Shown here: piece by piece, positions 1 through 64,000 of the stretch
Position numbering within the stretch: the first letter of the stretch is position 1
Layout: every line of letters starts with the position of its first letter
Source: Escherichia phage A7_1
Sequence record: OP795442
Strand: one strand, 5' to 3'
Length of the DNA: 64,000 nucleotides
The notes under the pieces: generated by a model
The model's input: only the letters and a program-made list of their open reading frames with translations
Told to the model about the DNA's origin: nothing
The model's database searches: none
Position numbers and translations under genes: made by a program

Positions 1-894
1 GAGGTTTCAGGGATAGGCAACATTGATCAAGTCATCACCGATGATATCCGTGCTGGTAAAGTGACTTCCGGTAACACTGTTATCACTCGCACTGTCGGGT
101 CTAATGACCCCGCTCTTGAAGTTCGTGGACCAGGTGAGATTCAGGGCGACCTTAATGTAACCGGAACTGTAACTGGTAACATCGATCTTAGCTCTCAGGA
201 CGTTAACGTTGCTTCTATGACCTCAACGGGAACAGTAAATGCCCTTTCCATTGAGTCTCGTACATCGGTAACTGGATTATCTGGTACATTCGGTGAAGAT
301 TATGAAGGTGCACCTACATACGGGATAACTTCTCTTTCCGGCGCAAACATCAACAAGAACCTTCGAGTTGGTGGAAACCTGACTGTTGTTGGTAACATCT
401 CTGGCAATATCGACTTGTCTGGAAAGGCGATCGAGCCTGCATCTTTGTCTACCACGACAGCTACGTTAACGACGGCGAACATAACAGACCTGACTGTAAC
501 TGGTCAGTTTAATATCCCGACTGTACCGTTAAATGTTCAATCCCTTAGTTCTGAAAACGCTATTTCCGCAAGCAAGTTCAGCACCACACCAAAAGAAGTA
601 AGCACCACCTCTTCTTCTTATATCCCAGACGGCTCAACGAGCATATATAACGTAAACGTTATAAATGATGTTGAAGTGAAAGCGCCGATTGGCCTGTTGA
701 GTTCAGGAAAAGGTGAGTCAGTATTCCTCTTCTTTGAACAGGATGGTACTGGTGGACATGCGGTAACATTCGGATCGGAGTTTGTTGTGCACGGTACTGA
801 AACCATCAACACAGATGCAAACACTGTATCGGTAGTTAACATGGTTTATCGTGGCAAAGGCCCATTGATTGACGTATTCATCACTCGTCGCTAA
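1..894 (+). CDS. tail fibre protein, C-terminal part (5' end lies outside the window)
   Basis: Frame is open from base 1 into track ORF 61..894; Gly/Thr/Ser/Asn-rich with repeated G-N-(I/L)-x-(V/L)-x-G motifs; followed by a terminator. Confidence 0.7.
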   Translation, partial: EVSGIGNIDQVITDDIRAGKVTSGNTVITRTVGSNDPALEVRGPGEIQGDLNVTGTVTGNIDLSSQDVNVASMTSTGTVNALSIESRTSVTGLSGTFGEDYEGAPTYGITSLSGANINKNLRVGGNLTVVGNISGNIDLSGKAIEPASLSTTTATLTTANITDLTVTGQFNIPTVPLNVQSLSSENAISASKFSTTPKEVSTTSSSYIPDGSTSIYNVNVINDVEVKAPIGLLSSGKGESVFLFFEQDGTGGHAVTFGSEFVVHGTETINTDANTVSVVNMVYRGKGPLIDVFITRR

Positions 895-895
895 T

Positions 896-922
896 AGAGG
901 CCCTTCGGGGCCTTTTCTTTTT
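896..922 (+). terminator. rho-independent terminator
   Basis: GC hairpin gaggcccttcggggcctt followed by a T-run. Confidence 0.8.
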
Positions 923-933
923 AGGAGGACAAC

Positions 934-2169
934 ATGATCCCTTTTCCAATTATTAATTTCGGTGGCGGTGTTCCACTACCTGTAGGCGTTACAATCAAGT
1001 ATGCAGTAAGTACCAGCACCGGAAATATTTTTATTCTGCTTACCAATGGGCATCTATATGTAACCGGATCTAATTATCTAAACGGGCTTGGTAAAACAGG
1101 GACCACAAATAATGCAACTTCGGGATGGTCACTTACTAACACAGGTGTTGAAGAAGTTTATGAGGTAGGAACAGAAAGTACACTGTACGGCGGTGTGTGG
1201 GTTAAGAAAAATAATAACCACTATGAATATATCTCTGCTGTAGTCTTTCCCGCTGTTGACACAACTCTCCAAAACAGTTGGAACGTCTTGCCTGAATCCG
1301 CATACATCGTTGGTGGTGTAAATATCTTATCTTCAGCAATACAAATAGCCAGATCATACGCGATCCAACCCGACGGCACTGTTTACAGACTGCTTCCAGA
1401 GGGGCCGCAAGTAGCTTGGCCTGAAAAAACAAAATACCTGTATTTTGCAAACTATAATGCTATTCGTGTCGAGGTGGATGGGACTTTAAAATACCGAGGC
1501 GACAATGGTGTAGATCAAGTGGCAGGCACTTCTGCCGGAACAACATTATCAACTTGGACAACCATCGGGGATTCTTCTGTAAGGTATATTAGGGCAAAAT
1601 GTGCTCGTGGTCAAGTGGCTAACACGAGTGGCGGTTCAGGTGCTCAATCTATTGTACTTGTTGTTGCACAGAGGGAAGATGGGTCATGGGATGCAGTTGG
1701 ATCGGCAGCAAGAGCAGGGATAAACTCAACCAACGTCCTCGGTCCTAATTTAGCACCTATGACAAGCATACCTGCGGGGGTTGAAGTTTATGTCACCAAC
1801 CAGATCAGCTATACAAACGCAAGTGTGAGCACAAGGGCAGCACTGCAAGTATTCATCTCTGACAGGGTTAATGGCATCTATCAATCAACGGGTGGACAAG
1901 GGGGATACACCTATTCTTTATTTAGGAATCTTCCTATAACCACCAACGCAACATCTTTCGAGAACATATCCGAAGATATTATAAACGATGGCGGTATCCT
2001 CAACATGACAGGTTCATTATCCGACACTTTCAAAGTGATTGTTAGTGGTAATGGTAATCTTTACTGGACAGGGAGAGGTTACACAGGGGCTATGTACCCT
2101 GCTGACTTTACGGCCTCTAATACGATAGCTCAGAAGTTTAACTTGGAAGGTATAGTTATTCCAGCATAA
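934..2169 (+). CDS. tail fibre / receptor-binding protein paralogue
   Basis: 411 aa; Gly/Thr/Asn-rich repeats (LYVTGSNYLNGLG, LYWTGRGYTG) shared with the paralogues at 61364-63707. Confidence 0.7.
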   Translation: MIPFPIINFGGGVPLPVGVTIKYAVSTSTGNIFILLTNGHLYVTGSNYLNGLGKTGTTNNATSGWSLTNTGVEEVYEVGTESTLYGGVWVKKNNNHYEYISAVVFPAVDTTLQNSWNVLPESAYIVGGVNILSSAIQIARSYAIQPDGTVYRLLPEGPQVAWPEKTKYLYFANYNAIRVEVDGTLKYRGDNGVDQVAGTSAGTTLSTWTTIGDSSVRYIRAKCARGQVANTSGGSGAQSIVLVVAQREDGSWDAVGSAARAGINSTNVLGPNLAPMTSIPAGVEVYVTNQISYTNASVSTRAALQVFISDRVNGIYQSTGGQGGYTYSLFRNLPITTNATSFENISEDIINDGGILNMTGSLSDTFKVIVSGNGNLYWTGRGYTGAMYPADFTASNTIAQKFNLEGIVIPA

Positions 2170-2171
2170 AG

Positions 2172-2205
2172 AAAAGGCGCTCAAATGAGCGCCTTTATTT
2201 TTATC
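2172..2205. terminator. bidirectional terminator
   Basis: Hairpin aggcgctcaaatgagcgcct flanked by an A-run and a T-run, between convergent genes. Confidence 0.75.
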
Positions 2206-2217
2206 TAAATTTTACGA

Positions 2218-3393
2218 TCAAAACGGAATATCGTCGTCAAAATCCATATCATCTACAGACATATTTACATGTCCTTCAATATCAGGGGTAGGTGAATCTT
2301 CTGCTGACGGAGTTAACTGCGGTTCCGGCTCAGGTTTCTTTTCCTCTTGCTTAGGAGTTGAAGCACCGTTACGGATCTTATCTTCCAATTGACAGATGAA
2401 TCGGAAATTCTCTTCAGTCTTAGCAATAAAGGTTTCGATATTGTCACGACCCCAACGGGCAGAAAGAATGCCACACTGGCCTAAACGAGCACCGAAAGAG
2501 TAATCATCCATAGATTTAAACTCTTCACGCAGTTTTGCTTTGATCGAATCCATCGCTGCAAGAACTTGTTCTACGATCACACCCTGATTTGCAATAGTTT
2601 CATCAGGGAACATTGCATCGGTAATAGACAGTGCATTACCTAAACGAATAGGTAGATCATCTTTACCTTTACCTGAACGTGATCCTGTTCCAGTACTTGC
2701 ACCTTTTGGACCGTAAGCTTTAAAGCCTGTAACCGTACCATCATCTGAACGAACACCTGCAATACGACCACCTTCTGTAATCTGACCCGCCTGTTCATCA
2801 GTGAGGTTTACAGTAACTTCTGTGCCGTCTTCCAGCTTAACAACTACCTTATTGCCTTCAATAGATGTGATATCACCATAAATCTTCTTAGCTGCACCAC
2901 CAGACGGCTTTTGCTGCTGTTGGGAACCACTTGATTGCTGCTGTTTCTGACGAGGCTCACGAGCACCGGATGCGTCAGTAATTTTGATACGTGCTTTCTT
3001 ACCTTCTGTAGAAGAACCTTGACTACCATCTTCTTTGGTATAGGTCTTGATAACAACAGGTAAACGAATTTTCATACCCTCTTTAAGATCAGTGTAACCA
3101 CCTTCAGGATTTTTAATCTGGAACTGATTCTCATACTTCAGGTTTTTAACTTCACCCTCACCAAAAGAAATCCATGCTTGATCTTCACCTTCTTTAAGAA
3201 GAACCGCATAGCGGTGGGTATTGTTAATGCTTTTCTGCTGACCAGTATTCTTGTCTTTGAAGGTAGTCACTCGTGGGCTACCATCTTCATTAATACGTTT
3301 GATCATGATACGTTCAATCGTACCTGCTGCAATGTTTACTGTGGTATCGGAAACAGCATCGTATACAGCATTGATAACTTTAACTTCAGACAT
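2218..3393 (-). CDS. SSB-like DNA-binding protein with acidic C-terminal tail
   Basis: 391 aa ending DMDFDDDIPF, the acidic tail typical of SSB proteins; Gln/Gly/Ser-rich linker; the N-terminal domain is not obviously an OB fold to me. Confidence 0.6.
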   Translation of the reverse strand: MSEVKVINAVYDAVSDTTVNIAAGTIERIMIKRINEDGSPRVTTFKDKNTGQQKSINNTHRYAVLLKEGEDQAWISFGEGEVKNLKYENQFQIKNPEGGYTDLKEGMKIRLPVVIKTYTKEDGSQGSSTEGKKARIKITDASGAREPRQKQQQSSGSQQQQKPSGGAAKKIYGDITSIEGNKVVVKLEDGTEVTVNLTDEQAGQITEGGRIAGVRSDDGTVTGFKAYGPKGASTGTGSRSGKGKDDLPIRLGNALSITDAMFPDETIANQGVIVEQVLAAMDSIKAKLREEFKSMDDYSFGARLGQCGILSARWGRDNIETFIAKTEENFRFICQLEDKIRNGASTPKQEEKKPEPEPQLTPSAEDSPTPDIEGHVNMSVDDMDFDDDIPF

Positions 3394-3476
3394 TTAAATC
3401 TCCTTTAACTATTGAACACACCACTTAAGGCCGAGAAACTATATTACAACTAACTTATTTGAATTGCAAATAACTT

Positions 3477-3857
3477 TTAGAGATAAACTCGCTTAACTTT
3501 TTCATGAACATTATCAAACAAAGTGTTGATCATCTGCAAGTCTTTAATAAGTTCTTCCGTAAATTGTTCTTCTTTGTGAGCAAACACACGAGAACGGTCA
3601 ATGTTTACGGGATCTGCACTTTGGTCACCAGACAGGTCGAAAATGTCGATACCAATACGAGCACGACCTTTTTCAATCTTATTCTCATCATCAATACCAT
3701 AAACACTCATGATTTGCATTTCACGATCTTCTTCACTGTTTGTGTAAATGATCGTCGTATTCAAATTCTTAACACCATCGTAAATGTGAATGTTACGTGT
3801 CGCAGAGATAGGAATCCAATCAGCAACCAAATAATCTTTACCGTCGAAAATACTCAT
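3477..3857 (-). CDS. hypothetical protein
   Basis: Track ORF, 126 aa, fits leftward gene packing. Confidence 0.5.
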   Translation of the reverse strand: MSIFDGKDYLVADWIPISATRNIHIYDGVKNLNTTIIYTNSEEDREMQIMSVYGIDDENKIEKGRARIGIDIFDLSGDQSADPVNIDRSRVFAHKEEQFTEELIKDLQMINTLFDNVHEKVKRVYL

Positions 3858-3911
3858 CTTCTTTCCTCTTTTGTTTAAGTGGGGCCATTATGCCCCACAC
3901 TTAACTTTCTG

Positions 3912-4499
3912 TCAAGGACGTTTCGGTGGACTAACGACACCTTTTTTAGATAAAGGTAATTCGTCTGCATCTTTTCCACGAAGAGATTCTAGCCACTCAT
4001 CTAAAGACAGGGGTACTTTACCATCACCTTTGGACCATACAGATAAGCAATACAGATCGTATGCAGATGGACCTCGATCACCTTTGTCACCATTCAACCC
4101 TTTTAAACTATCCAGCCAATCCTTCTCATTTAGTGGGATAGCGCCAGGATCTTCTTTACGAAGAACTCTCAGGTATGTTTCATAAGCAGACTCTCCACGG
4201 GGACCAATTGGACCAGGTAAACCTTGCGGTCCCTTTGCATACTCAAGACACTTAGAATCTAAATATGCAGACTTTGAACCATCATTAACCACTGAAACTT
4301 TATACAATGACCAAGCCAACAGAACTATCCAACAAGCAAACAATGCAAGCGGGTAAGGGATCATTGAAGTAAAGAATGACAGGGCTAAAATTACAACCTT
4401 GTTCTTGTGATCACGACGGAAAGCGATGATCACAGGGGCTAACCAGATAGCAAAGATAACCCACGCAGATAAGATAAACAACCAACTAATGTATTCCAT
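3912..4499 (-). CDS. membrane protein, superinfection-immunity-like N-terminus plus two short collagen-like G-X-Y segments
   Basis: Two N-terminal TM helices around an FRRDHKNK motif; GPQGLPGPIGPRGES and GLNGDKGDRGPS each followed by SAY(E/D). Confidence 0.6.
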   Translation of the reverse strand: MEYISWLFILSAWVIFAIWLAPVIIAFRRDHKNKVVILALSFFTSMIPYPLALFACWIVLLAWSLYKVSVVNDGSKSAYLDSKCLEYAKGPQGLPGPIGPRGESAYETYLRVLRKEDPGAIPLNEKDWLDSLKGLNGDKGDRGPSAYDLYCLSVWSKGDGKVPLSLDEWLESLRGKDADELPLSKKGVVSPPKRP

Positions 4500-4687
4500 T
4501 AAGCCTCCTCAGTATCGTCTTTAAAGTAATCTAACATCCAACTCTCTACAGGTTTCGCATAGTAACCTGTTCGCCCTTTCTTTTGGAACTCCATAACAAT
4601 TTCATTTGCAATACTTTTTGTGATTGCGATCCCGATTAGTGCTCCACCAGGACCCATTACTGCGTGTGAACTAAAAACATTACTCAT
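4499..4687 (-). CDS. hypothetical small protein
   Basis: Track ORF, 62 aa, start overlaps the upstream stop. Confidence 0.45.
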   Translation of the reverse strand: MSNVFSSHAVMGPGGALIGIAITKSIANEIVMEFQKKGRTGYYAKPVESWMLDYFKDDTEEA

Positions 4688-4750
4688 ATTTAACCCCCTT
4701 TATTCTCTCCGCAACCGACAAGAAGAAGTATACATAAAATGATTAACCTC

Positions 4751-4908
4751 TTCAATAGCTACCTCCAAAATATTTTGTAGCCTCTACTGCAAATATTGTC
4801 CCAAGTATGAACCATGTCGCACTTAGCACGTTGAAAGGTAAAAACCTCGATCCTGCAAGAGAAACCATAATAAAAAATGTTACAAAAATCTCTGGAGAAA
4901 TCATCATT
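4751..4908 (-). CDS. small hydrophobic protein (about 52 aa, not in track)
   Basis: Hand-translated MMISPEIFVTFFIMVSLAGSRF...; ATG overlaps the stop of 4904..5305 (ATGA); approximate coordinates. Confidence 0.4.
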
Positions 4909-5305
4909 GTTTGATAGCCCCTTTGGCAATCATCTCGTCAAGTTCATCTTCCGCACGACACATGATTTGGTAGATAGTTTCTGGATTGTTTAAGAATTCT
5001 GTGTACTTCTTGATACGACAAACTAAACGTGCACGAACTTTACGCTCACGGGCCACATGATTAAAGTAATGTCCCTTTTGTCTGTAGACCCAAGCATAAT
5101 ATACAGTTTTTGCTCTCTGGCGATCAGAACCTAAACGTTCAGCTAATTCCGTGTACGGGTCATTGTTGGTTGGACCAAACAAAAATATTTCTGCAAAACT
5201 TTCCTTCATGATACGAGCTTCTTCATCCGTAACTCGCGGACATTCTTCAGAACCGTAACGTGGGGTTTTAGTGGCATTTGGCTTCTTAGGGTATACTTTA
5301 CGCAT
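4904..5305 (-). CDS. hypothetical protein
   Basis: Track ORF, 133 aa. Confidence 0.5.
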   Translation of the reverse strand: MRKVYPKKPNATKTPRYGSEECPRVTDEEARIMKESFAEIFLFGPTNNDPYTELAERLGSDRQRAKTVYYAWVYRQKGHYFNHVARERKVRARLVCRIKKYTEFLNNPETIYQIMCRAEDELDEMIAKGAIKQ

Positions 5306-5372
5306 TTCATCACTCCTCTAATTAAAACTCTTACTCCCGATGTGAGGAGCCTTTCGGCCCCTCCCTTAAATA

Positions 5373-5981
5373 TCAATCACAACTGCTTGAAGAACTGCTA
5401 CTGCTACTATCCGAAGAATAACTATCGTAAGATGATGAGCTATCATACGAACTTGATCGACTTGAAGAACAGTAAGAACTTGAACTACTTGTACGATCTT
5501 CACTGGATGACATTACGGCAGCATACGTTGCCACACCACCTAAAGCTGCCACCTGAGGATCAACCTGGCTAGTTCCATATCCGTTTGGAGAGTCGCTCAT
5601 TTTACGTGGCGCTGCCCGACGTGCCTGATCAATATATTGTCGCTTTGCCTTCGGTGGTAATTTCTTACCTTGAGCATAAGACGGCAGTTCAACACCCTTC
5701 AGTTGTTCATCCAAAGGTTTCGGCGGCGTAGCCTGTGATTTTGGTCGTTCAACAGAGATATCAACAACCTTCATCGTCTTATCTTTGATGTTTAACCCAA
5801 CCAATACCTCATTTTCTTTTAATGGTTCTTCCAGATCGCGTGTTTCAACTGGACCGAATTTAACGCTTTCAGTTTCCTGACGCTGTTCGGCCTGCTTTGC
5901 AATATACTTGTCGATCGCCGCAGTTTCTACTTCCAGCGGAATAAACAGTGATTTTACCCAAGCAACAAACTTCTTGATCAT
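5373..5981 (-). CDS. hypothetical protein with Ser/Tyr/Asp low-complexity C-terminal tail
   Basis: 202 aa; last ~45 residues are about 70% Ser. Confidence 0.5.
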   Translation of the reverse strand: MIKKFVAWVKSLFIPLEVETAAIDKYIAKQAEQRQETESVKFGPVETRDLEEPLKENEVLVGLNIKDKTMKVVDISVERPKSQATPPKPLDEQLKGVELPSYAQGKKLPPKAKRQYIDQARRAAPRKMSDSPNGYGTSQVDPQVAALGGVATYAAVMSSSEDRTSSSSSYCSSSRSSSYDSSSSYDSYSSDSSSSSSSSSCD

Positions 5982-6202
5982 ACTCTTTCTCCTTTTTCAT
6001 CAATAACAATCAGTGGCTCAATAACTAAAAGACGTTGCTTCATAAGACTTTTTATAGTCTCATCAATGTCAGACAGAAGAATATCTTTTTGACCTTCTAT
6101 CCAATTGAGTGCTGCCTTTTCTGAAACAAATGCAATACCTTCTTGACCAATATCCCATTCACAGAATACTTTATACACCATCATCTTCTCCCTTGTCAAC
6201 AT
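5978..6202 (-). CDS. hypothetical protein
   Basis: Track ORF, 74 aa, overlaps neighbours by 4 nt. Confidence 0.45.
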   Translation of the reverse strand: MLTREKMMVYKVFCEWDIGQEGIAFVSEKAALNWIEGQKDILLSDIDETIKSLMKQRLLVIEPLIVIDEKGERV

Positions 6203-6488
6203 TATTCGGGTTAAGTTTCTTTTCTGCGGCCTTCAAAATAATATCCAGCTTTTCAATTTCCTTATGTAAAGGCTCAGATAATAACTTCTCACCAAAAAGC
6301 CAGAATTTCTTCATGCCTTTCTTAACGCACTTTCCCATAAAGCCCGCGAGGTCTTCTAGTCGCCAAGCAATAAAACTAAATATTGCAGCTAAAAGGTGAA
6401 TCAAGGCCAGCAGTAAACGATGCGGGTTTAGTACAGCAAGGCACAGGATCATAAAGATTATTTTAGTAAAACCCCAAATAATTTTCAT
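6171..6488 (-). CDS. small membrane protein
   Basis: 105 aa with two hydrophobic helices. Confidence 0.45.
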   Translation of the reverse strand: MKIIWGFTKIIFMILCLAVLNPHRLLLALIHLLAAIFSFIAWRLEDLAGFMGKCVKKGMKKFWLFGEKLLSEPLHKEIEKLDIILKAAEKKLNPNNVDKGEDDGV

Positions 6489-6871
6489 TCGTAATTGATC
6501 TCCACTTTAACAATTTTACCAGTTTTATCATTGAATACTTCAATATCGTAGTATTCAATAACACCTTCATCATCAAAAGAACTTTTTTGTTTGCAAGGTG
6601 ATACCCAAAAACCGTGGATTACTGCCTCCTCCAGTCCGTCGGTATGTGATACAACACTCAATGTCGGGTAAGGAACCATAATAGGTTTTACCTCACCACA
6701 ACCACACGTACAGCAAAATACTTCATCTTCTTCCAGTTGGTACAGTCGCTTTTCTGGAACAAAAGTCAGATGCGCCAAAGGATATTTAGAAACGATGGCA
6801 TTAATATAAGGCTTTCCTGCCAAGCTGTCAATAAAATCATTAAATTCTTTTCTATTTTTTGATAATCTCAT
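6485..6871 (-). CDS. hypothetical protein with Cys cluster
   Basis: 128 aa; CCTCGCGE motif; 4-nt overlaps with neighbours. Confidence 0.5.
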   Translation of the reverse strand: MRLSKNRKEFNDFIDSLAGKPYINAIVSKYPLAHLTFVPEKRLYQLEEDEVFCCTCGCGEVKPIMVPYPTLSVVSHTDGLEEAVIHGFWVSPCKQKSSFDDEGVIEYYDIEVFNDKTGKIVKVEINYE

Positions 6872-7104
6872 CGAGTACCTCCAAAAATATTTAAAGCTTT
6901 AGAATAATCAATGTGACCTGGAACAGTGTGGGCCTCTTGTACAAGGCATTGCCGACAAATACGTGACACAACTGTTGTCTTGATCTCTTCTGTATCGTAG
7001 AAGCGAGACATTACCTTTGTAACTTGATTACATTGAGTAATAACAAAATCGTGTTTACAACTTGGTTTGTTTTCTTCAGTTTCTTTCTTTTTAAAAGGCC
7101 ACAT
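6868..7104 (-). CDS. small zinc-ribbon-like protein
   Basis: 78 aa; CxxC-like cysteine pairs (CKHD...CNQ, CRQC). Confidence 0.45.
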   Translation of the reverse strand: MWPFKKKETEENKPSCKHDFVITQCNQVTKVMSRFYDTEEIKTTVVSRICRQCLVQEAHTVPGHIDYSKALNIFGGTR

Positions 7105-7112
7105 GGTGACTC

Positions 7113-7295
7113 CTATTCTTCAACTATTTCGTATTCATCTTTCAAGAGCATAAATTGATAGCCCTTGCCCTTATTCGCAATAATAGTACCAGACGCGCTT
7201 TCTTTTGTCACGAAAAGAATTGAATCTTTTTGGACACCGTAATACTTAAGTTGCTCAAGCAGTTTGGTCTTTGATTCTAAGATTTTGACTTTCAT
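7113..7295 (-). CDS. hypothetical small protein
   Basis: Track ORF, 60 aa. Confidence 0.4.
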   Translation of the reverse strand: MKVKILESKTKLLEQLKYYGVQKDSILFVTKESASGTIIANKGKGYQFMLLKDEYEIVEE

Positions 7296-7552
7296 CAGAT
7301 ATCAATTACTACGATTTCAAGCATTGAATTTTCAACAGCTTCCTTAAGCTCATCGTATACAATAATAGACCAATCATTGTTAAGATTACCTTTGATCAGT
7401 TTGGCTATCTGTTCTAACGAGGTCACAAAAGGTGTGTCACTCTCGTTATTGGAAAGACTTAACTTTGTATGGATAAAGCCATCATCGTCGGCAGTCTGCC
7501 AAAATGAAACAAATTCACCACTGACTTTATGTTTTGCTGAGTAAAATTTCAT
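7295..7552 (-). CDS. hypothetical protein
   Basis: Track ORF, 85 aa. Confidence 0.45.
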   Translation of the reverse strand: MKFYSAKHKVSGEFVSFWQTADDDGFIHTKLSLSNNESDTPFVTSLEQIAKLIKGNLNNDWSIIVYDELKEAVENSMLEIVVIDI

Positions 7553-7573
7553 TTAATTATCCTCTCTGCCAGT

Positions 7574-7840
7574 TTATAACTTTTCTTTACCTAAAGTAAG
7601 ACTAATTTCGAAAGTTTTTGTTATAACTTTGTCGTCTTTGTCGAAGAAATCGAATTGGACATAACTCTCGGTCGAACTGACAACCAGACCTACAGAGACA
7701 GTCCCTTCTGGTACGAGAGCCTTATATTCTTCTTTTAGCACAACGTCGTAAAAATACAACGCTCCACAATAAACTTCATCCCAACCATCAAAAGATTCGA
7801 TGAAAGCTTTTTCAATACCAACTAAAGTATTTTCTGACAT
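7574..7840 (-). CDS. hypothetical protein
   Basis: Track ORF, 88 aa. Confidence 0.45.
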   Translation of the reverse strand: MSENTLVGIEKAFIESFDGWDEVYCGALYFYDVVLKEEYKALVPEGTVSVGLVVSSTESYVQFDFFDKDDKVITKTFEISLTLGKEKL

Positions 7841-7863
7841 TATATTATCCTCTTCGTTTCAAG

Positions 7864-8130
7864 TTAGATATAGTCTACACCAGCTTGTTCCAACAAGTCA
7901 AGTCTCAATTTAAGTTCTTTTTCACGATAATCGGAAACAAGTTTATCCTTTTTCTTTTCTTCTTCCTCAAACTGTTCGAGAGGAAGAATACGAATAATGT
8001 GTTCTGCCTTCATGTAGGACGTTGAACCAATAAGCTGAACATTACCATTTGGTAACAATCGGCCCTTGATCACCCGATAACGAGGGAACAAGTCATATTT
8101 AACAATCGCGGTAACTGCTAGATTACTCAT
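7864..8130 (-). CDS. hypothetical protein
   Basis: Track ORF, 88 aa. Confidence 0.45.
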   Translation of the reverse strand: MSNLAVTAIVKYDLFPRYRVIKGRLLPNGNVQLIGSTSYMKAEHIIRILPLEQFEEEEKKKDKLVSDYREKELKLRLDLLEQAGVDYI

Positions 8131-8449
8131 GTGTATTCTCCATATCGCGAATTCGATCTTCTACCCAACCACGACGATAAATGTTGAGGTAAGATTTACC
8201 TTTTGAACCATGATGGGCATATTCGTCAAAATCAAAATCGAAAGGTGTCTCGGTGTTAAGACCTGCATCAAAGAATTGATTCTTCATTTCGAATTGCACT
8301 TTCATATCTGGATCATTTTTACCTAAAAATGAGGACAAATTAAAACAAAGGCCAGCACCTCGGTAAAAAGCCCCATCTTTTGGTGCACCGATATCTAACC
8401 ATTTTTTATATTCTCGGTAGAAATTCAGAAGTTGCGGACTGCTTTTCAT
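8123..8449 (-). CDS. hypothetical protein (paralogue of 18204..18500)
   Basis: Track ORF 8123..8500 begins at a TTG inside a palindrome; likely start is the ATG about 51 nt downstream (MKSSPQLL) behind a GAGGAG SD; shares WLD-GAP / GLC / F-DAGLN / PFD motifs with 18204..18500. Confidence 0.5.
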   Translation of the reverse strand: MKSSPQLLNFYREYKKWLDIGAPKDGAFYRGAGLCFNLSSFLGKNDPDMKVQFEMKNQFFDAGLNTETPFDFDFDEYAHHGSKGKSYLNIYRRGWVEDRIRDMENTHE

Positions 8450-8470
8450 TTTGTTCTCCTCATTTGTTTT

Positions 8471-8498
8471 GATAGGACTACTATAACATAGTCCTATC
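8471..8498. promoter_or_regulatory. perfect 9-bp inverted repeat (GATAGGACT / AGTCCTATC) in the leader of gene 8123..8449
   Basis: Read directly; 10-nt spacer; no flanking T-run so not a terminator; possible operator or RNA structure. Confidence 0.4.
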
Positions 8499-8582
8499 AA
8501 CTTGTATACTATTTAATTAAAGATTTTATGAATACTTGGTAGGACCCTTCTTTAAATACTCATCTGGATAATAAAAATCATC

Positions 8583-8960
8583 CTATACTCCAAATGTGGA
8601 TTTGATTTCAGCAATAACCTCATGCACATTGTTTTCGTTTACTTCAAATGTGTAGGACGTTGGTTTAAGGAACGTCTGAGGTGAAACATTAACAAAGAAT
8701 TCAAATTCATCATCAAAAATTTCAAAGTATTTTCCCGGTGTTGATTCTTGACTTTTGAAAACAGTACCATCTTCCATAGTAACAGAAGAAACAGATTTTT
8801 CACCAAGGGTGTATGTTTTTAACTCATCAACAACGAAACTAGGACCGTGACGACGTAGTATTTCAACCATAGTTCGGTTGGCCCCGCAAATACCTGTCCG
8901 CTTAATAAATAACTCTTCACACCGAGGATTGAGAATATAAGTTTTTCCTACTTGCATCAT
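8583..8960 (-). CDS. hypothetical protein, tandem paralogue 1 of 3
   Basis: 125 aa; N-terminus M-x-(V/I)-GKTY-x-LN shared with the next two genes. Confidence 0.55.
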   Translation of the reverse strand: MMQVGKTYILNPRCEELFIKRTGICGANRTMVEILRRHGPSFVVDELKTYTLGEKSVSSVTMEDGTVFKSQESTPGKYFEIFDDEFEFFVNVSPQTFLKPTSYTFEVNENNVHEVIAEIKSTFGV

Positions 8961-8970
8961 AACAACCCCC

Positions 8971-9330
8971 TTAGGATAAGTTAAATGTGGATTTGATCAG
9001 GTCGATAGTTTCTTGTGCGTTTTGCTCAGATACTGACACCTGGATAATTTTAAGATCACTGACCTCTTCGAAGTATTTGAACTCAGATTCACGAAGTTCA
9101 AAGTACATTGCCCCACAGCCCACACTGAATGAATCACACCCTACAGCACCATCTTCTGTTGTGATGTTATTAACATACTCATCACCTTCGATCATACTCA
9201 TGTTATTAACAATAAATCGCGGCCCGTGCTCATCCAGAAAAGAAACAATCTCGTGATTGTAACTTGGGTCAGCCTTAATAAATTCTTCCACGAATTTTGG
9301 ATTAAGTTTATAAGTTTTACCTACTTCCAT
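8971..9330 (-). CDS. hypothetical protein, tandem paralogue 2 of 3
   Basis: 119 aa; aligns with 9342..9716 (GKTY, HGP-F-VNN, EDG, YFEL-ESEF, NAQET-DLIK-TFNL). Confidence 0.55.
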   Translation of the reverse strand: MEVGKTYKLNPKFVEEFIKADPSYNHEIVSFLDEHGPRFIVNNMSMIEGDEYVNNITTEDGAVGCDSFSVGCGAMYFELRESEFKYFEEVSDLKIIQVSVSEQNAQETIDLIKSTFNLS

Positions 9331-9341
9331 CTTTGTTCTCC

Positions 9342-9716
9342 TTACGCCAGGTTAAAGGTAGCTTTAATCAAATCTAAAGTTTCTTGTGCATTACTACGAG
9401 AGACGGCAACCTGAATAATAACAGGGTCTTCATCTTCCCCGACTTCTTTGAAGAAGGGAAATTCACTCTCTGCAAGTTCAAAGTATACACACTTGTTACC
9501 TTCGCAGTCGTGAAAAACGTCACTACCTAAAGTACCATCTTCAAATATGACATTGTTAACATATGCAACATTATCATAGAAGTGGGTGGTGTTGACAACA
9601 AATTTAGGACCGTGCTTATAAATAAGGTCAACCAATTCTTGATTGTAGCTAGGGTCCATATTGATAAAAGCTTTTTCTAAGTCTTTATTAAGAATGTAAG
9701 TTTTTCCGATTTCCAT
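9342..9716 (-). CDS. hypothetical protein, tandem paralogue 3 of 3
   Basis: 124 aa; same motif set. Confidence 0.55.
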   Translation of the reverse strand: MEIGKTYILNKDLEKAFINMDPSYNQELVDLIYKHGPKFVVNTTHFYDNVAYVNNVIFEDGTLGSDVFHDCEGNKCVYFELAESEFPFFKEVGEDEDPVIIQVAVSRSNAQETLDLIKATFNLA

Positions 9717-9729
9717 CTTTGCTCTCCTC

Positions 9730-9905
9730 TTATTTGTTGATGAATTGGCTAAGGATTTCGATAAGATCTTTAGCTTGTTTCTTGTCGAGAATCACGCTGT
9801 CTCCTGCATGGCAGATTTCAATAACATCCTCTTCTGCATGATATTCAACTTCCTTTGCATGAAAATCTTCAGTTTCTTTAATCACTTTTACAATGCGCTG
9901 TGTCA
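9730..9905 (-). CDS. small protein (about 58 aa, not in track)
   Basis: Hand-translated MTQRIVKVIKETEDFHAKEVEYH...; GGGAGAG SD upstream; approximate coordinates. Confidence 0.4.
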
Positions 9906-10016
9906 TCTTGTTTCTCTCCCTTTCTCTCTTTCATCGTTTAGTTTCGATAAGGTGATAGTACATCAACTAACCAATTATTATTTAGCAATTAGTGCTAAAC
10001 GCCATAATCAATCTTA

Positions 10017-10259
10017 TTAATTTTCATTTAATACCCTTAGTGCTCTCTTTTCACAAATATCCCTGAGCCTGATTACCTCTCCTATTAGATAGGAAATAGC
10101 CTTAGCTTGTACTGGTTCATCGTAATCCCCAACCGTCCCAAACACTTCATCGAGAGATAGGAAGAACTCTGAAGAGTAAATACTGTTTTGATCTTCTATA
10201 GCACGGTCTGCATTAAATTTAATATCTTCCAGGGCGCTATTACTGATATTCATAGTCAA
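10017..10259 (-). CDS. hypothetical protein
   Basis: Track ORF, 80 aa. Confidence 0.45.
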   Translation of the reverse strand: MTMNISNSALEDIKFNADRAIEDQNSIYSSEFFLSLDEVFGTVGDYDEPVQAKAISYLIGEVIRLRDICEKRALRVLNEN

Positions 10260-10681
10260 ACTCCATAATCTATCTTAACAAGCTTCCCTTTGTAGTATCC
10301 AAAGTTTTTAGGAAATGCGTCGTACTCGAAGAAATCTCGGTCAAGGGTTCTATCTTTATCGTTATCAATCTCATCATAAAGTTTTTGTAGATCAGCTGTA
10401 AATAATTCCTTATTCTCTACTGATTTAGCCTTGTGCATCACAACCATAAGTCCGAATCTGTTTGAGTAAGCTATTGGGCATAGATGCGGGTTATTATACC
10501 CTTTCCACTGACCCTCTGTCATATTGCTGAGCATTCCCTGAACAAACGCCTTCCATGAATTAAATCTTGGGAACTTAATCGCATACTTGTTTGTGATTAT
10601 GACAATTCTCGTCCCACCACTCCTGTTTATCTGCATCTTAATATCTCCAGACCTCGTTACTTGTTTCGATGAGGGCATCAT
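10256..10681 (-). CDS. hypothetical protein
   Basis: Track ORF, 141 aa. Confidence 0.5.
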   Translation of the reverse strand: MMPSSKQVTRSGDIKMQINRSGGTRIVIITNKYAIKFPRFNSWKAFVQGMLSNMTEGQWKGYNNPHLCPIAYSNRFGLMVVMHKAKSVENKELFTADLQKLYDEIDNDKDRTLDRDFFEYDAFPKNFGYYKGKLVKIDYGV

Positions 10682-10723
10682 ACCAGAATGAATCTGTGTG
10701 TCAACACTTTTTATTCAGATAAT

Positions 10724-10750
10724 AAAAAACCACCCCGAAGGGTGGTTTAA
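10724..10750. terminator. bidirectional terminator
   Basis: Hairpin accaccccgaagggtggt with A-run before and T-run after. Confidence 0.75.
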
Positions 10751-10751
10751 A

Positions 10752-11276
10752 TTAATTGCACAGGATGGTCTTTATAGCTGCATCAACTTCTGGACCTTCC
10801 TTACCGATAAAAGAAGCAAGACCCTTAAGTTTACAGGCTTCATACACTGCCCTAGCTTCTTCTTTTGTCCTGTATCTCCCAATATGTTTTTTGTTGATCT
10901 TGACCCTCCATTTCTGGCGATCTTCTTCCCAAGATATGCCTTTTCTTTTTGTCCAGTAACGATTAAGGTCACCGGAGATAAACAGGCAGGTTTCTGGTGA
11001 ATATACCTTACCGCCTTTTAAATCTTTATCAAGGCACTTCCCCTTCCAATCCTTTGTTTGCATCCACGCTTTGAAATTGCTAAACCTGAGCCACTCTTCA
11101 CAGACGGTAGTCCCCTCATAAGAGGGGTCCCTTGACAAAGCGCCCTGATCGTAACAACGTTGAAGCATACTCATCCATCGCATGTAGAATGGGCACATCT
11201 TTTCGTCTGGCCTAACATTGTAACCTGCGTCGTTTATACCCTTTCCGTAAACCATAAAAAACTCCTTATAAATCAA
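10752..11276 (-). CDS. AP2-like DNA-binding domain protein, homing-endonuclease-related
   Basis: C-terminal ISWEEDRQKWRVKINKKHIGRYRTKEEARAVYEA resembles AP2 domains of phage homing endonucleases; no clear HNH or GIY-YIG catalytic motif seen. Confidence 0.5.
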   Translation of the reverse strand: MIYKEFFMVYGKGINDAGYNVRPDEKMCPFYMRWMSMLQRCYDQGALSRDPSYEGTTVCEEWLRFSNFKAWMQTKDWKGKCLDKDLKGGKVYSPETCLFISGDLNRYWTKRKGISWEEDRQKWRVKINKKHIGRYRTKEEARAVYEACKLKGLASFIGKEGPEVDAAIKTILCN

Positions 11277-11282
11277 TAACTA

Positions 11283-13937
11283 CTAATGGCACGCCCCCCA
11301 GTTCATCCCTGTGAGGTATTCTCCAGTTATCATCACTGGTGATTTCATCATCTTAGCTGCTTGTTCGACACAACGAACAACCATCTCTCCTACAGGGCAG
11401 TATGTAATAGTGAAGATACCATTTTCATCAGGATCACACTTAAACTTCCCTTCTTTCACACAATGACCATCTAAGACCATCTTCTTAGCCAAGCAAGCTT
11501 CTACAAATTTTTTCGCGTCAGCTTCGTTGTCAAAGGTCCAGGTCTTCTTGAACTTGTGTGGCACTTCAAGCTGGTATTCATCATGATAGTAAATGATACG
11601 GCGAACACCTTCATCATACCAACCTTTCTTAACCAACTGCCAGTGCAGGAGGATACCTACCAAGTCAAACAGTGCAGCACCACCATTCTGCTGATAAGCA
11701 TTAAGCAATGAGTGTTTGGAACGAGTGTAGATCTTACGTCCATCAAGACCGTAGATGAATCGCTTACCGTTAGCTTCCCAAAACTTCTCTAGTGCTTCTT
11801 TACGACCTTTCAAGCCGATGTTGCTATCCCAGAATGCGTCGATTACTGCCTGGGCCTTCTCAAGAGTGATCCCCAGCATTGATGCAATCTTCGCTGCCTG
11901 TGCCCCGTACATAATTCCGTATGTCACACCTTTACCTTCACCACGAGAAACCTTCTTCCCTGCCGCTTTGGTATACGCTTCTGCGTTTCGGGAGTGAGCA
12001 TCTCCAGATTCCATGATACGAAGATAAGCGCCACCATCGAAATCATACGCGCCCCATGCCGCGATCATACCTTCCAAGTTTGAACCGTCGATACCTACCT
12101 GATATTTACCCTCGGAGGCTCTAAACAGTTCACGCATCTCTTTACCGAGAAGAACTTTCTCATCCGGCTTAGGTACGTTTGCTACGATCGTATGCTTACG
12201 ACGACCTGTGTTAGTTATTCCACTATAACGGGCCGGAAGTTTACCGTCAACCCGTAGACGTGGATGGTTAAGCCATCCGGTATCAACCTTCTCTTCTTTC
12301 AGTGGGTCAAGAACAGATCGTCGGTTACGTAAAGACAGCCATTTAACAATCTGTTTAGCCATTTCACCATCTACTCGCTCAAGGTTAGGGCAAAGACCCT
12401 GCTGATCCTTAAGTTGTGGAGATGTTGGTAATGCACGGGCTTTCTTCCTGAAGAACTTATACATCTTCTCTTTATCTTGCCACTGCTTACCACTGATACC
12501 TAAACTTTTCAGAATCAGATCGCGATATTCAGTCTGGTCAAGATCATCAATATATTGACGAACAATGATATCGACTTCGTTATCGGGACGTTGTTTCTTA
12601 AACTGGTCCTTCGTCGCATCTTTAGTTCGCCACAATGTTGGGACCCAACCAGCATCACGAATAAGGAATTTTTTAACGTCATCCTGATTACCAATACGCA
12701 TCGGGATCATAATGTCCGGCATCTTTTGTTCTTTGATATCCATCAAAGCACGAGCCATATCTTCCGGCGGCAAAGGAACAAGCCCTTGCTGCTTAACGTT
12801 TTGTGCACGGATAAAATCACCCATTTTGGATTCATCTTCTACACCGTGTTCAACACAATACTTGATCGCGGCGGCAGTAAGAGATCCGTCAGCCTTAAAC
12901 GGCTTACTTGGTGCACCTTTAAACTCTAATGCTTCCCAATTGATATTATAACCTAACTTCTCTAACCATTTCCAACCTGTACCGGAAAGAGATCCATCAC
13001 CCTTGAAAGGCTTAGATGGGAATGTCGGTTGTGCTGATTTCGACATTTCTTTCTTCGGTAACTTAGGTTCAACCTCTAACTCAATGTCTGTCATCATCTT
13101 ATCGATACGATCACGGAGCTTGAGTGCTTTTTCTTCATCAAATGAAACACCCTGAATCTCTTGCTCAATCATCAGGTAGTCGGTCAGCATACCTCGACGC
13201 AGGGCATTCTTCCAGTTGATCATTTTAAACTTCTTCTGATCTTTGTCTGTTTCATCCTTAAACATGAAGCGTTTATCATCTGGCATGGATTCACAAGAGA
13301 TCTCTTTCATCAGAGCATCCCACACCATTTCGTTGATAATTACGTCTTCAATAATACGATCGCAATATTTCCAAAGTGGAAGGCCACGCCAATCTTCAAT
13401 CGCCACTTTCTGGTTGGCTACTCGCATACCCCAAGCTTCAAGCCCGTGAGGGCCTACAGGCTTCATTTTACCTGTGACTGGGTTCTTTACCATCTCGGGA
13501 CAACCACGAGGCAGAGGGCGATCTGGATACAATGTACGGGACATTGAAAGTGTATCGAAGATGTTTACTTGTTTACCATTAATCGTACCCATGCAACCAG
13601 GGTCTGCAAACATATCGTAAGTTGTTCCAAGCATCTTCTTAAACAACTGGAGGTCGTAGCCGAAGATGTTGTGGATAGCAATTGCTTTAGGCTCTGTGAC
13701 AAACCACTCGTTTAATTCCTCAATGGTCCGAATCTTAAAGTTTTTACCTTTAGATTGGATAAATTTAACAGCTTGATCGTAACCTTCCCGCTGGGGATCA
13801 AGAAAGATGTTCCAGTTATCTTTTTTATACTCTTTAAACAAGACGCAGTGAATCAGATCAACCTCTGTCAATAGACCATTCGCTTCCGCATCTCCAATAA
13901 ATAAGCCTTTCATTTTTTCTCCTTCTTCAAGCTCCAA
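11283..13937 (-). CDS. DNA polymerase, family A, with 3'-5' exonuclease domain
   Basis: 884 aa; N-terminal FIGDAEANGL (Exo I D-x-E); motif A DGSNLEGM; motif B R-GEGKGVTYGIMYG; motif C YHDEYQLE. Confidence 0.9.
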   Translation of the reverse strand: MELEEGEKMKGLFIGDAEANGLLTEVDLIHCVLFKEYKKDNWNIFLDPQREGYDQAVKFIQSKGKNFKIRTIEELNEWFVTEPKAIAIHNIFGYDLQLFKKMLGTTYDMFADPGCMGTINGKQVNIFDTLSMSRTLYPDRPLPRGCPEMVKNPVTGKMKPVGPHGLEAWGMRVANQKVAIEDWRGLPLWKYCDRIIEDVIINEMVWDALMKEISCESMPDDKRFMFKDETDKDQKKFKMINWKNALRRGMLTDYLMIEQEIQGVSFDEEKALKLRDRIDKMMTDIELEVEPKLPKKEMSKSAQPTFPSKPFKGDGSLSGTGWKWLEKLGYNINWEALEFKGAPSKPFKADGSLTAAAIKYCVEHGVEDESKMGDFIRAQNVKQQGLVPLPPEDMARALMDIKEQKMPDIMIPMRIGNQDDVKKFLIRDAGWVPTLWRTKDATKDQFKKQRPDNEVDIIVRQYIDDLDQTEYRDLILKSLGISGKQWQDKEKMYKFFRKKARALPTSPQLKDQQGLCPNLERVDGEMAKQIVKWLSLRNRRSVLDPLKEEKVDTGWLNHPRLRVDGKLPARYSGITNTGRRKHTIVANVPKPDEKVLLGKEMRELFRASEGKYQVGIDGSNLEGMIAAWGAYDFDGGAYLRIMESGDAHSRNAEAYTKAAGKKVSRGEGKGVTYGIMYGAQAAKIASMLGITLEKAQAVIDAFWDSNIGLKGRKEALEKFWEANGKRFIYGLDGRKIYTRSKHSLLNAYQQNGGAALFDLVGILLHWQLVKKGWYDEGVRRIIYYHDEYQLEVPHKFKKTWTFDNEADAKKFVEACLAKKMVLDGHCVKEGKFKCDPDENGIFTITYCPVGEMVVRCVEQAAKMMKSPVMITGEYLTGMNWGACH

Positions 13938-13947
13938 CTAGACTAAA

Positions 13948-13975
13948 ACAAAGCCCAGCCGGAGGTATGACCCTT
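13948..13975 (-). terminator. terminator-like hairpin just upstream of the polymerase gene
   Basis: On minus strand agccgaagggtcatacctccggct followed by gggctttgtttt; approximate coordinates. Confidence 0.4.
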
Positions 13976-13986
13976 CGGCTAGGTTA

Positions 13987-14079
13987 TCAAAAGTGTCGGT
14001 ATCCTTCATCAATAAAATAAAGCATCACTAACAGGGCGAATACCCCACATAAGAAGATCAAGCCCAATAAGGTGGGCAT
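13987..14079 (-). CDS. tiny hydrophobic peptide (about 30 aa, not in track)
   Basis: MPTLLGLIFLCGVFALLVMLYF...; ATG overlaps upstream stop (TGATG); approximate. Confidence 0.3.
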   Translation of the reverse strand: MPTLLGLIFLCGVFALLVMLYFIDEGYRHF

Positions 14080-14312
14080 CAGTCTTCTATTACCTCAAAT
14101 TCACCACTAAAAGCTACGATAGTTTCACCGTAGCCCATGTTCAATCGGGCAGTTGTAGGTTTGCCATTCCTAGATAGATAGTACACCCTCGCTTCGTAAA
14201 TGTCACCAACTTTTACACCGTAAGCCTGTAGGTCTTTGTTATTGATATCTTTATTTTCAGCATTGATTATTCGAACACTGCTGATCTCTGAGTATACAGA
14301 ATTATCTTTCAT
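14079..14312 (-). CDS. hypothetical protein
   Basis: Track ORF 14079..14354 overlaps its upstream neighbour; the internal ATG (MKDNSVYSE) abuts the upstream stop and is the likelier start. Confidence 0.45.
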   Translation of the reverse strand: MKDNSVYSEISSVRIINAENKDINNKDLQAYGVKVGDIYEARVYYLSRNGKPTTARLNMGYGETIVAFSGEFEVIED

Positions 14313-14596
14313 CAGTATTTTTCCTCTGGACGGAAAACTCCACGGCAAGCCCACATACTTGCTTCTTTGAGGCGATCTTTAGCCTTAGATAAGCAATCAG
14401 ATGCAAAAAGCACGGAATCTAGATCCCCTTCGGGAATCGAAGAGTCATTAGCCAGTCGATTATATTCCTCAATAATCTCGTCTTCTAATGCTTTTAAAAT
14501 AAGACCTAAACGAATTTCAGCATCTTTAATGGCATTCACCTTACCGATTTTTTCATCGGTGTGTGGTTTGTAGCCCTTAATGTCATCAATAGCCAT
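14312..14596 (-). CDS. hypothetical protein
   Basis: Track ORF, 94 aa. Confidence 0.45.
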   Translation of the reverse strand: MAIDDIKGYKPHTDEKIGKVNAIKDAEIRLGLILKALEDEIIEEYNRLANDSSIPEGDLDSVLFASDCLSKAKDRLKEASMWACRGVFRPEEKY

Positions 14597-15090
14597 TACC
14601 AGTCCTCCTCTGTTTGTTCATACTCTGAAGGGGTGATGAAGTAATTCTGACCCCGCTTGCACTGGTTGAAAGTCCCAACATACCAAGTACCGATATCCAT
14701 GTTGATGAAAGTTTCTTCTTGAACAAAGATCAGATCAGCAAGATTATTGTCTGATCGTTGGGTCGCTAACAAAATATGCTCAAAATCTGCCAACGTCATG
14801 TTATAAGAGAAACCATCTTCGTCCTCCATAACCGCAACAACAGAACTGCGCCCCTGAGTGAATTGACGAAACTGTAAACGTAAATGACGATGCTCATGTT
14901 CATTCGTCTTTACCTTTTTCCGATTTTCAAAGTATTCTTCGGAATAATACGGATGCTTTAACTTTAGCTTTTCAATCTCTTCTAAAGAAAGAGCGTCCTT
15001 GTCCCAACCAGTGAACCATTTACCGTTATGATCAAATACCGCAGGGTATTTACGCTTACTTAAATCTTTAAACATCATAATCCTCCCCAT
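14596..15090 (-). CDS. hypothetical protein
   Basis: Track ORF, 164 aa. Confidence 0.5.
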   Translation of the reverse strand: MGRIMMFKDLSKRKYPAVFDHNGKWFTGWDKDALSLEEIEKLKLKHPYYSEEYFENRKKVKTNEHEHRHLRLQFRQFTQGRSSVVAVMEDEDGFSYNMTLADFEHILLATQRSDNNLADLIFVQEETFINMDIGTWYVGTFNQCKRGQNYFITPSEYEQTEEDW

Positions 15091-15400
15091 AAATATCTTG
15101 AATTTTTGAACTTAGGTATTCAGGATCGCTACCATCATACCAGACTTCTACGAAAACCTTTTGGGAACCTTTAACGATCTTTGCACCGACTCTTTCAATA
15201 CCTTTAAAGAAAGATTGCAAGATGTAATCATCTAACACGTTTACTCCATAAGCATCGTGGAGGGATTTTTCATTGTGAACATACACAACCATCTTACCAT
15301 CATAGGTGATTTGGATATGGGGATCATCTTCCCAAGTAATAGCCGGAGAATCCGGCTCAAGCTTTGCAATAACACCAATAGTCAATCGGTTGTCACTCAC
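15068..15400 (-). CDS. hypothetical protein
   Basis: Track ORF, 110 aa. Confidence 0.5.
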   Translation of the reverse strand: MSDNRLTIGVIAKLEPDSPAITWEDDPHIQITYDGKMVVYVHNEKSLHDAYGVNVLDDYILQSFFKGIERVGAKIVKGSQKVFVEVWYDGSDPEYLSSKIQDIYGEDYDV

Positions 15401-16614
15401 TCTTTACCCCCTGCGATGCGTAACATTTTGATAGTTTTCTCCAGTTCTTTACGAGGTTTAGCAACTAAACGACGTTCGTGTCGCTTCAGGAAGCCTTCTA
15501 AGAACTCTAGCGGTTTAAAGGATAACACTTCCTGTACTGATTCGTCAACAGCATACTCTTTCTGGACCATACGATAAACCGGATTTTTTACAGTTACAGG
15601 AGTATAACCCTTCGTGATCGCCATCTGAGTAACAACACGTTTCTTACCGTCGGTCCACGAATCGTCAATAGGGAAAGAATCTTTTCCGTATTTTTCAGCG
15701 AACAACTTAACTGCTGTCTTTGTCAGGTCGTCCTGATCTTCTTGTGACCGACTTTGACCCCAATAATAGCCACCAGAGGTCTTAGCACGACGTTCTGAGA
15801 ACAAAGCAAGGTCATCGTACTGCTCAAGAGCTAAACGCGCCAGAAGCTCGATATCGTCGCTTTCTGACAGTAGTCGGTTTGCTTCATACTTAACCTCAAA
15901 AGTATTTGCACTATCACGATCACGGTCAAGAGTAAAGGCTTCCGGCTTAAAATCATAATCGAATTTAAAATTACCTGGAACACGAGTAACGAACAGTCCA
16001 TTTACAAACAGGTTGCAGTCGCCACCTGTGATAGAGCCATCCTCTTCTTCATTTTGGTATTCGTCCGCAGCATTGTATAGCTTAGTATAAGCTTTACCGC
16101 GGTCATTCTGAATAACGACTGTACGTTCAGTAGTTGGTGCATAGTTATCCATAATTTCCGACATAGCGTACTGAGGGATGTTTTCAATGATAACGGTCAC
16201 AGTATTTGAATCACGACCCGATAAGGCGTTTTCATGGATATCCACCGCCAAAATGTTCTGTTCGTATGTGGTATCGTAAACCATATTTGGAATCCAAAGA
16301 TCATTACCATTTTCGATAACGATATCTGCGCCTTCACGAACAAGCACCAGAAGACCCACTTTCAGACCTTCACCAAACTTACCGATCTTACTGTCATCAT
16401 CACGTTTGGTTGAAACACCCATCAAAAGGCCGGAAACAGGAACAACACCGCCACGAGAGATGATTGTGATCTTACCTTGATTACTATCATCATTCCCAAA
16501 ATAAATATTGAAATCTTCTGTATCGATAGCATTTTGCATGAGTTCACGAGCACCTTGCCACCATGACCAGTGGCTGACGTAATTTTCAGTGATGCTCAAT
16601 TTAATCTGTTTCAT
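15397..16614 (-). CDS. GHKL-superfamily (Bergerat fold) ATPase
   Basis: 405 aa; N-box RELMQNAIDT (E-x-x-x-N-x-x-D); G2-like box GKFGEGLKVG. Confidence 0.65.
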   Translation of the reverse strand: MKQIKLSITENYVSHWSWWQGARELMQNAIDTEDFNIYFGNDDSNQGKITIISRGGVVPVSGLLMGVSTKRDDDSKIGKFGEGLKVGLLVLVREGADIVIENGNDLWIPNMVYDTTYEQNILAVDIHENALSGRDSNTVTVIIENIPQYAMSEIMDNYAPTTERTVVIQNDRGKAYTKLYNAADEYQNEEEDGSITGGDCNLFVNGLFVTRVPGNFKFDYDFKPEAFTLDRDRDSANTFEVKYEANRLLSESDDIELLARLALEQYDDLALFSERRAKTSGGYYWGQSRSQEDQDDLTKTAVKLFAEKYGKDSFPIDDSWTDGKKRVVTQMAITKGYTPVTVKNPVYRMVQKEYAVDESVQEVLSFKPLEFLEGFLKRHERRLVAKPRKELEKTIKMLRIAGGKE

Positions 16615-16626
16615 TTATTTGTCCTC

Positions 16627-17343
16627 TTATTTGTTGTATTGATAAATTGCTTCAGCTAAGCCCCGTGGGGTTAGTGACCGGATCATCTTAGTTCTTGCTG
16701 ACTTACCTCCTAACTTATTCTGCTGATCTGACCAACCAGGTGCAACAGGAACCGGAGAGGTTTTTGGAATTATAAACCCATTTCCTGTCCAAAGTCCAGT
16801 CTTTTTCGGATAAGCATCCCTTGGTTTAATGTATTGAGGAAAATAAGGGTTAACATCATTTACCGGAAGGTAACCGCCATATTCCCAAGGGTTAAAATAT
16901 ACAGTAGGTTTTCGCCATTGTCCAGCTAAAACACTTACTGGGTTTTCAATCATATACGGACAATCGAAAACAAATTCAGCAAGCCAAGCTGCAATCTTCG
17001 CAGTTCTTACCGCCTTGACCTGGAAGAAAGGATCTTTTGCTTTCTTCGATGCAAAGTGACGAGAACCACTAACAGCCATATCGGTACATGGAGGATAGGC
17101 AAGGATCAGGTCCGGCGCAGGCAATCCTAAGTTCTCTACATTCTCCATCCATTCAATATCGATAAAGGCGTTAACGTAAGTGATGTTGGGATGAATTTCC
17201 TTTACGCCTTCATAATCCCCGTGATCAGCATCGTCATAGTTGAAGCAGTAGCATTTGTGCCCTGCCTTCGCCCAGGGAAGAACATCAATCCCTGAACCAG
17301 AAAAGAGACTCCAGATAATCTTTTTATTCATCGTAGCATCCAA
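16627..17343 (-). CDS. minimal C5-cytosine methyltransferase-like protein
   Basis: 238 aa; motif I LFSGSG, motif IV AYPPCTDMAVSG (Pro-Cys), motif VI-like MIENPV, C-terminal TPRGLAEA; unusually short with no obvious target-recognition domain. Confidence 0.55.
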   Translation of the reverse strand: MDATMNKKIIWSLFSGSGIDVLPWAKAGHKCYCFNYDDADHGDYEGVKEIHPNITYVNAFIDIEWMENVENLGLPAPDLILAYPPCTDMAVSGSRHFASKKAKDPFFQVKAVRTAKIAAWLAEFVFDCPYMIENPVSVLAGQWRKPTVYFNPWEYGGYLPVNDVNPYFPQYIKPRDAYPKKTGLWTGNGFIIPKTSPVPVAPGWSDQQNKLGGKSARTKMIRSLTPRGLAEAIYQYNK

Positions 17344-17636
17344 ATAGTGGTTAATTTACAAATACACCAGAAAATCCCGATCAGTGTAGCCAGAGTAATA
17401 ACACAAGTCAATACTATAGGTAAGAATATCGTCATAATCACTGCAAAAACTGAAATACCTATGCTTGCAATAAGATCCGGCACGAAATAGTGAAATGGAT
17501 CTCTTGCCTTTTTAATGTTGTCCCATGTTATTACTACGGAGCTAAGGACGAGCCAGAATAAAAAGTACAAAATGCAAGGAAATAAAGTCATGTGTGACTT
17601 AACCATATCAAACCACATGTTGTAGAATTCAATCAT
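17328..17636 (-). CDS. membrane protein
   Basis: 102 aa, three hydrophobic helices. Confidence 0.5.
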   Translation of the reverse strand: MIEFYNMWFDMVKSHMTLFPCILYFLFWLVLSSVVITWDNIKKARDPFHYFVPDLIASIGISVFAVIMTIFLPIVLTCVITLATLIGIFWCICKLTTIWMLR

Positions 17637-17956
17637 TCAGTTTTCCTCGGTACAGATGCAATAACAGCCTTTTCGACGAGACATACAATAAATCTCCCAA
17701 TCCCTGCCAAAAGGAGAGCAAAGACTGTAAAAGGCAACCCATAAATAAGAACCAAAATCATCAATCCAAAACAAGCGGAAAACAGGACTTCTGTGCCTAG
17801 CCACATTTTGGAGTAATTGATATAATTATGCCGCAATTTTAAAAACAGTCCAGCAATAGAGCCTACAGAAAATATACCAATCAACCAAGGTGCAGTTACA
17901 AATGAACGACTGAACCCTTCCCAAAAAACAAAAACATTAATGATTGCTTCGATCAT
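17633..17956 (-). CDS. membrane protein
   Basis: 107 aa, multiple hydrophobic helices. Confidence 0.5.
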   Translation of the reverse strand: MIEAIINVFVFWEGFSRSFVTAPWLIGIFSVGSIAGLFLKLRHNYINYSKMWLGTEVLFSACFGLMILVLIYGLPFTVFALLLAGIGRFIVCLVEKAVIASVPRKTE

Positions 17957-18207
17957 AAACCATACCTCGCTTCATATAAGAATTCATCAAGATCTTTACT
18001 GTCGTCGGAACCTTCTACTGTCAACGGCATCAGGTGTTCTTTGAAATAATAGCAAAGATTGCCGGAACTCGTTTCCACTAAACATGTGGTTTTGCAAACC
18101 ATCTTAACTTTCACCGATAGTCCCGCATCTTCATGGCTGTGGACCATTGCAAGACAACCATCATAAAGCTTATCCTCGTAAGGTAAGCAAGGATCTGGAT
18201 TTTTCAT
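17953..18207 (-). CDS. hypothetical protein
   Basis: Track ORF, 84 aa. Confidence 0.45.
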   Translation of the reverse strand: MKNPDPCLPYEDKLYDGCLAMVHSHEDAGLSVKVKMVCKTTCLVETSSGNLCYYFKEHLMPLTVEGSDDSKDLDEFLYEARYGL

Positions 18208-18500
18208 CGTGAACTTTCCTCCTCCGCATGTTTACGCACCCATTCTACACGGGACGCGTTCAGGTGTTTGTTATCGTCGTAGTGATACGCTTTCCAACCT
18301 TCGTCGAAAGGGAACTCCCAGTTCAGTCCGGCATCGGTAAACTGTTGCTGCATCTCTTTGAGTAACTTATAGTCACACTCTGAAAACTCTTCCAGTGCGT
18401 TACACAGACCGCAGGTCCGATCAAACGTCTCGGAGTGTGGTGCACCAGCGTCAAGCCACTCAGCATAGGCTTTATAGAATGCTTTAAGTTGCTCGCTCAT
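18204..18500 (-). CDS. hypothetical protein (paralogue of 8123..8449)
   Basis: 98 aa; shared motifs with 8123..8449. Confidence 0.5.
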   Translation of the reverse strand: MSEQLKAFYKAYAEWLDAGAPHSETFDRTCGLCNALEEFSECDYKLLKEMQQQFTDAGLNWEFPFDEGWKAYHYDDNKHLNASRVEWVRKHAEEESSR

Positions 18501-18896
18501 TTATTTATCCTCTGCATATGCAATCTTAGTCATGTAGTCAATACAATCATATTGAACATTGTGGCTATTAAAAACAGCCTTGTCTTTGTAAATAACTTGC
18601 CAATAATCAATGCTTTCAATTTCGGAAAGGTATGCAACACACTCCCCTTTTGGATTAATAAGTTCAACTCGATCAGTTTCTCGTAATTTCCAACCAGTAG
18701 GTAACTGAACAGCTTGTTCCTTAAAAATCACAATATCGTCACGGTGACCAGTTGCCCTTTTAAATGCCCGCAGTAATTCTTTGTATTCACGATATTTCAC
18801 ATAAAGGCCGTCCTCTGATTTTTCCATACGGGCTTCATTGATATTGCAATTACCATCCATATCTCCAACCAGGTCGTAACGATATACAGGTTTCAT
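18501..18896 (-). CDS. hypothetical protein
   Basis: Track ORF, 131 aa. Confidence 0.5.
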   Translation of the reverse strand: MKPVYRYDLVGDMDGNCNINEARMEKSEDGLYVKYREYKELLRAFKRATGHRDDIVIFKEQAVQLPTGWKLRETDRVELINPKGECVAYLSEIESIDYWQVIYKDKAVFNSHNVQYDCIDYMTKIAYAEDK

Positions 18897-19105
18897 TTTT
18901 TAACTTTCTCCTTTTTCTCAGGTTTTACATCGCAAACTTTTTGTTGATAACTGATCGGTGTTACATAGCGCCACGTCTTTTTAAGGTTCTCAACGAGGAT
19001 TCGCATTTGTTCCTCATCAGCACCCCAGCCTGCGGTATGTGCTATTTCATCAACACTCATCTGGCATTTAACGTACCATCTTGTAATTGTCTTCGATTGT
19101 ATCAT
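18893..19105 (-). CDS. hypothetical protein
   Basis: Track ORF, 70 aa. Confidence 0.45.
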   Translation of the reverse strand: MIQSKTITRWYVKCQMSVDEIAHTAGWGADEEQMRILVENLKKTWRYVTPISYQQKVCDVKPEKKEKVKK

Positions 19106-19132
19106 TATCGTTTCCTTAAGGTCAAGAGATTT

Positions 19133-19429
19133 TTATTTAATACCTAATTCTTTTGCACTGTAAATATCATTACCTTCATAGCCTTTGTAGTAGATCAGGA
19201 TATCTTTGACAATCTCTCCCGTCGGTCCGCTCCGGCGAGTACGTGGTCGCTGTGCATTGACCAAATAAACTTCACCACGAGTATTTATTTTTGTTGTACG
19301 ATGGCCTTCGACAAAGGTCAAAGTTGTATATGCAGGAACCTTAACAAGAACTTCTACCTGGTCACCAGCAGTATTCTGTTGTTCATTTGCCATATCGTCT
19401 TTAACAACAGTCGTCATAAGTTTGGTCAT
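19133..19429 (-). CDS. hypothetical protein
   Basis: Track ORF, 98 aa. Confidence 0.5.
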   Translation of the reverse strand: MTKLMTTVVKDDMANEQQNTAGDQVEVLVKVPAYTTLTFVEGHRTTKINTRGEVYLVNAQRPRTRRSGPTGEIVKDILIYYKGYEGNDIYSAKELGIK

Positions 19430-19431
19430 TT

Positions 19432-19695
19432 TTATTCTCCTTTGTTCAATGTGGATACGAATTCGATATAAGATTCTGCATTTCGTTTATGATAAATCTG
19501 AGGATAGCTGTCGGTTACTTTGCCGTATTTGATGTATCGCTCAAGCATACCGACAACACCACCAATGGAATGCACAACAACGCCTTCTTCACCGACAAAG
19601 GTAACCACTTCTACGAATGGACTGTTATCATAAGAACGATTTACAATCAGATCGCCGACTTCAAATTCGATTTTATCATTTTGTGAGTAGTGCAT
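19432..19695 (-). CDS. hypothetical protein
   Basis: Track ORF, 87 aa. Confidence 0.5.
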   Translation of the reverse strand: MHYSQNDKIEFEVGDLIVNRSYDNSPFVEVVTFVGEEGVVVHSIGGVVGMLERYIKYGKVTDSYPQIYHKRNAESYIEFVSTLNKGE

Positions 19696-19756
19696 TTGTT
19701 TCTCCTTTCTGTTTGGTATGGGAGAAGTATAGGGGAGTTTAGGAGGGGTGTCAATA

Positions 19757-19785
19757 GAAAAACCGCCCGAAGGCGGTTTATTTTG
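19757..19785. terminator. bidirectional terminator
   Basis: aaccgcccgaaggcggtt hairpin flanked by A-run and T-run. Confidence 0.8.
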
Positions 19786-19792
19786 AAAAATA

Positions 19793-20902
19793 TCAGAAAG
19801 GTGCTTCGTCGTCGAAATCTACATCTTCAACTTCCGGTACATCAGGAATGTCACCTGCGGATTCAACGATACTCTGTTGTTCCCACGTAGGTTCCTCTGA
19901 AGGTTGGTCCATTTCTTCCATAACCTTCTTGATCTCTTCCTCTTGCTCACGTAGGAAGTTATCATCCGGCTCAGGAATATCTTCCTCTTTAATATCTGAA
20001 CGAGTGAGATCACTGTTTTGTTCAGACAAAGGTTGAATCTCTGCGGCCTTAGGTTTGAAATCTGGAGAACGATGATCATCTTCTGGATGAGCGGCATACC
20101 ACTCACGAAGAGTTTCATAAGGACTCTCTAGGAAGCCCTCTGGCGGTTCCAGATAATCACCTGTATCAATGTCATAGAACACAGGGAATTTACCAGCACG
20201 ACCGTGTTTACGGTCATCCAGGATAACAAAGTAAGAAGTGTTACGTTGTTTCATCGGAAGCTCTGGATCTTTGTTACGTTCAATACCCCACATATAGTAA
20301 GTGTTTCGCATCATTGCACGGCTACCAGCAAACTGCGCCGACTGGACTTGACCACCAAATTCATGAGGCTTACCAGATTCAGGCTTGTTAAGGTGACAGA
20401 AGCAATAATAAGTAAAGCCAAGCTCTTTTGCCAGTTTGGAGATCTCATCCGAGAATCGTTCCAGTTCCTGGTTAGCTTCAGAAGCACTCATACCTTGCAC
20501 AAGACGAGTGATCGGGTCAATAAAGATATCTTCACAACCTTCTACGATCACTGCGTGACGGATAGCACCTTTCAGTTCATCCCATACTGCACGACCATAG
20601 TTGTTATAATAGATAACACTATCACCAACTTCATCAGTAGCTTTGATCAGTTCTTCTTGCTTAAAGTAGCCACGTTGACCTTCAAATACTTCATTACCCC
20701 AAATGTCACGGAAAGTTCCATCTTCTTGAGGAATCATTACCTTTTCTGCGTTAACAAAGTCTTTATGATAACGCTTACCTGCGATCTTCTTACAAGTGAT
20801 CTCGTTCTCTTCTTCAAACTTAAACACCGCAGCTTTTGACTTCTCAATACCCGTGATGTGTTCAACCATTTGGTTAAGAAGTTCAGACTTGCCCATTTTC
20901 AC
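19793..20902 (-). CDS. replicative helicase domain (T7 gp4-like), 3' exon of split primase-helicase
   Basis: Begins (V/M)KMGKSELL, the second half of a Walker A box; RecA-like core; ends with acidic tail DVDFDDEAPF. Confidence 0.8.
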   Translation of the reverse strand: MKMGKSELLNQMVEHITGIEKSKAAVFKFEEENEITCKKIAGKRYHKDFVNAEKVMIPQEDGTFRDIWGNEVFEGQRGYFKQEELIKATDEVGDSVIYYNNYGRAVWDELKGAIRHAVIVEGCEDIFIDPITRLVQGMSASEANQELERFSDEISKLAKELGFTYYCFCHLNKPESGKPHEFGGQVQSAQFAGSRAMMRNTYYMWGIERNKDPELPMKQRNTSYFVILDDRKHGRAGKFPVFYDIDTGDYLEPPEGFLESPYETLREWYAAHPEDDHRSPDFKPKAAEIQPLSEQNSDLTRSDIKEEDIPEPDDNFLREQEEEIKKVMEEMDQPSEEPTWEQQSIVESAGDIPDVPEVEDVDFDDEAPF

Positions 20903-21643
20903 CGTTATGTTCGACAGGGTTCGCTACTCCCTGCCCGTTCTCTTACGAACTGCTACATGTCCCCATGCAGACCAGACTATATCTTCAACCTGTTTCCAGG
21001 TGCTATGCACTTCGGACCGCTTGGTCCTACTCTACTCGATTCAAGAGTCTAGCTCTTGTCTTTCGATAGTCGTTGCTCCTTCCTCTCAACCGCTTTGTAA
21101 TTTGTCTTACGGTATCTCTGTGTATCCCAAAATGCTCTGCAATTTCTTTTTGTTGAAGCGTGGTATTAATAACCATTTCGTAAACCTGCTTCTCAAAATC
21201 ATCAGCATATCTATTTGGATTTCTTCTACCGTTGGCCCAACCATGATCGACATTTTCTTTCGTGGTTGTCCATTCCAAATTAACATCGTTGTTGTTTTGC
21301 CTGTCGCTATCTTTATGATTAACAACAGGAAGGTTATGAGGGTTATCAACGTAGTGTTCAGCCACCAATTGGTGAATAAATCTACGTGTAACCTTACCAT
21401 CTTTACTTAACGAAACTCTAAGATACCCTGAACTATTGGTATCCGGTTTGAGTTTTTTAAGCTTCCGGTAAACATCTCCCCTTCGGGTAATGATGTAATT
21501 TTCAAAACCTTTTATTCTTTTCATTTCCCCCTCCTTGCAATAAACAAAGAGGTTGAGAGGCTTGGATCAGGATTACGTGTTCTACGCTTCCCCTGAGTTC
21601 ACATAGTATTTAGTCGAGGCATCTCTGCCAAGGCTGGCTAGAC
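20903..21643 (-). mobile_element. intervening sequence in primase-helicase gene, candidate group I intron with HNH homing endonuclease ORF
   Basis: About 740 nt between primase stop and helicase start; contains an independent ORF with its own SD; approximate boundaries. Confidence 0.6.
21027..21524 (-). CDS. HNH-family homing endonuclease (intron-encoded candidate)
   Basis: 165 aa; N-terminal GFENYIITRRGDVY (NUMOD4-like), HNH-type core, basic C-terminal DNA-binding tail; AAGGAGGGGG SD. Confidence 0.8.
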   Translation of the reverse strand: MKRIKGFENYIITRRGDVYRKLKKLKPDTNSSGYLRVSLSKDGKVTRRFIHQLVAEHYVDNPHNLPVVNHKDSDRQNNNDVNLEWTTTKENVDHGWANGRRNPNRYADDFEKQVYEMVINTTLQQKEIAEHFGIHRDTVRQITKRLRGRSNDYRKTRARLLNRVE

Positions 21644-22588
21644 TTAATGTTTACCAGCACCGATGAAGTAACCTTCACCTGGACGACGACCCAAGGTAAG
21701 CTTGGTCATGGTGGGCCAAGGGAACTTCTTGCCGAGTTTAGGGATCTCATGTGCCTTTTCGCGGAACTGTGAATAAGTCGAGAAACCATCCGGCACATAT
21801 TCCTTTGGCTTCATTGCAGCCCAAAACAACTGATCAGAAAGTCCTTTGTTATACATGTCGCAAGGGTCCATATCTTCTGGAATGTCCACGACCTTCATTT
21901 GTGGAATTACAGAGTATACCGCTGCAACTGCATCTTTACCTTTCATGATCCCTTTGGCCTTCTCTGCTTCTGTCGCACGGTCAGCATCGAAAGCTACGAT
22001 AATCTCTTCAAACTTACTCAGAAGCTTATAGTTATTCTTCTGTGATAAGTTTTGCACGGCATTGGATGTACCGTTAGAGATAGATACAACTGTGAAGTTT
22101 GGTTTACGAGTGGAACCATCCTTCGGTTTGTACTTCTCTGTCAATACCTGCCACAAGATTGCAGCATCGTATTCACCTTCAGTGATAAAGATCATACGTT
22201 TGGAAGACTTGTTTGCACCTTCCAGACCAAACATATCACAGGCTACAGATTGGAAACCGATAGTTGTAAAGTGCCCTTTCTGTTGCTTAGGGATCGTAAG
22301 ATCACGCTTTTTAAAACCTACAACCTTACCTTCCAATGTGTACGGAAAATAATGTGCTTCTGGAGTCATACCGTCTTTAGCTGACAACTTGGTACGAATA
22401 CCAAATCGTTTAGCTGTCTTTTCGTCGATACCACGCTCAGGGATACTTTTACACGGGTAAGTCAATACATCTTCAACTGTTTCTTCCACACGAGACACAC
22501 CACCACCATAATTACGTGCTACTGAAGCTTTAGGATTTTTATGTCCGAACTTATAACCGCCAAACAAACTTTCGCCAATAGTGCTCAT
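21644..22588 (-). CDS. DNA primase (TOPRIM) domain, 5' exon of split primase-helicase
   Basis: 314 aa; TOPRIM motifs IFITEGEYDA and VAFDADRA; ends GEGYFIGAGKH-stop, the first half of a Walker A box. Confidence 0.8.
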   Translation of the reverse strand: MSTIGESLFGGYKFGHKNPKASVARNYGGGVSRVEETVEDVLTYPCKSIPERGIDEKTAKRFGIRTKLSAKDGMTPEAHYFPYTLEGKVVGFKKRDLTIPKQQKGHFTTIGFQSVACDMFGLEGANKSSKRMIFITEGEYDAAILWQVLTEKYKPKDGSTRKPNFTVVSISNGTSNAVQNLSQKNNYKLLSKFEEIIVAFDADRATEAEKAKGIMKGKDAVAAVYSVIPQMKVVDIPEDMDPCDMYNKGLSDQLFWAAMKPKEYVPDGFSTYSQFREKAHEIPKLGKKFPWPTMTKLTLGRRPGEGYFIGAGKH

Positions 22589-22746
22589 TACTGCTCCTTG
22601 ATCATCGTCGCCAAATAAATAGTGTTACCGTTTGAATTAATACCTGTTGTTACAGAACCCATCAATTTATAACCGTAATCGTAATATTCTACAATACGCC
22701 TTTCAAGAGATAGTGTATTTGTATAAGTCAGGATCTTAACGTCCAT
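22588..22746 (-). CDS. small protein (about 52 aa, not in track)
   Basis: MDVKILTYTNTLSLERRIVEYYDYGYKLMGS...; overlapping stop/start codons with both neighbours; approximate. Confidence 0.4.
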   Translation of the reverse strand: MDVKILTYTNTLSLERRIVEYYDYGYKLMGSVTTGINSNGNTIYLATMIKEQ

Positions 22747-23021
22747 CAAAAACCTCCAGTTTCTTCATTAAATGCCTGACTTACTTGTGCATCACGGACA
22801 CGTTCTTCAATACAACGATACACCACTTCATAAGGGATATCAAGAGCAATTTCTTCACCATCTTCATAAACAGTGATTGAAAAAATATCTAAGTAATCTT
22901 CGGCATCCCAATCTGATTCTGCATCTGGAATACCCTTGTACATAATAACCTCGGCCTCAACTACTACCTCTTTACCGATCGCTTTATGAAAATGTGTGAA
23001 TTCGAAGTTTACTGTACGCAT
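22746..23021 (-). CDS. hypothetical protein
   Basis: Track ORF, 91 aa. Confidence 0.5.
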   Translation of the reverse strand: MRTVNFEFTHFHKAIGKEVVVEAEVIMYKGIPDAESDWDAEDYLDIFSITVYEDGEEIALDIPYEVVYRCIEERVRDAQVSQAFNEETGGF

Positions 23022-23057
23022 TTTATTTTCTCCTGATAATTTATATTTATTTACTGC

Positions 23058-23249
23058 TTACTTTTTGGAAATGATATGTTCTTCACGAACTTGAAGCTTA
23101 GTGCCATCTGTCATCTCGACAAGGTAGGCATTGCAAAGAATGTATTCTTGCAGCATCAAGATCTTACCATCACCTTTCTTACCGTACTTTTCGCCAACTT
23201 GATCGAAGCTCACATCATCATTGATTGCATATTTGAACACATTATTCAT
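23058..23249 (-). CDS. hypothetical protein
   Basis: Track ORF, 63 aa. Confidence 0.45.
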   Translation of the reverse strand: MNNVFKYAINDDVSFDQVGEKYGKKGDGKILMLQEYILCNAYLVEMTDGTKLQVREEHIISKK

Positions 23250-23614
23250 GCGTATTCAACCTCACTGATCATTTCAAAGCCGTCATTTTGGATTAATGTT
23301 TTAACAAAGCCAATATTACCTTCTTCTATGTTTCGATGCAACCACATATAACCTTCAGCACAGTAAACATTAACACCGTAGCCTAGTTTAGCTGCCCGTT
23401 CAAAATCACCGCTTTCTTTCTTAACCAAACAACGAACCGTCTTTTTCATTAGTCTTTCCCCCTTATGATCAGGAACAACGTGTTTATTGATTACTTTAAC
23501 AATACGTTCCCGTAATTGTTGTGTATGCCCATATTTTGAAAAAGTCCCCATGATCTCACCAATATGCTTACTGAATAGGTGAGGTGGGATTTTTAACTTT
23601 CCGAGTTGATCCAT
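23246..23614 (-). CDS. hypothetical protein
   Basis: Track ORF 23246..23677 overlaps upstream gene by 62 nt; internal ATG (MDQLGKLK) behind a GAGGA SD is the likelier start. Confidence 0.5.
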   Translation of the reverse strand: MDQLGKLKIPPHLFSKHIGEIMGTFSKYGHTQQLRERIVKVINKHVVPDHKGERLMKKTVRCLVKKESGDFERAAKLGYGVNVYCAEGYMWLHRNIEEGNIGFVKTLIQNDGFEMISEVEYA

Positions 23615-23615
23615 A

Positions 23616-23840
23616 TCATTCCTCAATAATCTCAAGTTTACCGTTGATAGTGTACAACGTAGTTGCTTTATCTTCAATGGCTTTTAAAGCCTGAATGACA
23701 GAATCATAAAACTGTTCAGATTCCTTAACTTCTTGTTTGCACTTCTGGATATGATCAGCACTAATGTCGCGAAGACTCAGCAGTTGTGCACGGTTCAGTA
23801 CAGATAGGTCTACAGAAAAATCATCAACTTTAAAACTCAT
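23616..23840 (-). CDS. hypothetical protein
   Basis: Track ORF, 74 aa. Confidence 0.45.
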   Translation of the reverse strand: MSFKVDDFSVDLSVLNRAQLLSLRDISADHIQKCKQEVKESEQFYDSVIQALKAIEDKATTLYTINGKLEIIEE

Positions 23841-23885
23841 CTCTAATCTCCTTGTTTGTGTTCAGTTACTTTATCATTTTAAGAT

Positions 23886-23916
23886 AAAGATGCAACAAGT
23901 TTATTGCATCTTTTTG
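23886..23916. terminator. bidirectional terminator downstream of the helicase gene
   Basis: gatgcaacaagtttattgcatc hairpin with flanking T/A runs; approximate. Confidence 0.6.
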
Positions 23917-23922
23917 AATTAT

Positions 23923-25281
23923 TTATTGATCCTTGAAGATACTGGGGAACTTCTCGTGATAGAAGTTTACAACATCTTGGTCAACAATGATATCTTTTAC
24001 TCGTAAGCGTTTCAAAAGGCGAAGACCTTCTACACTCGTGGCACGGGAGAGCATAACATATGCTTGACCAGGTGTGAAAGTACCAAAGCCGAGATCGATG
24101 TTTACCTTACCTAAAGTTAAACCTTGTGCCTTGTGACCAGTGATCGCATAGCCCAACTTGAATGGGTATTGAATGTATTCACCAATAGATTTATCAACAA
24201 GAACAGTCTTTTCAACCATCTTCTTGATCATCTTTTTAGTCCCGTCCGGCATATCAACCTCTTCCTCTTCAAGCATCATCTTTTTCTCAGGTACTTGAGC
24301 AACGTTGTTCCATGTTGCAGGACCAATTGGGACCATCTTGCCATCGATATCTACAACAACAAAGGTTTTTGCGATACGACGCACAATACCGACTGTACCA
24401 TTGACATAATCAGGAACTTTCTTCTTCTGATCATTGTCGTTAACAACGATCATTACTTTAAGACCTTCTTTGAGAAAGAGCTTTTCGTTAACTGGACGTT
24501 CAACAAACTCACCAGTAATACGAGCATTAAATTCATGCTGTTCAGCATTAATCTTTGCGTATTCTTTGTTGTTGATCTCTTCTGCCAGCTTGTTCGTGGT
24601 AGTTAAAGTTACTGCTCCATCAAGTGGACGACCAAAGCAACGCTGATTAAAGAAGTTAACAGCATCGGGGATGTTCTTCCCGATACGGATATTATTAAGG
24701 TGTTCTGCAAACACAGGATCACTTTGACGATGCACTTTGGGAAGATAGGCATAGGTCAAATTCAAGGATTCCCAACTTTCACAACCAAAAGGAATTTCCT
24801 TGCCATGTAGCTCACGGAACAGGGGAACTTCTTCTTTCTTAAGAACAGGCTTGATCTGGAAACCATCGCCAAACATGATGATCTGGAGTCCACCAAAAGG
24901 CTTATCGGATTTACGATGATGGCGAAGTTTCATATCGATTTCCTTCAGTTTGTCACTTCGAGTCATACCGATCTCATCAAACACGATACCATCCAGTGCA
25001 TCAGATGCCATAAGCATAGCTGCCTTTTTAGATTTTGCCTTATAATCCTCGGAAGTTGTGACACCAAAGGTTAAACCAAACGCCTTGTGAGCCGTAACAC
25101 CACGGATGTTTAATGATGCTACACCTGTAGGACCAACAAACAGAAAACTATCGGCAAAGAAGTCACGCAATGCAGCGATCATCATACTTTTACCACTACC
25201 ACCAGGTCCGGTGATAAAAACGTTTTCACCATTCATGATTGCCTGCATCGCTGCTTCGTTACCGATCACTGTCTTAGTCAT
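23923..25281 (-). CDS. SF1B helicase, Dda/RecD/Pif1-like
   Basis: 452 aa; Walker A ITGPGGSGKS; C-terminal AITGHKAQGLT (RecD-like motif). Confidence 0.85.
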   Translation of the reverse strand: MTKTVIGNEAAMQAIMNGENVFITGPGGSGKSMMIAALRDFFADSFLFVGPTGVASLNIRGVTAHKAFGLTFGVTTSEDYKAKSKKAAMLMASDALDGIVFDEIGMTRSDKLKEIDMKLRHHRKSDKPFGGLQIIMFGDGFQIKPVLKKEEVPLFRELHGKEIPFGCESWESLNLTYAYLPKVHRQSDPVFAEHLNNIRIGKNIPDAVNFFNQRCFGRPLDGAVTLTTTNKLAEEINNKEYAKINAEQHEFNARITGEFVERPVNEKLFLKEGLKVMIVVNDNDQKKKVPDYVNGTVGIVRRIAKTFVVVDIDGKMVPIGPATWNNVAQVPEKKMMLEEEEVDMPDGTKKMIKKMVEKTVLVDKSIGEYIQYPFKLGYAITGHKAQGLTLGKVNIDLGFGTFTPGQAYVMLSRATSVEGLRLLKRLRVKDIIVDQDVVNFYHEKFPSIFKDQ

Positions 25282-25492
25282 TATTTAGTTCCTCATATTC
25301 ATATGGGTAGAGTAGATATCCTTTGTTGTCTTTTAGTGCTACGGCTATAACACTCTCAAGGTAAAAATCATCATCATAGTGAATTTCTTCAATTACAAGA
25401 ATATCACCTTTCTTTGGATGGTCATCGCGATCACTGAAATCATTTAGTAGCTTTATTTTTACGTTTTTCATATAACATCTCCGCTGCCACAA
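25274..25492 (-). CDS. hypothetical small protein
   Basis: Track ORF, 72 aa; true start may be the internal MKNVKIKLL. Confidence 0.4.
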   Translation of the reverse strand: MWQRRCYMKNVKIKLLNDFSDRDDHPKKGDILVIEEIHYDDDFYLESVIAVALKDNKGYLLYPYEYEELNND

Positions 25493-25652
25493 GGGTTAAG
25501 ATCATTGCCATATACATTACAATAGAGGTCACACTGATTTGAATGAATAGTTCATCAGTAACATGATTGAAGTAAACATTCTTTACATATCGAACCCCTA
25601 TAAGCCAAAATGCCATCACCACAGCAAATGTTAGTATCATACGTTTTATCAT
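25440..25652 (-). CDS. small membrane protein (holin-like candidate)
   Basis: 70 aa, two hydrophobic helices, charged C-terminus; directly upstream of the cell-wall hydrolase gene. Confidence 0.45.
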   Translation of the reverse strand: MIKRMILTFAVVMAFWLIGVRYVKNVYFNHVTDELFIQISVTSIVMYMAMILTLVAAEMLYEKRKNKATK

Positions 25653-26164
25653 TTCTTCTTCTCCTCTTTGTCTTTATAAAAGATGTGATTTTCTATGGTT
25701 ACTGTTCTTTTTAGAAGTTTACGCCAAACGGGTTTAACCTTCTTCGTATGATAATACAGAGATCCATATGTCGGGTCAAACCTTTTGTACAAAATCTCGT
25801 TATTTTTTAGCTTATGTACGAATTTTGATATACTAAGAGCACCCTCCCAAGAATCTTTATCTGTTATATTATAGGAAGATTTGGTTAGTGTCCACGAGAA
25901 CTGAGAGGCTTGATACACAACACCCTTCATAGTGGTTGGGAACTTATCATGCTTCATACGATTCATAGTTACGAATGCAACAGCCATTTGACCATTGACC
26001 GTTTCTCCTCTCGCTTCCATATAAACATTGCAAGCTAAGGCATTAATAGAGTTATCCTTTTTAGTGCATTTGTGGATAACTTTCTGTGCTCTCTCTTTGG
26101 CATAAGTAACGCCTGGTGCCAGAGACAGAGTACAAATAAAACTATATAATACTAATTTCTTCAT
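25649..26164 (-). CDS. SleB-like cell-wall hydrolase with N-terminal signal peptide
   Basis: 171 aa; signal-like MKKLVLYSFICTLSLAPGVTYA; conserved NVYMEARGE...AVAFV-MNR core. Confidence 0.7.
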   Translation of the reverse strand: MKKLVLYSFICTLSLAPGVTYAKERAQKVIHKCTKKDNSINALACNVYMEARGETVNGQMAVAFVTMNRMKHDKFPTTMKGVVYQASQFSWTLTKSSYNITDKDSWEGALSISKFVHKLKNNEILYKRFDPTYGSLYYHTKKVKPVWRKLLKRTVTIENHIFYKDKEEKKK

Positions 26165-26210
26165 TTTCCCTCCAATTGAGGACCCAGCTTATCACTGGGT
26201 CGCTCTCTTG

Positions 26211-26597
26211 TCAACTACCTTCTGTATGCTTTTTAATTTGGTCAGCGATCCCTTTCCATAGGCCGTTAAGGAAAGGGTTGCTTGTGATTACCTCGCCTAA
26301 CCAGGGGCCGTACAGGCGATATACGTAGTCATCTGTGATCGCATAGATACTTCCATCCCGTACAGCCAGTCCACGCACAAGAGATGTTGTTACACGACGG
26401 CCTGCGAATCCAGTTTTTTGATATTCCACTTCTGTATTCTCAATATAACCGACCAAATTCACAAGGTTTTTTGTCCCATCAATTGTAAAACCACACTTAT
26501 TTTCAAGATCTTCTGAAATAGTGCTGATCCCTTCTAGTGAGAAGTTGCCACCGAACTTTAGGCCATACTTAGCTGCAAGTTTATCGTGCGCTGTCAT
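26211..26597 (-). CDS. hypothetical protein
   Basis: Track ORF, 128 aa. Confidence 0.5.
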   Translation of the reverse strand: MTAHDKLAAKYGLKFGGNFSLEGISTISEDLENKCGFTIDGTKNLVNLVGYIENTEVEYQKTGFAGRRVTTSLVRGLAVRDGSIYAITDDYVYRLYGPWLGEVITSNPFLNGLWKGIADQIKKHTEGS

Positions 26598-26788
26598 TTT
26601 ACACTTTCCTTGATCAGTTGCTCAAAAGTTTCAACATCCTGAGTGATATGTGCTGTACTTCCATCACGGAAGACAACAACGGTAGTTTCTTCACCAAAAT
26701 GATTACCTTCACGAAAGAGAAGAATCTCTTCTACACGTAGAGCAACTTTAAGACCACCCTCACCTGTCAAATTTGCTTTTACGAACAT
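26594..26788 (-). CDS. hypothetical protein
   Basis: Track ORF, 64 aa. Confidence 0.45.
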   Translation of the reverse strand: MFVKANLTGEGGLKVALRVEEILLFREGNHFGEETTVVVFRDGSTAHITQDVETFEQLIKESVK

Positions 26789-26979
26789 TATAAACCTCCC
26801 ATGCTACGAAGAATAACATCTTTCATACGAATAAGAATTTCATTCTTATCCACCTCAGGAAAAATTTCAACCAGTTTAATAAGTAAACTTCTTCCACTTT
26901 TATACTCACCCGATCTTGCAAGGTGTAGAACAGTTCTTGCAAACTCTAACTCGTCTAAAGGTACTTTTCCTTCAACCAT
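26788..26979 (-). CDS. hypothetical protein
   Basis: Track ORF, 63 aa. Confidence 0.45.
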   Translation of the reverse strand: MVEGKVPLDELEFARTVLHLARSGEYKSGRSLLIKLVEIFPEVDKNEILIRMKDVILRSMGGL

Positions 26980-27233
26980 TCCGCAGCCTCCTTCAAGTTG
27001 TCAAACACTTTATAAGCAACACCTGTATATTCTGAATCCCAATCGTCACTTGGGTCATAATCCTCGTTAATCTCTTCTACATCAACATGATACTTATTTT
27101 CGTAGTCCTTTTCAACAAGAATACGAAGATCATGATAAACAGATGCTTCAACTTGGTCTGCTATTTTATCAAAGTAATCTCGATCTGTCATCTTTATACC
27201 CCACAACGTTGGAGAAAAGCTTCGCAAATGCAC
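26955..27233 (-). CDS. hypothetical protein
   Basis: Track ORF, 92 aa. Confidence 0.45.
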   Translation of the reverse strand: MHLRSFSPTLWGIKMTDRDYFDKIADQVEASVYHDLRILVEKDYENKYHVDVEEINEDYDPSDDWDSEYTGVAYKVFDNLKEAAEWLKEKYL

Positions 27234-27445
27234 AAAAAATCTTCTTTTTCTACATTCTTGATATCCATACCGATCTCTTTAAAAAGTTTAGGAAGATCAA
27301 GAGCCTTCGCGTCCTTTTCTAACTTGAAATAGCCGTTCTTATCATACGGAATTTTTTGGAGGAATAGAACATCTGGATTATCAGAGCCTTTTGTTTTTGT
27401 TGCTAGATAATCATAAATATCTTCACGAGGTACTGGCTTCTTCAT
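27194..27445 (-). CDS. hypothetical protein
   Basis: Track ORF, 83 aa. Confidence 0.45.
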   Translation of the reverse strand: MKKPVPREDIYDYLATKTKGSDNPDVLFLQKIPYDKNGYFKLEKDAKALDLPKLFKEIGMDIKNVEKEDFLCICEAFLQRCGV

Positions 27446-27446
27446 A

Positions 27447-27890
27447 TTATTCTCCTGTCAAATTTAATTTGTCACCTTTTCGCATCTCAAGGAAGGCTTT
27501 GAGATCTCCAAACTTAGTTTCCGTAAACGCAGAACCTGCCGGAGCTTTGTTATAATCCCATGTTTCCTTTGCTTCGTCAATATCTCCCACACGAGATTCA
27601 ATTTTCTTTCTGAATTCGTAAACGGAATACTTTGAACGAATAACTTTCGGCGGTACGTAACGCATAATGCCTGCGTCGCTTGATCTCTTTGATAATGAAA
27701 CCTTTTGTTGATGCATTTTAACACATCTTAAAACGTACTCCTCGAATTCCTTTTTAAAAGCCAGGTGAATCAAGGATTCTGGTGCAGAGAAGTGAACCTT
27801 GCGATAAGACCCATCATCATCCATAAGGTAACACACTTCTGGTTTTCCTGCAAAAACTTCAACATCAAAACTTTCAATCTGGAACTTCAT
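27447..27890 (-). CDS. hypothetical protein
   Basis: Track ORF, 147 aa. Confidence 0.5.
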   Translation of the reverse strand: MKFQIESFDVEVFAGKPEVCYLMDDDGSYRKVHFSAPESLIHLAFKKEFEEYVLRCVKMHQQKVSLSKRSSDAGIMRYVPPKVIRSKYSVYEFRKKIESRVGDIDEAKETWDYNKAPAGSAFTETKFGDLKAFLEMRKGDKLNLTGE

Positions 27891-27934
27891 AAAGTAAAAC
27901 CCCCATCGGTTAGGATAGGGGTATATTACATTGG

Positions 27935-28129
27935 TTACTCTACAGAGTCAACCGTTTCAACAAAGATAATATCACCATATTTCAGCTTACGGCGGTTGTC
28001 ACCTTTGTGGGTGTGGTCCACAGGGTTAAATGATCCAATATCATTGGAATGTTTCCAGCCAGATTTAACAGAAAACTGCTTAACAACAGCAGCAAAATCT
28101 TCCGGCTTTAACTCAATCATATGCTCCAT
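27935..28129 (-). CDS. hypothetical protein
   Basis: Track ORF, 64 aa. Confidence 0.45.
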   Translation of the reverse strand: MEHMIELKPEDFAAVVKQFSVKSGWKHSNDIGSFNPVDHTHKGDNRRKLKYGDIIFVETVDSVE

Positions 28130-28216
28130 TACATACTCCTTTCATAAGAAATTTCTCTATAGGGGCTTCATAGAGTAAAACCCCTATTGATTAAGATAGA
28201 ACCTATTATCAGTTAT

Positions 28217-28606
28217 TTACTCGTCAACAACTTTCCAACTCCAAAGATAACCATCTTTAGGCATAGTGGAACCTTTAACAAATATCATTTCGTCATAAAG
28301 ATCATCTTCGTTCGGCAAATCTTCTAAAAGTTTAAACTCAACATTGTTATACTCATTATAGATGATTTGTGCACGGAGTTTCTTGCCTACCTTAATGGAG
28401 TTAGTTTCTGATCGAACACATTCAATAATGTATCCCTTTTCATAAGAAATTTCTTCACGAGATACCTTATAGACCTTGACCAACGCAGGAAATTCCTTTT
28501 GTATTTTCAAAGCTGTATGCTGCGCTTCTTGTTCACTATCATAACCCTTGAAGAATTTAAAAACTTCACCTTCCCACTTGATCCAGACTTCATATTCTTT
28601 TTCCAT
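28217..28606 (-). CDS. hypothetical protein
   Basis: Track ORF, 129 aa. Confidence 0.5.
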   Translation of the reverse strand: MEKEYEVWIKWEGEVFKFFKGYDSEQEAQHTALKIQKEFPALVKVYKVSREEISYEKGYIIECVRSETNSIKVGKKLRAQIIYNEYNNVEFKLLEDLPNEDDLYDEMIFVKGSTMPKDGYLWSWKVVDE

Positions 28607-28616
28607 GTATCACCTC

Positions 28617-28934
28617 TTAAGAAATAAGTTGGATTTTTGGACCTTTTTCTTTTTCTGCTTGACGCAGGCGTTCACGAACGTACAGTTCGATATCAGTTGG
28701 TCGCCACAATTCAACTATAACCACATCGAAACGGTTTTCGTGAGCACCAGGTTGTTTATTCATGTAGCTTGCCATCAGGTCTGCACTTTCTTGATCAGCA
28801 AATACAGCTTTTGCTACGATTGGCTTACCATCTTCAGTTTGTCCCATACTCATGCTCGGAATGTTGTGACCTGCATCATTATCACGAATAGCAAACACAA
28901 GAGTAGTTTCAGCATTTTTCAGAAAGTCAGTCAT
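28617..28934 (-). CDS. hypothetical protein
   Basis: Track ORF, 105 aa. Confidence 0.5.
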   Translation of the reverse strand: MTDFLKNAETTLVFAIRDNDAGHNIPSMSMGQTEDGKPIVAKAVFADQESADLMASYMNKQPGAHENRFDVVIVELWRPTDIELYVRERLRQAEKEKGPKIQLIS

Positions 28935-29154
28935 TAATAATCTCCACGTCAGAATTGATATCAGTTTTATAAAACAGTCCCAGAGTTTCTGCGACCCCTA
29001 TCTCTATGAAAACAGCATCCTCATACACAACTGCATCAGAGGTTGCGTATACTTTATTATAAATTGGCTGGCCTGTAAAGTCACAATCAACAATATATTT
29101 AAACTTTTGGCCTTTCTTTACATCACGGGCCTTGATCAGCTTAACATTAATCAT
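28927..29154 (-). CDS. hypothetical protein
   Basis: Track ORF, 75 aa. Confidence 0.45.
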   Translation of the reverse strand: MINVKLIKARDVKKGQKFKYIVDCDFTGQPIYNKVYATSDAVVYEDAVFIEIGVAETLGLFYKTDINSDVEIIND

Positions 29155-29842
29155 CGGTACTCCCTATTTGTAATGGTACAATACCTAAAGCTTCCAAACC
29201 TGCCTCCACGACCTTACGATTTACAGAAGCCTCAAACTCTGCTTGTGCTTTCGCCTTAACAACCTCGGAGTTTTCCTTAAACACGTTAATCGCATGTTGA
29301 GTGATATCCGGCAGCTTTGAATGAACACGAGTGATCTTATTCTTAAGTTCAGTCAATTCTTTCTTTGTTGCCTTACCTTTCTCAATAAGTTGCTGGACTT
29401 CAATTACGGCTTCCAGATGGTCCTTTAAAAGATCTTTTAAGTCTTTATCCACGTTCAAGCCGATCATGTCAGAACTGTTTTGTTGTCCCTCAATGCCAGG
29501 AACATATCCATCGCCCTTGATATATCTTAATGTGATTGGTACGCCTTGTCCACTATGGGATGCCACTAACTCTGCCCATTGGTAAGATGTTAATTCAATC
29601 TCAATGACACGAGAGTTTCGTGACGTATAATAAGACGGCAAACCATAAGAGATCTCCTGGTATGCGGTATCAATACGTAAACAAACACGTTGATTATGGG
29701 TCGTGTCTGATCCGAACATTTCCACATTCCCACCAGTTGGGTGAGTGATTGATGCCAACCCATAAGCTGGGTGTGTCTGGATTACACGCTCAAATACTCC
29801 AGCTTCAGATAATTTTACTTCGGGCTTCATTACGTTTCTCAT
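29147..29842 (-). CDS. hypothetical protein
   Basis: Track ORF, 231 aa, coiled-coil-like C-terminal half. Confidence 0.55.
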   Translation of the reverse strand: MRNVMKPEVKLSEAGVFERVIQTHPAYGLASITHPTGGNVEMFGSDTTHNQRVCLRIDTAYQEISYGLPSYYTSRNSRVIEIELTSYQWAELVASHSGQGVPITLRYIKGDGYVPGIEGQQNSSDMIGLNVDKDLKDLLKDHLEAVIEVQQLIEKGKATKKELTELKNKITRVHSKLPDITQHAINVFKENSEVVKAKAQAEFEASVNRKVVEAGLEALGIVPLQIGSTDD

Positions 29843-29850
29843 AAAATCCC

Positions 29851-30051
29851 CTATTTTATTTTTACAATGTATTTAGAAGTTCTTCGGATTCTTTGGGTCC
29901 TTGTCCAAGTTGGGTCAACATACTCTATTCCTGCCATACCCTTACTCGGGATGATTCTGGTGATAATCCCCTTAAATATAGTTTTACGATCGTCATAAGT
30001 AAAAGCTACTTTGTCACCAACTTTCATCTCTATACCCATTAAATCTTTCAA
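29851..30051 (-). CDS. hypothetical protein
   Basis: Track ORF, 66 aa. Confidence 0.45.
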   Translation of the reverse strand: MKDLMGIEMKVGDKVAFTYDDRKTIFKGIITRIIPSKGMAGIEYVDPTWTRTQRIRRTSKYIVKIK

Positions 30052-30055
30052 ATCA

Positions 30056-30280
30056 TCAACCCCGTCTTTCTTTCAGTTCCTGTAAGAACAACTCATCAGC
30101 AAGATTATTTAAACTATTTGCCAGATTTCGGGCTTGTTCACGAGTAACACGAATACCAACAGAATCACAACCCTCACGATCGCAGTAGTCAATTCCGATC
30201 AGGATTTTACCTTTTTCAGTTGAGGGTGTAATATTAATTTCTGCCTGATAATCTACGCCAATATCCTGGAATGTCATCAT
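30056..30280 (-). CDS. hypothetical protein
   Basis: Track ORF, 74 aa. Confidence 0.45.
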   Translation of the reverse strand: MMTFQDIGVDYQAEINITPSTEKGKILIGIDYCDREGCDSVGIRVTREQARNLANSLNNLADELFLQELKERRG

Positions 30281-30435
30281 TTTGTGTATACCTCTTGTAT
30301 TTCTGCGATTAATGTTTCAGAGGAACTGGCAATTTCTGCTCGGACTTCCTCTGCTTTTTCTTTATCTTCAAATAGGGTCGGATGAATTTGAGCATCCTCA
30401 CCACAATGAAGACACAGTATAGCATAATACTTCAT
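30277..30435 (-). CDS. small protein (about 51 aa, not in track)
   Basis: MKYYAILCLHCGEDAQIHPTLFEDKEKAEEV...; overlapping stop/start with both neighbours; approximate. Confidence 0.35.
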   Translation of the reverse strand: MKYYAILCLHCGEDAQIHPTLFEDKEKAEEVRAEIASSSETLIAEIQEVYTK

Positions 30436-30797
30436 CACTTATTACCTTTTTCTTCTTCATGCGGCTTAACAATAATCTCTTCAATAATCTCAGGATCAAT
30501 GTTTTTAGTATACATAAAAGTATAAAGCGCCGTTTTCAAAGCGGCACGTTTACCATAGTAATGATCTGCGATGCCATTCTGTTTTGATAGTTTATGAATC
30601 TCCACTATTTTGCTTTCAACTTCTTCGTTGGAGATCTCTATATACTCGACTGCTGACATGCGTTCAATAAATATTGCATTAAGACCGTATAACTTGGCAT
30701 CTCGCTCCACGTATTCTTTGAATCGCTGCCACTCTACCTCATCTTTGATAAGGTCTGCAATTTTAAAGATTACTGGGTGCTTACGTGATTTGGTCAT
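30435..30797 (-). CDS. hypothetical protein
   Basis: Track ORF, 120 aa. Confidence 0.5.
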   Translation of the reverse strand: MTKSRKHPVIFKIADLIKDEVEWQRFKEYVERDAKLYGLNAIFIERMSAVEYIEISNEEVESKIVEIHKLSKQNGIADHYYGKRAALKTALYTFMYTKNIDPEIIEEIIVKPHEEEKGNK

Positions 30798-30853
30798 TTA
30801 TTCTCTCCTCGTTTGTTTTGATAGGGTCATATTACACGACCCTTGATATGTTG

Positions 30854-31111
30854 TCAACTAAAAATTAAAGAAACAACGTGGTAAATTACTTGGGGAAAGA
30901 TAACTACGAAGTACAGATCAACAAATCCAGAGATAAAGTGATAAGCCTTCAGTTTTGTACGTTTACCTTTGTAAAAATCAGAGATGATTTTGAAATATTT
31001 ATAAAGATTCCTTAAAAGTGCAAAACCGATCAACCCCAATCCACTAAGAACCACAACAAAAAGTGAAAACTGGACGTCCGCACTAAAAACACCAACAATA
31101 AGATCTAACAT
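30854..31111 (-). CDS. small membrane protein
   Basis: 85 aa, three hydrophobic segments. Confidence 0.5.
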   Translation of the reverse strand: MLDLIVGVFSADVQFSLFVVVLSGLGLIGFALLRNLYKYFKIISDFYKGKRTKLKAYHFISGFVDLYFVVIFPQVIYHVVSLIFS

Positions 31112-31392
31112 TAAATTTCCTCCAAATCAGCTTCTACGACATAGATACCTGGTAAAACTCTATAAGCCCAGGTGTTAAAAGTACAAGAATACATAATTCC
31201 TTTTACCTTGTAAGTTTTATTTGCAAACTGGCTTACAGGGTCAGTGACTTTAACTACGGTGTCACTTGCAAACTTAGGCATACCGTGCTTTGAAATTGCT
31301 TCACGATCAACTTTGTAAACATCCCTCCCAAAGAACTTTTCTAGTGGACAAAGATTATTCTCAAAATCAGTACCCATAGTCAACATCTCCAT
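31111..31392 (-). CDS. hypothetical protein
   Basis: Track ORF, 93 aa. Confidence 0.45.
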   Translation of the reverse strand: MEMLTMGTDFENNLCPLEKFFGRDVYKVDREAISKHGMPKFASDTVVKVTDPVSQFANKTYKVKGIMYSCTFNTWAYRVLPGIYVVEADLEEI

Positions 31393-31633
31393 TAATTACC
31401 GAGGTGCTTTTGTTTGTCTTACCATTTGAAGTCTTGATATGAGTATCTGCATGAGGACAATACACCACATTCAGACTCATATCTCCTGGGTTAGCTTTGA
31501 GACGATAAATCTTACAACCTGCCTCTTTCATTTCTTGCGGTAAAATGTAATTAGTAGTCTTATCGACAACGCCCTTTTGATCACAACCGGAAATGAAACA
31601 TACCATAAAAATCGCAGCAATAATCTTTTTCAT
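31367..31633 (-). CDS. putative lipoprotein
   Basis: 88 aa; signal peptide with lipobox-like FISGC (MKKIIAAIFMVCFISGCDQ). Confidence 0.55.
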   Translation of the reverse strand: MKKIIAAIFMVCFISGCDQKGVVDKTTNYILPQEMKEAGCKIYRLKANPGDMSLNVVYCPHADTHIKTSNGKTNKSTSVINGDVDYGY

Positions 31634-31980
31634 TTTACCTCCATCATAAATACTTTAACTTTTCGTACCTCTAATCTTACTTTATTAGAGCCTTGAAGTC
31701 TATTTCTTTTTTCAATTGCGTCATTAATGTCGCCATAGAAGTAGTGATCCTTACCTATTGTTGGTATTCCATTGCCGCCTTGCATAGCCAGTGTATACAT
31801 TTCTTTTCCACCTTGCAACCCTTTTGATACTTTTTCTTCAAAATATTTATTGAATTGGGTTGGTGAAGTGTCAATTTCTACATCATCTTCCCATCCCATA
31901 ACTTTATCCCAAAAACGGTCAATCTTGTCAAGAACTTTGTTACTAATCTTTTTAATCTTCTTCAACATAATCTTCCCCAT
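31630..31980 (-). CDS. hypothetical protein
   Basis: Track ORF, 116 aa. Confidence 0.5.
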   Translation of the reverse strand: MGKIMLKKIKKISNKVLDKIDRFWDKVMGWEDDVEIDTSPTQFNKYFEEKVSKGLQGGKEMYTLAMQGGNGIPTIGKDHYFYGDINDAIEKRNRLQGSNKVRLEVRKVKVFMMEVK

Positions 31981-32440
31981 TATTTATTTGGATACCGAAA
32001 CGATTTTCGTTAGTGGAAAAGAAACCATTTTCCATGCGGCGAATCTCTTCTTTCATCACTTCCTGCATCGTTAATTTAAGGATTTCTTTGTTTAATTTTG
32101 GCTTAACTTCACGAAGCTTGTCAAGAAGTTTTTCCATTTCTTCTTTTACTTTTTCTTCCTCATTTTCTATCTCTAATTGGTCCATTGCATCTTTACAAAC
32201 ACAGCAATGACCTGTTACTCTTAAAATGTGATTTTGTATAGGTAGTGCTTTTCTACCGCAATACCCACAAAGAATAGAACCACCAGAGTTTCGAGCATCT
32301 ACTGTCAATGTAGGTTTAGCCCCTTCTGCTTGAGAATCCCAAGTCTTTTTACCCTGGTAATCATACATAAAGAATTCGTAGGATCTTTCATCAACGTGGT
32401 CTTCGAGCATATGTAAAGTTCGTGTATTGAAATGTTTCAT
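31952..32440 (-). CDS. hypothetical protein with zinc-ribbon-like Cys cluster
   Basis: 162 aa; CGYCG...CCVC; first gene of the leftward unit. Confidence 0.5.
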   Translation of the reverse strand: MKHFNTRTLHMLEDHVDERSYEFFMYDYQGKKTWDSQAEGAKPTLTVDARNSGGSILCGYCGRKALPIQNHILRVTGHCCVCKDAMDQLEIENEEEKVKEEMEKLLDKLREVKPKLNKEILKLTMQEVMKEEIRRMENGFFSTNENRFGIQINNGEDYVEED

Positions 32441-32560
32441 TTTTAACTCCTCGTCGTTTGTATGTGCTAACTATACGAGAACTTGAGGGGAAGATCAATA
32501 CTTGATTTGCATTTTATTTTCATTATACTGTGCACATCTAAAACGAGAAGGAGATAACAA
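32441..32560. promoter_or_regulatory. divergent promoter region
   Basis: Rightward TTGATT-17-TATACT plus AAGGAG SD before 32561; leftward TTGATC-17-TATAGT plus GAGGAG SD before 32440. Confidence 0.55.
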
Positions 32561-33124
32561 ATGAGTCAAGATAAAGAGTTAGCCATTGCGATATCCGTAG
32601 CTGCTTCTGCCCATGTTGACCAAGTAGATAAAGGGGGGAATATCTATATTCTTCATCCTTTGCAGGTGATGCAAACATTGCAGCAAAAGGGAAGGGGAGA
32701 TTTAATGGCAGCAGGAGTTTTGCATGATGTGATTGAAGATACTGAAATCACTATGGAACACCTCTTTAAAAAGGGGATTTCAGAAAGAACCTTAGTGATT
32801 GTCGATGCAGTGACAAAGAAACGTAAGCAATCTTCATCTGATTACCTAGAGGGGATTTTAGAGAGTGAGGGTGCTTGTCATGTTAAGCTTGCGGATCTTA
32901 AACACAACTTAGATATTCTGCGAACTTGTAGCACCACAGAAAAAGACTTGCAACGGGTCAGGAAGTATGTAACAATGCACTTGTTGATTACGGAGATGGT
33001 TGATTGGTATGAAAGTATCGGAAGGTATCTCGATTATTGTGATTCTTTTGCCTATTCTAGCTATCTCGACGAACGTAAAGAATTTGTTCAGAAACTTATT
33101 AAAAAATGGAAGGAGTTTAAATGA
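32561..33124 (+). CDS. HD-domain (p)ppGpp hydrolase, SpoT/Mesh1-like small alarmone hydrolase
   Basis: 187 aa; AHVDQVDKGGNIYILHPL, AAGVLHDVIEDTE, VIVDAVTK, KLADLKHNL match the RelA/SpoT hydrolase HD signature. Confidence 0.8.
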   Translation: MSQDKELAIAISVAASAHVDQVDKGGNIYILHPLQVMQTLQQKGRGDLMAAGVLHDVIEDTEITMEHLFKKGISERTLVIVDAVTKKRKQSSSDYLEGILESEGACHVKLADLKHNLDILRTCSTTEKDLQRVRKYVTMHLLITEMVDWYESIGRYLDYCDSFAYSSYLDERKEFVQKLIKKWKEFK

Positions 33125-33654
33125 AAAAGGTATTGAGTATTGAGCCGTTCACAACAACATACTTTGACGATTTGGAACGTCATGGTGATTATGGGGTACA
33201 AGACGCTGATGGTTGGAAAGAATTCCCTGAAGAAACAAAAGGTGACATTACAAAGCTCGGTTGTAAGATCAATGGATCTGAACCAAAAGGTGTTTACACC
33301 ATGTTTTCTTTCCTTGAAGCTATGAACCCAACGTACAAGGGAGATCGGCAATTTGGTTTTTCTTTTGCATCATTCCTTACTTGTAGCTGTGGTCATGGGG
33401 GTTGTGCAGGCTATCATGATAATGTGGTTATTCGACGTAAAAAGAATACCGTGATGGTCATGGGTAAAAAGGGAGATGGTTATGACGAAGGTGTTGTATT
33501 GACAGGTGAATCTGTTGTATACTTCGATAAAAAGCAGTGGGACGGTGTTCTAGAACACTACCTTAAACTCTTCAAAGAAAATCCTGATGGTGTTTTTGAA
33601 GATGCGGGTTTTATGTTTACTGGTCGTTGGGGGACTAAAAATTTTTCAAAATAA
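33121..33654 (+). CDS. hypothetical protein
   Basis: Track ORF, 177 aa; Cys/His cluster CSCGHGGCAGYH. Confidence 0.5.
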   Translation: MKKVLSIEPFTTTYFDDLERHGDYGVQDADGWKEFPEETKGDITKLGCKINGSEPKGVYTMFSFLEAMNPTYKGDRQFGFSFASFLTCSCGHGGCAGYHDNVVIRRKKNTVMVMGKKGDGYDEGVVLTGESVVYFDKKQWDGVLEHYLKLFKENPDGVFEDAGFMFTGRWGTKNFSK

Positions 33655-33724
33655 TTTAAAAACTTGTTGACTTAAGAAATAGAAAAGATATACTTATCAC
33701 ATCAAAAACAAGAGGAGATATAAA

Positions 33725-34954
33725 ATGCAAGCAACTTATCAACGTATGGACCAAACCATGTTCAAAAAACGTATCAGTGTTCGTGATATGGAATCACTGA
33801 TTCGCCTAGGAGCTTCCATCGGAAAGACCGTATTCTTTTTTGGTGGCGCTGGTCTTGGTAAGTCTGAAAAAGTAAAACAGATCGCTGATTCCATGTTCCC
33901 ACATCGTGTAGGTAATAACCTTTGTGATGTTCGTCTGTCGGATAAAGAGCCACAAGATATCGCAGGTATTCCGATTCCGATCTCTTATCCAGATCCGAAA
34001 ACTGGTAAAGAAGTCACTCGTACCGTATATGCAGTTCCAAACTTTTGGCCTACTGATCCTGATTGGGAAGGTATCGTGTTCTTGGATGAACTGCCAAATG
34101 CACCATTGGGCACTCAGCACTCTGCATATCAGGTTATTCTTGATCACGTTGCAGGTGAGCATAAGTTCCCGAAAGGTACTGTGTTTGTAGGTGCAGGTAA
34201 CCGTGATACTGATGGAGCAGGGACTACTTCTATGCCTGGCCCATTGGTTAACCGTATGATCATTGCAGAAGTTGATTATAATCTGGATGTGTGGATCGAA
34301 GACTATGCGATTCCGTTCCGTCTGCACCCGAACATTATTGGTTTCTTGAAGCAGTTTCCAGAGCATTTCTATACTGGTGACGTAGAAAACCGAAGTACTC
34401 CGGTTTATTCATCTCCTCGTCAATGGAAAACAGCATCTGACATTCTGTACAAGTATGATGCGGGTGAGATTAATGAATTTATCGCAGAGGTTGCTCTTGC
34501 AGGTACAGTTGGTGAAGGCCTGGAAGTACAGATCCTTGCTTATCATTTACGTGCTAAAGAACTTCCTCCGATTGAAGATATCTTTAGTGGTGCAGTTGAA
34601 GAACATAAACTTGATCGCAGTAAGAACGACCTTGTTTACGTCCTGGCACAAACTGGCCTTCGTCGCATGGAAGATGAGGTTATGGATAATGACATGACGG
34701 ATGATAAGTTCCTTGAACGTGCAGGTAACTTCCTTACGTTCATGTACAATAACTATTATGCAAACAACAAGGATACGATGATTGCTTTGATCTTGGGCGT
34801 GTTCCGTGGTCCAAACGATAAGCCATCTATCTTGACTGTTAACCCGAAACGTCAGAAAATGATTCCGCTTATGCGTAAGAGTTGCCCGACTGTTTCTGCC
34901 GCAGTTATGGAATACATGACTCGATATGGTCAACTGATTAAAGAATTCGAATAA
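33725..34954 (+). CDS. MoxR-like AAA+ ATPase
   Basis: 409 aa; Walker A GGAGLGKS, Walker B VFLDELPNA, sensor region VGAGNRD. Confidence 0.8.
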   Translation: MQATYQRMDQTMFKKRISVRDMESLIRLGASIGKTVFFFGGAGLGKSEKVKQIADSMFPHRVGNNLCDVRLSDKEPQDIAGIPIPISYPDPKTGKEVTRTVYAVPNFWPTDPDWEGIVFLDELPNAPLGTQHSAYQVILDHVAGEHKFPKGTVFVGAGNRDTDGAGTTSMPGPLVNRMIIAEVDYNLDVWIEDYAIPFRLHPNIIGFLKQFPEHFYTGDVENRSTPVYSSPRQWKTASDILYKYDAGEINEFIAEVALAGTVGEGLEVQILAYHLRAKELPPIEDIFSGAVEEHKLDRSKNDLVYVLAQTGLRRMEDEVMDNDMTDDKFLERAGNFLTFMYNNYYANNKDTMIALILGVFRGPNDKPSILTVNPKRQKMIPLMRKSCPTVSAAVMEYMTRYGQLIKEFE

Positions 34955-34959
34955 TCTCT

Positions 34960-35020
34960 TGACAACGAAAAACAGTTAACTTAATATAAGGGCATCTCGA
35001 AAGAGGTGTCCTTTTTTAAT
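34960..35020 (+). promoter_or_regulatory. promoter plus leader hairpin for the HNH endonuclease gene
   Basis: TTGACA-17-TAATAT followed by a catctc/gaggtg hairpin and T-run; approximate. Confidence 0.4.
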
Positions 35021-35029
35021 TTGGAGAAA

Positions 35030-35524
35030 ATGATGGATTTCATAAAAGAAGGATTTTCTTTCGACCCCCTTGCAAAGTTTCTACTAAGGAGAAATGGAAG
35101 AGAAGTAGGGAATGTAGTAAAGAATCATAAAGGTTATGATAAAGACTATGTACGTGTAACATGGTCAAGGGAAAGGAAAAGAAAATCTGCGTATGCTCAC
35201 AGGATCATTTGGGAATTGCATTATGGCAAGATACCTGATGGTTATTGTATAGACCACATAAATGGAGATGGTTTGGATAACAGGATTGAAAACTTAAGAT
35301 TGGCAACTAAGAGTCAGAATGGTCAAAACAGGAAAAACAACAAGAATAAAAAGGATGGTCTTCCTAAAGGTGTAGTTATGAATCATGGAAAATACACAGG
35401 AAGGGTCTATGTAAATGGAAAAAGGTTACAGAAAATTAGTTCCGACCTTGACGAAATAGTCAATTGGTTGGAGAATAAACGTAAAGAAAATCACGGTGTG
35501 TTCATGAACAATGGAGAACAATAA
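35030..35524 (+). CDS. HNH homing endonuclease, free-standing
   Basis: Track ORF 35006..35524 begins at GTG inside a hairpin; ATG at about 35030 behind GGAG; core HRIIWELHYGKIPDGYCIDHINGDGLDNRIENLRLATKSQN. Confidence 0.8.
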   Translation: MMDFIKEGFSFDPLAKFLLRRNGREVGNVVKNHKGYDKDYVRVTWSRERKRKSAYAHRIIWELHYGKIPDGYCIDHINGDGLDNRIENLRLATKSQNGQNRKNNKNKKDGLPKGVVMNHGKYTGRVYVNGKRLQKISSDLDEIVNWLENKRKENHGVFMNNGEQ

Positions 35525-37062
35525 TGTCAAAAATTAGTCAAGAAGAAAAAGATATGATCGAAATGCAAGTCTTCGAAGCTGAACGTATTATTGAAGCTGC
35601 AAGTCTTCAACTTATGCGCTTCAAAGCGTTCTACGGGGTTATGCTTTCGTCTATGCCTGTTAAAAAGGCGACGGAGTGGTGTAGTACAATGGCGACTGAT
35701 GGACGTAACCTGTATTACCATCCAGAGTTCGTTGCAGGTATGACAGAAGAACGTAAAAAATTGGTACTTGAGCGACTTTCCAAATCTGAGAAAGATCCTA
35801 AAAAGCTGAAAGAGGGTATTGAGTTTATCAATGTCTTCTATCGTCGAAAGACTGCTCGTGAGCTTGCTCTTATTCTTGAGCACGAATGCGATCATGTGAT
35901 CTCTGATCACGCTTCTCGTGGTAAAGGGTTTAATCATGAGCTTTACAATATTGCAGCGGATCATCGTATCAATACAACGGCTGTGCTTATTCACCAGAAA
36001 GGGGATGAGCTAGGTAAAGCCTGGTTCCCTGCCGGAGAGAGAACGGTATTTGATAAAAATGCTGAATTTGGATTTATGGCCTGGTCTTACTGTGATTTCC
36101 GATTCAAAGATATGTATACTGAGCAGATCTATGAAATCCTGAATAAAGAGCAAGATGATAAAGAAAAATCCAAAGGGAAAGGTTCTGGTTCTGGAAGTGG
36201 AGAGGGTGATGGTGAAGAAGGTGGTCAAGGTCGTAAAGGTGTTGATCAACACATGGATCAGAATGGTGATCCAGAAGATTCAGAAGGTGATGATATCGAA
36301 GATGCACTGGGAATCGACCGTAAAGCGAAGCCTAAGCAAACAGCAGAGGAACGCCAGTATAACGATGGGGTTATGCGTCGAGCCATTGAGAATGCCGTAC
36401 AGGCAGCAGGAAGCGGTGCACCGGAAGATGCTCGTCGTTTTGTAGAAGCGGCGGGTAAACCAAAGATTAATTATCTTCGTTTGTTGCGTAAAACTATTGA
36501 ACGTCTGTTCAAAGATGATGTATCATATCGTCGTTTGTCACGCCGTAGTCACTCGTTAACTCGGACTCTTCGTGGCTCGGGTTACTTATCTGGACGACAG
36601 ACGATTGGTTTACCCTCAAAGAATAAACAGAAGACTATTCGTGCAGGTGTCTTCTTCGACGTATCTGGATCATTTAACGATGATCTGTTAAGACCAACAA
36701 TGCGTGAGATTCGTGGATTGTGTAATCTTTACGATGAGTTTGAAGTTACAATGGCTTGCTGGTCAACAAAGGTTGGTAACATTGAAACGTATACGAAGAA
36801 GAATGTGAATGAGATTGCTAACTACAAGATCAAGACCACATTTGGTACGGATGTTTCTTGTGTGTTCGAGGCATTAGATGAAATGAAAGACCCTATGGAT
36901 CAGATCATCATCTACACTGACGGTTACTTTGCTGATGTATCCCAAAAGAAAGATTGGGCCAAAAAGTATGGTAAGAATGTTCTTTGGATTATCCTGGGTC
37001 GTGGGTCTTCGTTCACCCCGCCTTTTGGCAAGGCAATTGATTTTGACAAGTATCTTAAATAA
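35524..37062 (+). CDS. VWA-domain protein with N-terminal HExxH metallopeptidase-like domain (MoxR partner)
   Basis: 512 aa; HECDH zincin-like motif; C-terminal VFFDVSGSF MIDAS motif; Gly/Asp/Glu-rich linker. Confidence 0.8.
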   Translation: MSKISQEEKDMIEMQVFEAERIIEAASLQLMRFKAFYGVMLSSMPVKKATEWCSTMATDGRNLYYHPEFVAGMTEERKKLVLERLSKSEKDPKKLKEGIEFINVFYRRKTARELALILEHECDHVISDHASRGKGFNHELYNIAADHRINTTAVLIHQKGDELGKAWFPAGERTVFDKNAEFGFMAWSYCDFRFKDMYTEQIYEILNKEQDDKEKSKGKGSGSGSGEGDGEEGGQGRKGVDQHMDQNGDPEDSEGDDIEDALGIDRKAKPKQTAEERQYNDGVMRRAIENAVQAAGSGAPEDARRFVEAAGKPKINYLRLLRKTIERLFKDDVSYRRLSRRSHSLTRTLRGSGYLSGRQTIGLPSKNKQKTIRAGVFFDVSGSFNDDLLRPTMREIRGLCNLYDEFEVTMACWSTKVGNIETYTKKNVNEIANYKIKTTFGTDVSCVFEALDEMKDPMDQIIIYTDGYFADVSQKKDWAKKYGKNVLWIILGRGSSFTPPFGKAIDFDKYLK

Positions 37063-37071
37063 GGAGGATCT

Positions 37072-37443
37072 TTGAGCGAGTATACTTACAAGTTGTCAGT
37101 CGGTAGGCGTGGAGTGGTTATGACTATCAACATGATTAATGAAAGTGCGGAGGCTGTGAAATGGTGGGCCTCCACCTTTAACGGGAAAGGTTTTACTTTA
37201 TCTCGTCATAAGGTTGGATCAGGAAAGCCAATAGATCTTGTCAAGGAGGACACTTTCTTGTATCCTGATCGTATTGCTGATGAAGATATTGATTTCCTAT
37301 CTGCTACGGTTGGTAGTTTGTTGGATGAGGAGCCAGACATTGTAAGGTTACTCTCTTTACTTACAGCAATGTGGTCAGCAGGTCATGATGAGGAAAGTAT
37401 GCATACGATGGTAAGGAATACGTTGAGACGTTGGTCTAAGTAA
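37072..37443 (+). CDS. hypothetical protein
   Basis: Track ORF, 123 aa, TTG start 3-5 nt after AAGGAGGA. Confidence 0.45.
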   Translation: MSEYTYKLSVGRRGVVMTINMINESAEAVKWWASTFNGKGFTLSRHKVGSGKPIDLVKEDTFLYPDRIADEDIDFLSATVGSLLDEEPDIVRLLSLLTAMWSAGHDEESMHTMVRNTLRRWSK

Positions 37444-37489
37444 CAACATTTCCTTTATGCCCATTTAGGCATACAATACTATATTAGAT

Positions 37490-37535
37490 GATAAACCCCT
37501 CAACCTGCTCGGTTGCTTCGACGGGGTTTATATAT
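37490..37535 (+). terminator. terminator-like hairpins
   Basis: aaacccc...ggggttt stem then an AT-rich palindrome aaaaaattaa/ttaatttttt; approximate. Confidence 0.45.
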
Positions 37536-37652
37536 CTATTAAAAAATTAACCACACTCACATTCGTTCGGTACTTAATTTTTTAAGTCACCACAAAATTG
37601 TGTTGACACCACAATGAAACAGATGTAGAGTTAACAAGAGAAGGAAAGTCAA

Positions 37653-37751
37653 TTGGATAAGTTTTACATATACTGTCTAACATTGGGATTGATCTTCATG
37701 ATTGTTGGATCAGTGGGTAAAGTTTTACTCAATAGTTTTGGAATTTATTAA
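37653..37751 (+). CDS. tiny hydrophobic peptide (about 32 aa, not in track)
   Basis: TTG start after AGAAGGAAAG SD; (M)DKFYIYCLTLGLIFMIVGSVGKVLLNSFGIY; approximate. Confidence 0.3.
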   Translation: MDKFYIYCLTLGLIFMIVGSVGKVLLNSFGIY

Positions 37752-37763
37752 GAGGAGATCGTA

Positions 37764-38006
37764 ATGAGAGTACGTCAACATCGTGGTACATTGATCGAAA
37801 GTTTGAAAACTGTTAAACAGATTGAAGGTACAAAACAAGCTCTTGTGGATCATATCAACAAAGAGTTAGGTAAACCGTTTAACTTCTCTGTTGATTCGAT
37901 CAGTATTGTGGAAAAAGGAGTTGATGAGCGTATCAACTGGAACAACCATCTGATCCTGATTGATGGATTTGGTGTATTTGGTTATTGTGATCAACATCCT
38001 GTTTAA
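37764..38006 (+). CDS. hypothetical protein
   Basis: Track ORF, 80 aa, GAGGAG SD. Confidence 0.5.
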   Translation: MRVRQHRGTLIESLKTVKQIEGTKQALVDHINKELGKPFNFSVDSISIVEKGVDERINWNNHLILIDGFGVFGYCDQHPV

Positions 38007-38015
38007 GAGGTGGTT

Positions 38016-38117
38016 ATGGGTATTAAATGGTGGTTGTTTGTAGTTCCTGCAAATGATAATGCAGGTGGTGATGGTAAACGTGCAGTCGCACAAACCTATG
38101 TCTATGGTCGTCATTAA
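38016..38117 (+). CDS. tiny protein (about 33 aa, not in track)
   Basis: MGIKWWLFVVPANDNAGGDGKRAVAQTYVYGRH behind AAGAGGTGG SD; approximate. Confidence 0.3.
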   Translation: MGIKWWLFVVPANDNAGGDGKRAVAQTYVYGRH

Positions 38118-38126
38118 GGGGTTATT

Positions 38127-38534
38127 ATGGATGCTTTTTTGAGTATGGTGTTTGCACTAACAGTGGTTGATTGGGTATTTATCGGTATCTATTTACTGTG
38201 TATTCCTTTTGTGATCTGGTTTTACATTGACCTTTTGGCAGGTACTGGCAAGGTAAGTGGGATGGATTACTTCATGTTTATTGTTGTGATCCTGATGGGA
38301 CCTTTAGCTTTGTTGTCTTTCCTTATTGCAAACATTGTGGTAAGAGGGGGCGCTATCAAACAAGCCATTCTTTTAAAGGTGAGTGGAACTGATATCGGTA
38401 AGAAGATCATTGTCTGGAACATTACACGTAAGCTTAAGAAGACTGATACCAAATGGGTTAATCCTTTAGAGCGAGCCGTTCAGAAACGTCACAAAGTCTT
38501 AATAGGGAGAAAACATGGGAAATGCAATCCGTAA
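38127..38534 (+). CDS. membrane protein
   Basis: 135 aa, three hydrophobic helices. Confidence 0.5.
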   Translation: MDAFLSMVFALTVVDWVFIGIYLLCIPFVIWFYIDLLAGTGKVSGMDYFMFIVVILMGPLALLSFLIANIVVRGGAIKQAILLKVSGTDIGKKIIVWNITRKLKKTDTKWVNPLERAVQKRHKVLIGRKHGKCNP

Positions 38535-38678
38535 AATCAAGTGGAAGTTTTGGGAATACGCGCTGGTTGTTGCTGGATATCTTTTCGGATACGGTCATGA
38601 AGTGTACTATGGTGTGAAGCATAATCGAAACATGGCGTACTTCGCGTGGAAGTTTCCAGAGCGTAAGGAAAAGAAATG
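38515..38678 (+). CDS. small protein (about 54 aa, not in track)
   Basis: MGNAIRKIKWKFWEYALVVAGYLFGYGHEV... behind AGGGAGA SD; stop overlaps next ATG; approximate. Confidence 0.35.
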
Positions 38679-39197
38679 AAAGTCACAGAAAGCTTAGTTA
38701 AAAAGCTTCGAATAGAAGAACTCCAGGAAGAAAGGCTCGATCCTATCGAGGTTATCATTGAGAACTACGAGAATGGTAGAGGTAAGCTTATAGTCACCTC
38801 AAGTGGTAAGTCTTGGGTAGGCCAATGGAATGCAATGGGAGGTAGTGTAGAGTCCTTCATCCAACGGGTAGATAATGACTACCTTATCGGATGTATGGGG
38901 CGAGCGCCTAAATTCATTGAAGACAAGGATGAAGATCCTGTCTTCATTAAGAAGATGATCTTGAAGCAACGCCGGACCGATTCAATAACTAAAGGGCAGG
39001 CGAGATGGGCTTGGGATTATACGGAGACGTTTGCCCCTGACCGTGATCACATCCTTCATGGGGTTCCTTTTGCGCTTCAACCCCTGAGGGAGTTAGAAGA
39101 ACCTTGGTATCTGGACTGGCCCACAAAAATCAATACGGATTATGTACACCAAAGTAAGATCCTGGATGTTGTTCGTAAAGTCATAAAGCCAAATTAA
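38676..39197 (+). CDS. hypothetical protein
   Basis: Track ORF, 173 aa. Confidence 0.5.
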   Translation: MKVTESLVKKLRIEELQEERLDPIEVIIENYENGRGKLIVTSSGKSWVGQWNAMGGSVESFIQRVDNDYLIGCMGRAPKFIEDKDEDPVFIKKMILKQRRTDSITKGQARWAWDYTETFAPDRDHILHGVPFALQPLRELEEPWYLDWPTKINTDYVHQSKILDVVRKVIKPN

Positions 39198-39204
39198 TCA
39201 CAAA

Positions 39205-39235
39205 AAGGGGTTGACGGGAGTCGCCCCTTAAGTTA
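39205..39235 (+). terminator. terminator-like hairpin
   Basis: aggggttgacgggagtcgcccct, weak T-run; approximate. Confidence 0.45.
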
Positions 39236-39272
39236 GACTTCAGTTATCGAAACAAAGAGGGGGAAACACATA

Positions 39273-39488
39273 ATGACTAAGATTGTAACTTACGTGTTCG
39301 AAGGTGATTCTGTACCCAGTGAATTTTTTGAAGATGTTTACAGCAATGATCGTGGAGTGGAACCTTTAAAGGTTTTACTTGTTGATGTTACCAACTACGG
39401 TGATGATATCGAAGTCACAGTGCAAGGAACAACCCGAGAAGTCATTGATGAACGTATGAAGTATTGGACACTGTTGCTGAAAAAATAA
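39273..39488 (+). CDS. hypothetical protein
   Basis: Track ORF, 71 aa. Confidence 0.5.
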   Translation: MTKIVTYVFEGDSVPSEFFEDVYSNDRGVEPLKVLLVDVTNYGDDIEVTVQGTTREVIDERMKYWTLLLKK

Positions 39489-39520
39489 AAAAGTTATTTT
39501 AAATTACATAGGAGAAAGAA

Positions 39521-40162
39521 ATGGCTATCTATGCAAAACTGAAAGAAAGTAAGAAAAGTTATTTTATTTCAATGGACCCATCTAACCGACGTATGATTGA
39601 AAATCATGGTGATCGATTCATTGTTCGACCTTCTGAGAATAACGATTCTTACTTACGTCCGGTGGGTCCACGTATTGAGGGTCAGTTCTTAACATCCCGA
39701 GATATCGAAGAGTATTTTACATTCTTCCCTGAATGGTCAGCAGAGTCAGCAGAATACATCGTTAACTTGGCGATCCCGCAGGGTCAGGTGTCTATTGATG
39801 ATCAGTATCTGTTGGGTGATTTAACTGGGGACTATAGAATTAAAACAAGCCACCCGAATATGTGGCGACTCTATAACAACTCTACTAACCCTGATGATTA
39901 TGTCCTAATCAAGCAGAGTAATTTGGAGAAATACTTCACCTTAGAGGAAGATTGCTTAAAGAGAGCATTGAATAAGTTTGACAATTACACCTCTTCTTCT
40001 TCTTCTTCTTCTTCTTCTGTTGAAAAGGAACAGGAACTCGCAGATGATGATGTTTTTGAATTGAAGATTAAACGCACAGTAAGGGTTAAGGATGCAGAAA
40101 TCACAGAGGACAATCTGGATCAGTTCATTGCACAGCTTACTAAACTGGTTAAAGGAGAATAA
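39521..40162 (+). CDS. hypothetical protein with poly-Ser tract
   Basis: 213 aa; internal run of 9 Ser encoded by a (TCT)n repeat. Confidence 0.55.
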   Translation: MAIYAKLKESKKSYFISMDPSNRRMIENHGDRFIVRPSENNDSYLRPVGPRIEGQFLTSRDIEEYFTFFPEWSAESAEYIVNLAIPQGQVSIDDQYLLGDLTGDYRIKTSHPNMWRLYNNSTNPDDYVLIKQSNLEKYFTLEEDCLKRALNKFDNYTSSSSSSSSSVEKEQELADDDVFELKIKRTVRVKDAEITEDNLDQFIAQLTKLVKGE

Positions 40163-40165
40163 AAG

Positions 40166-40480
40166 ATGATTATCGATCAAAGAACGCAAGTAGTTATTGA
40201 CAAGACTTTCAGTGTACGTAAAAGTATCATTGCAGACATTAGTCTTGAGCGTATGACCGAAGAGGGTATTGATACTTCTGTAAACTACCCCTTGATGGAA
40301 GAAGACTTCCTACGTAAAATTATGAAGCAGAGTTTTACCGACTACGTTCGGGTAGAAACGAACAAAGACATGTGGTTAGTCTTTAAACTATCTGCCGATA
40401 CTGATCACGAACAAGAATTCAATGCGGCATTAGCCTGGATTCTTAAATACTGTAATGACAATGATCTGGAGGTAATGTAA
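40166..40480 (+). CDS. hypothetical protein
   Basis: Track ORF, 104 aa. Confidence 0.5.
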   Translation: MIIDQRTQVVIDKTFSVRKSIIADISLERMTEEGIDTSVNYPLMEEDFLRKIMKQSFTDYVRVETNKDMWLVFKLSADTDHEQEFNAALAWILKYCNDNDLEVM

Positions 40481-40707
40481 TGCACAAGCTTCCAAAGAAC
40501 TTTCGATTCTATCGTGATCTGAAATTAAAGTCTGTGCTGTTTGTCGAGAATTTAGAGTTAGAGGAGTTTTATGGTTTTGAATGGTACGAAGGGGATATGG
40601 GAGAGATGAACCTCAAGAATGTTCTCGAATTTTGGGGCAACGATGATGGAGAAGGATACAGCCCCACTCCAAAACACGAGCTTTCCCTTGTTGAGATTAG
40701 ACAGTAA
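40480..40707 (+). CDS. hypothetical protein
   Basis: Track ORF, 75 aa, ATG overlaps upstream stop. Confidence 0.45.
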   Translation: MHKLPKNFRFYRDLKLKSVLFVENLELEEFYGFEWYEGDMGEMNLKNVLEFWGNDDGEGYSPTPKHELSLVEIRQ

Positions 40708-40812
40708 CAAAAGAAGGGGCCTAAACAGGCCCCTGTAAGCATAAACAAGCACAAGACGATAAATGACCTTACCAAAGATAAAAGGTCCTCACAAACGCAT
40801 ACAGGAGCTTAC

Positions 40813-41631
40813 ATGGCCTATCGTAAATTTGACCCACTAATCATTTATGAAGTTGTCCCAATGAGTGTCTCCAATCCTCATGGTTTGCAATCACCTACCC
40901 CACTTGACCATAAGACAATGATCAGGAATGCAGAGTACACCTTAAGAGATCTTGAGAACGAAGAGATTGAAAGTGCTGTGCATGGATTGAAAGACCTGAT
41001 CCGTGAACTTGATACGGATGATTCTGTTCAAGAATATATTGAAAAGTCAGAGGCGCTAATCACGAAGTTTCATGAGTACCGCACTAAGGTATCGCGTATT
41101 CTTGATGAAGCTTTTGATCCTTCATCAAAAGACCCGATAAATGATGACAAGGCAATAGCCTTACTCAGCCAAATAGCTGACGCTACTGACAGCATGGACC
41201 CTGGTTTTGTAAGGGCTGATCATACCTGTGTAGATCAGTTTCCTTTAGCCTATCTTAAATCCAAAAAAGCATTCGGTAGTCTGGCTTTTGTCTGGGAGTA
41301 TGAGAAAGATTCCCTTACTCGTTACATCAATCGGGTAGGTAAGAAAGATACTTCAGTTACGTTAAATATCTTTTGTGATGGTTCCTTGATGGTCCATAAC
41401 AACTGGACAAAAGAGAGCATCCTCTTTGGTAAAGAAAGAGATCAGAAATTTAAACTGGTAAACTATATCCGTTTCGCAACAGAGGATAGTAAAATGGGTA
41501 AGTCATTTAAAGAGGAGGACTTTAAAACTTTCTTTGAGGATTGGCTTTCCCCAACAGAAGAAGAGATCCAACTCTTCAAGGCTGTAAATGGGGATGTTTC
41601 GTTCGACCTCTACACACTTTTTAATGAGTGA
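40813..41631 (+). CDS. hypothetical protein
   Basis: Track ORF, 272 aa; last gene of the rightward unit. Confidence 0.55.
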   Translation: MAYRKFDPLIIYEVVPMSVSNPHGLQSPTPLDHKTMIRNAEYTLRDLENEEIESAVHGLKDLIRELDTDDSVQEYIEKSEALITKFHEYRTKVSRILDEAFDPSSKDPINDDKAIALLSQIADATDSMDPGFVRADHTCVDQFPLAYLKSKKAFGSLAFVWEYEKDSLTRYINRVGKKDTSVTLNIFCDGSLMVHNNWTKESILFGKERDQKFKLVNYIRFATEDSKMGKSFKEEDFKTFFEDWLSPTEEEIQLFKAVNGDVSFDLYTLFNE

Positions 41632-41651
41632 TATTTGTTCGCTGAAACAAA

Positions 41652-41748
41652 TTCAGATTTCAGATCCAAAATCTATTTGAGATATTTCCCTGTGATATTT
41701 GTTTCATGGGGAATTTTCAGATTTCAATTTGAAATTCTATTTGAGATA
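41652..41748. repeat. two about 33-bp imperfect direct repeats
   Basis: ttcagatttca(g/a)at...aaat(c/t)ctatttgagata occurs twice about 63 bp apart; approximate. Confidence 0.6.
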
Positions 41749-41926
41749 AATTTAAGACTCCTGCCACCGTGCCCCATCCATACTGTGTCATTCCTGCATA
41801 CCTGCACCACTAGATCAACTTAGTTGATGCCCCTCTTACAGACTCACCCTCCAGATTCAATACGTTACTGCTCCACTATACATACGATACAAAGCAAACA
41901 TACGACACTCATGACCAGAATAATTT

Positions 41927-42094
41927 GAGAACTTGAGAGGTTTTTCATTTTTGAGATCGTAACCTGAAAACTGTGCACGAGAACTTGAGAGGTTTTTCGA
42001 TACAGGGATTAGGAACTTGAGAGCTTTTTCATTTTTGAGTTTGCATTTGAACTTGAGAACTTGAGCTACAGGCCAGATACTTGAGAGGTTTTTC
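41927..42094. repeat. iteron array, five copies of about 17-bp gaacttgagaggtttttc
   Basis: Direct repeats at about 41930, 41980, 42013, 42049 and 42077; interspersed catttttgag and gaaaaatttttc palindromes; no ORF. Confidence 0.7.
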
Positions 42095-42451
42095 AAATTT
42101 CAGTTTCATTTCAAAATTGAAAAATTTTTCATAAGCATAAAAGTATAGAGGTTGTCAAGGTCTTTGATAAGAAATTTTTCAGGGGGTGAGAATTATTCTC
42201 ATTTGCAAAATAGCGGGCAGGGGTGGTGATTGCCTCGTGAAACCGTCCTCATCACCGTGAATATATAATAGCACCGTTTTTGATTCGAAAGCAACAACAT
42301 TTTAAAAATATTTTTCGGTAAATTTTAGGCGAGCTACCAGCGATTATAGCTATCGATGCCCTTCGGCTATCATCACCCAAGTTTAACGCCGTTGGTAGGC
42401 GATTGTTTTCCTATGTAGGCATTATGGCCCCTGGCGGGGCCGTTGTCAACA

Positions 42452-42730
42452 TTATTTTTTATCTTCTTGCCAGGTAAGAACGCCTAACCAAAAATACACG
42501 TCGCCCTTAGCGTTCGGCGGTATCTTGCTTTCTTTCCCGCCAGCACACGCCCAAAGGTAACCATCGGTAAACGTATCAAGGTAGTCCATATCTTCCACCT
42601 TTCGATCCGCCAGGTTAAGGATAGTATTAACGTCTAAGCCTGTTGCGCTTGCTACCTGGTAGACCGTGCCACCTTGCCAGCCTAACGAGTGCATAAGATG
42701 CAAAGTAGTAGTAGTGGTGATGGTAGTCAT
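42452..42730 (-). CDS. hypothetical protein, leftward orphan gene
   Basis: Track ORF, 92 aa; own TTGCCA-17-TATAGT promoter on minus strand; locally higher GC. Confidence 0.45.
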   Translation of the reverse strand: MTTITTTTTLHLMHSLGWQGGTVYQVASATGLDVNTILNLADRKVEDMDYLDTFTDGYLWACAGGKESKIPPNAKGDVYFWLGVLTWQEDKK

Positions 42731-42778
42731 AGTATCGCCCTTTCTTCTGTTGTGCGCCCTGGTTGGCGCGGTAAAAAG

Positions 42779-42870
42779 ACTATAAATGATCTTCCTTTAT
42801 ATGGCAAGGAAAAAGAAAATTAAAAAAGATTGAAAATAATGTTGACGTGGTGAATCTGGTAGCGTAGTAT
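42779..42870. promoter_or_regulatory. divergent promoter pair
   Basis: Rightward TTGACG-17-TAGTAT; leftward TTGCCA-17-TATAGT. Confidence 0.55.
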
Positions 42871-42927
42871 TCATCTCATCGAACGGCGACATGCCAACAA
42901 GTAAACAAATAAAAGGGCAACAACAAA

Positions 42928-43113
42928 ATGAATAAAAGAATTACAAACGTAAATCCTGGCGAACGTTTCCAACATGAGGGGCATTTGCACACTGTAGTAA
43001 GCAACAAAGAGCATACTGTAAGAGTAAATAGAAATATCTTGCAACTTCGCGATCGTTTTGGTATCGTACAGACTTACACTTTCGAAGCAAATAAAACAGT
43101 TAAAACTTTCTGA
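42928..43113 (+). CDS. hypothetical small protein
   Basis: Track ORF, 61 aa. Confidence 0.5.
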   Translation: MNKRITNVNPGERFQHEGHLHTVVSNKEHTVRVNRNILQLRDRFGIVQTYTFEANKTVKTF

Positions 43114-43124
43114 GGATTTTTAAA

Positions 43125-43460
43125 ATGGCACTAGTCACTAAGTATTTCATTGAAGGCCAGCAAGCGGCGCAACAAGGTTACAGCCGTGTTACTCGTTACA
43201 AGAAAGAAGAAAACAAGATTGAATTTTTCAAGGGTTACGATAGTGTAAACCGTGATGCAATGGTCCTACGCTTCGAATCCGATCCAGTGGGCAAGCCTGT
43301 TACCTCTTACCAGGCATCACCGCAGATTGTTTATGTTGGTACTGTTAAAGAATGTAACGACAAGTTAATCACTTTGAAGCAGGCCGATCGTGCGGGTTAC
43401 TTTGTTGTTTACACTGCTGACGGTAAGCCTTACCAGTACGAAAGCAAATATTTTAAATAA
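43125..43460 (+). CDS. hypothetical protein
   Basis: Track ORF, 111 aa. Confidence 0.55.
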   Translation: MALVTKYFIEGQQAAQQGYSRVTRYKKEENKIEFFKGYDSVNRDAMVLRFESDPVGKPVTSYQASPQIVYVGTVKECNDKLITLKQADRAGYFVVYTADGKPYQYESKYFK

Positions 43461-43466
43461 AAAGTA

Positions 43467-43523
43467 TTGACAGAAAGAAAGAAGTAAATTAAATTATACC
43501 ACGTAACGCCGCAATCGTGCGGC
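43467..43523 (+). promoter_or_regulatory. sigma70-like promoter plus 5' GC hairpin cassette
   Basis: TTGACA-17-TAAATT then hairpin gccgca-atcg-tgcggc. Confidence 0.55.
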
Positions 43524-43550
43524 AATAAAAACTGATAGGAATTGAACAAA

Positions 43551-43763
43551 ATGGCTAAAATCATCATTAAAAAATCCCGTGTATCTTCTGTTGCTCGCGT
43601 CGAAATGGTAAACACTATGCCAGGTTACCGGACTCGCGAGGAAGCCCGAAGCGTTGCAAAACAGATTAAAGCCCGTGGCTTAACTGTAAGTGCACCGACC
43701 AAAACACAAGAAGGATGGAAGGTATCTATTAAATCCGGTACACTGTCAATCAATAAACACTAA
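43551..43763 (+). CDS. hypothetical basic small protein
   Basis: Track ORF 43542 has a TTG start; ATG at 43551 (MAKIIIKKSR) is likelier. Confidence 0.5.
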   Translation: MAKIIIKKSRVSSVARVEMVNTMPGYRTREEARSVAKQIKARGLTVSAPTKTQEGWKVSIKSGTLSINKH

Positions 43764-43825
43764 TAGCCAAAACATTAACGGGGCAACTTTGCCCTCATTA
43801 AATAACATTATCCAGGAGTATTAAC

Positions 43826-43984
43826 ATGACTAGCCAAAACACTAACATTGAAAAAATCAACATTACTAAAGAGCGTAAAGCATGGAATGAAACATTAAAT
43901 CTCAAAGGTAAGAAGCTGAATAAAACTAAACGCGATCGCAGTACAAAGCGGGCCTTTTGTGAATTTACAGCGGATCAAGAGTGA
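43826..43984 (+). CDS. small basic protein (about 52 aa, not in track)
   Basis: MTSQNTNIEKINITKERKAWNETLNLKGKK... behind CCAGGAGT SD; approximate. Confidence 0.35.
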   Translation: MTSQNTNIEKINITKERKAWNETLNLKGKKLNKTKRDRSTKRAFCEFTADQE

Positions 43985-44175
43985 TGATTAAAGTTATTGC
44001 ACTTACTGCTTTATTGTGTATACCATTTTTGGCGCACGGTACTAAGTTTTACGGTGCTAACTTGATAGATTGTAAAGCTCATATGCTGGACCATGAAACA
44101 GGCAACAAATTTCTTAAGCCTTTCCAGATCAATCCAGCGGCATTTAGTGACCGGTGTTTTGTATCAGGAAGGTAA
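43984..44175 (+). CDS. small protein with signal-peptide-like N-terminus
   Basis: Track ORF 43981..44175; MIKVIALTALLCIPFLAHG. Confidence 0.45.
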   Translation: MIKVIALTALLCIPFLAHGTKFYGANLIDCKAHMLDHETGNKFLKPFQINPAAFSDRCFVSGR

Positions 44176-44287
44176 AGCCAGTACGCTGATAATGCATTAC
44201 GATCCGACAACAAAGAAAGGTAGTCTATCAATCCAGGTTGGAGAGGTGGAAGAGTTTTCCGGTGAAATAGTCTGTAATTAATATCTT

Positions 44288-44319
44288 GAGGCCCGTCATT
44301 GTACGGGCCTTTTTCTTTT
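44288..44319 (+). terminator. rho-independent terminator
   Basis: aggcccgtcattgtacgggcct followed by T-run. Confidence 0.8.
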
Positions 44320-44343
44320 ATGAAAATAATTTTGAAAATGTTG

Positions 44344-44411
44344 TTGACAGTAAAATCGATTCTGTTAAGATGTATCACATCAGGACGGGGAACGAAGTAA
44401 ACACTCCCCGT
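44344..44411 (+). promoter_or_regulatory. promoter plus hairpin cassette with no downstream ORF
   Basis: TTGACA-16/17-TAAGAT then acgggga...tccccgt hairpin; next start codon is after a second cassette. Confidence 0.5.
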
Positions 44412-44470
44412 TAAGTAGTCCAGGAGTAAGACATACGAAAAACTCCCCTGATAAAAAGATTTAAAAGTGG

Positions 44471-44527
44471 TTGACACAAAATTAAAAACTGTTAAGATGT
44501 ATCACATACGGCGGCAATAGTGCCGCC
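44471..44527 (+). promoter_or_regulatory. promoter plus 5' GC hairpin cassette
   Basis: TTGACA-16-TAAGAT then ggcggca-atag-tgccgcc. Confidence 0.6.
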
Positions 44528-44547
44528 TCCAACAAAGAGAAATTATC

Positions 44548-44799
44548 ATGGCTAACAAAACTAAAACCACTAAAACTTATAACGGTCACAAAAACAAAAA
44601 TCATTGGAACGTTTCTCTATGGCTTAACAATGATTCATCACTTTACCAGCTGGCGAAAGAATTTATTAACGCTAACACTAATCGTAATGATGCGGCGCGG
44701 GATATGATGATTTTTCTGGAACAAACTGGACAATATAAAACTCCAGACGGTTTCAAGTACAGCACTACGGCGATCCGTGCTGCAATGGTTGGAATGTAA
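44548..44799 (+). CDS. hypothetical protein (paralogue of 46366..46605)
   Basis: 83 aa; shares HWNVSLW and C-terminal TPDGFKYSTTAIRAAMVGM. Confidence 0.55.
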   Translation: MANKTKTTKTYNGHKNKNHWNVSLWLNNDSSLYQLAKEFINANTNRNDAARDMMIFLEQTGQYKTPDGFKYSTTAIRAAMVGM

Positions 44800-44817
44800 T
44801 ATTCAATACTGTAACAA

Positions 44818-44836
44818 TGGCGGGATTAGTTCCCGC
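44818..44836 (+). promoter_or_regulatory. 5' leader GC hairpin
   Basis: ggcggga-ttagt-tcccgcc. Confidence 0.5.
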
Positions 44837-44855
44837 CTTTGCGGAGAAATATCTA

Positions 44856-45143
44856 ATGAGCAAAGTAATTGACTGTAAAGTGTTAACCAAATCATTGTCA
44901 ATCAGTGAGTGCACCAATGGTTATTGGCTTTATGATGAAACACGCGGCATGAATCTAGCTATGGAAGCTAAAACGGCTGAGGCGGCGTATGTGCAAGCCC
45001 TGGAATACTACCAGAGACGTTTAAAGGAAGTAGAAAACAATTATCAGAATCTCAAAGAGAAAGTAGATCATTTCGTTGGTCAATTCGTTGACGATGACGA
45101 GGAAGACGGGCACTACTGCAACCGCTGCGGATCTTACAGTTAA
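44856..45143 (+). CDS. hypothetical protein
   Basis: Track ORF 44817 begins inside the hairpin; ATG at about 44856 behind GGAG is likelier (MSKVIDCKVL). Confidence 0.5.
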   Translation: MSKVIDCKVLTKSLSISECTNGYWLYDETRGMNLAMEAKTAEAAYVQALEYYQRRLKEVENNYQNLKEKVDHFVGQFVDDDEEDGHYCNRCGSYS

Positions 45144-45147
45144 GTAC

Positions 45148-45207
45148 TTGCAATTAGTTTTAAGTACTGTATAATGTTTTACATCGAGAGCGGGAATAGT
45201 TCCCGCC
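45148..45207 (+). promoter_or_regulatory. promoter plus 5' GC hairpin cassette
   Basis: TTGCAA-16-TATAAT then gcgggaa-tag-ttcccgc. Confidence 0.6.
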
Positions 45208-45229
45208 TCACATCAAAGAGATTAAAATT

Positions 45230-45457
45230 ATGGCTATCCTTATTGTTCGTGTATCCGGTACAGTTGGTAACTCCCAGGTTGTAGCAGTTGTAACAAGCAA
45301 AAAGATTAATGAATCTTCTAAAATCTTGAACGAATGGGCCGTTGCTAACTTTGGTCAATGGTCGAGCGTCGAGTATCTCGAATCTTACCAGGTGCCAACT
45401 ATTAGCCTAACCGATCTCAATGTTGATCGCCTGTTATGCCTGGATGAATTGATTTAA
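45230..45457 (+). CDS. hypothetical protein
   Basis: Track ORF, 75 aa. Confidence 0.5.
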   Translation: MAILIVRVSGTVGNSQVVAVVTSKKINESSKILNEWAVANFGQWSSVEYLESYQVPTISLTDLNVDRLLCLDELI

Positions 45458-45464
45458 AAAGTAG

Positions 45465-45524
45465 TTGCAAAGTAAAACGAATAAAGTATAATACATTACA
45501 TCAGGGGGAGAAATGATTCTCCCC
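45465..45524 (+). promoter_or_regulatory. promoter plus 5' GC hairpin cassette
   Basis: TTGCAA-16-TATAAT then gggggaga-aatga-ttctcccc. Confidence 0.6.
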
Positions 45525-45541
45525 ACTAAAAGGAAACTAAA

Positions 45542-45685
45542 ATGAAAACTTGTCAGTGTGGTAAAAAGTCTATTGCTGGTCTGCGTCGCGGTGTTGCTTT
45601 ATGCCAGTATCATTACAATAGTCAAGTATGGGGTAAAACGTGGGCTGACCAGGTTGAAGCAGCAAAGAAAGCAAAAAGTAATTGA
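45542..45685 (+). CDS. small Cys-rich protein (about 47 aa, not in track)
   Basis: MKTCQCGKKSIAGLRRGVALCQYHYNSQVW... behind AAGGA SD; the antisense track ORF 45570..45887 is rejected; approximate. Confidence 0.4.
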   Translation: MKTCQCGKKSIAGLRRGVALCQYHYNSQVWGKTWADQVEAAKKAKSN

Positions 45686-45738
45686 CAGCAAGAAGAAAAA
45701 GAGTAAACTGTATTACGTAGGGCGGCAATAGCGCCGCC
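45682..45738 (+). promoter_or_regulatory. promoter plus 5' GC hairpin cassette
   Basis: TTGACA then ggcggc-aatagc-gccgcc. Confidence 0.55.
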
Positions 45739-45762
45739 ACATCAAAGATAGAGAGAATCAAA

Positions 45763-45981
45763 ATGGCCAATATCCGCACTGTACTGAAAAATGCAAAACA
45801 AGTTTTATTTTCTGACGATGAATATTTTAATCGCAATATCAAAGGCGTTCGGAACATTGAGGATGTAAAGGAATTATTTGGAATCAAAGGTAACGTATAT
45901 CGTAAAGGATTGCACGGTAATAATTTTGAATATAAGTTGGCTGATAGTGATTATAATTTTACACTGACCACCATTAGTTGA
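45763..45981 (+). CDS. hypothetical protein
   Basis: Track ORF, 72 aa. Confidence 0.5.
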   Translation: MANIRTVLKNAKQVLFSDDEYFNRNIKGVRNIEDVKELFGIKGNVYRKGLHGNNFEYKLADSDYNFTLTTIS

Positions 45982-46000
45982 AAGTTTTAACCTAGCGCTA

Positions 46001-46029
46001 TTGACTTAAGCCGATAGTGCTGGCATAAT
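46001..46029 (+). promoter_or_regulatory. sigma70-like promoter (copy 1 of a duplicated promoter)
   Basis: TTGACT-17-CATAAT; about 40-bp leader nearly identical to the promoter at 46294. Confidence 0.6.
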
Positions 46030-46061
46030 AACTTTTATCAAGAACATCAAAGGAAAGTAAA

Positions 46062-46274
46062 ATGGCTATCATTACTAAAATCAAAGTAAACAAAACACTG
46101 GTTAAGCTGGAAGAAGTGAAAGCAGGTTATAAAGTATCTTGGTGTGGCATGTATCGGATGTTCACAGATATAGACGATGCAATCAATTACTACACTAACA
46201 CGATTAAAAACTTTGTTCGTGCTGATGTGATTATTGCAGTGGAAGCACATAAAGCATCGAAAGAAAGTAAGTAA
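46062..46274 (+). CDS. hypothetical protein
   Basis: Track ORF, 70 aa. Confidence 0.5.
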   Translation: MAIITKIKVNKTLVKLEEVKAGYKVSWCGMYRMFTDIDDAINYYTNTIKNFVRADVIIAVEAHKASKESK

Positions 46275-46293
46275 AATTATTACCACAGTACTA

Positions 46294-46322
46294 TTGACAA
46301 CTACTGATAGTACTGACATAAT
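46294..46322 (+). promoter_or_regulatory. sigma70-like promoter (copy 2 of a duplicated promoter)
   Basis: TTGACA-17-CATAAT followed by the same ataacttttatcaag leader. Confidence 0.6.
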
Positions 46323-46365
46323 AACTTTTATCAAGTAGTACAAATCAAAAAGAGAGAATATCATC

Positions 46366-46605
46366 ATGGCTAAATCTAAAACTTTCAACGATCACAAAAA
46401 CAAAACTCATTGGAATGTTTCCTTGTGGATTAATAATGGTGAAGCACTGTATCGGCTTGCTCAAAATTGCATTGCACAAAGTAAAACTAAAGATATTGCT
46501 GCGGAATGTATGTACCGCAGATTAAAAGCGAACGGCACTACAACAACGCCGGACGGATTTAAGTATAGCACCACTGCGATCCGTGCCGCGATGGTTGGAA
46601 TGTAA
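46366..46605 (+). CDS. hypothetical protein (paralogue of 44548..44799)
   Basis: 79 aa; HWNVSLW and C-terminal TPDGFKYSTTAIRAAMVGM shared. Confidence 0.55.
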   Translation: MAKSKTFNDHKNKTHWNVSLWINNGEALYRLAQNCIAQSKTKDIAAECMYRRLKANGTTTTPDGFKYSTTAIRAAMVGM

Positions 46606-46624
46606 AAAGAAAAAGTAAAAGTAG

Positions 46625-46682
46625 TTGACACAAAGAAACAAAACAAGTAAATTAATCACATCAGGCGGGGAATGGCCCCGCT
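46625..46682 (+). promoter_or_regulatory. promoter plus 5' GC hairpin cassette
   Basis: TTGACA-17-TAAATT then gcgggg-aatgg-ccccgc; nearly identical to the cassette at 48749. Confidence 0.65.
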
Positions 46683-46703
46683 AAAAGAGAAGAGAGAAAT
46701 CAA

Positions 46704-47036
46704 ATGAGCTTTTTATCTATCGTGCAGACTAACTTTGAAAATGATTTTATTGCTCAAGCTATCAACATTGACAAAGGTATCCCAAATATCAATTTTGGTT
46801 TTAATAGTGGTGGTTATGAGAGATACCAGTATTTTGTAACTGACGATGGAAGTGTTTTAGGTATCAATACGGTGATGGCTAATATCCAAAACATTAATTT
46901 CAATGATCCCGATGAGCGCTCATTCTATATCGTCGGTATCCAGGTGAACTACAATGATGACTCTTTAATCGATGATTACACTGGCGAGACGTTAGAGAGT
47001 GCTTACGGTGATGAATCAGAAGAAGAAGAAGAATAA
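46704..47036 (+). CDS. strongly acidic small protein
   Basis: 110 aa; many Asp/Glu, almost no Lys/Arg; ends DESEEEEE. Confidence 0.55.
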   Translation: MSFLSIVQTNFENDFIAQAINIDKGIPNINFGFNSGGYERYQYFVTDDGSVLGINTVMANIQNINFNDPDERSFYIVGIQVNYNDDSLIDDYTGETLESAYGDESEEEEE

Positions 47037-47050
47037 GATTAAAAAAGTAG

Positions 47051-47110
47051 TTGACTGAAAGAGTATAAAGAAGTAAGATAATTAACGAATAGGGGGAAAC
47101 ATCTTCCCCC
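47051..47110 (+). promoter_or_regulatory. promoter plus 5' GC hairpin cassette
   Basis: TTGACT-17-TAAGAT then ggggga-aacatc-ttccccc. Confidence 0.6.
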
Positions 47111-47136
47111 ATAAACAAAAGAAAGAGAGATTAAAA

Positions 47137-47319
47137 ATGACAGAACTGATTGCAACTACAAAGATCGAAGGCGTTAACGATGTTACTTTGTCCTATGATC
47201 CTTCTACTCTGGTTTATGTTGTGAAATATGGCAGAATGATCGCAGAACTTGATTGCATTGATGAGGCTTTCGAAAAATATTTCGAACTTATCAATATTGC
47301 TTATGATGACTACCGTTAA
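47137..47319 (+). CDS. hypothetical protein
   Basis: Track ORF, 60 aa. Confidence 0.5.
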   Translation: MTELIATTKIEGVNDVTLSYDPSTLVYVVKYGRMIAELDCIDEAFEKYFELINIAYDDYR

Positions 47320-47349
47320 TATACAACGCAAAAATAGAAAGGTGATAAA

Positions 47350-47559
47350 ATGATCAATGAAAAAACAATCAATGACGTTCGAGAGGAAGTTTTAGCCGTT
47401 GCCGTAGAATCTGGCGCACGTCAGGCATTTTGGAAAGCTACTGATCTTTACCCTGAGCAAGCCGAAAATATTCTCAATCAGGTCAGCGTTAAACTTGAAA
47501 AAATGGGAAAACTGAAAACAAGTGAGCGCCTCGACCAAATCATTAAAGAAAGTTTTTGA
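47350..47559 (+). CDS. hypothetical protein
   Basis: Track ORF, 69 aa. Confidence 0.5.
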   Translation: MINEKTINDVREEVLAVAVESGARQAFWKATDLYPEQAENILNQVSVKLEKMGKLKTSERLDQIIKESF

Positions 47560-47596
47560 TTGACTTTTAACATTGCCCCTATTAGTATTCAGGGGC
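47560..47596 (+). promoter_or_regulatory. promoter overlapped by a hairpin
   Basis: TTGACT-17-TAGTAT with gcccct...aggggc stem spanning the -10 element. Confidence 0.5.
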
Positions 47597-47623
47597 AAGA
47601 TTAAAAGAAACAAGGACACAAAG

Positions 47624-47935
47624 ATGAATGATATTGTTAGCATCATAGGTTTACTCGGCATAGGTTACATCGCCACATCAATTACAATGAGTTACTTCAA
47701 TAAAAGGCGTGATAAAATGTTTTGTTACTTTGAATACCGTTACCGTGGTAAGGTTGGATCATCCCGTGACTATGGTCCGATGTTAGAGATTGATGCGGTA
47801 GGAGCAATGCAGTATCGCCAGTCACTTGGGGCTGAGATAATTTTTGAAGTGTACCGCAGTACAGAAGAAGAGATCCACGACATTATTGACGAGCGTCAAT
47901 ATTACCACGAACAACAAACTAAACGCAGGGCTTAA
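47624..47935 (+). CDS. small membrane protein
   Basis: Track ORF 47573 begins in the promoter; ATG at about 47624 (MNDIVSIIGLLGIGYIATSI) is likelier. Confidence 0.5.
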   Translation: MNDIVSIIGLLGIGYIATSITMSYFNKRRDKMFCYFEYRYRGKVGSSRDYGPMLEIDAVGAMQYRQSLGAEIIFEVYRSTEEEIHDIIDERQYYHEQQTKRRA

Positions 47936-47938
47936 CAT

Positions 47939-48079
47939 ATGACTAATACAAACCGACAAAAAATCATCAAAACTAAAAAACTTGATTTCAATACTTATCA
48001 AGAATGTAAGAAGAAGAAAGTAAAAGATAAGCGAGAGAACAAGCGGCACGAATGGATCACTAATACAATCGATCTTTAA
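47939..48079 (+). CDS. small basic protein (about 46 aa, not in track)
   Basis: MTNTNRQKIIKTKKLDFNTYQECKKKKVKDKRENKRHEW...; weak SD; approximate. Confidence 0.3.
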   Translation: MTNTNRQKIIKTKKLDFNTYQECKKKKVKDKRENKRHEWITNTIDL

Positions 48080-48084
48080 CAATC

Positions 48085-48112
48085 AAGGCCCGCTATAATG
48101 TGGGCCTTTCTT
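48085..48112 (+). terminator. rho-independent terminator
   Basis: aggcccgctataatgtgggcct then ttcttt. Confidence 0.7.
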
Positions 48113-48126
48113 TATGGAGAACAGAC

Positions 48127-48354
48127 ATGATTAATATTCTTTCACTTACAGAAGTGATCCGCTTCCTCAAAAACAACGCCCTGGGAACGTCTATAGCGTA
48201 TCTAATCCCTCAAGGTAAAGATTATGCCAGCGTTACACGTTCAATCACTGCTACGGCTTCCAGGGAAGAAATAAAGGTCAGCGTAAGCCAATTGTTGATT
48301 GTTGATCCATCATCTTGCGAGACTATCCAGGCAGTAAAGATAATTAGAAAATAA
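48127..48354 (+). CDS. hypothetical protein
   Basis: Track ORF 48100 overlaps the terminator; ATG at about 48127 behind GGAGA (MINILSLTEV). Confidence 0.45.
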   Translation: MINILSLTEVIRFLKNNALGTSIAYLIPQGKDYASVTRSITATASREEIKVSVSQLLIVDPSSCETIQAVKIIRK

Positions 48355-48367
48355 TTTAAAAAACTTC

Positions 48368-48396
48368 TTGCATCCATTATTGAGAGGATGTATATT
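48368..48396 (+). promoter_or_regulatory. sigma70-like promoter
   Basis: TTGCAT-17-TATATT. Confidence 0.5.
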
Positions 48397-48439
48397 AGTT
48401 TCATCAAGACGAAATGATGATAATCAAAAGGTGATTGCT

Positions 48440-48733
48440 ATGTTATACGAAGTTTTTGCAGGTTTCTGTTTTTATGGTGCTGCCGCCGTTCGCCAGTGTG
48501 ATGATTATGTAGTTGAATCATTCGATGATCCTTTGGCGTGTGAGATTGTTACTACGGCGTATGAGCAAGATCGCCGTTGGATTAATCCGGCCTGTATCGC
48601 ATCGCCTGAGGTTGAACCTATGCCGGAAGGTGAGGAATTAACAGAGGAAGACTTGCAAGAAGTAAAAGAAGTTATGAGCTACATGATTGATAATCTGGAC
48701 GCTGAAAACTTACAACGTGCATTGCAAAAATAA
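48440..48733 (+). CDS. hypothetical acidic protein
   Basis: Track ORF 48368 begins in the promoter; ATG at about 48440 (MLYEVFAGF) is likelier. Confidence 0.5.
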   Translation: MLYEVFAGFCFYGAAAVRQCDDYVVESFDDPLACEIVTTAYEQDRRWINPACIASPEVEPMPEGEELTEEDLQEVKEVMSYMIDNLDAENLQRALQK

Positions 48734-48748
48734 TTTAAAAAAAAGTAG

Positions 48749-48805
48749 TTGACTCGAAGAAACAAAACAAGTAAATTATTCACATCAGGCGGGGAATGGC
48801 CCCGC
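48749..48805 (+). promoter_or_regulatory. promoter plus 5' GC hairpin cassette
   Basis: TTGACT-17-TAAATT then ggcgggg-aatg-gccccgc; duplicate of the cassette at 46625. Confidence 0.65.
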
Positions 48806-48821
48806 TGAACAAAAAGAGATT

Positions 48822-49202
48822 ATGAAAATGGCTAAAAATACTAACGTTTGTGATTACGCTGATCTGGTTACTCTGAATGCAGATTCTAAAATCAACCTGT
48901 CAAACGTGGAAGCGGTGCACGTCCTGGCCCGCCGCTGGTTCCAAAAGTTATATGGTAATACTTATTTCTCTTTAAGTGTAGATGTGGAGATCGCTGGTAA
49001 ATTGGTAGAAGTAGTTAACGTCCCGTTTACATATGGTTATGGTGATCATTTCGATACCGTGGCACTGGAAGAATTTAGCAAGGTTATCAACATGGAAGGA
49101 AAAGAGTTTTCAGAGTATAGTTACCTTTCCCGTTTTTGCCGTGACAATAACATCCCTGTTTATTCGAACGCTGTTGATGTTAAACGCAAAAAAGATATGT
49201 AA
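48822..49202 (+). CDS. hypothetical protein
   Basis: Track ORF, 126 aa. Confidence 0.55.
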   Translation: MKMAKNTNVCDYADLVTLNADSKINLSNVEAVHVLARRWFQKLYGNTYFSLSVDVEIAGKLVEVVNVPFTYGYGDHFDTVALEEFSKVINMEGKEFSEYSYLSRFCRDNNIPVYSNAVDVKRKKDM

Positions 49203-49208
49203 TTATTA

Positions 49209-49267
49209 TTGACAGTACATAGAAAACAAGTAAACGGTATTACATAGAAAGCGGGAACACTTCCCGC
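49209..49267 (+). promoter_or_regulatory. promoter plus 5' GC hairpin cassette
   Basis: TTGACA then gcgggaa-cac-ttcccgc. Confidence 0.55.
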
Positions 49268-49289
49268 TTATATTCCAGGAGTAAGAGAA

Positions 49290-49541
49290 ATGATCGAACA
49301 AATCAAAACTACGACGGCTAATGTAACGGGTACAATATCGCACTTTATTAGTGATGAATCGCGGGGCGTTCCTTATTGTGCAGTACATGTAAACAAAAAT
49401 GGCGACTACTGGTTAACGGCGTATGGATCTTATTCTTTCGGACGTAGTGCACACCAAAAGATCCTGGATAAAGTACAACCAACGGGTAAAAATATTACCG
49501 CTGAGATGTTTAATAAATCACTTGCAAAGTTAAAAGCGTAA
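49290..49541 (+). CDS. hypothetical protein
   Basis: Track ORF, 83 aa. Confidence 0.5.
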   Translation: MIEQIKTTTANVTGTISHFISDESRGVPYCAVHVNKNGDYWLTAYGSYSFGRSAHQKILDKVQPTGKNITAEMFNKSLAKLKA

Positions 49542-49581
49542 AGTATAATACATCACATCAGGCGGGGAGTGTTTCCCCGCC
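49523..49581 (+). promoter_or_regulatory. promoter plus 5' GC hairpin cassette
   Basis: TTGCAA-15-TATAAT then ggcgggga-gtgtt-tccccgcc. Confidence 0.55.
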
Positions 49582-49602
49582 ACAAAATGAAAGGCCAACA
49601 AA

Positions 49603-49782
49603 ATGAAATCAAGCATGATGGTAGCGACTGTAAACATTATCATTGGTAACGGAACTGGACACCACGAAATCATAAAAAACAAGGCTTACTCTATTAGCTC
49701 CCTCAAAAACGACATGCGTTTATCTTTGGGCCAAATCCGCGCTTACTTTCGTGAAGGCTATCAGAAAAAAGTAGCAAATTAA
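49603..49782 (+). CDS. small protein (about 59 aa, not in track)
   Basis: MKSSMMVATVNIIIGNGTGHHEIIKNKAYSISS...; approximate. Confidence 0.4.
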   Translation: MKSSMMVATVNIIIGNGTGHHEIIKNKAYSISSLKNDMRLSLGQIRAYFREGYQKKVAN

Positions 49783-49785
49783 TAG

Positions 49786-49819
49786 TTGACGCAAAGGTCA
49801 TTTTAATTTAATCTATAAC
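49786..49819 (+). promoter_or_regulatory. sigma70-like promoter
   Basis: TTGACG with AT-rich -10 region; approximate. Confidence 0.45.
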
Positions 49820-49842
49820 AAATCGACAAATGAGGCATAATC

Positions 49843-50145
49843 ATGTTTACCAAAGCAAATGAGTATTTCTTTTTAGATTTACTTGATGAAAGTATCTTTG
49901 TAGCTATGGGCAAAAAGTCAATGGTCTTTAAACGCAAAAAAGATAATGGTGACTTTGAAGATAGCGAAGCCGTGCTAACAGTCAAGGAAGGTAAAGATCC
50001 TGCAACGTCTGTTTTAATCTACACCTTGACCAACGGCGGTGAAGTTATCGCATCAGGGAGTAGCCATCCGATCCCAAAATCGGAAGTGAACACTGTAATT
50101 ATTGGTTTTGTTGCAGCTTGTTTCTACGAGGAAAAAAGCAAATGA
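49843..50145 (+). CDS. hypothetical protein
   Basis: Track ORF, 100 aa. Confidence 0.5.
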   Translation: MFTKANEYFFLDLLDESIFVAMGKKSMVFKRKKDNGDFEDSEAVLTVKEGKDPATSVLIYTLTNGGEVIASGSSHPIPKSEVNTVIIGFVAACFYEEKSK

Positions 50146-50306
50146 ATCCGCAAAATTTATCTTATGTAAACTGGCCCAATAAGGCTGAGAAGAAAGAAAA
50201 CTTGAAACGTCTGGTTAACTTTTATCGTGAAGCTGGTCATAGTAAAGTAACAGCGGTTAAAATGGCAAAGCGCCACCTTAACAAGCCAAGTACTAAACTA
50301 ATTTAA
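50142..50306 (+). CDS. small basic protein
   Basis: Track ORF 50118 extended; ATG at 50142 overlaps upstream stop (ATGA); MNPQNLSYVNWPNK. Confidence 0.45.
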   Translation: MNPQNLSYVNWPNKAEKKENLKRLVNFYREAGHSKVTAVKMAKRHLNKPSTKLI

Positions 50307-50314
50307 AAAACTTG

Positions 50315-50343
50315 TTGACGTTGGCTTGTGCCGTACCTATAAT
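50315..50343 (+). promoter_or_regulatory. sigma70-like promoter
   Basis: TTGACG-17-TATAAT. Confidence 0.6.
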
Positions 50344-50378
50344 GGACGGCATAGGCAAACGAAATAGGATTTATAGAA

Positions 50379-50585
50379 ATGAAAAAGAAAATTGTATATA
50401 ATATTATTAGCTTTATCGCAACTATCCTCCTGGCTATTGCTGGTCTATCTTTGATTGTTGCAGTAGGATCTCTGTTTCCTGGGGCAATAAGTATTAGCAT
50501 AGCTTTCGCCGCATTGTCTGTTTTTACAGGGTATGCAGGGATTAAAGTTACTTACTGGTCAGAAGATTACAAATATTCAAACTAA
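50379..50585 (+). CDS. small membrane protein
   Basis: 68 aa, two hydrophobic helices. Confidence 0.5.
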   Translation: MKKKIVYNIISFIATILLAIAGLSLIVAVGSLFPGAISISIAFAALSVFTGYAGIKVTYWSEDYKYSN

Positions 50586-50598
50586 ATTGAGGTGTAAG

Positions 50599-50748
50599 AT
50601 GTACAAGCTATTAACCTGGGAAACAGAATCATCGTCACCGATCAGCCGGACCTTTTTTGATTTGTGCACGGCTTACAGGCTGGCAAAGGGAGGATATCAT
50701 AAGGCCCAAATCATTGATGAATTTAATGTTATCCTTTATGAATTTTAA
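50599..50748 (+). CDS. hypothetical small protein
   Basis: Track ORF 50533 extended; ATG at about 50599 behind GAGGTG (MYKLLTWETESS). Confidence 0.4.
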   Translation: MYKLLTWETESSSPISRTFFDLCTAYRLAKGGYHKAQIIDEFNVILYEF

Positions 50749-50795
50749 TCAATTCATACACTTAAAAGAAAGTTAGAAAAAGTTTTAAAAAGTGG

Positions 50796-50848
50796 TTGCA
50801 ACAGGTATTGGATAGTAGTATAGTACTTTCAACGGGGCGAGATGGCCC
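50796..50848 (+). promoter_or_regulatory. promoter plus weak 5' hairpin
   Basis: TTGCAA then TAGTAT-like -10, then gggc-gagatg-gccc; approximate. Confidence 0.45.
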
Positions 50849-50877
50849 AAAACGAAAAAACTTGAAAGGTGATTATC

Positions 50878-50970
50878 ATGATGGCAATTTTCTTAGTTTC
50901 TCTTCTGGTTGCTGTATGTTCTGCCACTGCTGCCGCTGTACTTTATGACACTCGCTACAATGAGGAATAA
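50878..50970 (+). CDS. tiny hydrophobic peptide (about 30 aa, not in track)
   Basis: MMAIFLVSLLVAVCSATAAAVLYDTRYNEE behind AAAGGTGA SD; approximate. Confidence 0.3.
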   Translation: MMAIFLVSLLVAVCSATAAAVLYDTRYNEE

Positions 50971-50975
50971 TAAAA

Positions 50976-51194
50976 ATGAATATTGTCAACATTACAGGTA
51001 AGACCGAGATCCTTAAGAATCTTGCACCAGGTGAGTCCACCGTATGGATCTGCAAAGATGGAGAAGTAGAAAAACAAATGAGATTGTTTACCGCTATTTG
51101 TTGTCGGTTAAATATGAAAGTTACACAAATCCGATCGATGATTGTTAGTGTGGGAAACATTCCGACTGAATGCATAATTCTTACAAAGATTTAA
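50976..51194 (+). CDS. hypothetical protein
   Basis: Track ORF, 72 aa. Confidence 0.5.
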   Translation: MNIVNITGKTEILKNLAPGESTVWICKDGEVEKQMRLFTAICCRLNMKVTQIRSMIVSVGNIPTECIILTKI

Positions 51195-51201
51195 AAATAG
51201 C

Positions 51202-51229
51202 TTTACAACAACGATAAAATCAGTACAAT
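51202..51229 (+). promoter_or_regulatory. sigma70-like promoter
   Basis: TTTACA-16-TACAAT. Confidence 0.45.
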
Positions 51230-51270
51230 ACAAATCAGGCAATAAAGCCAACTAAAGAAAGGTAAAGACC

Positions 51271-51510
51271 ATGCAAACTATTATCACTAAGTTTCTTCCT
51301 CCTACGAATACCCGTGGCGCTCGCATCAAAGCAAAATGTTGGTTGACAGATATCACTATCGCCTATCCGGTAGCCGAGATCAACGAAGCCCATAAACTGG
51401 CGGCAGAAGTGTTAATTACAAAATTGAAGATGACAACAGATATTGATTGGAAAATTGTTGCAAGTGGTGAAACACCGGACGGATCAGGTTATGCATTTAT
51501 CATCAAATAA
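51271..51510 (+). CDS. hypothetical protein
   Basis: Track ORF, 79 aa. Confidence 0.5.
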   Translation: MQTIITKFLPPTNTRGARIKAKCWLTDITIAYPVAEINEAHKLAAEVLITKLKMTTDIDWKIVASGETPDGSGYAFIIK

Positions 51511-51513
51511 TTG

Positions 51514-51569
51514 TTGACAACAGCAAAGTAAGCGCGTAGTATTCATTTTACAGGGGCGACAAGCGCCCC
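51514..51569 (+). promoter_or_regulatory. promoter plus 5' GC hairpin cassette
   Basis: TTGACA-17-TAGTAT then ggggcg-acaa-gcgcccc. Confidence 0.65.
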
Positions 51570-51578
51570 GCTTATCAG

Positions 51579-51860
51579 ATGAGACAAATCATGAAAATAT
51601 CATTGGACGTTGCAATCAAGGCCATCGAATCCGGTTACACTCTGGTTAAGGACGATAAGGCTAAAATCGTGCATCACGTTAACAAGGAAACAGGCGAAAG
51701 CATGATCACATATAAAGCCGCCTACTTTCTCCAATCAGTAGCAGATCCGCGCCTGCAACGCCAGGTTACGGCGGCTATCGCTAAAAAATTATGTGCTTTA
51801 CAAGGTACAAGTTTTAACGAGATCGCCCCGTGTTTTGATTGGTCAAGCTTGAAAAAATAG
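51579..51860 (+). CDS. hypothetical protein
   Basis: Track ORF, 93 aa; start may be the second ATG at about 51591. Confidence 0.5.
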   Translation: MRQIMKISLDVAIKAIESGYTLVKDDKAKIVHHVNKETGESMITYKAAYFLQSVADPRLQRQVTAAIAKKLCALQGTSFNEIAPCFDWSSLKK

Positions 51861-51861
51861 T

Positions 51862-51920
51862 TTGACAATACGCAGTTATCTGGTAAAGTGTACTACATAG
51901 CGCGGAAATACTTCCCGCCA
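51862..51920 (+). promoter_or_regulatory. promoter plus 5' GC hairpin cassette
   Basis: TTGACA then gcgcggaa-ata-cttcccgcc (imperfect). Confidence 0.5.
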
Positions 51921-51937
51921 TTAATGAGGATAATTTA

Positions 51938-52075
51938 ATGAAAACTTTCAACGCAACAGCCTCGACAATTGGTTATATTATTACAGTGCAAGCCGTAGAT
52001 CTGGTAGCAGCAGCAAACAAGATTAAAAGAATGATCCCGCTAGGTAGTGAATTTTCCGTTTGGGAAGTAAAATAA
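51938..52075 (+). CDS. small protein (about 45 aa, not in track)
   Basis: MKTFNATASTIGYIITVQAVDLVAAANKIKRM... behind GAGGA SD; approximate. Confidence 0.35.
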   Translation: MKTFNATASTIGYIITVQAVDLVAAANKIKRMIPLGSEFSVWEVK

Positions 52076-52078
52076 TTC

Positions 52079-52140
52079 TTGACAATAGTTTGTTACTTGA
52101 TAGAATGTATTTCGTAGGGCGGGGCAATGGAGCAACGCCC
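52079..52140 (+). promoter_or_regulatory. promoter plus 5' GC hairpin cassette
   Basis: TTGACA-16-TAGAAT then gggcg...cgccc stem. Confidence 0.55.
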
Positions 52141-52158
52141 ATTAATGAGGCTAGCATC

Positions 52159-52263
52159 ATGTTAGAGAAAATTTTCACGGTTGCAGTGGTTGGCCTGGCG
52201 TTATCGGTTGGAGTGGTTGCAACTATGGCTAATATGATCCTATCTTCCCACGGTATCGGTTAA
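52159..52263 (+). CDS. tiny membrane peptide (about 34 aa)
   Basis: Track ORF 52060 begins at TTG upstream of the promoter; ATG at about 52159 behind GAGG (MLEKIFTVAVVGLALSVGVVATMANMILS). Confidence 0.35.
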   Translation: MLEKIFTVAVVGLALSVGVVATMANMILSSHGIG

Positions 52264-52275
52264 GAGAGACACATC

Positions 52276-52662
52276 ATGAAAACAGAAATCATTATTGAAA
52301 TCATCAACGGTTACAAAGAGGCTTTTATCTTTGCTGAATCAGCCAGGAATCACGAAGGTGATTTTATAGATGACATGACTGATTATGATTTTTCAGATCA
52401 AGCCCAGCAACGGATCATTCGTGACGTGGCGGCTTTTTGTGACGCCAATGATGCCGCTATCTCTGAGGCAATGAGCGACGGCGCAACAGCCAACCAGATC
52501 GGGAATGATTTACATTTTACCCGTAACGGTCACAGCGTAGGCTTTTGGGATCGCCCTGAGATATACACTACTAACACGGCTAACCGTTTGACCAATGCCG
52601 CTAAATTTATGCCAAACGTGTCAGCCTACATTGGGAAAGATAATCTGATTTATATTGAATAA
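52276..52662 (+). CDS. hypothetical acidic protein
   Basis: Track ORF, 128 aa. Confidence 0.55.
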   Translation: MKTEIIIEIINGYKEAFIFAESARNHEGDFIDDMTDYDFSDQAQQRIIRDVAAFCDANDAAISEAMSDGATANQIGNDLHFTRNGHSVGFWDRPEIYTTNTANRLTNAAKFMPNVSAYIGKDNLIYIE

Positions 52663-52668
52663 AAAGTA

Positions 52669-52723
52669 TTGACAAGCTGAATCAACCTGACAAGATGTAT
52701 CACATAGGGGCGATAAACGCCCC
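52669..52723 (+). promoter_or_regulatory. promoter plus 5' GC hairpin cassette
   Basis: TTGACA-17-AAGATG-like -10 then ggggcg-ataaa-cgcccc. Confidence 0.6.
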
Positions 52724-52743
52724 ATAACAGAAAGGGTAATCTT

Positions 52744-52938
52744 ATGACGTTAGCAACATGTACCGGATCAAAAATTGCTTGCTTTGAGTTTATGGAAGAC
52801 TACCACACGACCGCAATCACTGACCAATATATTACAGTGATCACGCGTGACGGTATCGCCTGGCATGTTCCGGTTTATGATGGGGATACCTATGAAGTCA
52901 CCGACAGCGACGGCAATACAGCTATCTTTGTTGTCTAA
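52744..52938 (+). CDS. hypothetical protein
   Basis: Track ORF, 64 aa. Confidence 0.5.
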   Translation: MTLATCTGSKIACFEFMEDYHTTAITDQYITVITRDGIAWHVPVYDGDTYEVTDSDGNTAIFVV

Positions 52939-52949
52939 GGGGGAACACT

Positions 52950-53177
52950 ATGCACAATAACATCATTACCGATCGTGCCGCCACTATGCGCCCTGGCGAT
53001 CGGGCACGTTTACAGGTTGGCGCTTATCCGTTCCCTACTTATGACTTTTGCAAGGTGACGGCAGTCGAAAACAATCCCTTTGATCCTGATACTGTGATCA
53101 TATGGTACGAAGGAAGGGGAAATAAGTATGAAGATGTTTTATGGCGGGATGAGCATATCAACATTATTCGTTACTAA
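52950..53177 (+). CDS. hypothetical protein
   Basis: Track ORF, 75 aa, GGGGGA SD. Confidence 0.5.
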   Translation: MHNNIITDRAATMRPGDRARLQVGAYPFPTYDFCKVTAVENNPFDPDTVIIWYEGRGNKYEDVLWRDEHINIIRY

Positions 53178-53237
53178 TCGCCACCTAACAGCCTAAATAG
53201 TAGGAGGCAATGCAATCCCTACTCAATGAGAATGGAG

Positions 53238-53264
53238 CGCCCTGGCTTATGCTGGGGCGTTTTA
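53238..53264 (+). terminator. terminator-like hairpin
   Basis: cgccc-tggcttatgctg-gggcg then tttt; approximate. Confidence 0.4.
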
Positions 53265-53294
53265 TGTTGTATGGAAATAATTTAGAAAATAAGC

Positions 53295-53351
53295 TTGACG
53301 CCGGGAATGTTAGCGCGTATAGTTTATCACATAGGGCGGCAATAGTGCCGC
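53295..53351 (+). promoter_or_regulatory. promoter plus 5' GC hairpin cassette
   Basis: TTGACG-17-TATAGT then ggcggc-aatag-tgccgc. Confidence 0.65.
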
Positions 53352-53371
53352 TCATAATTGGAGTAGAGATC

Positions 53372-53545
53372 ATGGCAATTCTGGCGAAAGATGTAAAAGT
53401 AGGTATGACCTTTAATGATTGTGAAGTTGTCTATGTTGCCGCGCACGGCGACGGTATCATTACCATTGAAACAGAACACTTTGATCGAGATTGTGGCGAG
53501 ATGGAATATTTTTCTTGCGAGTATCATGAAAACGATGAGTTTTAA
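53372..53545 (+). CDS. hypothetical small protein
   Basis: ATG at about 53372 behind GGAGTAGAG; track ORF 53210..53545 is the same frame extended upstream through terminator, promoter and hairpin. Confidence 0.45.
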   Translation: MAILAKDVKVGMTFNDCEVVYVAAHGDGIITIETEHFDRDCGEMEYFSCEYHENDEF

Positions 53546-53549
53546 ACTA

Positions 53550-53604
53550 TTGACACTGTAAGTAATTGTGTTAATATTTTTGTGTAGGGCGGCAATGTTG
53601 CCGC
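53550..53604 (+). promoter_or_regulatory. promoter plus 5' GC hairpin cassette
   Basis: TTGACA-16-TAATAT then gggcggc-aatgt-tgccgc. Confidence 0.6.
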
Positions 53605-53625
53605 TCACTGACTGGAGCTATCACC

Positions 53626-54027
53626 ATGACCTTTACAATCACCTCTTACACTGACGTTGCCAGCATTGCTAAAACTTTCGGCCCTGAAGCCCTTAAATAT
53701 GCGGTATCCAATGGTAATCTGACAAAAGAGGAATGTTATCTGATTGGAAGCTGTAAACGTTGGGCGGTATCTCGTAACATCGAGATTGAAAACGTAAATG
53801 ATGGCAACATCGAATATAGCGTTGATGCAGTATTCCAAGTTGTTGATTTAGGTGGTATCTATAATACCAATCTTAATGATGTGCGTATCGTTCGCACTGG
53901 CTTTGGGGCTTATGATGTTCCAGTTCGTGAAGCTATGGAAAAAGGTTATATTAATCCAGCCATTTTAAGCATGATCATGACTGAGGCCAAACAACGTAAC
54001 GAGATACGGGCTATCCTGGGCCTGTAA
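53626..54027 (+). CDS. hypothetical protein
   Basis: Track ORF, 133 aa. Confidence 0.55.
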   Translation: MTFTITSYTDVASIAKTFGPEALKYAVSNGNLTKEECYLIGSCKRWAVSRNIEIENVNDGNIEYSVDAVFQVVDLGGIYNTNLNDVRIVRTGFGAYDVPVREAMEKGYINPAILSMIMTEAKQRNEIRAILGL

Positions 54028-54048
54028 TGAAATATTAATGGAAAACTA

Positions 54049-54101
54049 TTGACACGGATCGTCAATATGCTAATATTTATCACGTAGGGCGGCAACGCCC
54101 C
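54049..54101 (+). promoter_or_regulatory. promoter plus 5' GC hairpin cassette
   Basis: TTGACA-16-TAATAT then gggcg-gcaa-cgccc. Confidence 0.6.
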
Positions 54102-54126
54102 AGATTAATAAAAATAGGAAATAAAT

Positions 54127-54333
54127 ATGACTACTTCAATGATCAGATCTTCCGACATTAAAAAGGCTTTATCTGCATTGCGTTATCATCATAGAATGAA
54201 AGTAATCAACGATGAGAGCTATCTAGATTCATCGTTAGAAAGCGATACGTTGGAAGCCATTTCAAAATTATCTGATTTGCATAAACGCATGACCGAAAGC
54301 AACCGATCCGACTTCATAGGGGGCGAAATATGA
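54127..54333 (+). CDS. hypothetical protein
   Basis: Track ORF, 68 aa. Confidence 0.5.
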   Translation: MTTSMIRSSDIKKALSALRYHHRMKVINDESYLDSSLESDTLEAISKLSDLHKRMTESNRSDFIGGEI

Positions 54334-54590
54334 GCATTGCAATGTTAATCAATACCGTAGAAGAGGCGAAAGCATTAAAGTTACGTGTTGAACTGATTGA
54401 TCAGCCAGGTGGAGATCTCCTTGTACAAATCTATCCCCCAAAGGATGATTCTGGCGCTTATGATTGGTGCTACTCTGACACGTTCGAACAAGTAGACATT
54501 AAAGCAATAACATCATTTATCAATAGGGCTATACTTGAGCAAACGATAGAACTTAACGGGATGTTAAAAACACCCTGGCACATTTACTGA
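54330..54590 (+). CDS. hypothetical protein
   Basis: Track ORF, 86 aa, 4-nt overlap with upstream gene. Confidence 0.5.
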   Translation: MSIAMLINTVEEAKALKLRVELIDQPGGDLLVQIYPPKDDSGAYDWCYSDTFEQVDIKAITSFINRAILEQTIELNGMLKTPWHIY

Positions 54591-54597
54591 GTTCGAC

Positions 54598-54629
54598 AAA
54601 AGGGCTTGACTTGTTCAGCCCTTTTTTGC
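54598..54629 (+). terminator. rho-independent terminator
   Basis: agggcttgacttgttcagccct then tttttt. Confidence 0.8.
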
Positions 54630-54767
54630 TATTCTTATCAAACGGGCGGCACCTGGGAACAGGGGGGAGGTAATCACTGGACGACTCCGCTATATAGTGA
54701 TAGTAAATAGCTATCAATAATCTCCAAAAATAAAATAAAACATATCGAATCTTTACAATTCTTTCTG

Positions 54768-54796
54768 TTGACACAACAACCGCATTACAGTATTAT
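54768..54796 (+). promoter_or_regulatory. sigma70-like promoter driving an ORF-less leader
   Basis: TTGACA-17-TATTAT; no plausible ORF for about 340 nt downstream. Confidence 0.55.
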
Positions 54797-54804
54797 TTAT
54801 CTCG

Positions 54805-55069
54805 TAGGGCAGCGAAGCAGTGATGTAAAGTAGTTACTCTATGATGTAAGTTCTGAGAAGTCGAATCCGATAAAGTATCAGAAAGTTTCTAAGTTTTCGA
54901 ATCGTCCAGATGAAAAAGGCTGGCAAGTGTTGAGAAAGGGCACGTTGAGTAAGTCCTGAACAGGGGCGCTCCTAGACACCTTCTACTGAGATTGCGATCG
55001 AAGTGTTAAACTGTGAGAAACGATAAAGAGTACCAGGAAAGAAAGAAGTAAAAGAAGTGAAAAAGATTG
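54805..55069 (+). ncRNA. candidate non-coding RNA or long untranslated leader
   Basis: Promoter-proximal stretch with no ORF longer than about 10 codons, then a second promoter; inferred from sequence only. Confidence 0.3.
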
Positions 55070-55099
55070 TTGACACGAAGGTAAGTTTTGTACTATTAT
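55070..55099 (+). promoter_or_regulatory. sigma70-like promoter
   Basis: TTGACA-18-TATTAT. Confidence 0.55.
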
Positions 55100-55143
55100 C
55101 TATCTTGTAGGGCAAACTTCAAAAACATTAAAAAGGGTACAAA

Positions 55144-55419
55144 ATGTTACAGCTTAACGCCAAATTAGACAAAGAAATCACTGAATTTTGGGATATGGTA
55201 GTAGCTACAGATGTTGACGGTGTAGCAAGTCCTTACCTCAACAACATCGAATACCACAATGTTGCTGCAATGAATGCAGAATACGCAGAAGAAGGCGGCG
55301 CGGATAAGTTTGCTAAAAGCAACGGTTTCACTGATGCTAACGACATGATGCAATCAGTATTGTGGCAAGCCCAGGAAGATTTTCAAGAAAAAACCCTTGA
55401 ATTCGCCAGACGTTCATAA
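55144..55419 (+). CDS. hypothetical acidic protein
   Basis: Track ORF, 91 aa. Confidence 0.5.
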   Translation: MLQLNAKLDKEITEFWDMVVATDVDGVASPYLNNIEYHNVAAMNAEYAEEGGADKFAKSNGFTDANDMMQSVLWQAQEDFQEKTLEFARRS

Positions 55420-55471
55420 TAGAATAATCAAACGGGCCGAAAGGCCCACTAACTAACCTAACAGGATTATC

Positions 55472-55744
55472 ATGATGAATCGCATCGACCAATTGAAAGT
55501 AGTTCAGCATATGGCCTACCGTATCCTTGAAGTTCAGAAAGGAAGCAAAAAAGAAGTATGTGAGAAAGCGTACAAGGTATTCAGCCATAAATCTGACGAT
55601 TGGAAGTTGCAGAAAGTCAAAAAGGCCGACATTCTGGGCTATCTTGAAGAAGAGATCCGACTTGCAGACCAAAAACAGATTCGTCGTGATGAGGCTGAAC
55701 ATAACCAGGCTTGGAAAGAATGGTTTAAAGGGTACACTAAGTAA
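55472..55744 (+). CDS. hypothetical protein
   Basis: Track ORF, 90 aa. Confidence 0.5.
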   Translation: MMNRIDQLKVVQHMAYRILEVQKGSKKEVCEKAYKVFSHKSDDWKLQKVKKADILGYLEEEIRLADQKQIRRDEAEHNQAWKEWFKGYTK

Positions 55745-55752
55745 TACTAAAA

Positions 55753-55778
55753 CAGGGGTCATATGGCCCCTTTGTAAA
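55753..55778 (+). terminator. terminator-like hairpin
   Basis: aggggtcatatggcccct then ttgtaaat. Confidence 0.55.
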
Positions 55779-55805
55779 TATCCTATTAATTTACAATTTT
55801 CCCTA

Positions 55806-55835
55806 TTGACAGAGAAGTCAGTTTTGCACTATAGT
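55806..55835 (+). promoter_or_regulatory. sigma70-like promoter
   Basis: TTGACA-18-TATAGT. Confidence 0.55.
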
Positions 55836-55875
55836 TAAGTTCCTGGCAGCAAACAACAAAACAAAGGATAATAGC

Positions 55876-56295
55876 ATGAACATCAAATCAACTAATCCAG
55901 CATACTCTTTCGATAACGCCTTTTGTCACGGTAGCGCCGCCAAAGGTTTTGAAATTGATGGTAAACTGGTTATCGTCAATGTTGATGGGGAAGAGGTTGC
56001 AGTTTATCCAGTAGCAGACGTTAAAAGCCGTTTACAATGCCGCATGGATGTTAACGATTATCGCCTTGATCCGGTTCGTGTAGTTGCCCTGGTTCTGGAA
56101 GAGGAAATTAAAGCAATGCAGCACAGCAACAAATTTATCGGCGATGCACAGGACAACATGAAAGTAAGCCGCCACAAAGTTAATGAAGCACTGAAAGATT
56201 TTGGCTTTAAAGATCTAGTTATCAAACGTGATGAAAAATTCCGCTTTCGTAATGATCTGGCAAATCGCTACTATGAAATATATGAAGCACTTTAA
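55876..56295 (+). CDS. hypothetical protein
   Basis: Track ORF, 139 aa. Confidence 0.55.
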   Translation: MNIKSTNPAYSFDNAFCHGSAAKGFEIDGKLVIVNVDGEEVAVYPVADVKSRLQCRMDVNDYRLDPVRVVALVLEEEIKAMQHSNKFIGDAQDNMKVSRHKVNEALKDFGFKDLVIKRDEKFRFRNDLANRYYEIYEAL

Positions 56296-56298
56296 TAA

Positions 56299-56322
56299 AA
56301 AGGCCGCAATAGCGGCCTTTGT
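56299..56322 (+). terminator. terminator-like hairpin
   Basis: aggccgcaatagcggcct then ttgtct. Confidence 0.6.
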
Positions 56323-56325
56323 CTA

Positions 56326-56354
56326 TTGACACCTGGTAAGCATTTCTTTAATAT
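56326..56354 (+). promoter_or_regulatory. sigma70-like promoter
   Basis: TTGACA-17-TAATAT. Confidence 0.6.
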
Positions 56355-56406
56355 GTATCTTGTAGGGCAAGCAATAACGCAAGCCTATAAACAGGACAAA
56401 CTAATC

Positions 56407-56604
56407 ATGACCATCGCTAATGAACTGATCGCTGTACTGAATGAAGCCAAATCTAATGATATCGATGTACAGATTAAAGAGTTACCCAATGGTCTGATCG
56501 GTTGTACTTGCACTTGTGTCGGAAGTGACTACACAGAAGTAAGCTCACTAGAATCTTTGATCCGTCACCTCAAGGCGATAGTAGAAGATTGGAGAATCAT
56601 CTAA
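56407..56604 (+). CDS. hypothetical small protein
   Basis: Track ORF 56326 begins at the TTG of the -35 element; ATG at about 56407 (MTIANELIAVLNEAK) is likelier. Confidence 0.45.
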   Translation: MTIANELIAVLNEAKSNDIDVQIKELPNGLIGCTCTCVGSDYTEVSSLESLIRHLKAIVEDWRII

Positions 56605-56612
56605 TCAACAAA

Positions 56613-56640
56613 GGGGCCGCTATTGCGGCCCTTATTATAT
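56613..56640 (+). terminator. rho-independent terminator ending the rightward array
   Basis: ggggccgctattgcggcccc then ttattatat. Confidence 0.7.
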
Positions 56641-57328
56641 CCATCGGCGTGACTCCCCCAACTCTATTAATCCCTTCCCCATTTGGATCATCATATCTTA
56701 CCCTATCTAATCATCAATCCAATCACCCTTTGGAATCTCTCTCCCAAAAATCTAAACTAATCTGATAGCTTACCACAACATAACACACAAAGAAAGAACT
56801 ATTTTGCCCACAAAGAAAGGCAGTTTTAAAGAGATACCATTGCCAGAGTATGGAGGTGGCGCGACCGTAGGGAGCGACACTATAAAACGAGTATACCCCT
56901 CCTACCGCTATGCGGTCATCGGTGATAACCGATATCGTTACACGCTATCTGTTCTCTTCGTTTCCTCGTTTTATAGTGTCTATCTGTAGTAATCTTTTAT
57001 CCTTTGTCAACAGATTAATTGGCTTATAGACAATTATTTATAGTGATTTATTATGCATAGCTACTGATTATGTATGCAATAAGGATACAATAAGGATACA
57101 GTAGCGGTAGTGTAGCGACGCTGTAAATATCAACAAAGAGATGCCGTATTTGCCCACAGAATGAACAAGTAAGCAGGGCGGTACGCCCTTTTGCTAATGA
57201 GCGTAGCTCTTTTGCTAGGTAAAACTCTCTTCTCTCTTCTTTCCCAAAATAAATTTTTTCTTGCTTTTATTGCCAGAGTATGGCGGGGCGCTCAGGCTAT
57301 TGATGGCCCTGATGGAGTCGCTCCTGTA

Positions 57329-57432
57329 CAGTTGGAATAGTTCACAGTTGGATAGTCACAAGTTGGTATTATTCTTCCCACTAGTTGGAACAGGCCAGAA
57401 CTGGCAAGGCTTAGAGTCGCTCCACTTGTTGG
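57329..57432. repeat. five AGTTGG-containing iterons
   Basis: cagttggaat, cacagttggat, cacaagttggt, cactagttggaac, cacttgttggac; approximate. Confidence 0.55.
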
Positions 57433-57638
57433 ACGGAAGAAGGGCGCTTGCAGTGCGTATAAGTTGTATTATGTTAAATGCAGATCGAAATCGGTATTCT
57501 AAATCAGATTCAGAAGTCAATAGAAATCTTTAACTTTATTGTTGGGGTAGCACAACATTTTTCTTGACAAGTCGAATCAAAGATGTATTGTGGATTGAAA
57601 ATAAATGAAGATAATGCTTGACTTCTTGGATATTTTGA

Positions 57639-57655
57639 AAACATCGGACCCCCTC
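57639..57655. repeat. homopolymeric C tract (C5 T C5 T C5)
   Basis: Read directly; approximate. Confidence 0.7.
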
Positions 57656-58064
57656 CCCCTCCCCCACGGTCGCCGTGCCTGGCAGCAGTGCCAACGCACT
57701 CAACAAAAAAGAGGCAAACATCCTGTTCTTATCGACGAAGACAACTGACCTCTACTGACGTGACTACAATTGGTGCGTCTCTTCAGGCCATCACCTTTGG
57801 GCACAGATATATTTGGGCAGGATAAATAATGGACCCACCCCGTCATTAGTGACTCAAAATTTTGGCGGGAGGGTATAAAAACTAAAAAGTGGTCGTTTAA
57901 AATTTATGGCAGAGGTCCACTCAGGGTAGACATATACTAAAAATTCTAAACTACTGGAAATTATAAACTACAAGACGGGTGGATGTATAGGGAAGGGAGG
58001 TGACTCAGTGGGAAGTGGTATGTGGTAAGGGATTTATACACACGAGCCTCACTAGGCAAATGTG

Positions 58065-58226
58065 ACTCTGTGGACAATAGGTATTACTCTGTGGACAATC
58101 GGAATAACATGAAGTAGGTCAGTCTCTTCAGAAAGTCTTGACCATTGTGGAAATATATGAAGTAATCCGTCAACCAAAATGGTTTACATTGTGGAAAGTA
58201 AACCAAAATGGTTTAGATGTGGGTAA
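58065..58226. promoter_or_regulatory. cluster of DnaA-box-like TGTGGA(C/A/T)AA motifs
   Basis: TGTGGACAA x2, TGTGGAAAT, TGTGGAAAG, TGTGGGTAA, each 1-2 mismatches from the TGTGGATAA complement of the DnaA R-box; approximate. Confidence 0.35.
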
Positions 58227-58508
58227 ACAGATGTGACTCGACAGGCAAAGTGGTGTGTCTCAGTAGGCCAACAGTGGTTACTCTTTAGGCAAACTACCTG
58301 ATTTTGGGATGAATCGATATTTGTGGGAATCGTTGTACGATATTTGGGCATTATTGTAGGTGGAGTACAACAGTTTGGAAGGACTATATAGTTTGGTGAG
58401 CACAACATTTTTGGTACTGGTACAGTATTTTTGGGGGAAGCATGGTGGCTTGGTTGCAATCCAGATGCAAAAAGCACCCACAATTGGGGTGCTCTCTGTA
58501 GTTCAGGA

Positions 58509-58907
58509 TCATACAGCCAGTCGTCTGAGGGCATACGTTGGATTGTCAATGTCAAATAGATTGACAAGCTTAACAATTCTGTAGCTCTGGGCTTTTACTG
58601 ACTTGTATTGAGATTTATCTTTATCTTCTTGAAGGATGATAGATTCAATTCCGTTATCATAGGCATACTCAAGGTAGCTTTGAGTGAACCCAAGGGCATC
58701 TGCATCCTTCTTGGCTATTTGGTAGACAAATTGCGCCTCTGTTCCGTCATAAATTACCTTCTTGTCTTTCGGTTCTATATAGATTCTACGTGCAGAGCCA
58801 GAACCAATCTTCTGCTCTTGTTCTTTACGTTTTTCAGCCTCTTCTGCCAAAGATTTCCGTGTACCATTCCAACGATGTGCGATTTTACTTACCATTCCGG
58901 CCTCCAA
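58509..58907 (-). CDS. hypothetical protein
   Basis: Track ORF, 132 aa; last gene of the leftward unit. Confidence 0.45.
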   Translation of the reverse strand: MEAGMVSKIAHRWNGTRKSLAEEAEKRKEQEQKIGSGSARRIYIEPKDKKVIYDGTEAQFVYQIAKKDADALGFTQSYLEYAYDNGIESIILQEDKDKSQYKSVKAQSYRIVKLVNLFDIDNPTYALRRLAV

Positions 58908-59152
58908 GTGATATCAACTTTAATTTCTACCTGTGCCAACACGAAAGGGCGGTCATCACCACTGAAGTTATGTCGCCAATCCGTCTCTCGAATGTCCAGA
59001 TAGTCTTTGCTCTTAACGTCATAGAACGTAAACGTACCCGATTTCCTGAACACTTCGTCAATAGGGCCGTCTACATGACCGAAGTATGCGCCTCTTTTAA
59101 TTTCCTGAAAGTTATAGTGTGCCATATTACCCCTTAATAATGTACCTGTCAA
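58889..59152 (-). CDS. hypothetical protein
   Basis: Track ORF, 87 aa. Confidence 0.5.
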   Translation of the reverse strand: MTGTLLRGNMAHYNFQEIKRGAYFGHVDGPIDEVFRKSGTFTFYDVKSKDYLDIRETDWRHNFSGDDRPFVLAQVEIKVDITWRPEW

Positions 59153-59343
59153 TAGTATTCATATTCATCGCCCATGTACCATGAATCGTAACCTTGACCA
59201 TAGGTGTATGATTTAGTTGGTGTTTTCTTTGTCTGTTCTTTAGAAAATAGTGCCGTACCGTCCTTAAGGAAGCCAGTAGCTTCCTCTCCTTTTACTACGA
59301 CACGTCCTTTCTTTTTCCACTCTTCAAATGTACGGTATACCAT
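59149..59343 (-). CDS. hypothetical protein
   Basis: Track ORF, 64 aa. Confidence 0.45.
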   Translation of the reverse strand: MVYRTFEEWKKKGRVVVKGEEATGFLKDGTALFSKEQTKKTPTKSYTYGQGYDSWYMGDEYEYY

Positions 59344-59346
59344 ATC

Positions 59347-59466
59347 TAATCCTCAATTTCTAATTTAACAATTGAAGTTAATGTATCGCCGCAACAAACG
59401 TTAATGTATCCGTTATTAAGGTCAAACAGGACGTGCTCAACTGTTACCATTTCGTAAATGTTCATA
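59347..59466 (-). CDS. tiny protein (about 39 aa, not in track)
   Basis: MNIYEMVTVEHVLFDLNNGYINVCCGDTLTS... behind GGAGAG SD; approximate. Confidence 0.3.
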
Positions 59467-59468
59467 TC

Positions 59469-59678
59469 TCACTTCTCTCCGTGCTCCGCTTCGTCTGCTG
59501 CGGTGATAAGTGCTGCCGCAAGCTTACGTGCTGCCTCTGGTGTATAGTACATTAATGTATTTCCTTCTTCATATTCATCGGGATTGAAGTCTACAGAGAC
59601 GAGGTTGCCGATCCCAGACTTCTTGATGCTAACCTCGGTTTCGTCGAAATCAACGTCTTCAATGCGTACAGTTTTCAT
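59469..59678 (-). CDS. hypothetical protein
   Basis: Track ORF, 69 aa. Confidence 0.45.
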   Translation of the reverse strand: MKTVRIEDVDFDETEVSIKKSGIGNLVSVDFNPDEYEEGNTLMYYTPEAARKLAAALITAADEAEHGEK

Positions 59679-59864
59679 AGTAATTTCCTCTTTATTGTCG
59701 GTAGGGTAATTATGATTTAAACCCTGATGTTAAGTGCTCACCAAGTGCCCCACTGACCCTTCTTTGTGTCAGTGTGATTCATCGTCCTTTCTCCATAATG
59801 TACACCATAATCATGGAGAACGCCAGTATCAGTAGTGGTAGCGCGATCACTACCCCAGCAGTTA

Positions 59865-60011
59865 TCATAGTTGCTCCAGAGCCGACAGCACGGCGACGGA
59901 TGCGAGTAACACTAAGATAATGCCATAAGTCAAGTAGTGATACCAGTTAGGCCATAAAAGGTAGTCACAATTCTCCCAACGGGCGTTCGGGTTATCGTCA
60001 GTATCCTTCAT
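59865..60011 (-). CDS. small membrane protein (about 48 aa)
   Basis: C-terminal part of track ORF 59865..60152 from internal ATG (MKDTDDNPNARWEN...ILVLLASVAVLSAL); the upstream part clashes with 60013..60246; approximate. Confidence 0.3.
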   Translation of the reverse strand: MKDTDDNPNARWENCDYLLWPNWYHYLTYGIILVLLASVAVLSALEQL

Positions 60012-60012
60012 T

Positions 60013-60210
60013 TTACTTCTTACTCGCCCAAGGTAATTCAAGCTTAGTGGGCCGGATGGTAAATTTACGCTCAGGGTTTCCGGTACACAGTTTAGCGACA
60101 ACGATCGCAGCAGCTTGCATACTTCCAAATACGAGGAATTGTCCATCAACAATACAAATTTCTTCTTGCCCTTCCTGCGTGATTACGTATGCGTCATGAT
60201 ATTTGCTCAT
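60013..60210 (-). CDS. hypothetical protein
   Basis: Track ORF 60013..60246; likelier start is the internal ATG (MSKYHDAYVITQEG) behind GAGAGGTGG. Confidence 0.4.
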   Translation of the reverse strand: MSKYHDAYVITQEGQEEICIVDGQFLVFGSMQAAAIVVAKLCTGNPERKFTIRPTKLELPWASKK

Positions 60211-60476
60211 AAATCCACCTCTCGACAACCTAAATAGTCTGTGCAATAGGTACGGAATGAGGTCTTTGCATCTTCCAGAGTAAACCCTGCTGGCATAGCG
60301 AGGTCTGACTCATCCCAAAAGATGTACTCTACGTGACCATCACCGTAGATCACCTCTTGAATGCTTGCCAGATTAGTAGCCTTCATCTCAAATTCTCCTC
60401 GATTATACTCCGCATGAAACTTAAATGGACAGAAAAATTGATTATCTAACATACCCGCACGACGTTTCTTTTCCAT
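60207..60476 (-). CDS. hypothetical protein
   Basis: Track ORF, 89 aa. Confidence 0.5.
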   Translation of the reverse strand: MEKKRRAGMLDNQFFCPFKFHAEYNRGEFEMKATNLASIQEVIYGDGHVEYIFWDESDLAMPAGFTLEDAKTSFRTYCTDYLGCREVDL

Positions 60477-60485
60477 TATAACCCC

Positions 60486-60953
60486 TCACTTTTTGCTGAT
60501 GATTAATTTCTGAATGTTTTCAACGGCTTGGTCGAAGGGAATCTCATATTCTTCGATCAGTGCCAGAAGTTTTGCTTTTGCTTCTTGATTGCGCTCTTCT
60601 TGCACCTCTTTAAGAAGTTCGCCATACTTATCTTTCAGCATTTGCTCAGAGATATCATATGCCTCTGCCAGAATAGCATCGATTTTGTCGTCGAGTTCTA
60701 AACATTCCGGCGTTGCAGTCTTGCCACTTGACCAGCAAGCACCCATATAGCCATCTATACCAACGATGAAGTCATTCCAGTTAGTGTAGTAGCTTACTCC
60801 CTTGGAAATATCGTAATCCTGAGCTAAGGCTTCTTTGAACATCTCATCTGCAAGCTTCTGGATCAGTTCTTTACGATCAGGAGTGCAGAAAGCAAAGAAA
60901 TAGCTGGACGTATGTTCAGGAAATTCACGACGATAGACTGTTAAGCTGTACAT
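60486..60953 (-). CDS. hypothetical protein
   Basis: Track ORF, 155 aa. Confidence 0.5.
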   Translation of the reverse strand: MYSLTVYRREFPEHTSSYFFAFCTPDRKELIQKLADEMFKEALAQDYDISKGVSYYTNWNDFIVGIDGYMGACWSSGKTATPECLELDDKIDAILAEAYDISEQMLKDKYGELLKEVQEERNQEAKAKLLALIEEYEIPFDQAVENIQKLIISKK

Positions 60954-60988
60954 TTTGTTCTCCTCTTTGATTTGATATGCTCAGTATA

Positions 60989-61153
60989 TTAGTTTCCGGT
61001 GTACTCTGCAACCTTTTCTTGCAATTCTGTGTGAATTTTTGCCAGTTTCTGCATTTTGTCCCTGTCCCAAGGCTTCTTCTCAAAGTCAGAAACAGCATCT
61101 GCGTAAGTCTCGATCATTGCCATCAGGTCGTAGTATTTTTCTTGTGGTGTCAT
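60989..61153 (-). CDS. hypothetical protein
   Basis: Track ORF 60989..61243; internal ATG (MTPQEKYYDLMAMIE) behind AGGAGA is the likelier start. Confidence 0.45.
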   Translation of the reverse strand: MTPQEKYYDLMAMIETYADAVSDFEKKPWDRDKMQKLAKIHTELQEKVAEYTGN

Positions 61154-61324
61154 GTTAGTCTCCTGTTTAGTTGATGAACTTAATGTACAGGACAAAAAGG
61201 GAGAATGCAAGAACTTTTTAAAGCCTCTTAGAAGGCTTCTCACGAGGTTATTTAAGTAGGGTATACATTCGGGTAGGTTAGTCAGCTTAGGTCGTTACAG
61301 TGCACCTTGTGAAGCCACAGGCAA

Positions 61325-61353
61325 TAAAAAACCGCCCGAAGGCGGTTTGTGTT
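61325..61353. terminator. bidirectional terminator
   Basis: aaccgcccgaaggcggtt hairpin flanked by A-run and T-run. Confidence 0.8.
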
Positions 61354-61363
61354 TATTGAGTTG

Positions 61364-62561
61364 TTATTCCGGCAATTCCAAGGGTGTAAACTCGAAGAGT
61401 TGCATACCTATGTAACCTGGGAGCAATCCTGCACTGCTATTACCGACACCATATAGGATTCCTTTATCTACATAGTAGTGTGCAACATAGCCACCTTTTA
61501 GTGATGAATATTCTCCACCATATGGTACAGTCGCTGCAAGCTGTGTAAATACTGAATATGAAGACTGGAATTGTGCGCCTGCGCCTTGTAAACTACCCGT
61601 AGCTGCTCCTGTATAGTATACCCTTTTTTCTTCCGGGTGGAGAATACGGGCGCTAAAGTGACCAATGTACAAAGGAGGTAATGAAGGTACATTGGAAAAT
61701 ACCAACGTTGGCGCAACAACGTTTATATTACCCGAGTTGTTTACCCCGAGACTTCCTGACACACTTTGTCCTTGTGCGTAAACGGAGTAACTACCATTTG
61801 AAAGCACAATCCTAAAAAATCCAAACGTTGTCGCAATTATGTCAACTACCGTACCACCGCTAATTTGGCTTTGCCTAAGCCAAGTTGTATTGCTTGAAGT
61901 TGTTCCATTTTGTCCATTATTTGAAAGACCTGCGACATAAACTTCACCACTTTTGGTCAGAAGATAGGATGTATCGTATGTTGACCAGTCAAGATCTATT
62001 TTTTCAACATTCGTGAAGTCAGTCCTTAAGGTTAAGGTTTTTACCGTAGAGGTATCTCCTTTCCCCAAACCCCCTGAGTTGTTAGTACCAGGTTTTTACC
62101 GTAGAGGTATCTCCTTTCCCCAAACCCCCTGAGTTGTTAGTACCACACATTGCATACTGCCCATTGGTAAAGACAACAGCCAGATTACGATGCCCGATCG
62201 CCACCTGCTTAACTATAAGTCCTCTAGGTATAGGCATATCGGCAGTTACATCCGTGGGTGTCCTTATCGTAGTCCCATAACCCGTATTGAAATATTGATT
62301 AAACCCCATAAACAGCCACCTACCTGCGGTTGTCCTCATGAGAACAGCACTAGATGCAGTCCATATCTCTTCCACTTCTCTTGCCAGATAGCGCCATGTT
62401 GTAGCATTTCCCCCTGTACCGCTGAAGTATTGATCTCCTATACCATAGACGTTACCGGAGTTCATAAGCACAACAATGCCACCATTGCCAGCGGCAAACT
62501 TCTTAACGTTACCTTCCACCACTGGCAATTCGGCAGAGCCTAAGTTCATCATTTCTAACAT
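61364..62561 (-). pseudogene. tail-fibre paralogue disrupted by a 55-bp tandem duplication
   Basis: Track ORFs 62082..62561 and 61364..62068 both encode GLGKGDTSTVKT at the junction; removing one 55-bp copy joins them in frame. Confidence 0.7.
62036..62145. repeat. perfect 55-bp tandem duplication
   Basis: ggtttttaccgtagaggtatctcctttccccaaaccccctgagttgttagtacca occurs twice back to back. Confidence 0.9.
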
Positions 62562-62570
62562 AATTTTTCC

Positions 62571-64000: not shown

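Follow-up and report, generated by a model that had tools for sequence, protein, structure and literature searches.

Immediately downstream of the DNA polymerase gene of Escherichia phage A7_1 is a small gene that most likely represents a homing endonuclease gene (HEG) of the IPA-HNH family, free-standing and active. It lies in the 64,000-nucleotide stretch of phage DNA that we analyzed (record OP795442; here called the window), which comes from a Vequintavirinae (rV5-like) coliphage that is here ∼95 to 96% identical to phages A5-4, W70, A73, UPEC06, and LTH01. The gene encodes a conserved two-domain protein of this family, is present or absent as a unit among these close relatives, and keeps its location in distant ones; its catalysis, its target site, and its homing we infer. 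The coordinates of the gene, its domains, and its surroundings are collected in Table 1.

Table 1. Features of the cassette and its surroundings (window coordinates).
Feature	Coordinates	Strand	Basis or remark
Cassette of 532 bp: 27-nt leader with ribosome-binding site, plus ORF	10755..11286	.	BLASTN boundaries, junction sequences
CDS, 167-aa IPA-HNH/AP2 protein	10752..11255	-	TAA stop at 10752-10754; ORF listing, database identity, phrog_953
Shine-Dalgarno sequence AAGGAG	11262..11267	-	6 nt 5' of the ATG at 11255; belongs to the mobile cassette
N-terminal domain, residues 1-102, atypical "IPA-HNH" nuclease-like module	10950..11255	-	Helical part, then beta-beta-alpha unit
Beta-beta-alpha core, residues 73-102	10950..11039	-	AlphaFold2 secondary structure and invariance
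AP2 DNA-binding domain, residues 103-149	10809..10949	-	Pfam family-level matches, profile, AlphaFold fold
C-terminal helix, residues 150-167, poorly conserved	10755..10808	-	AlphaFold2 helix 155-166; 16% mean pairwise identity
Intact family-A DNA polymerase gene, rV5/ICP1 type, 884 aa	11283..13937	-	ORF listing and profile matches
G-rich last polymerase codons, W-G-A-C, coding strand CTGGGGGGCGTGCC	11287..11300	-	Adjoins the insertion point
Intrinsic terminator, strong hairpin plus T-run	10727..10748	-	4 nt past the stop codon of the AP2-protein gene

The preliminary description of this locus had recorded an ORF at 10752 to 11276 with no strand. The six-frame ORF listing confirmed it as a minus-strand frame that has these limits if opened at the TTG at 11276. 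The true start can be placed with near certainty at the ATG at 11255, because AAGGAG lies at the proper place upstream of it, the homologs all begin M-[VIL]-Y-G, and the database copy is 167 aa long. That copy is annotated in Escherichia phage A7_1 as "hypothetical protein A71_158" and is 100% identical with the whole query covered. A search with the 167-aa protein returned 946 homologs. The leader of the gene folds no better than shuffled sequence (z = -0.06), and a hairpin hiding the ribosome-binding site was therefore rejected. Likewise, no Rfam family reached its gathering score anywhere in the 64-kb window, which rules out an RNA element or an intron at the ORF. Two plus-strand ORFs (10698-11000 and 10756-10959) were set aside as shadows of the minus-strand gene.

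The C terminus had been described as resembling AP2 domains, and the family-level evidence bears this out. On the A7_1 protein alone, the Pfam AP2 match is weak (residues 103 to 144; E = 0.0055; 17.4 bits against a cutoff of 33.3). Pfam AP2 is matched by 59 of 120 family members, with a best E value of 7.5e-7, and when a profile of the family was searched against PDB sequences, the WRINKLED1 AP2 domain (7wq5) scored E = 9e-6, with further plant AP2 structures at E values of 0.2 to 1. In the AlphaFold2 model (pLDDT 96.8), residues 107 to 149 form three strands and a helix in the AP2 topology. Both hallmarks of AP2/ERF domains (PF00847), a match to the profile and a sheet of three strands packed against a single helix, were thus found.

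The IPA-HNH HEGs were defined by Barth, Dunham, and Seed in 2023 as proteins with a C-terminal AP2 domain and an HNH-like N-terminal domain that is too divergent for Pfam HNH_3 and is detected only by HHsearch (PMC10448857). Their census counted 431 such genes in 240 phages; ICP1, Barbaviruses, and Flaumdraviruses are rich in them, and the genes lie most often beside DNA polymerase genes (29% of cases). ICP1 gp59, gp209, and gp115-116 belong to the family, with gp59 as a founding member (PMC10448857). Judged from its sequence, the A7_1 protein is a member. It matched gp59 of Vibrio phage ICP1 by BLASTP (E = 1e-14; 33% identity) and by hhalign over both domains (probability 99.8%; E = 4.5e-29), and tblastn of gp59 on the window matched 10896-11177 (E = 2e-11). 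In the PHROGs collection, the whole protein falls into phrog_953, "HNH endonuclease," over its full length (E = 4e-58). The two proteins share a D-K-D...Y...C...N motif, the two-domain layout, and a place right after an rV5-type polymerase gene, since gp59 directly follows the rV5-like polymerase gp58 in the ICP1 genome; they differ in that gp59 has 272 aa, with an N-terminal extension of ∼85 residues, whereas the A7_1 protein has 167 aa and no extension. The features by which the family is recognized, namely, a gp59-homologous N-terminal domain, a C-terminal AP2 domain, a free-standing position beside an essential gene, and variable presence among relatives, were all found. The A7_1 member resides in Vequintavirinae coliphages, whereas the terms "Vequintavirinae" and "rV5" are absent from the text of PMC10448857.

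By tblastn, the family was located at 1,745 places, distributed over 1,193 phage records; a single genome can contain as many as 6 copies. The spread (Vibrio, 702 records; Rheinheimera, 115; Pseudomonas KIL phages, up to 6 copies) agrees with the published one (PMC10448857), and at E ≤ 0.001, the family comprises 21,266 cluster representatives at 50% identity. Three of its polypeptides (P0155, P0165, and P0297; 399 to 571 aa) carry two IPA-HNH N-terminal domains each, and P0237 combines the N-terminal domain with AP2 and DUF551, which suggests tandem fusion and domain shuffling in the family. The published account is bioinformatic and contains neither a discussion of catalytic residues nor a cleavage assay for IPA-HNH (PMC10448857). 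It was the only paper that a full-text literature search under "IPA-HNH" returned, with no cleavage or homing shown for any member. Canonical HNH_3-AP2 HEGs (Magnani et al. 2004; Felix 01, RB49, and Xp10; His-Me group 2 with I-HmuI) likewise consist of a nuclease module followed by an AP2 module and, like the A7_1 gene, are free-standing in phages beside essential genes.

The N-terminal half is the best conserved part of the protein. Mean pairwise identity is 58% in this domain, 32% in AP2, and 16% in the tail, and in 120 relatives, down to ∼38% identity, residues W27, Y46, W55, F61, W64, D76, K77, Y85, C90, and N98 are invariant. Among five orthologs, pN is 0.12 to 0.24 per site with synonymous sites saturated, indicating strong purifying selection. 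The AlphaFold2 model folds the domain confidently as a set of helices, strand 73-76, a loop, strand 91-94, and helix 95-102. The helical part carries a Y-x2-W-x2-M-x2-R-C-Y motif; in the core, D76-K77-D78 ends strand 1, Y85-S86-P87 lies in the loop, and N98-R99 lies on the helix. We propose that D76 and N98 would serve as metal ligands and Y85 as a tyrosine base.

The preliminary description had found no HNH or GIY-YIG motif in this half, which holds at the level of Pfam and NCBIfam. Pfam HNH/HNH_3 (PF13392) matched neither the A7_1 protein nor any of 120 relatives even at E = 10, and no GIY-YIG profile matched in Pfam, NCBIfam, or PHROGs. An hhalign comparison of the N-terminal domain with an HNH_3 alignment built from the intervening ORF of A5-4 was negative (probability 0.1%). 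AP2 or chance matches were all that came from NCBIfam and from searches of PDB sequences by phmmer or profile, whether the query was the full protein or the N-terminal domain; Foldseek against the PDB gave nothing significant. No bridge to canonical HNH families appeared among the best 150 of the 21,266 cluster representatives, and the longer proteins among these 150 contain only AP2, tandem duplications, or DUF551. The canonical general-base histidine at the end of strand 1 is absent; its position is taken by Lys77, invariant in 120 sequences. The further suggestion that the protein is degenerate and kept as a DNA-binding regulator finds no support in the strong conservation and purifying selection of this half, its homology to IPA-HNH, or the full-length phrog_953 match. 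The nuclease half probably looks hard to recognize because its usual catalytic histidine has been replaced and not because it has decayed.

The best structural match of the N-terminal half was the HNH restriction enzyme PacI (PDB 3LDY/3M7K). PacI, group 20 of the His-Me fingers in the classification of Jablonska et al. 2017 (PMC5714182), is a His-Me enzyme without the catalytic histidine, in which a loop tyrosine takes over that role and the metal sits on one Asp and one Asn (PMC5714182, PMC4081073). Comparing sequences rather than superposed structures (our PacI sequence matches 3LDY exactly), we found D92-R93...Y100-S-P...N113-R114 of PacI in the same order as D76-K77...Y85-S-P...N98-R99 of the A7_1 protein, with a Tyr-to-Asn spacing of 13 in both (Y100-N113 and Y85-N98). 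This D-K/R...Y-S-P...N likeness, noticed after the fact, is suggestive. That the protein works like PacI is reasonable to infer, whereas membership in the PacI family is not established: hhalign against PacI and nine homologs gave a probability below 1%, and hmmsearch against PacI gave 3.3 bits, a score exceeded by at least 15 of 2,000 shuffles. We rejected assignment to that family because these results are insignificant. PacI is also a bacterial, homodimeric 8-bp cutter with two Cys4 zinc sites and no AP2 domain, whereas the A7_1 protein bears AP2 and is encoded by a mobile phage gene. The two Cys4 sites are not reproduced in the A7_1 protein, whose cysteines (C21, C34, C52, and C90) are scattered with no CxxC pairs; a Cys4 site made of these four was given less weight, as Thr or Ser replaces C21 in the closest orthologs. 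Tentatively, and as a possibility we rate somewhat below even, the IPA-HNH domain may be a PacI-type, tyrosine-dependent His-Me finger in which lysine replaces the general-base histidine and the loop tyrosine carries the chemistry.

Comparison with close relatives delimits the gene as a mobile unit. The proximity to the DNA polymerase gene noted in the preliminary description is exact: the PolA ORF ends upstream of the gene, the first codon of which lies 27 nt past the polymerase stop codon, and the cassette sits precisely between that stop codon and the terminator. In the relatives without the HEG, the terminator directly follows the polymerase stop codon. By pairwise BLASTN, the flanks in UPEC06 align up to 10754 and again from 11287, with 4 nt between them; A5-4 lacks window positions 10756-11313, and W70 lacks 10755-11277. 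Against UPEC06, W70, and A5-4, with flanks ∼95 to 96% identical, the cassette is a clean presence/absence indel. Orthologs occur in four other phage genomes or contigs, always at the polymerase 3' end. In the genus Certrevirus, Pectobacterium phage P7_Pc has a 75%-identical ortholog in the same spot and Cronobacter phage CR3 has none; in metagenomic contigs L007, L006, and L008, the orthologs are 72%, 62%, and 49% identical, respectively, and lie 10 to 30 nt past the polymerase gene. The cassette leader, TTATAAGGAGTTTTT-ATG, recurs nearly unchanged in L007 and slightly altered in P7_Pc and L006.

Other mobile elements are found in and around the same polymerase gene. A5-4 (L001 3554-4325) and W70 (L002 2615-3386) contain another insert, of 772 bp, that carries a canonical 172-aa HNH_3 ORF and divides the polymerase at window position 11582/11583, leaving a large N-terminal portion and a C-terminal portion of 116 aa; the window polymerase is uninterrupted there. 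Other ORFs interrupt the polymerase in L006 and L008, that of L008 including an Endonuclease_7 ORF, and L007 has an HNH_3 ORF just 5' of the polymerase gene. The earlier reading of the gene as a homing-endonuclease-type AP2 protein at a classic homing target thus agrees with the clean indel and with the splitting of related polymerases by HNH_3 (A5-4 and W70) and Endonuclease_7 (L008) ORFs. The conserved 3' end of the polymerase gene is presumably the homing target region.

The polymerase 3' end beside the cassette is mosaic. At window positions 11320-11420 (minus strand), nucleotides 40 to 135 upstream of the stop codon are those of A5-4 and depart from the UPEC06 and W70 sequences at ∼25 sites, few of them altering the protein; in the last ∼38 nt the pattern is inverted, and the match is to UPEC06 and W70. 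This tract looks like a recombination or co-conversion boundary beside the cassette, and exchange boundaries of this kind have been described by Barth et al. (PMC10448857). The G6 run in the polymerase end lies 8 to 13 nt from the insertion point and is one of three G6 or C6 runs in the window. G-rich W-G-x-C-H codons precede the polymerase stop in Vequintavirinae relatives and in L006 to L008, and the polymerase of ICP1 also has a G-rich end, but one with a different reading. AP2 domains are said to favor GC-rich sites (PMC10448857), and we suggest, speculatively, that CTGGGGGGCGTGCC may be a candidate AP2 recognition element.

These features can be combined into a homing cycle. Because the HEG lies between the polymerase stop codon and the operon terminator, it would be co-transcribed with the polymerase gene and translated from its own AAGGAG. 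In a co-infecting, cassette-less relative, the AP2 domain would anchor on the G/C-rich sequence of the conserved polymerase 3' end, and the beta-beta-alpha module would nick or cut nearby by means of a single metal ion bound by Asp76 and Asn98, with Tyr85 standing in for the catalytic histidine as in PacI and Lys77 in the place of PacI Arg93. Recombinational repair would then copy the 532-bp cassette and neighboring polymerase sequence into the recipient. The A7_1 genome itself would be protected, since its cassette interrupts the junction of polymerase stop codon and terminator. Counting against an active HEG may be the absent general-base histidine, the failure of HNH_3 to match, and the missing PacI zinc sites; the constant place after the polymerase gene could instead reflect a polymerase-linked function.

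The main rival explanation, proposed in the preliminary description, holds that the protein is a domesticated, catalytically dead HEG descendant that binds DNA sequence specifically, for example, to repress a phage or host gene, to regulate read-through in the polymerase operon, or to silence a host defense in the manner of CasPRs, with the N-terminal domain as a second DNA-binding or dimerization module. We regard this as unlikely. It would account for the missing histidine and for the lack of a significant sequence-profile link to any proven nuclease, and base-less His-Me folds such as the Smad MH1 domain are known as inactive DNA binders (PMC5714182); however, D76, K77, Y85, and N98 are invariant just where a PacI-type active site would lie, and an N-terminal domain conserved above the DNA-binding domain is what is usually seen when a catalytic module is coupled to a specificity module that varies. 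Precedents for co-option exist, in that HEG DNA-binding domains have been recruited as repressors (CapR) and I-TevI represses its own gene (PMC10448857), but the A7_1 gene is dispensable, patchy among ∼95%-identical phages, and multicopy in some genomes, unlike a fixed regulator. Truly degenerate HNH-AP2 remnants, as in Xanthomonas phages, are truncated (PMC2248197), whereas the A7_1 protein is full length. Nuclease-free phage AP2 proteins also occur: CasPRs (CapR plus AP2), which block transcription of cas genes, resemble the A7_1 protein as small phage proteins with a Cys-containing N-terminal domain, a C-terminal AP2 domain, and kinship to HEG DNA-binding modules (bioRxiv 10.64898/2026.02.23.707548). 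They reside in acr loci of Bacillota prophages (bioRxiv 10.64898/2026.02.23.707548), whereas the A7_1 gene follows a polymerase gene in a lytic coliphage. The CapR zinc finger, CxCxC...CxC, that defines CasPRs is absent from the A7_1 sequence and from the family alignment, and we rejected a CapR/CasPR identity for this reason.

A different alternative keeps the protein an active, site-specific nuclease and has it selected for something other than homing, such as excluding or degrading co-infecting related phages or host DNA (restriction-like, in the way of PacI) or a part in polymerase-linked DNA metabolism. The closest structural match is a restriction enzyme, relatives are labeled "restriction endonuclease" both by the annotators of P7_Pc and in phrog_8790, HEG-like HNH genes with host-phage functions are known (e.g., the HK97 terminase-associated HNH; Barth et al., PMC10448857), and the location at the polymerase 3' end is kept across very divergent phages, ICP1 included. 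To this alternative we nevertheless give a low probability. A cassette indel that is clean and includes its own leader, mosaic flanks, and a multicopy, patchy distribution together form a homing signature, and no partner methylase or immunity gene was evident in the flanking ORFs. Cutting a competitor and homing are mechanistically the same event, so the two readings differ mainly in the selected effect, and sequence alone cannot separate them. A trivial explanation, that the ORF is a chance frame or a decaying pseudogene, might be read from its sole annotation in A7_1 as a hypothetical protein; with the phrog_953 match over the full length (E = 4e-58), 946 homologs, a pLDDT of 96.8, purifying selection, and a good ribosome-binding site and terminator, it is extremely improbable.

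As a probable active HEG of an already described family, the A7_1 gene is an ordinary selfish element and is unsurprising to specialists in phage genomics. A71_158 and its relatives can now be named IPA-HNH/AP2 homing endonuclease genes, and annotators can mark the 3' end of the polymerase gene in rV5-like, ICP1-like, and related phages as a site of recurrent homing; such homing would produce local mosaicism in polymerase genes used as phylogenetic markers. If the PacI-type reading is true, the IPA-HNH family, with more than 21,000 clusters at 50% identity, would be the first HEG class with Tyr instead of His, and the orphan restriction enzyme PacI would be a domesticated cousin of phage HEGs.

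Several further features of the window were recorded. Beyond the terminator hairpin is a strong promoter-like site, TTGACA-16-TATGAT, at 10704..10677. It belongs to a second indel (9732-10698, minus strand) that holds three small ORFs of 58, 80, and 141 aa, the last of which matches phrog_4301, of unknown function; the block is also present in A5-4 and is absent from UPEC06 and W70. Next to it, at 8583-9716 (minus strand), are three tandem paralogs of 125, 119, and 124 aa that match Pfam FRD2 (PF03197, bacteriophage FRD2 protein; E = 1e-18 to 1e-20). The primase-helicase gene (19793-22588, minus strand) is split inside its Walker-A region: the Toprim part (21644-22588) ends "...FIGAGKH," and the DnaB_C part (19793-20902) begins "..MGKSELL." Between the two parts lies a 165-aa HNH_3-plus-HTH ORF (21027-21524), and a subthreshold Rfam group I intron match covers 20953-21143 (24.9 bits; local E = 5.8e-4; gathering score, 50). 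The insert is probably a group I intron with an HEG inside it.

Follow-up and report, generated by a model that had tools for sequence, protein, structure and literature searches.

A phage Dcm-type cytosine methyltransferase and a GHKL-fold protein as probably independent neighbours in the early region of Escherichia phage A7_1

Several described systems resemble the gene pair analysed here or one of its members. For the methylase, there is the Dcm of K42/KarlJaspers, a protein of 236 aa producing 5mC at CCWGG according to LC-MS, which was active by itself after plasmid expression, was inactivated for control purposes by mutation of C82, E128, K175 and K176, had its structure superposed on DNMT3A by its authors, and acts as the trigger of the retron Ec86/Eco1 (bioRxiv 10.1101/2023.08.16.553469). 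For the combination of a GHKL gene with a cytosine methylase, the MORC/paraMORC genes adjoin cytosine methylases in restriction-modification operons, in neighbourhoods with a SF-II helicase, endonuclease and/or methylase (PMC2292703). Finally, the phage rIIA proteins, described as counter-defence factors, have a GHKL domain at the N terminus followed by a C-terminal domain that varies (PMC7824862).

The window analysed was a stretch of 64,000 nucleotides from Escherichia phage A7_1 (OP795442), a 145-kb myovirus of the genus Septuagintavirus (Vequintavirinae, rV5-like E. coli phages). The two ORFs reported in a preliminary description were found as claimed, their products being identical to A7_1 gp164 and gp165, and the features of the locus are collected in Table 1. 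Both genes lie on the same strand in one transcription unit, separated by 12 nt, and their region is flanked by a split primase/helicase on one side and the DNA polymerase on the other, in what is probably the variable early/middle region of this Septuagintavirus. The unit, made up of small genes, is headed by a near-consensus sigma70-like promoter matching 11 of 12 consensus positions; a comparable early promoter has been reported for Certrevirus (PMC7344957). The two ORFs just upstream that had been described as membrane proteins were also present and are strongly hydrophobic, with Kyte-Doolittle maxima over 19 residues of 2.66 (102-aa protein) and 2.59 (107-aa protein), at least two predicted transmembrane stretches each, and stop and start codons sharing 4 nt with the adjoining ORFs. 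Searches of Pfam and PHROG returned no family match for the 102-aa protein, which among the loci compared was present in Septuagintavirus only, while the 107-aa protein had a weak homologue at one CR9-like locus. Overall, the gene pair probably represents two functionally independent neighbours, namely an orphan phage Dcm and an essentially phage-restricted GHL/MORC-like nucleotide-dependent protein.

Table 1. Features of the locus, ordered by position in the window
Feature	Coordinates	Strand	Basis or remark
Hairpin resembling a terminator, at the end of the unit and upstream of the DNA polymerase gene	14062..14077	(-)	Consensus scan
405-aa protein, PHROG 6077, GHKL (Bergerat), beta-rich second and helical C-terminal domains	15397..16614	(-)	
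R231-D232-R233, end of second domain, candidate phosphate-sensing basic residues	15916..15924	(-)	Family conservation
GHKL G2 box, GKFGEGLK (residues 78-85), MORC-like GxxGxGxK	16360..16383	(-)	G78, G81, E82, G83 and K85 invariant
Degenerate G1 box, SRGGV replacing DxGxG	16444..16458	(-)	Asp position is Ser53
GHKL N box, RELMQNAIDT (residues 23-32)	16519..16548	(-)	E24, Q27, N28 and D31 invariant
Orphan C5-cytosine DNA methyltransferase of the phage Dcm type, most likely read from ATG 17331 (234 aa)	16627..17331	(-)	PHROG 757, KarlJaspers identity, Foldseek, ATGA overlap
Methylase ORF read from TTG 17343, 238 aa	16627..17343	(-)	
Methylase motif VI, ENP (residues 133-135)	16939..16947	(-)	E133-N134-P135 invariant in 28 homologues
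Methylase motif IV, PPC (residues 84-86), catalytic Cys86 (Cys82 in 234-aa numbering)	17086..17094	(-)	P84-P85-C86 invariant in 28 homologues
Methylase motif I, LFSGSG (residues 13-18), AdoMet binding	17290..17307	(-)	F14, G16, S17 and G18 nearly invariant in 28 homologues
Predicted membrane protein of 102 aa, with translational coupling to the methylase	17328..17636	(-)	Hydropathy
107-aa predicted membrane protein	17633..17956	(-)	Hydropathy; PHROG 15955 (unknown function)
Intrinsic terminator (19779-19760), then TTGACA-17-TATACT promoter (19754-19726)	19726..19779	(-)	Consensus scan

To begin with the methylase, the 238-aa ORF exists as described, but its true start is most likely the ATG at 17331, giving 234 aa, because this codon overlaps the stop of the upstream ORF (ATGA) and yields the length of the database entries. 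The motifs LFSGSG, PPC and ENP occur in the order reported, and RELMQNAIDT and GKFGEGLK are likewise present in the neighbouring protein; in both cases these are not chance matches, since homologues show little or no variation at these residues. The 238-aa protein falls, with nothing unusual about it, into a phage family of DNA cytosine methylases that is already known and has an experimentally characterised member. It matched PHROG 757 ‘DNA methyltransferase’ with an E-value of 5e−78 and showed 55% identity to KarlJaspers Dcm over 234/236 aa by BLASTP (E-value of 1e−87). Moreover, C82, E128 and K175-K176 of K42/KarlJaspers Dcm align with identical residues C82, E129 and K176-K177, which, together with FxGSG, vary little or not at all among 28 homologues. 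Between motifs VIII and IX lies a compact stretch that the family strongly conserves, with 31 of 51 residues the same as in KarlJaspers. The Pfam model DNA_methylase (PF00145) reached 20.7 bits, below its gathering cut-off of 22 bits, and covered only motifs I-IV (residues 11-109), while certain homologues have a precomputed match to it. The protein had already been annotated as a cytosine methylase in a paper on this phage group (PMC11370258).

The proposed structure search pointed the same way. Using an AF2 model with a pLDDT of 89.7, the top 36 Foldseek matches were chains of DNMT3A/B/C or MET1, the best being the catalytic domains of DNMT3A/3B (E-value of 1.3e−7), which agrees with the earlier claim of a methyltransferase of the C5-cytosine type whose target-recognition region is reduced. 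Searching PDB sequences with the single sequence gave nothing useful, and with the profile only a weak match to M.HaeIII. The methylase shares with DNMT3A, DNMT3B and the bacterial C5-methyltransferases (M.HhaI/M.HaeIII type) the motif order I, IV, VI and a C-terminal IX/X-like segment, and with DNMT3A/B a very short target-recognition region. However, sequence similarity to all of them is marginal, TM-scores are about 0.5, and the methylase is around 90 residues shorter than the bacterial type II enzymes. It resembles K42/KarlJaspers Dcm in length class (234 vs. 236 aa), catalytic Cys, Glu of ENx, KK pair and DNMT3-like predicted fold, although 45% of residues differ and that enzyme comes from a 51-kb siphovirus of the Drexlerviridae. 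The ‘minimal’ methylase is of a known, active enzyme type.

The specificity of the methylase is most probably CCWGG, as suggested by its 55% identity to the characterised enzyme. Site statistics were the same in the window and in KarlJaspers, CCWGG not being depleted and CCSGG being almost absent, a pattern that the host Dcm could also produce. With SAM as methyl donor and a compact target-recognition region like that of DNMT3, the enzyme would act as a C5-cytosine DNA methyltransferase, methylating replicating phage DNA at CCWGG and so protecting it from EcoRII- and CCNGG-type restriction, with the possible triggering of retron Eco1/Ec86 as a side effect. For Septuagintaviruses, this predicts host-independent 5mC at CCWGG and phages that resist restriction of the EcoRII type but are probably sensitive to that retron.

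The 405-aa protein has a GHKL fold, as previously described, with an invariant N box (ExxxNxxD), an invariant G2 box (GxxGxG) and a Bergerat fold. The preliminary description had spoken of a clear N box and G box, and both are present. The G1 box DxGxG is not canonical, its adenine-contacting Asp being replaced by Ser53. Of 194 aligned family members, 191 have S, N or T at this position and two have D, and in an alignment of homologues the distant members P0058 (DTGPG) and P0059 (DYGKG) have the Asp. In contrast to the earlier statement that no partner domain was recognisable, the model adds to the GHKL domain a second domain and, C-terminally, a helical one, and about 200-217 residues align with two-domain GHL modules. 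Where the second domain ends, R231 was found in all 194 aligned members, and D232 and R233 in 193 each; R231/R233 are candidates for phosphate sensing, a role proposed from the basic finger that GHL proteins carry in their transducer domain (PMC2292703). K70 is also invariant, across very divergent members. The family combines an intact catalytic core with a systematically altered contact to the nucleotide base.

No Pfam domain was detected in the 405-aa protein, with no HATPase_c or HATPase_c_3 match at E≤1, while the distant family members P0058, P0185, P0215 and P0260 exceeded the cut-offs of one or the other model. PF25856 was precomputed for a few homologues and was absent when three of them were rescanned against Pfam. 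Regarding PDB sequences, a single-sequence search yielded nothing useful, and the best match of the family profile was MORC2 over the G2 box region, which was weak (E-value of 0.06). Neither a weak PADLOC match to TmtA (Tiamat) of 17 bits nor an NCBIfam match to sacsin below threshold was taken as a sign of membership. Unlike the sacsin repeat region and Hsp90-type GHKL proteins, the protein scored below the family cut-offs, and nothing points to a chaperone function. One phage record labels a homologue ‘chaperon htpG’, an unverified annotation.

The family is very large and almost exclusively viral, with 6,791 cluster representatives, and a scan of genome contigs found 23 loci, mostly in MAGs. 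To survey its neighbourhood, the ORFs of 54-64 loci were clustered and 150 cluster representatives were scanned against Pfam. No recurrent neighbour emerged from these loci; DNA ligase, helicases, RNR, dUTPase and Ku were found across them, and DNA methylases of three unrelated classes appeared in three of the 150 clusters. A methylase-sized ORF of 205 aa directly upstream of the GHKL gene in Klebsiella phage KP13-16 turned out to be DUF6939. For the 405-aa protein, the likeliest mode of action would be nucleotide-driven dimerisation (clamping) on a DNA or protein client during replication or repair, without depending on the methylase. Any ATPase activity is inferred, as is the clamp mechanism, and since the adenine-binding Asp is missing, ATP-driven clamping is uncertain.

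Two other roles for the 405-aa protein were weighed. As an rIIA-like factor, it would counteract abortive-infection systems, perhaps with the two upstream membrane proteins. Outside its own family, rIIA proteins were its best viral structural matches (Foldseek E-values from 1e−8 to 1e−6), one database record calls a homologue ‘RIIA lysis inhibitor’, and its gene belongs to a sigma70-driven early/middle unit. Moreover, T4 rIIA is likewise phage-specific, with GHKL as its N-terminal domain and variability in its C-terminal part. However, TM-scores were low (0.35-0.45), and the profile alignment with T4 rIIA covered only the GHKL motifs (90 columns, hhalign probability of 8.6%). T4 rIIA matched seven families in PHROG that bear the label RIIA or RIIB, PHROG 612 first, whereas PHROG 6077 is distinct from all rIIA families. 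Family membership, prompted by the database name, was rejected by hhalign and PHROGs. In addition, the protein is half as long as T4 rIIA, which has a canonical DxGxG; the membrane ORFs do not accompany the GHKL gene in other phages, and its common neighbours are the DNA-metabolism genes mentioned above. A role of this kind is unlikely.

The loss of the adenine-binding Asp, shared by nearly the whole family, and the failure of the Pfam HATPase_c models would also agree with a pseudo-enzyme, that is, a non-catalytic scaffold with a GHKL fold. Nevertheless, the replacement is itself conserved in kind, favouring small polar residues, and E24 (the general base), N28 (which binds Mg), D31, the entire G2 box, K70 and R231/R233 are invariant in very divergent members, which is the pattern expected of a working active site. 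We thus regard a purely structural role as doubtful, to a degree similar to that of the rIIA-like one, and favour a nucleotide-dependent protein.

A functional two-gene module, in which the GHKL protein assists, regulates or reads the mark of the adjacent methylase, either for modification or anti-defence or in the manner of MORC/paraMORC with Dcm, is less probable still. The 12-nt spacing in one operon and the adjacency in two genera, Septuagintavirus and CR9-like Certrevirus, speak for it and against independence, leaving some probability of a local functional link such as action of the GHKL protein on methylated DNA; the MORC/paraMORC precedent also speaks for the module. Nonetheless, adjacency in a variable early region of a phage does not by itself show a system, and the distribution of the two genes did not bear out the earlier suggestion of a new and meaningful pairing. 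Phage records containing the methylase numbered 1,521, against 100 with the GHKL gene, and more than 1,400 have the former without the latter. The methylase lay near the GHKL gene at 5 of 54 loci by tblastn, and within 5 kb at 6 of 61 loci using the family HMM, all paired loci belonging to a single clade, Septuagintavirus or CR9-like Certrevirus. Furthermore, the GHKL gene stays intact in close relatives where the methylase is lost. In PcCB7V the methylase is reduced to a remnant of 27 aa, in phiTE and 4MG it was not found near the GHKL gene, and phiTE, DU_PP_I and DU_PP_IV, which according to the CB7 paper have no cytosine methylase at all, all carry the GHKL gene. GAP31 and pEp_SNUABM_01 have both genes, about 100 kb apart. 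The activity of the K42 enzyme on its own likewise argues against a required partner.

The preliminary description knew of no such pairing; GHKL genes with Dcm are in fact known from the MORC/paraMORC operons (PMC2292703), but the locus differs from these. The 405-aa protein lacks the G1-box Asp and the S5 motif, its family is viral whereas theirs are cellular, and no helicase or endonuclease partner accompanies it as in paraMORC systems, that neighbourhood not being conserved in the 54-64 loci, nor is adjacency to the methylase. By inspection, the MORC-specific motif GhXhhpXXRhl (PMC2292703) was not found, the segment G206-LFVTRVPGNF having no Arg at the required position. The least probable reading, rather improbable in our view, is that PHROG 6077 comprises a hitherto unrecognised class of phage-specific MORC-like nucleotide-dependent clamps with an altered base pocket (Ser/Asn/Thr in place of the Asp), which in Septuagintavirus/Certrevirus act on or read the 5mC of the adjacent Dcm; if true, it would be a viral analogue of the link between MORC and DNA methylation.

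The pairing of the two probably independent neighbours is lineage synteny. For the pair, the result is mostly a clean-up. When the window was compared with the Certrevirus loci, identity was 79-86% for the DNA polymerase, 81-90% for the helicase and 69-75% for the GHKL protein, and only 45-46% for the methylase, which is nearer to siphovirus copies (62% identity), as would fit a swapped cassette.

Both ORFs were located in a sequence check where the preliminary description had placed them, with all quoted motifs present and in the order given, and belong, together with the ORFs upstream, to one minus-strand unit flanked by the DNA polymerase gene and, on the other side, by a primase/helicase gene that is itself interrupted by an HNH endonuclease ORF. 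Near the methylase start the sequence reads CGATGAATAAA: the ATG at 17331 shares bases with the TGA that ends the upstream ORF, and the true product would most likely be 234 aa long, since the database entries of the identical protein have that length. The gene of the 405-aa protein (ATPase) starts 12 nt past the methylase stop, behind a good ribosome-binding site (AAGAGGA). The two hydrophobic upstream ORFs, each of which overlaps its neighbours by 4 nt, were confined to the window's clade in the locus comparison. The two proteins matched gp164 and gp165 from Escherichia phage A7_1 at 100% identity, and the window DNA was 97.9% identical to phage A5-4; A7_1 and A5-4 belong to the Vequintavirinae, proposed genus Septuagintavirus (PMC11370258).

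Features of the unit and its surroundings in the window
Feature	Coordinates	Strand	Remarks
CCSGG sites	8734, 53301, 61633		
DNA polymerase gene	11283-13937		flanks unit on one side
Terminator-like hairpin	14077-14062	-	unit end
ATPase ORF	15397-16614	-	405 aa
Methylase ORF	16627-17343	-	238 aa from TTG
Upstream ORF	17328-17636	-	strongly hydrophobic
Upstream ORF	17633-17956	-	strongly hydrophobic
Hairpin terminator, then TTGACA-17-TATACT promoter	19779-19726	-	unit start
Primase/helicase, C-terminal helicase part	19793-20902	-	369 aa
HNH-type endonuclease ORF	21027-21524	-	165 aa, between primase/helicase parts
Primase/helicase, N-terminal part	21644-22588	-	314 aa

The earlier reading of the short protein as a cytosine methylase was supported. 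It matched PHROG 757 'DNA methyltransferase' (E 5e-78), while the Pfam DNA_methylase score (20.7 bits) fell just under the 22-bit threshold and covered motifs I-IV only. Among 28 homologues, FxGSG, PPC, ENP and WRK were invariant or nearly so, as was the C-terminal block KLGGKS..TK.IRSLTPRG. The confident AlphaFold model (pLDDT 89.7) was closest to the DNMT3A/3B catalytic domains among solved structures (E about 1e-7), with MET1, DNMT1 and a DNA methylase from a prophage ranking next. A 'minimal' C5-methyltransferase thus has precedent, as DNMT3 enzymes, too, methylate C5 and have a very short target-recognition region. Moreover, a study of retron Ec86 described a 711-bp dcm gene in K42, a KarlJaspers-like Drexlerviridae phage, showed by LC-MS that its product converts the CCWGG site in the msDNA of the retron to the 5mC form, used a C82A, E128A, K175A, K176A mutant as inactive control, and superposed the predicted structure on DNMT3A (bioRxiv 10.1101/2023.08.16.553469). 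Compared with the KarlJaspers gene annotated 'Dcm-like C5 cytosine methyltransferase' (L076:38088-38798), the methylase showed 55% identity over its full length (E 1e-87), and all four residues mutated in the K42 control were aligned and identical. By this homology, together with the family matches and the DNMT3-like fold, the methylase is assigned to the known, experimentally validated phage Dcm family, as a new member of a characterised group.

Residues about 146-210, which replace the target-recognition domain, were among the best-conserved parts of the family in the 28 homologues (31 of 51 residues shared with KarlJaspers), which suggests that specificity is probably conserved. Compared with second-order Markov simulations, CCWGG was not depleted in the window (93 observed vs. 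82±8 expected), while CCSGG was almost absent (3 vs. 40±7). KarlJaspers behaved likewise (CCWGG 123 vs. 70 expected; CCSGG 2 vs. 21), and the Certrevirus relatives (phiTE, CR9-like) presented the reverse pattern. These statistics agree with a conserved specificity, and the host's own Dcm might add to such a pattern; they also suggest CCSGG- or CCNGG-type restriction as a strong counter-selection in E. coli phages with methylated CCWGG.

The other protein had no Pfam match, sub-threshold matches to the sacsin ATP-binding domain and TmtA, and a match to PHROG 6077 'unknown function' (E 9e-126). Its assignment to the GHKL fold was upheld by a GHKL domain (about 1-145), which is followed by a second, beta-rich domain (about 160-235) and, at the C-terminus, by a helical one (238-405); the best PDB sequence match of the family profile was MORC2, via the layout 'LLxGxSxK...IGxFGxGxK'. 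Among 194 diverse members, E24, N28, D31, K70, G78, G81-E82-G83, K85, R93, W107, Y220 and R231-D232-R233 were essentially invariant. The claim of clear Bergerat motifs held for two of the three boxes and failed for the third, G1, whose Asp makes the adenine contact in every classical GHKL ATPase: this position was Ser in 106 members, Asn in 68, Thr in 17 and Asp in only 2, a systematic alteration of the contact with the nucleotide base. It belongs to a large phage family that is uncharacterised, counting 6,791 cluster representatives (50% identity) at E≤1e-3 and 1,830 at ≤1e-30. A search of 185,579 species, with one genome for each, gave just 23 loci, most of them on MAG contigs; this makes the family an essentially viral one. 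It includes proteins of about 1,100 aa (P0185-P0189, P0194, P0198, P0208) with three tandem GHKL modules, an arrangement resembling sacsin. The distant members P0055, P0058 and P0059 carried a C-terminal HExxH (zincin/SprT-like) motif, and P0058 and P0059 kept the canonical DxGxG box.

The proposal that both genes form a novel two-gene module is not supported: they are adjacent in one clade, the ATPase is kept without the methylase, and they differ in evolutionary rate. By tblastn, 1,521 phage records contained the methylase, among them T1-like, Dhillonvirus, Webervirus, rV5-like and Phapecoctavirus phages, and 100 contained the ATPase, from Vequintavirinae subgroups as well as Vibrio, Pseudomonas and other phages; the methylase lay within 4 kb in 5 of the 54 ATPase loci examined. 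The family HMM placed it within 5 kb in 6 of 61 loci, in which no more distant C5-methylase was seen near the ATPase. All methylase-positive loci were Septuagintavirus or CR9-like Certrevirus, and in CR9 a 177-bp ORF sits between both genes. The cytosine methylase is reported to be wholly absent from phiTE, DU_PP_I and DU_PP_IV (PMC7344957), all three of which have the ATPase by tblastn; in phiTE it was seen at the syntenic position, with no methylase there. In GAP31 and pEp_SNUABM_01 both genes were about 100 kb apart, and in PcCB7V the last 27 methylase codons alone remain, as a deletion scar directly upstream of the intact ATPase gene. The 'N-type ATP pyrophosphatase' ORF (L003, 3316-3504) overlapping this 27-aa piece of the Dcm C-terminus (LGGKSEKTKQLRSLTPEGFARAVYQHN) is probably misannotated. 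Furthermore, identities between the window and Certrevirus were 79-86% for the DNA polymerase, 81-90% for the helicase and 69-75% for the ATPase, but only 45-46% for the methylase, for which copies from small siphoviruses reached 62%. These values point to vertical inheritance of the ATPase with the replication module and to a methylase behaving as an exchangeable cassette.

In its architecture, the ATPase is similar to MORC, MutL and Hsp90, yet it belongs to none of those families; from this likeness, it may work as a nucleotide-dependent dimerising clamp, and our best guess, held with low confidence, is that it clamps DNA or a client in replication or repair. The main alternative, an rIIA-like counter-defence role, draws on rIIA proteins being its nearest non-family matches among viral structure models; however, their TM-scores were low, a T4 rIIA profile comparison aligned the GHKL motifs alone (probability 8.6%), and the PHROG families differ. 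A GHKL-plus-Dcm pairing is not unprecedented, as such neighbourhoods were described in MORC/paraMORC restriction-modification operons (PMC2292703), but the present locus departs from what defines them: it has neither a helicase or endonuclease partner nor a conserved neighbourhood, and its ATPase lacks the MORC S5 motif and has an altered G1 box.

In other phages, the ATPase neighbours included DNA ligase, helicases, HNH endonucleases, RNR, dUTPase and Ku, and three unrelated methylase classes accounted for 3 of 150 neighbour clusters. DNA ligase was the commonest recurring annotated neighbour in unrelated phages (also 3 of 150: Pseudomonas phage Ab18, Acinetobacter phage ABPH49 and one further locus), a signal too weak to count as an association. 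In Klebsiella phage KP13-16 (L104, 2370-2987), a DUF6939 protein with a weak NADAR-like match occupies the methylase's place, 13 nt upstream of the ATPase homologue, and is another lineage-specific neighbour. The primase/helicase, split over 19793-22588, is a single 2,076-bp gene in Certrevirus PcCB7V, and the split probably reflects insertion of an intron or homing endonuclease, as was reported for CB7. Finally, the DNA polymerase, a single 884-aa ORF in the window, is divided between two CDSs in the A5-4 annotation (L002, 579-2938), either through a sequencing or annotation difference or through a real frameshift in A5-4.

Follow-up and report, generated by a model that had tools for sequence, protein, structure and literature searches.

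Two small genes on the minus strand of the DNA analysed here, a 64,000-nucleotide stretch of an Escherichia phage genome (hereafter, the window), encode proteins of a single family that is widespread among phages, and the evidence favours regarding them as members of that family which diverged long ago rather than as the outcome of a recent internal duplication. One of them (copy B) is the resident copy of its phage clade, while the other (copy A) has probably been acquired or exchanged horizontally. The window is from a Septuagintavirus (Vequintavirinae); the region 17000-20000 is 98.2% identical to Escherichia phage A5-4 and 93–95% identical to W70, A73, UPEC06 and vB_EcoM-LTH01 (hereafter LTH01). 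W70 and A73 feature in the description of the genus Septuagintavirus, in which the A/B gene pair is not mentioned (PMC11370258). The two genes are as follows.

18204..18500, minus strand: copy A, 98 aa, acidic (pI 4.8), all-alpha, phrog_2510 / N4 gp3-like family; GC-rich accessory copy

8123..8449, minus strand: copy B, 108 aa, pI 5.9, GC 38%, same family as A; resident copy

The initial annotation had described these genes as a dispersed paralogue pair carrying a series of shared motifs in the same order, and the resemblance that it reported is real. Both open reading frames are present on the minus strand and lie 9.7 kb apart within one leftward gene block, and the shared motifs occur in equal order in A and B, namely WLDAGAP/WLDIGAP, GLC/GLC, FTDAGLN/FFDAGLN and PFD/PFD. 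In pairwise alignment, 41 of 93 residues are identical (44%; BLASTP, E = 1e-21), and the Smith-Waterman score of 169 is far above the scores of 2000 shuffled controls (27.3 ± 5.0, maximum 52; z = 28), which is the opposite of the outcome that the initial annotation had named as refuting. The preceding gene's stop codon is immediately followed by the ATG of copy A, which has a GAGGA ribosome-binding site 7 nt ahead of it, and copy B begins with an ATG at 8449 preceded by a GAGGAG ribosome-binding site; the TTG at 8500, which opens a longer mechanical reading frame, is unlikely to be the true start of B. The AlphaFold2 models of A (pLDDT 89.5, pTM 0.79) and B (pLDDT 94.1, pTM 0.86) are all-alpha and share five helices at corresponding positions and in matching order. 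The idea that the similarity stems from chance or composition, and that the reading frames are not genes, is refuted by the distance from the shuffled scores, by the existence of hundreds of homologues and by the confident models, and both frames are annotated and conserved in relatives, so that the probability of this explanation is negligible. Six-frame phmmer and family-HMM scans found exactly two family copies in the window, and the portions of the A5-4 genome lying outside the window contain no third copy.

What does not hold of the term 'paralogue pair' is duplication inside this genome, against which the family tree, the base composition and the polymorphism at the A locus all speak, while the homology itself stands. 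In a neighbour-joining tree of family members (100 bootstraps), A groups not with B but with gp19 of the T1-like siphovirus Sf12 and a metagenomic protein (bootstrap 76), and the clade of A is distinct from that of B (support 100). At the protein level, A is 68–69% identical to Sf12 gp19 and up to 76% identical to metagenomic proteins, as compared with 43–44% to B. In nucleotide sequence, the aligned codons of A and B are 50% identical, and the longest stretch that the genes share is no more than 10 nt, for which reason gene conversion between the two was rejected. The GC content of A is 49.2% versus 40.2% for the window and 37.6% for B, and only 0.55% of 297-bp segments attain 49% GC. The T1-like phage relatives of A, as well as the W70 allele, are also GC-rich relative to their own genomes. 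A recent duplication within the genome followed by divergence, with the copies sharing or splitting one function, would fit two genes that are alike in genome, strand, family and predicted fold, and tandem and fused duplicates do occur elsewhere in the family; nevertheless, the closer kinship of A with Sf12 gp19 and metagenomic proteins, the separate clades, the low nucleotide identity and the difference in GC content make such an origin very improbable. Copy A is thus an accessory single-gene cassette, compositionally foreign and most similar to genes of T1-like phages, and its ancient divergence from B is the reading retained here.

The presence of each copy in related phages, a check that the initial annotation had suggested, separates the two genes clearly: B is kept in all five clade records, and A is swapped or deleted in four of them. 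Among these near-identical phages, the A locus holds either of two different alleles or is an empty site. The W70 allele shares 64–65% protein identity with A, and A73 carries a W70-type allele. At the nucleotide level, A and the W70 allele are 76% identical, while the genes adjoining A are 93–99.7% identical; within A, the central part (18241..18454) is 69% identical to W70, and both ends are approximately 95% identical. A diverged centre flanked by conserved ends indicates that A was replaced by another allele via recombination within those ends. In UPEC06 and LTH01, A is missing, and the alignment of the window with A5-4, W70 and UPEC06, together with the junction sequences, locates two short repeats at its gene junctions.

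18508..18515, minus strand: GCAGAGGA, 3' end of the upstream 131-aa 'Eae-like' gene and ribosome-binding site of A; short repeat at the A deletion junction

18217..18227, minus strand: GCGGAGGAGGA, 3' end of A and ribosome-binding site of the downstream 84-aa gene; second junction repeat

The Eae-like protein of UPEC06 and LTH01 terminates in ...AYAE-EEGSQ or ...AYAE-EEESSQ, having kept the C-terminal tail of A as a scar. Because of this scar, the empty site represents an in-frame 288-bp deletion of a pre-existing A and not an ancestral site that had never been occupied. A was therefore lost in UPEC06 and LTH01 by deletion between Shine-Dalgarno-like repeats at its two gene junctions, and A is dispensable.

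Copy B behaves as the resident copy of the Septuagintavirus clade and is under purifying selection. Its gene is 98.5% identical to that of W70 and 94.2% identical to that of UPEC06 in nucleotide sequence, its protein is 98–100% conserved in the three clade relatives examined at the B locus, and tblastn finds it at 95% identity or higher in 5/5 clade records. The gap upstream of B, 99% identical in W70, contains a further element.

8471..8498, no strand assigned: perfect 10-bp inverted repeat, GATAGGACTA-N8-TAGTCCTATC, in the 133-bp gap directly upstream of B

This inverted repeat is unique in the window, where none is expected by chance, and overlaps a weak promoter-like site; it may be an operator or an RNA hairpin. 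Directly upstream of B lie three tandem paralogues on the minus strand (8583..8960, 8971..9330 and 9342..9716; 125, 119 and 124 aa), which are 35–53% identical to one another and all match phrog_622, a family of no known function. In A5-4, an extra annotated gene of 243 bp, A54_267, lies between B and the first phrog_622 gene, in the interval 3030..3331 that was compared with 8450..8582 of the window; it is absent from the window as well as from W70 and UPEC06, and hence the gene content of the window is not identical to that of its closest relative.

The family to which A and B belong is large. Both proteins match phrog_2510 over their full length in hmmscan (A, E 2.1e-25; B, E 1.8e-22), with weaker matches to phrog_6418 and phrog_2176, and with a family HMM derived from 126 members the E-values are 1.3e-33 for A, 1.6e-30 for B and 2e-21 for N4 gp3. 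The phrog_2510 profile has 219 positions, about twice the length of one domain, whereas A and B are single-domain proteins; this length fits the two-domain fused members of the family. A HMMER search of 1.84 billion representatives returned 1537 proteins at E ≤ 1e-3 and 645 at E ≤ 1e-10, these roughly 1,500 family representatives being clusters at 50% identity. In 50,697 phage records searched by tblastn, A is found in 188 records at 367 places and B in 224 records at 483 places. The carriers include Phapecoctavirus, phi92-like phages (Stephanstirmvirinae), N4 (gp3) and N4-like phages of Erwinia, Achromobacter and Klebsiella (Schitoviridae), T1-like Drexlerviridae (Sf12 gp19, Opt-719), Rhizobium phages and jumbo phages; rV5 has no member. 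The only plasmid match is a P1-like phage-plasmid, and an insensitive search of bacterial genomes, comprising a limited contig scan with a seven-sequence alignment and a single peptide pattern, showed no relatives. The family is thus apparently confined to phages.

All annotated matches of the family are labelled 'hypothetical protein', and searches for relatives of known function were negative. Neither A nor B has a match better than E 0.1 in Pfam, NCBIfam or PADLOC, no Pfam family is common to more than 2 of the 126 aligned members, and profile searches of PDB sequences with the 7- and 126-sequence alignments gave no match. Among solved structures, including those of small anti-defence proteins (sponges and DNA mimics), no relative in sequence or structure was found. 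The structural matches that were obtained in BFVD, with query-normalised TM-scores of 0.74–0.87, are themselves family members from phages of Rhizobium, Burkholderia, Pectobacterium, Achromobacter and Klebsiella. No citation of phrog_2510 was found in the literature searched, and the literature on HIDEN-SEQ and on Zorya, Druantia and ARMADA revealed no link to the family. Its members are nonetheless readily recognised by their conserved residues: the GAP, GLC and PF(D/N) motifs are present in A and B, as are the six residues that are invariant in the 126 members, W15, L32, C33, P64, F65 and R84 (A numbering), and the near-invariant positions include L5, F8, Y9, Y12, G19, A20, F26, G31, Q53, F54, L59, N81, W87 and V88.

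Multiplicity is a trait of the family and not a peculiarity of this phage. The family HMM detects seven copies within 12 kb in phAPEC8 and two copies in phi92 (gp006 and gp010), and N4-like metagenomic contigs carry two adjacent copies directly after their N4 Gp1/Gp2 homologues. Fused members with two domains (about 200 aa) or three domains (344 aa) keep the motifs in each domain. As clues to function, the fusions yielded only self-fusions, one zinc-ribbon-like tail and unannotated extensions. Like A and B, the copies of phAPEC8 (phAPEC8_0018, 0019, 0030, 0041, 0044, 0051 and 0054) and phi92 are multiple and dispersed, and occur in large rV5-like myoviruses of E. coli; in contrast to A and B, they lie near the left end of the genome, and none is a highly identical ortholog of either. 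The closer ones share 32–48% identity with A or B, and the most divergent (phAPEC8_0051, phAPEC8_0054 and phi92 gp010) share 21–28%. N4 gp3 (ABK54374) resembles A and B in its domain, its length of about 100 aa and its status as a single stand-alone gene, with 32% identity by tblastn, and a limited check of the N4 literature found no mention of it. In N4-like phages, the gene occupies a fixed early position after gp1/gp2, whereas A and B lie within a block of replication genes. None of the 14 proteins flanking A and B has a homologue near the family members in N4, phAPEC8, Sf12, phi92, Opt-719 and two N4-like contigs, which indicates that the family gene travels alone.

The leftward block that contains A and B includes several replication genes and, according to a consensus scan, two terminator-like hairpins, each followed by a promoter-like sequence.

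11283..13937, minus strand: DNA polymerase, 884-aa open reading frame, in the leftward replication block with A and B

16627..17343, minus strand: DNA methyltransferase, in the leftward replication block

19793..22588, minus strand: split primase/helicase, in the leftward replication block

19726..19779, minus strand: terminator-like hairpin (19779..19760), then TTGACA-17-TATACT (19754..19726)

10677..10748, minus strand: terminator-like hairpin (10748..10727), then TTGACA-16-TATGAT with an extended -10 TG (10704..10677)

The predicted near-consensus sigma-70-type promoter at 19754..19726 is the probable start of the transcription unit of A, and that at 10704..10677, likewise predicted, probably begins the unit of B; promoter-like sites as a class are not more frequent in the region (39) than in shuffled sequence (32 ± 6). 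Several loci of the block have features of their own. The two parts of the primase/helicase correspond to phrog_239 positions 101-366 (21644..22588) and 368-657 (19793..20902), and between them lies an HNH endonuclease open reading frame (21027..21524), as well as a sub-threshold group I intron match at 20953..21143 (24.9 bits against a gathering score of 50; E 0.0016). In A73 and LTH01, the primase/helicase is annotated as a single uninterrupted gene of 2046 bp each, and the split looks like the insertion of a mobile intron or homing endonuclease. A second HNH endonuclease frame (phrog_953; 10752..11276, minus strand) lies immediately downstream of the DNA polymerase frame, and the polymerase annotation differs between A5-4 (three separate pieces) and UPEC06 (a single gene), so that this locus, too, varies among relatives. 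ARAGORN found no tRNA genes in the 64,000-nt window, so that any tRNA genes of the phage lie outside it or are absent; the rV5 record has six annotated tRNA genes, five of which are within about 0.75 kb.

With respect to function, no enzymatic or nucleic-acid-binding signature was recognised in the family proteins, and members in other phages, those with defined genome ends, occupy early positions: N4 gp3 belongs to the gp1-gp14 group that precedes the RNAPII genes and is located at 1.2 kb, and in phi92 the distance between gp006 and the left terminal repeat is 2.3 kb. We propose, with a probability of about one in two, that the family consists of non-catalytic early proteins whose binding partner is a macromolecule of the host or the phage, a role in counter-defence or host takeover being the most plausible. 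In this proposal, A and B would be transcribed by the host RNA polymerase from sigma-70-type promoters, early or early-middle in infection, and their non-catalytic products would bind a host (or phage) macromolecule stoichiometrically while the phage takes over the cell. The binders would most plausibly serve in counter-defence or host shutoff, and repeated duplication and allele exchange might broaden the range of target variants covered. Small phage counter-defence proteins include DNA mimics such as Ocr and Arn, and signal sponges such as Acb2 and Tad2. The analogy with these lies in proteins that are small, acidic, encoded in early regions, accessory, rapidly exchanged, often multi-copy and free of enzymatic signatures; A and B have no sequence or structural similarity to them, and the likeness is a lead rather than an assignment to their class. 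As for acidity, the median pI of the family is 5.6, between the values of A and B.

Two other functions can be weighed against this proposal. The conservation of polar residues is unusually rich for a helical domain of 100 aa, with C33 and R84 at 100%, N81 at 93%, Q53 at 91%, E49 at 89% and R28 at 85%, and a ligand-binding or catalytic site would also fit such a pattern. An enzyme, or a protein that binds a small molecule (for instance, a sponge sequestering a nucleotide signal of a defence system), could use Cys33/Arg84, Glu49, Gln53, Asn81 and His79/His91; small helical signal-sponge proteins are known in phages, and the tandem or fused arrangement of copies would be well suited to binding pockets formed by oligomers. 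We consider this unlikely. A metal site formed by Cys/His/His/Glu, as a candidate of its own, is weakened by B, which departs from the family consensus at two positions that are mostly His (H79->Y and H91->R in A numbering). The absence of both His residues from B is also a hint of a functional difference between the two copies. The second alternative, an auxiliary factor serving transcription or replication of the phage itself, such as a cofactor of the early-to-middle switch in the manner of N4 gp1/gp2, draws on the synteny with N4 gp1/gp2 and on the replication-module context of A and B; the location of the genes inside replication or recombination modules, both here and in T1-like phages, makes a role in phage DNA metabolism possible. 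We regard this alternative as doubtful, and a stoichiometric early binder of host or phage macromolecules remains our preferred reading.

As a pair, A and B are ordinary, because small multi-copy genes are common in large lytic phages, and the window itself has at least three other small multi-copy gene families. A second dispersed pair, 44548..44799 and 46366..46605 on the plus strand (83 and 79 aa), matches phrog_871, which has no known function, and its members are 55% identical over 89 aa (E 1e-29); the adjacent frames 62082..62561 and 62571..63818 on the minus strand are distantly related (28% over 153 aa, E 6e-13). Around 61.9–62.3 kb, there are also short peptide repeats that are nearly identical. 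The finding of the pair is accordingly of modest interest, and what gives it value is how large and obscure the family is, together with the natural series of alleles and deletions among five near-identical phages. The pair draws attention to a very large family which lacks a Pfam entry, a solved structural relative and an assigned function, and yet is present in model phages, including N4, phi92, T1-like phages and a P1-like phage-plasmid. The five Septuagintavirus genomes offer a natural comparison of a resident copy, two accessory alleles and a clean deletion, and the deletion junction shows how a single gene can be removed precisely and in frame from a compact phage operon by repeats of the Shine-Dalgarno sequence. 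More tentatively, the family may represent an unrecognised, widespread and phage-specific fold acting as a counter-defence or host-shutoff module. If this were true, the duplications (2–7 copies per genome, tandems, and two- and three-domain fusions), together with the loss of cassettes at ribosome-binding-site repeats and the exchange of alleles through the conserved coding ends at the N- and C-terminus, would be the footprint of an arms race, in which the two copies would either be directed at separate host targets or target variants or form a heterodimer with each other.

Follow-up and report, generated by a model that had tools for sequence, protein, structure and literature searches.

In the 64,000-nt stretch of Escherichia phage A7_1 analyzed here (sequence record OP795442; hereafter, the window), neighboring primase and helicase open reading frames are very probably the two exons of a single gene of the T7 gp4 type, interrupted by a mobile, IA2-like group I intron that we infer to be removed by splicing. 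The intron is 750 nt long (20903..21652; all features described here lie on the minus strand) and is supported by its precise absence in the related phages A73 and LTH01, by its relationship to Rfam family RF00028, and by covariation. An earlier reading, made from the letters of the window only (the sequence-only reading), had proposed a candidate group I intron at this place, and that proposal is now supported by the insertion site, the RF00028 score of a twin intron in phage W70, the U.G pair in P1, the terminal G, and a covarying core. The three minus-strand ORFs it listed (primase, HNH, and helicase) are present as claimed, as are the stop codon after the primase half and the Shine-Dalgarno sequence of the HNH gene.

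The primase-half ORF (22588..21644) ends in ...GEGYFIGAGKH followed by a stop. Exon 1 comprises its codons 1-312 (21653..22588), the Toprim/primase part up to ...IGAG, in which a profile search gave weak Toprim matches. Exon 2 (19793..20902), with a DnaB_C match, encodes the DnaB/gp4-type helicase (codons 313-681 plus stop) and begins with the codons GUG AAA AUG GGC AAG UCU (VKMGKS). In A73 and LTH01, whose DNA is 94-97% identical, the two exons adjoin in a single primase/helicase gene of 2046 nt (681 aa) that is unbroken at the insert site. Joining the A7_1 exons likewise yields 2046 nt and 681 aa with the frame restored (...IGAG/VKMGKS..., the slash marking the junction), and the protein obtained by deleting the insert (21652..20903) is identical to that of A73 and LTH01 through residue 643, junction included. 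The joined-exon protein matches phrog_239 (DNA primase/helicase) at 6e-157 and aligns without gaps across the junction with T7 gp4 (E about 1e-20). On this comparison, the split between the ORFs is no chance ORF pattern, since the A73 and LTH01 gene is contiguous exactly there. Alignment with intron-less homologues had been named as a way of defining the insertion site, and these two phages supplied a precise, in-frame one; the possibility that homologues normally come as a pair of proteins whose ends coincide with these residues is at odds with the single chains observed, T7 gp4 among them. The span originally claimed for the insert, 20895..21650, gives way to 21652..20903. The sequence-only reading also joined the halves into a continuous P-loop; the continuity of the motif stands, and its actual form is GAG-VKMGKS, the terminal "KH" of the primase ORF being, as judged from the junction, read-through into the intron that would be absent from the mature protein.

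The intron begins with AAACAUUAAG, has an in-frame UAA at 21646..21644, two codons into the insert, and ends ...GAACAUAACG, with its terminal guanosine at 20903. A boundary of 21654/20903 returned by BLAST was rejected; it would give an exon 1 ending in G and an intron ending in C, against group I rules. Because the GGT of A7_1 is GGG in the intron-less phages, the junction can be shifted by one base to the expected U at the end of exon 1 and G at the end of the intron. The predicted ligated-exon junction reads ...GGUGCUGGU/GUGAAAAUGGGC..., and the insertion point, as read from the aligned genes, separates the Gly codon of the Walker A motif from its Val codon. The internal guide sequence GCCAGC (P1 3' strand, 21633..21638), read from the sequence and present as a helix in the minimum free energy (MFE) fold, pairs with the last 6 nt of exon 1, GCUGGU (21658..21653), so that the exon-1 terminal U at the splice site sits in a U.G wobble. 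Guides in related introns are matched to their own exons in the same manner (GGCGU/GCGCC, AUGGGU/GCCCAU, GUGCGU/GCGCAC, and GGUGU/GCAUC). At the other end, the intron closes in ...ACAUAACG, with the omega-G at 20903, a final G shared by all 11 aligned relatives. For P10, the P1 loop showed no convincing complementarity with the start of exon 2.

The 5' half of the core (21564..21629), assigned from its helices and from covariation, contains P2 (GGCA/UGCC; 21629..21618), the 5' strand of P3 (21606..21600), P4 (21596..21591 with 21572..21567), P5 (21587..21584 with 21578..21575), and the 5' strand of P6 (21566..21564). P6a (21082..21560) is, by sequence, a 10-bp stem in which CCUCUCAACC (21560..21551) pairs with GGUUGAGAGG (21091..21082), closing a loop of 459 nt in which the greater part of the endonuclease gene lies. 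The 3' half (20913..21079) was recognized from covariation and from the way Rfam aligned the conserved GAAGAUAUAGUC and the P9 region. It runs from P6-3' (21079..21077) through J6/7 to P7-5' (GACUA; 21071..21067), P7.1 (21066..21036), P7.2 (21027..21014), P3-3' (21009..21003), P8 (21001..20988), J8/7 (UGAAGAUA), P7-3' (UAGUC; 20979..20975), P9 (20970..20953), P9.1 (20950..20937), and P9.2 (20935..20913).

The 57 proposed pairs were examined for covariation in a MAFFT alignment of 11 introns, against slid controls and 500 shuffles. Paired cells made up 93.6% of the total versus 31-41% in the slid controls, compensatory changes occurred in 29 pairs, and the covariation score of 0.467 (at most 0.10 in the controls) was reached by none of the 500 shuffles. 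Compensatory changes fall in P3 (five pairs), P4 (three), P5 (two), and P6 (three), as well as in four of the five pairs of P7.2, and covariation is also seen in P9.1 and P9.2. P7 (GACUA/UAGUC) is invariant in the alignment and so uninformative on this point, and P8 is only 47% paired there owing to misalignment; by eye, every sequence has a hairpin at that place. Covariation supports a core that runs from P3 to P9 and contains the P3/P7 pseudoknot, against the sequence-only reading's own caution that no such core might be foldable. With the ORF removed, the core folds at z = -4.2, and its MFE structure includes P1, P2, P4-P6a, P7.1, P7.2, P8, and P9-P9.2. The extra helices P7.1 (variable in length among relatives) and P7.2, between P7 and P3', would place the intron in an IA2-like subgroup.

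Searches of Rfam around the locus and across the whole window, at both thresholds, returned a single match, to RF00028, at 24.9 bits (E 0.0018), which is below the gathering score of 50 bits. This low score is attributable to the endonuclease ORF, which interrupts P6a with its 459-nt loop. In W70, a 283-nt twin intron lacks the endonuclease gene, has a 4-bp P6a hairpin without an ORF, and differs from the A7_1 core by one base outside that hairpin; it scores 70.4 bits (E 1.9e-16). The covariance-model search that the sequence-only reading had suggested was successful in the twin and fell short in A7_1: as the two sequences compare, the gathering score is reached by proxy, through the W70 copy, and not by the A7_1 sequence itself. 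The case for RF00028 membership depends on this near-identical copy and on an ORF loop that was taken out by hand.

An intron of this kind could be real and yet no longer splice, the gene then yielding two non-covalently assembling polypeptides, a primase of 314 aa and a helicase of 369 aa whose translation begins at the GTG or ATG. Two-polypeptide arrangements are found in phages, as in the Aeromonas phage Aeh1 NrdA split by mobE, and the HNH-containing intron CB7_245 showed no splicing under the conditions tested (PMC7344957); moreover, the exon-2 ORF does start with GTG, with an ATG two codons on. However, the split lies in the Walker A loop itself (GAG/VKMGKS), so a helicase started at either codon would be without the first half of the P-loop and the linker, and no Shine-Dalgarno sequence was found before the GTG at 20902. 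In addition, the ribozyme core is intact, near-invariant between phages, and obedient to the U/G splice rules, and the exons keep their frame exactly, all changes close to the junction being synonymous. We consider a non-splicing intron improbable; the apparent GTG start of exon 2 is an internal Val codon, and a spliced gene remains the favored reading.

The endonuclease gene (21027..21524) encodes 165 aa, with an I-HmuI-type HNH domain and a C-terminal helix-turn-helix assigned by homology. It is preceded by a Shine-Dalgarno sequence, AAGGAGGGGG, at 21536..21527 (upstream sequence GCAAGGAGGGGGAAATG). Residues 2-106 match I-HmuI (PDB 1U3E) at E 1.4e-14, and the protein matches phrog_59 (HNH endonuclease) at 4e-43; Pfam HNH_3, at 21.4 bits, is just under its cut-off of 24.8. 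Several helix-turn-helix profiles match residues 109-148, those of Pfam just under their cut-offs. The residue corresponding to the I-HmuI metal ligand Asp74 is Asn in A7_1. Identity is 52% to the endonuclease of the P-loop intron of phage KZY1 and 38% to CB7_202. By homology, the protein would be classed as an I-HmuI-type HNH homing endonuclease. No further copy of the intron or of the endonuclease was found in the window by nhmmer or tblastn. The last ~22 codons of the gene overlap P6a-3', P6-3', J6/7, P7-5', and P7.1, and the G of its stop codon is the first base of P7.2; this overlap of the ORF with P6-P7.1 means that translation could compete with folding. Two candidate regulatory features were rejected. 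For sequestration of the Shine-Dalgarno sequence, a local hairpin (CCUCUUUGU/GCAAGGAGG) is predicted, with a stability that is not unusual (z = -1.3), and a 9/12 sigma-70-like match at 21631..21603, an intron position ahead of the endonuclease gene, is not above chance, the promoter scan having returned 11 sites versus 6.2 +/- 2.8 expected.

The distribution of the element among close relatives is sporadic: A7_1, A5-4, and UPEC06 have the intron with its endonuclease gene, W70 has the intron without it, and A73 and LTH01 have no intron. (W70 also carries a second intron site.) The ribozyme core is essentially identical across phages whose exons differ by 1-4%. Within +-100 nt of the site, A73, which is without the intron, has 23 differences versus 5.8 expected (P = 6e-8), and UPEC06, which has it, shows none versus 6.3 expected (P = 0.002). 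Closer in, within +-16 nt of the junction, the intron-less genes and the joined A7_1 exons are separated by 7-8 synonymous differences, which may make the alleles unequally sensitive to the endonuclease. This co-variation of the exon flanks with intron presence is best read as a homing footprint, and sporadic occurrence together with flank co-inheritance points to a mobile intron.

Vequintavirinae have many free-standing HNH genes, at least 16 of them in CB7 (PMC7344957), and the GenBank annotation at the locus gives three separate CDSs; the insert might accordingly be pictured as such a gene, without a ribozyme, lying between naturally separate primase and helicase genes. Against this, the relatives have one fused gene with no intergenic space at the insert point, the 252 nt of the insert outside the ORF form, together with the 3' end of the ORF, the covariation-supported group I core, and W70 retains its 283-nt RNA element without any endonuclease gene; the RF00028 score likewise contradicts this picture. 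Such an arrangement is very unlikely. Inteins, for their part, often target the P-loops of helicases and terminases. An intein removed at the protein level (a putative helicase of CB7 carries one; PMC7344957) or a group II intron is nonetheless next to inconceivable in A7_1, since a primase frame that stops two codons into the insert and an endonuclease in its own frame with its own Shine-Dalgarno sequence permit no continuous precursor protein, a domain search found no intein or reverse-transcriptase domain, and Rfam returned RF00028 only, with no group II match.

For the preferred reading, a mobile and splicing group I intron, the following course can be proposed. The whole gene would be transcribed as one pre-mRNA, on which ribosomes reading exon 1 would halt at the intronic UAA, two codons past the junction. 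Folding of the intron RNA would produce P1 (exon-terminal GCUGGU paired with guide GCCAGC) together with the P3-P9 core, its P3/P7 pseudoknot, and P7.1/P7.2. An external guanosine would then attack after the U at 21653, and the freed 3'-OH of exon 1 would attack after the terminal G at 20903, ligating the exons into an mRNA that encodes all 681 aa and a complete P-loop. The endonuclease, its gene mostly within the P6a loop, would be translated from its own ribosome-binding site. In a mixed infection it would presumably act on alleles that lack the intron, nicking or cutting them close to where the intron inserts, and repair from an intron-bearing copy would transfer the intron with about 100-140 nt of flanking exon per side (homing with co-conversion). 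Unspliced message might also give a stand-alone 314-aa primase, in which case splicing efficiency could set the ratio of primase to primase-helicase. T7 gene 4 makes two products, which offers a loose parallel to this idea.

Phage introns of this sort have been known since T4 td, and the present one, mobile and bearing an HNH gene, is ordinary: a group I intron of a known kind, unrecognized until now in this gene and phage group. The searchable literature yielded no earlier report placing a group I intron in the primase-helicase gene of a phage. The paper describing the genus takes the pieces as extra, phage-specific helicases ("different helicases") and reads different replication strategies from them (PMC11370258), which, on the gene structure given here, appears to be a misreading of an intron-split gene. 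In the GenBank entries of A5-4, UPEC06, W70, Roth32, KZY1, and HP1, the exons appear under the labels "hypothetical", "helicase", or "primase/helicase", each as a gene of its own. The annotation can be corrected so that these split genes become exons of one primase-helicase, and this gene, with its Walker A motif, can be added to the list of intron targets. The nearly identical phages, which grow on E. coli K-12, further offer a natural allele series (no intron, intron alone, and intron with endonuclease, plus the second site in W70) that is a convenient system for studying homing and the gain or loss of endonucleases.

The T4 introns in td, nrdB, and nrdD (sunY) belong to subgroup IA2 and have IA-type cores with P7.1/P7.2 and an in-frame stop just inside the intron. 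Like the A7_1 intron, they have an endonuclease ORF looped out from a peripheral helix and lie in conserved motifs of DNA-metabolism genes. In contrast, the enzymes of td and sunY (I-TevI and I-TevII) are of the GIY-YIG and not the HNH type, and the introns reside in other genes. A similar intron in T-even DNA polymerase genes, exemplified by G2285 (annotated Intron_gpI), aligns with the A7_1 core at 73-77% identity. I-HmuI and I-HmuII, from the DNA polymerase introns of the Bacillus phages SPO1 and SP82, belong to the same protein family as the A7_1 endonuclease; they are HNH nickases, responsible for homing and for the co-conversion of flanking markers, and the skewed flank divergence at A7_1 is consistent with co-conversion of the I-HmuI type. 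Those systems differ in their Gram-positive phage host, their DNA polymerase target, and the placement of the ORF in another peripheral loop.

The NrdA intron of CB7 and phiTE (Certrevirus, Vequintavirinae), which carries the HNH gene CB7_202, shares both phage subfamily and intron family with A7_1. The CB7 intron splices, as established by RT-PCR and Sanger sequencing (PMC7344957), and RT-PCR on homologous CB7 introns offers the nearest experimental backing for self-splicing in A7_1. It is one member of the 11-intron alignment, is 84% identical to A7_1 over an 88-nt 3' core, and has the P3-P9.2 architecture in common with it. In both phages a long stem closes the P6a loop that houses the endonuclease gene, and the ORF loop of KZY1 is also closed by P6a. 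The CB7 intron differs in its host gene (ribonucleotide reductase alpha), in its guide (CAGGGU/GUCUUG), and in an ORF that stops before P6a-3', whereas that of A7_1 continues through P6, P7, and P7.1.

Introns of the same family, with 70-80% core identity, also occupy the Walker A region of primase/helicase genes in Pseudoalteromonas phage HP1, KZY1 (Zobellviridae), and the Klebsiella phages Roth32 and RCIP0089, where they are unannotated or mis-annotated as separate genes and where each guide fits its own exon. Across four unrelated lineages (Septuagintavirus, two Zobellviridae, and Roth32-like Klebsiella phages), a stretch of about 13 nt contains at least four distinct insertion points. It is conceivable, if doubtful, that the P-loop DNA of gp4-type primase-helicase genes is a recurrent landing site for one IA2-like intron family. 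Instead of simple vertical descent, the multiple points might stem from a drifting endonuclease specificity or from retargeting through reverse splicing. Marked again by a slash, the points lie 2-12 nt apart: GAG/VKMGKS in A7_1, GSGV(GU/A)KMGKS in HP1, GTGV(GU/A)GKT in Roth32, and KMG/KS in KZY1.

On the minus strand of the window, three ORFs lie in series: a 314-aa ORF forming the primase half (22588..21644), with weak Toprim matches; a 165-aa HNH ORF (21524..21027), with GCAAGGAGGGGGAAATG just upstream; and a 369-aa helicase ORF of the DnaB/gp4 type (20902..19793), which opens GTG AAA ATG GGC AAG TCT. This is the primase/HNH/helicase layout that the sequence-only reading had described, with coordinates off by small amounts: the insert is 750 nt long and occupies 21652..20903. 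The region's DNA matches Escherichia phage A5-4 at 97% identity and UPEC06, W70, A73, and LTH01 at 93–98%; this group falls within the Vequintavirinae, in the recently named genus Septuagintavirus (PMC11370258).

The records of A73 and LTH01 annotate a single 2046-nt gene as "DNA primase/helicase", the DNA of which aligns unbroken to the window across 21654|20903, so that the intron-less homologues to which the earlier reading had looked define the insertion site precisely. A 1-nt ambiguity exists at the base-level junction because A73 and LTH01 read GGG where the window reads GGT; the predicted 5' splice site was set after the T at 21653, such that exon 1 ends in U and the insert in G, as group I rules require for each. 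Joining the exons gives a product of 681 aa that equals the A73 protein at every position through residue 643, junction included. Its alignment to T7 gp4 is unbroken (...IGAG|VKMGKSELLNQ... versus ...TSG|SGMGKSTFVRQ...), and it matches phrog_239 ("DNA primase/helicase") at 6e-157. The P-loop originally proposed by joining the two ORFs needs one correction: the terminal "KH" of the primase ORF is intron read-through, an in-frame UAA lying two codons inside the intron.

The acidic C-terminal tail of the primase-helicase (19793..19860, ~40 codons) is a divergence hotspot, containing 16–17 of the ~73–91 nucleotide differences from A73, LTH01, and UPEC06 and all of the amino-acid differences (residues 644–678). 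The acidic tail of T7 gp4 contacts DNA polymerase. Directly past the stop codon, on the minus strand, a strong intrinsic-terminator-like hairpin (19760..19779; AAACCGCCTTCGGGCGGTTT and then a T run) and a sigma-70-like promoter match of 11/12 (19726..19754; TTGACA-17-TATACT) suggest a transcription-unit boundary.

Judged from its sequence and predicted fold, the insert RNA is a group I intron. On the Rfam group I model RF00028, the window copy scored just 24.9 bits against a gathering score of 50, the match aligning the conserved ...UGAAGAUAUAGUCU... and the P9 region. At the same site, W70 carries a 283-nt insert without the ORF, which matches the window intron exactly over nt 1–95 and at all but one position of the last ~183 nt; this endonuclease-free twin scored 70.4 bits (E 1.9e-16), revealing the ORF as the cause of the low score. 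The covariance-model search envisaged from sequence alone thus exceeded the gathering score with the twin but not with the window's own copy. Helices P1, P2, P3, P4, P5, P6, P6a, P7, P7.1, P7.2, P8, P9, P9.1, and P9.2 were assigned by hand, with all coordinates verified against the sequence, and the presence of P7.1 and P7.2 groups the intron with IA2-like phage introns. P1 pairs exon GCUGGU with the guide GCCAGC, placing a U.G at the splice site, and the loop that bears the ORF is closed by P6a, a 10-bp stem. The ORF-removed core is predicted to fold with much lower energy than shuffled controls (z = -4.2), and its MFE structure regains most hand-assigned helices. P6a reads CCUU-GAAA-AAGG in W70 (1620–1645 of the W70 stretch) and CCUC...GAGG in the window, where it is extended to 10 bp (21551..21560 with 21082..21091); given this compensatory C-G to U-A difference and a 6-nt filler, the W70 version is not what excising the window's ORF cleanly would leave.

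A blastn search with the intron core matched 926 phage records, some carrying Intron_gpI annotation. Eleven introns were aligned: those of the window, W70, UPEC06, Klebsiella phages Roth32 and RCIP0089, KZY1 (Zobellviridae), and Pectobacterium phage CB7 (NrdA), together with DNA polymerase introns of Pseudomonas Pakpunavirus (two), an Acinetobacter phage, and T-even G2285. Standard pairs make up 93.6% of cells across the 57 pairs of P3–P9.2 (P7 pseudoknot included), versus 31–41% when partners are slid by 1–3 columns. Both sides change in 29 pairs, and the covariation score is 0.467 versus at most 0.10 in controls (observed values attained in 0/500 shuffles). P7 is invariant across the eleven, and P8 scores low only because MAFFT mis-registers a variable-length loop. 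The guide is complementary to its own 5' exon in each aligned intron, and splicing of the CB7 NrdA member has been shown by RT-PCR and sequencing (PMC7344957). One related intron in the same study failed to splice (PMC7344957), as would suit a gene expressed as two polypeptides; such expression is unlikely here, since the cut falls within the Walker A loop, exon 2 lacks a ribosome-binding site, and the conserved ribozyme is intact. The endonuclease-less W70 intron, the reading frames, and the Rfam results contradict three further readings: a free-standing endonuclease gene, an intein, and a group II intron.

The group I intron site occurs in three states among six close phages: with intron and endonuclease gene (window, A5-4, UPEC06), with the intron alone (W70), and empty (A73, LTH01). 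Exon positions at which the window departs from the intron-less phages concentrate at the junction, with 23 within ±100 nt for A73 (5.8 expected, P = 6e-8) and 17 for LTH01 (6.3 expected, P = 3e-4), none altering the protein, whereas intron-bearing UPEC06, at 3.6% overall divergence, has 0 (P = 0.002). This is the pattern that would be expected if the exon flanks were co-converted during homing.

Introns go unmentioned in the genus-description paper, where the fragments are taken for "different DNA helicases" detected in A73 and W70 alone (PMC11370258); GenBank records of intron-bearing relatives annotate the exons as separate genes. No report of a phage primase-helicase gene interrupted by a group I intron was found in the searchable literature. 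The mechanism, intron class, and endonuclease family are all textbook. The "additional DNA polymerase only in A5-4" (PMC11370258) and the terminase large subunit of KEC4, which an HNH gene divides (PMC12942863), likely reflect further unrecognised HNH-bearing introns in the genus; none of this kind was scored within the 64-kb window.

In W70, the primase-helicase gene carries a second group I intron, ~847 nt long and with an HNH gene of its own (2413–3259 of the stretch examined). It separates the Arg codon from the Asn codon in ...AMMR|NTYYMWG... (P1 AUGCGU/GCGCAU) and scores 25.3 bits on RF00028, where an ORF once more breaks up the model. This intron is absent from the window, the equivalent site lying between 20307 and 20306 (CGA AAC versus CGU|AAU in W70). 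Related introns also split primase/helicase genes at the Walker A codons in the unrelated ~45–50 kb phages Roth32, RCIP0089, KZY1, and HP1 (Pseudoalteromonas), four insertion points spanning ~13 nt: GAG|VKMGKS in the window, a split Val codon (GU|A) in both HP1 and Roth32, directly preceding GKT in the latter, and MG|KS in KZY1. GenBank lists these exons as separate proteins and labels the KZY1 endonuclease "DNA primase/helicase". HP1 seems to have another member of this intron family deeper in the helicase part (~2800–3030 of the HP1 stretch), ending just before ...FCHQMWGLEGN, a few codons from the second W70 site.

The last ~22 codons of the window's endonuclease ORF overlap P6a-3', P6-3', J6/7, P7-5', and P7.1; P7.2 starts at the G of the ORF's stop codon. 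The 165-aa protein has a C-terminal helix-turn-helix and matches phrog_59 (4e-43) and I-HmuI (PDB 1U3E; E 1.4e-14), the nicking HNH enzyme encoded by an intron of Bacillus phage SPO1. It shares 52% identity with the endonuclease of the KZY1 P-loop intron and 38% with CB7_202, the HNH endonuclease of the CB7 NrdA intron.
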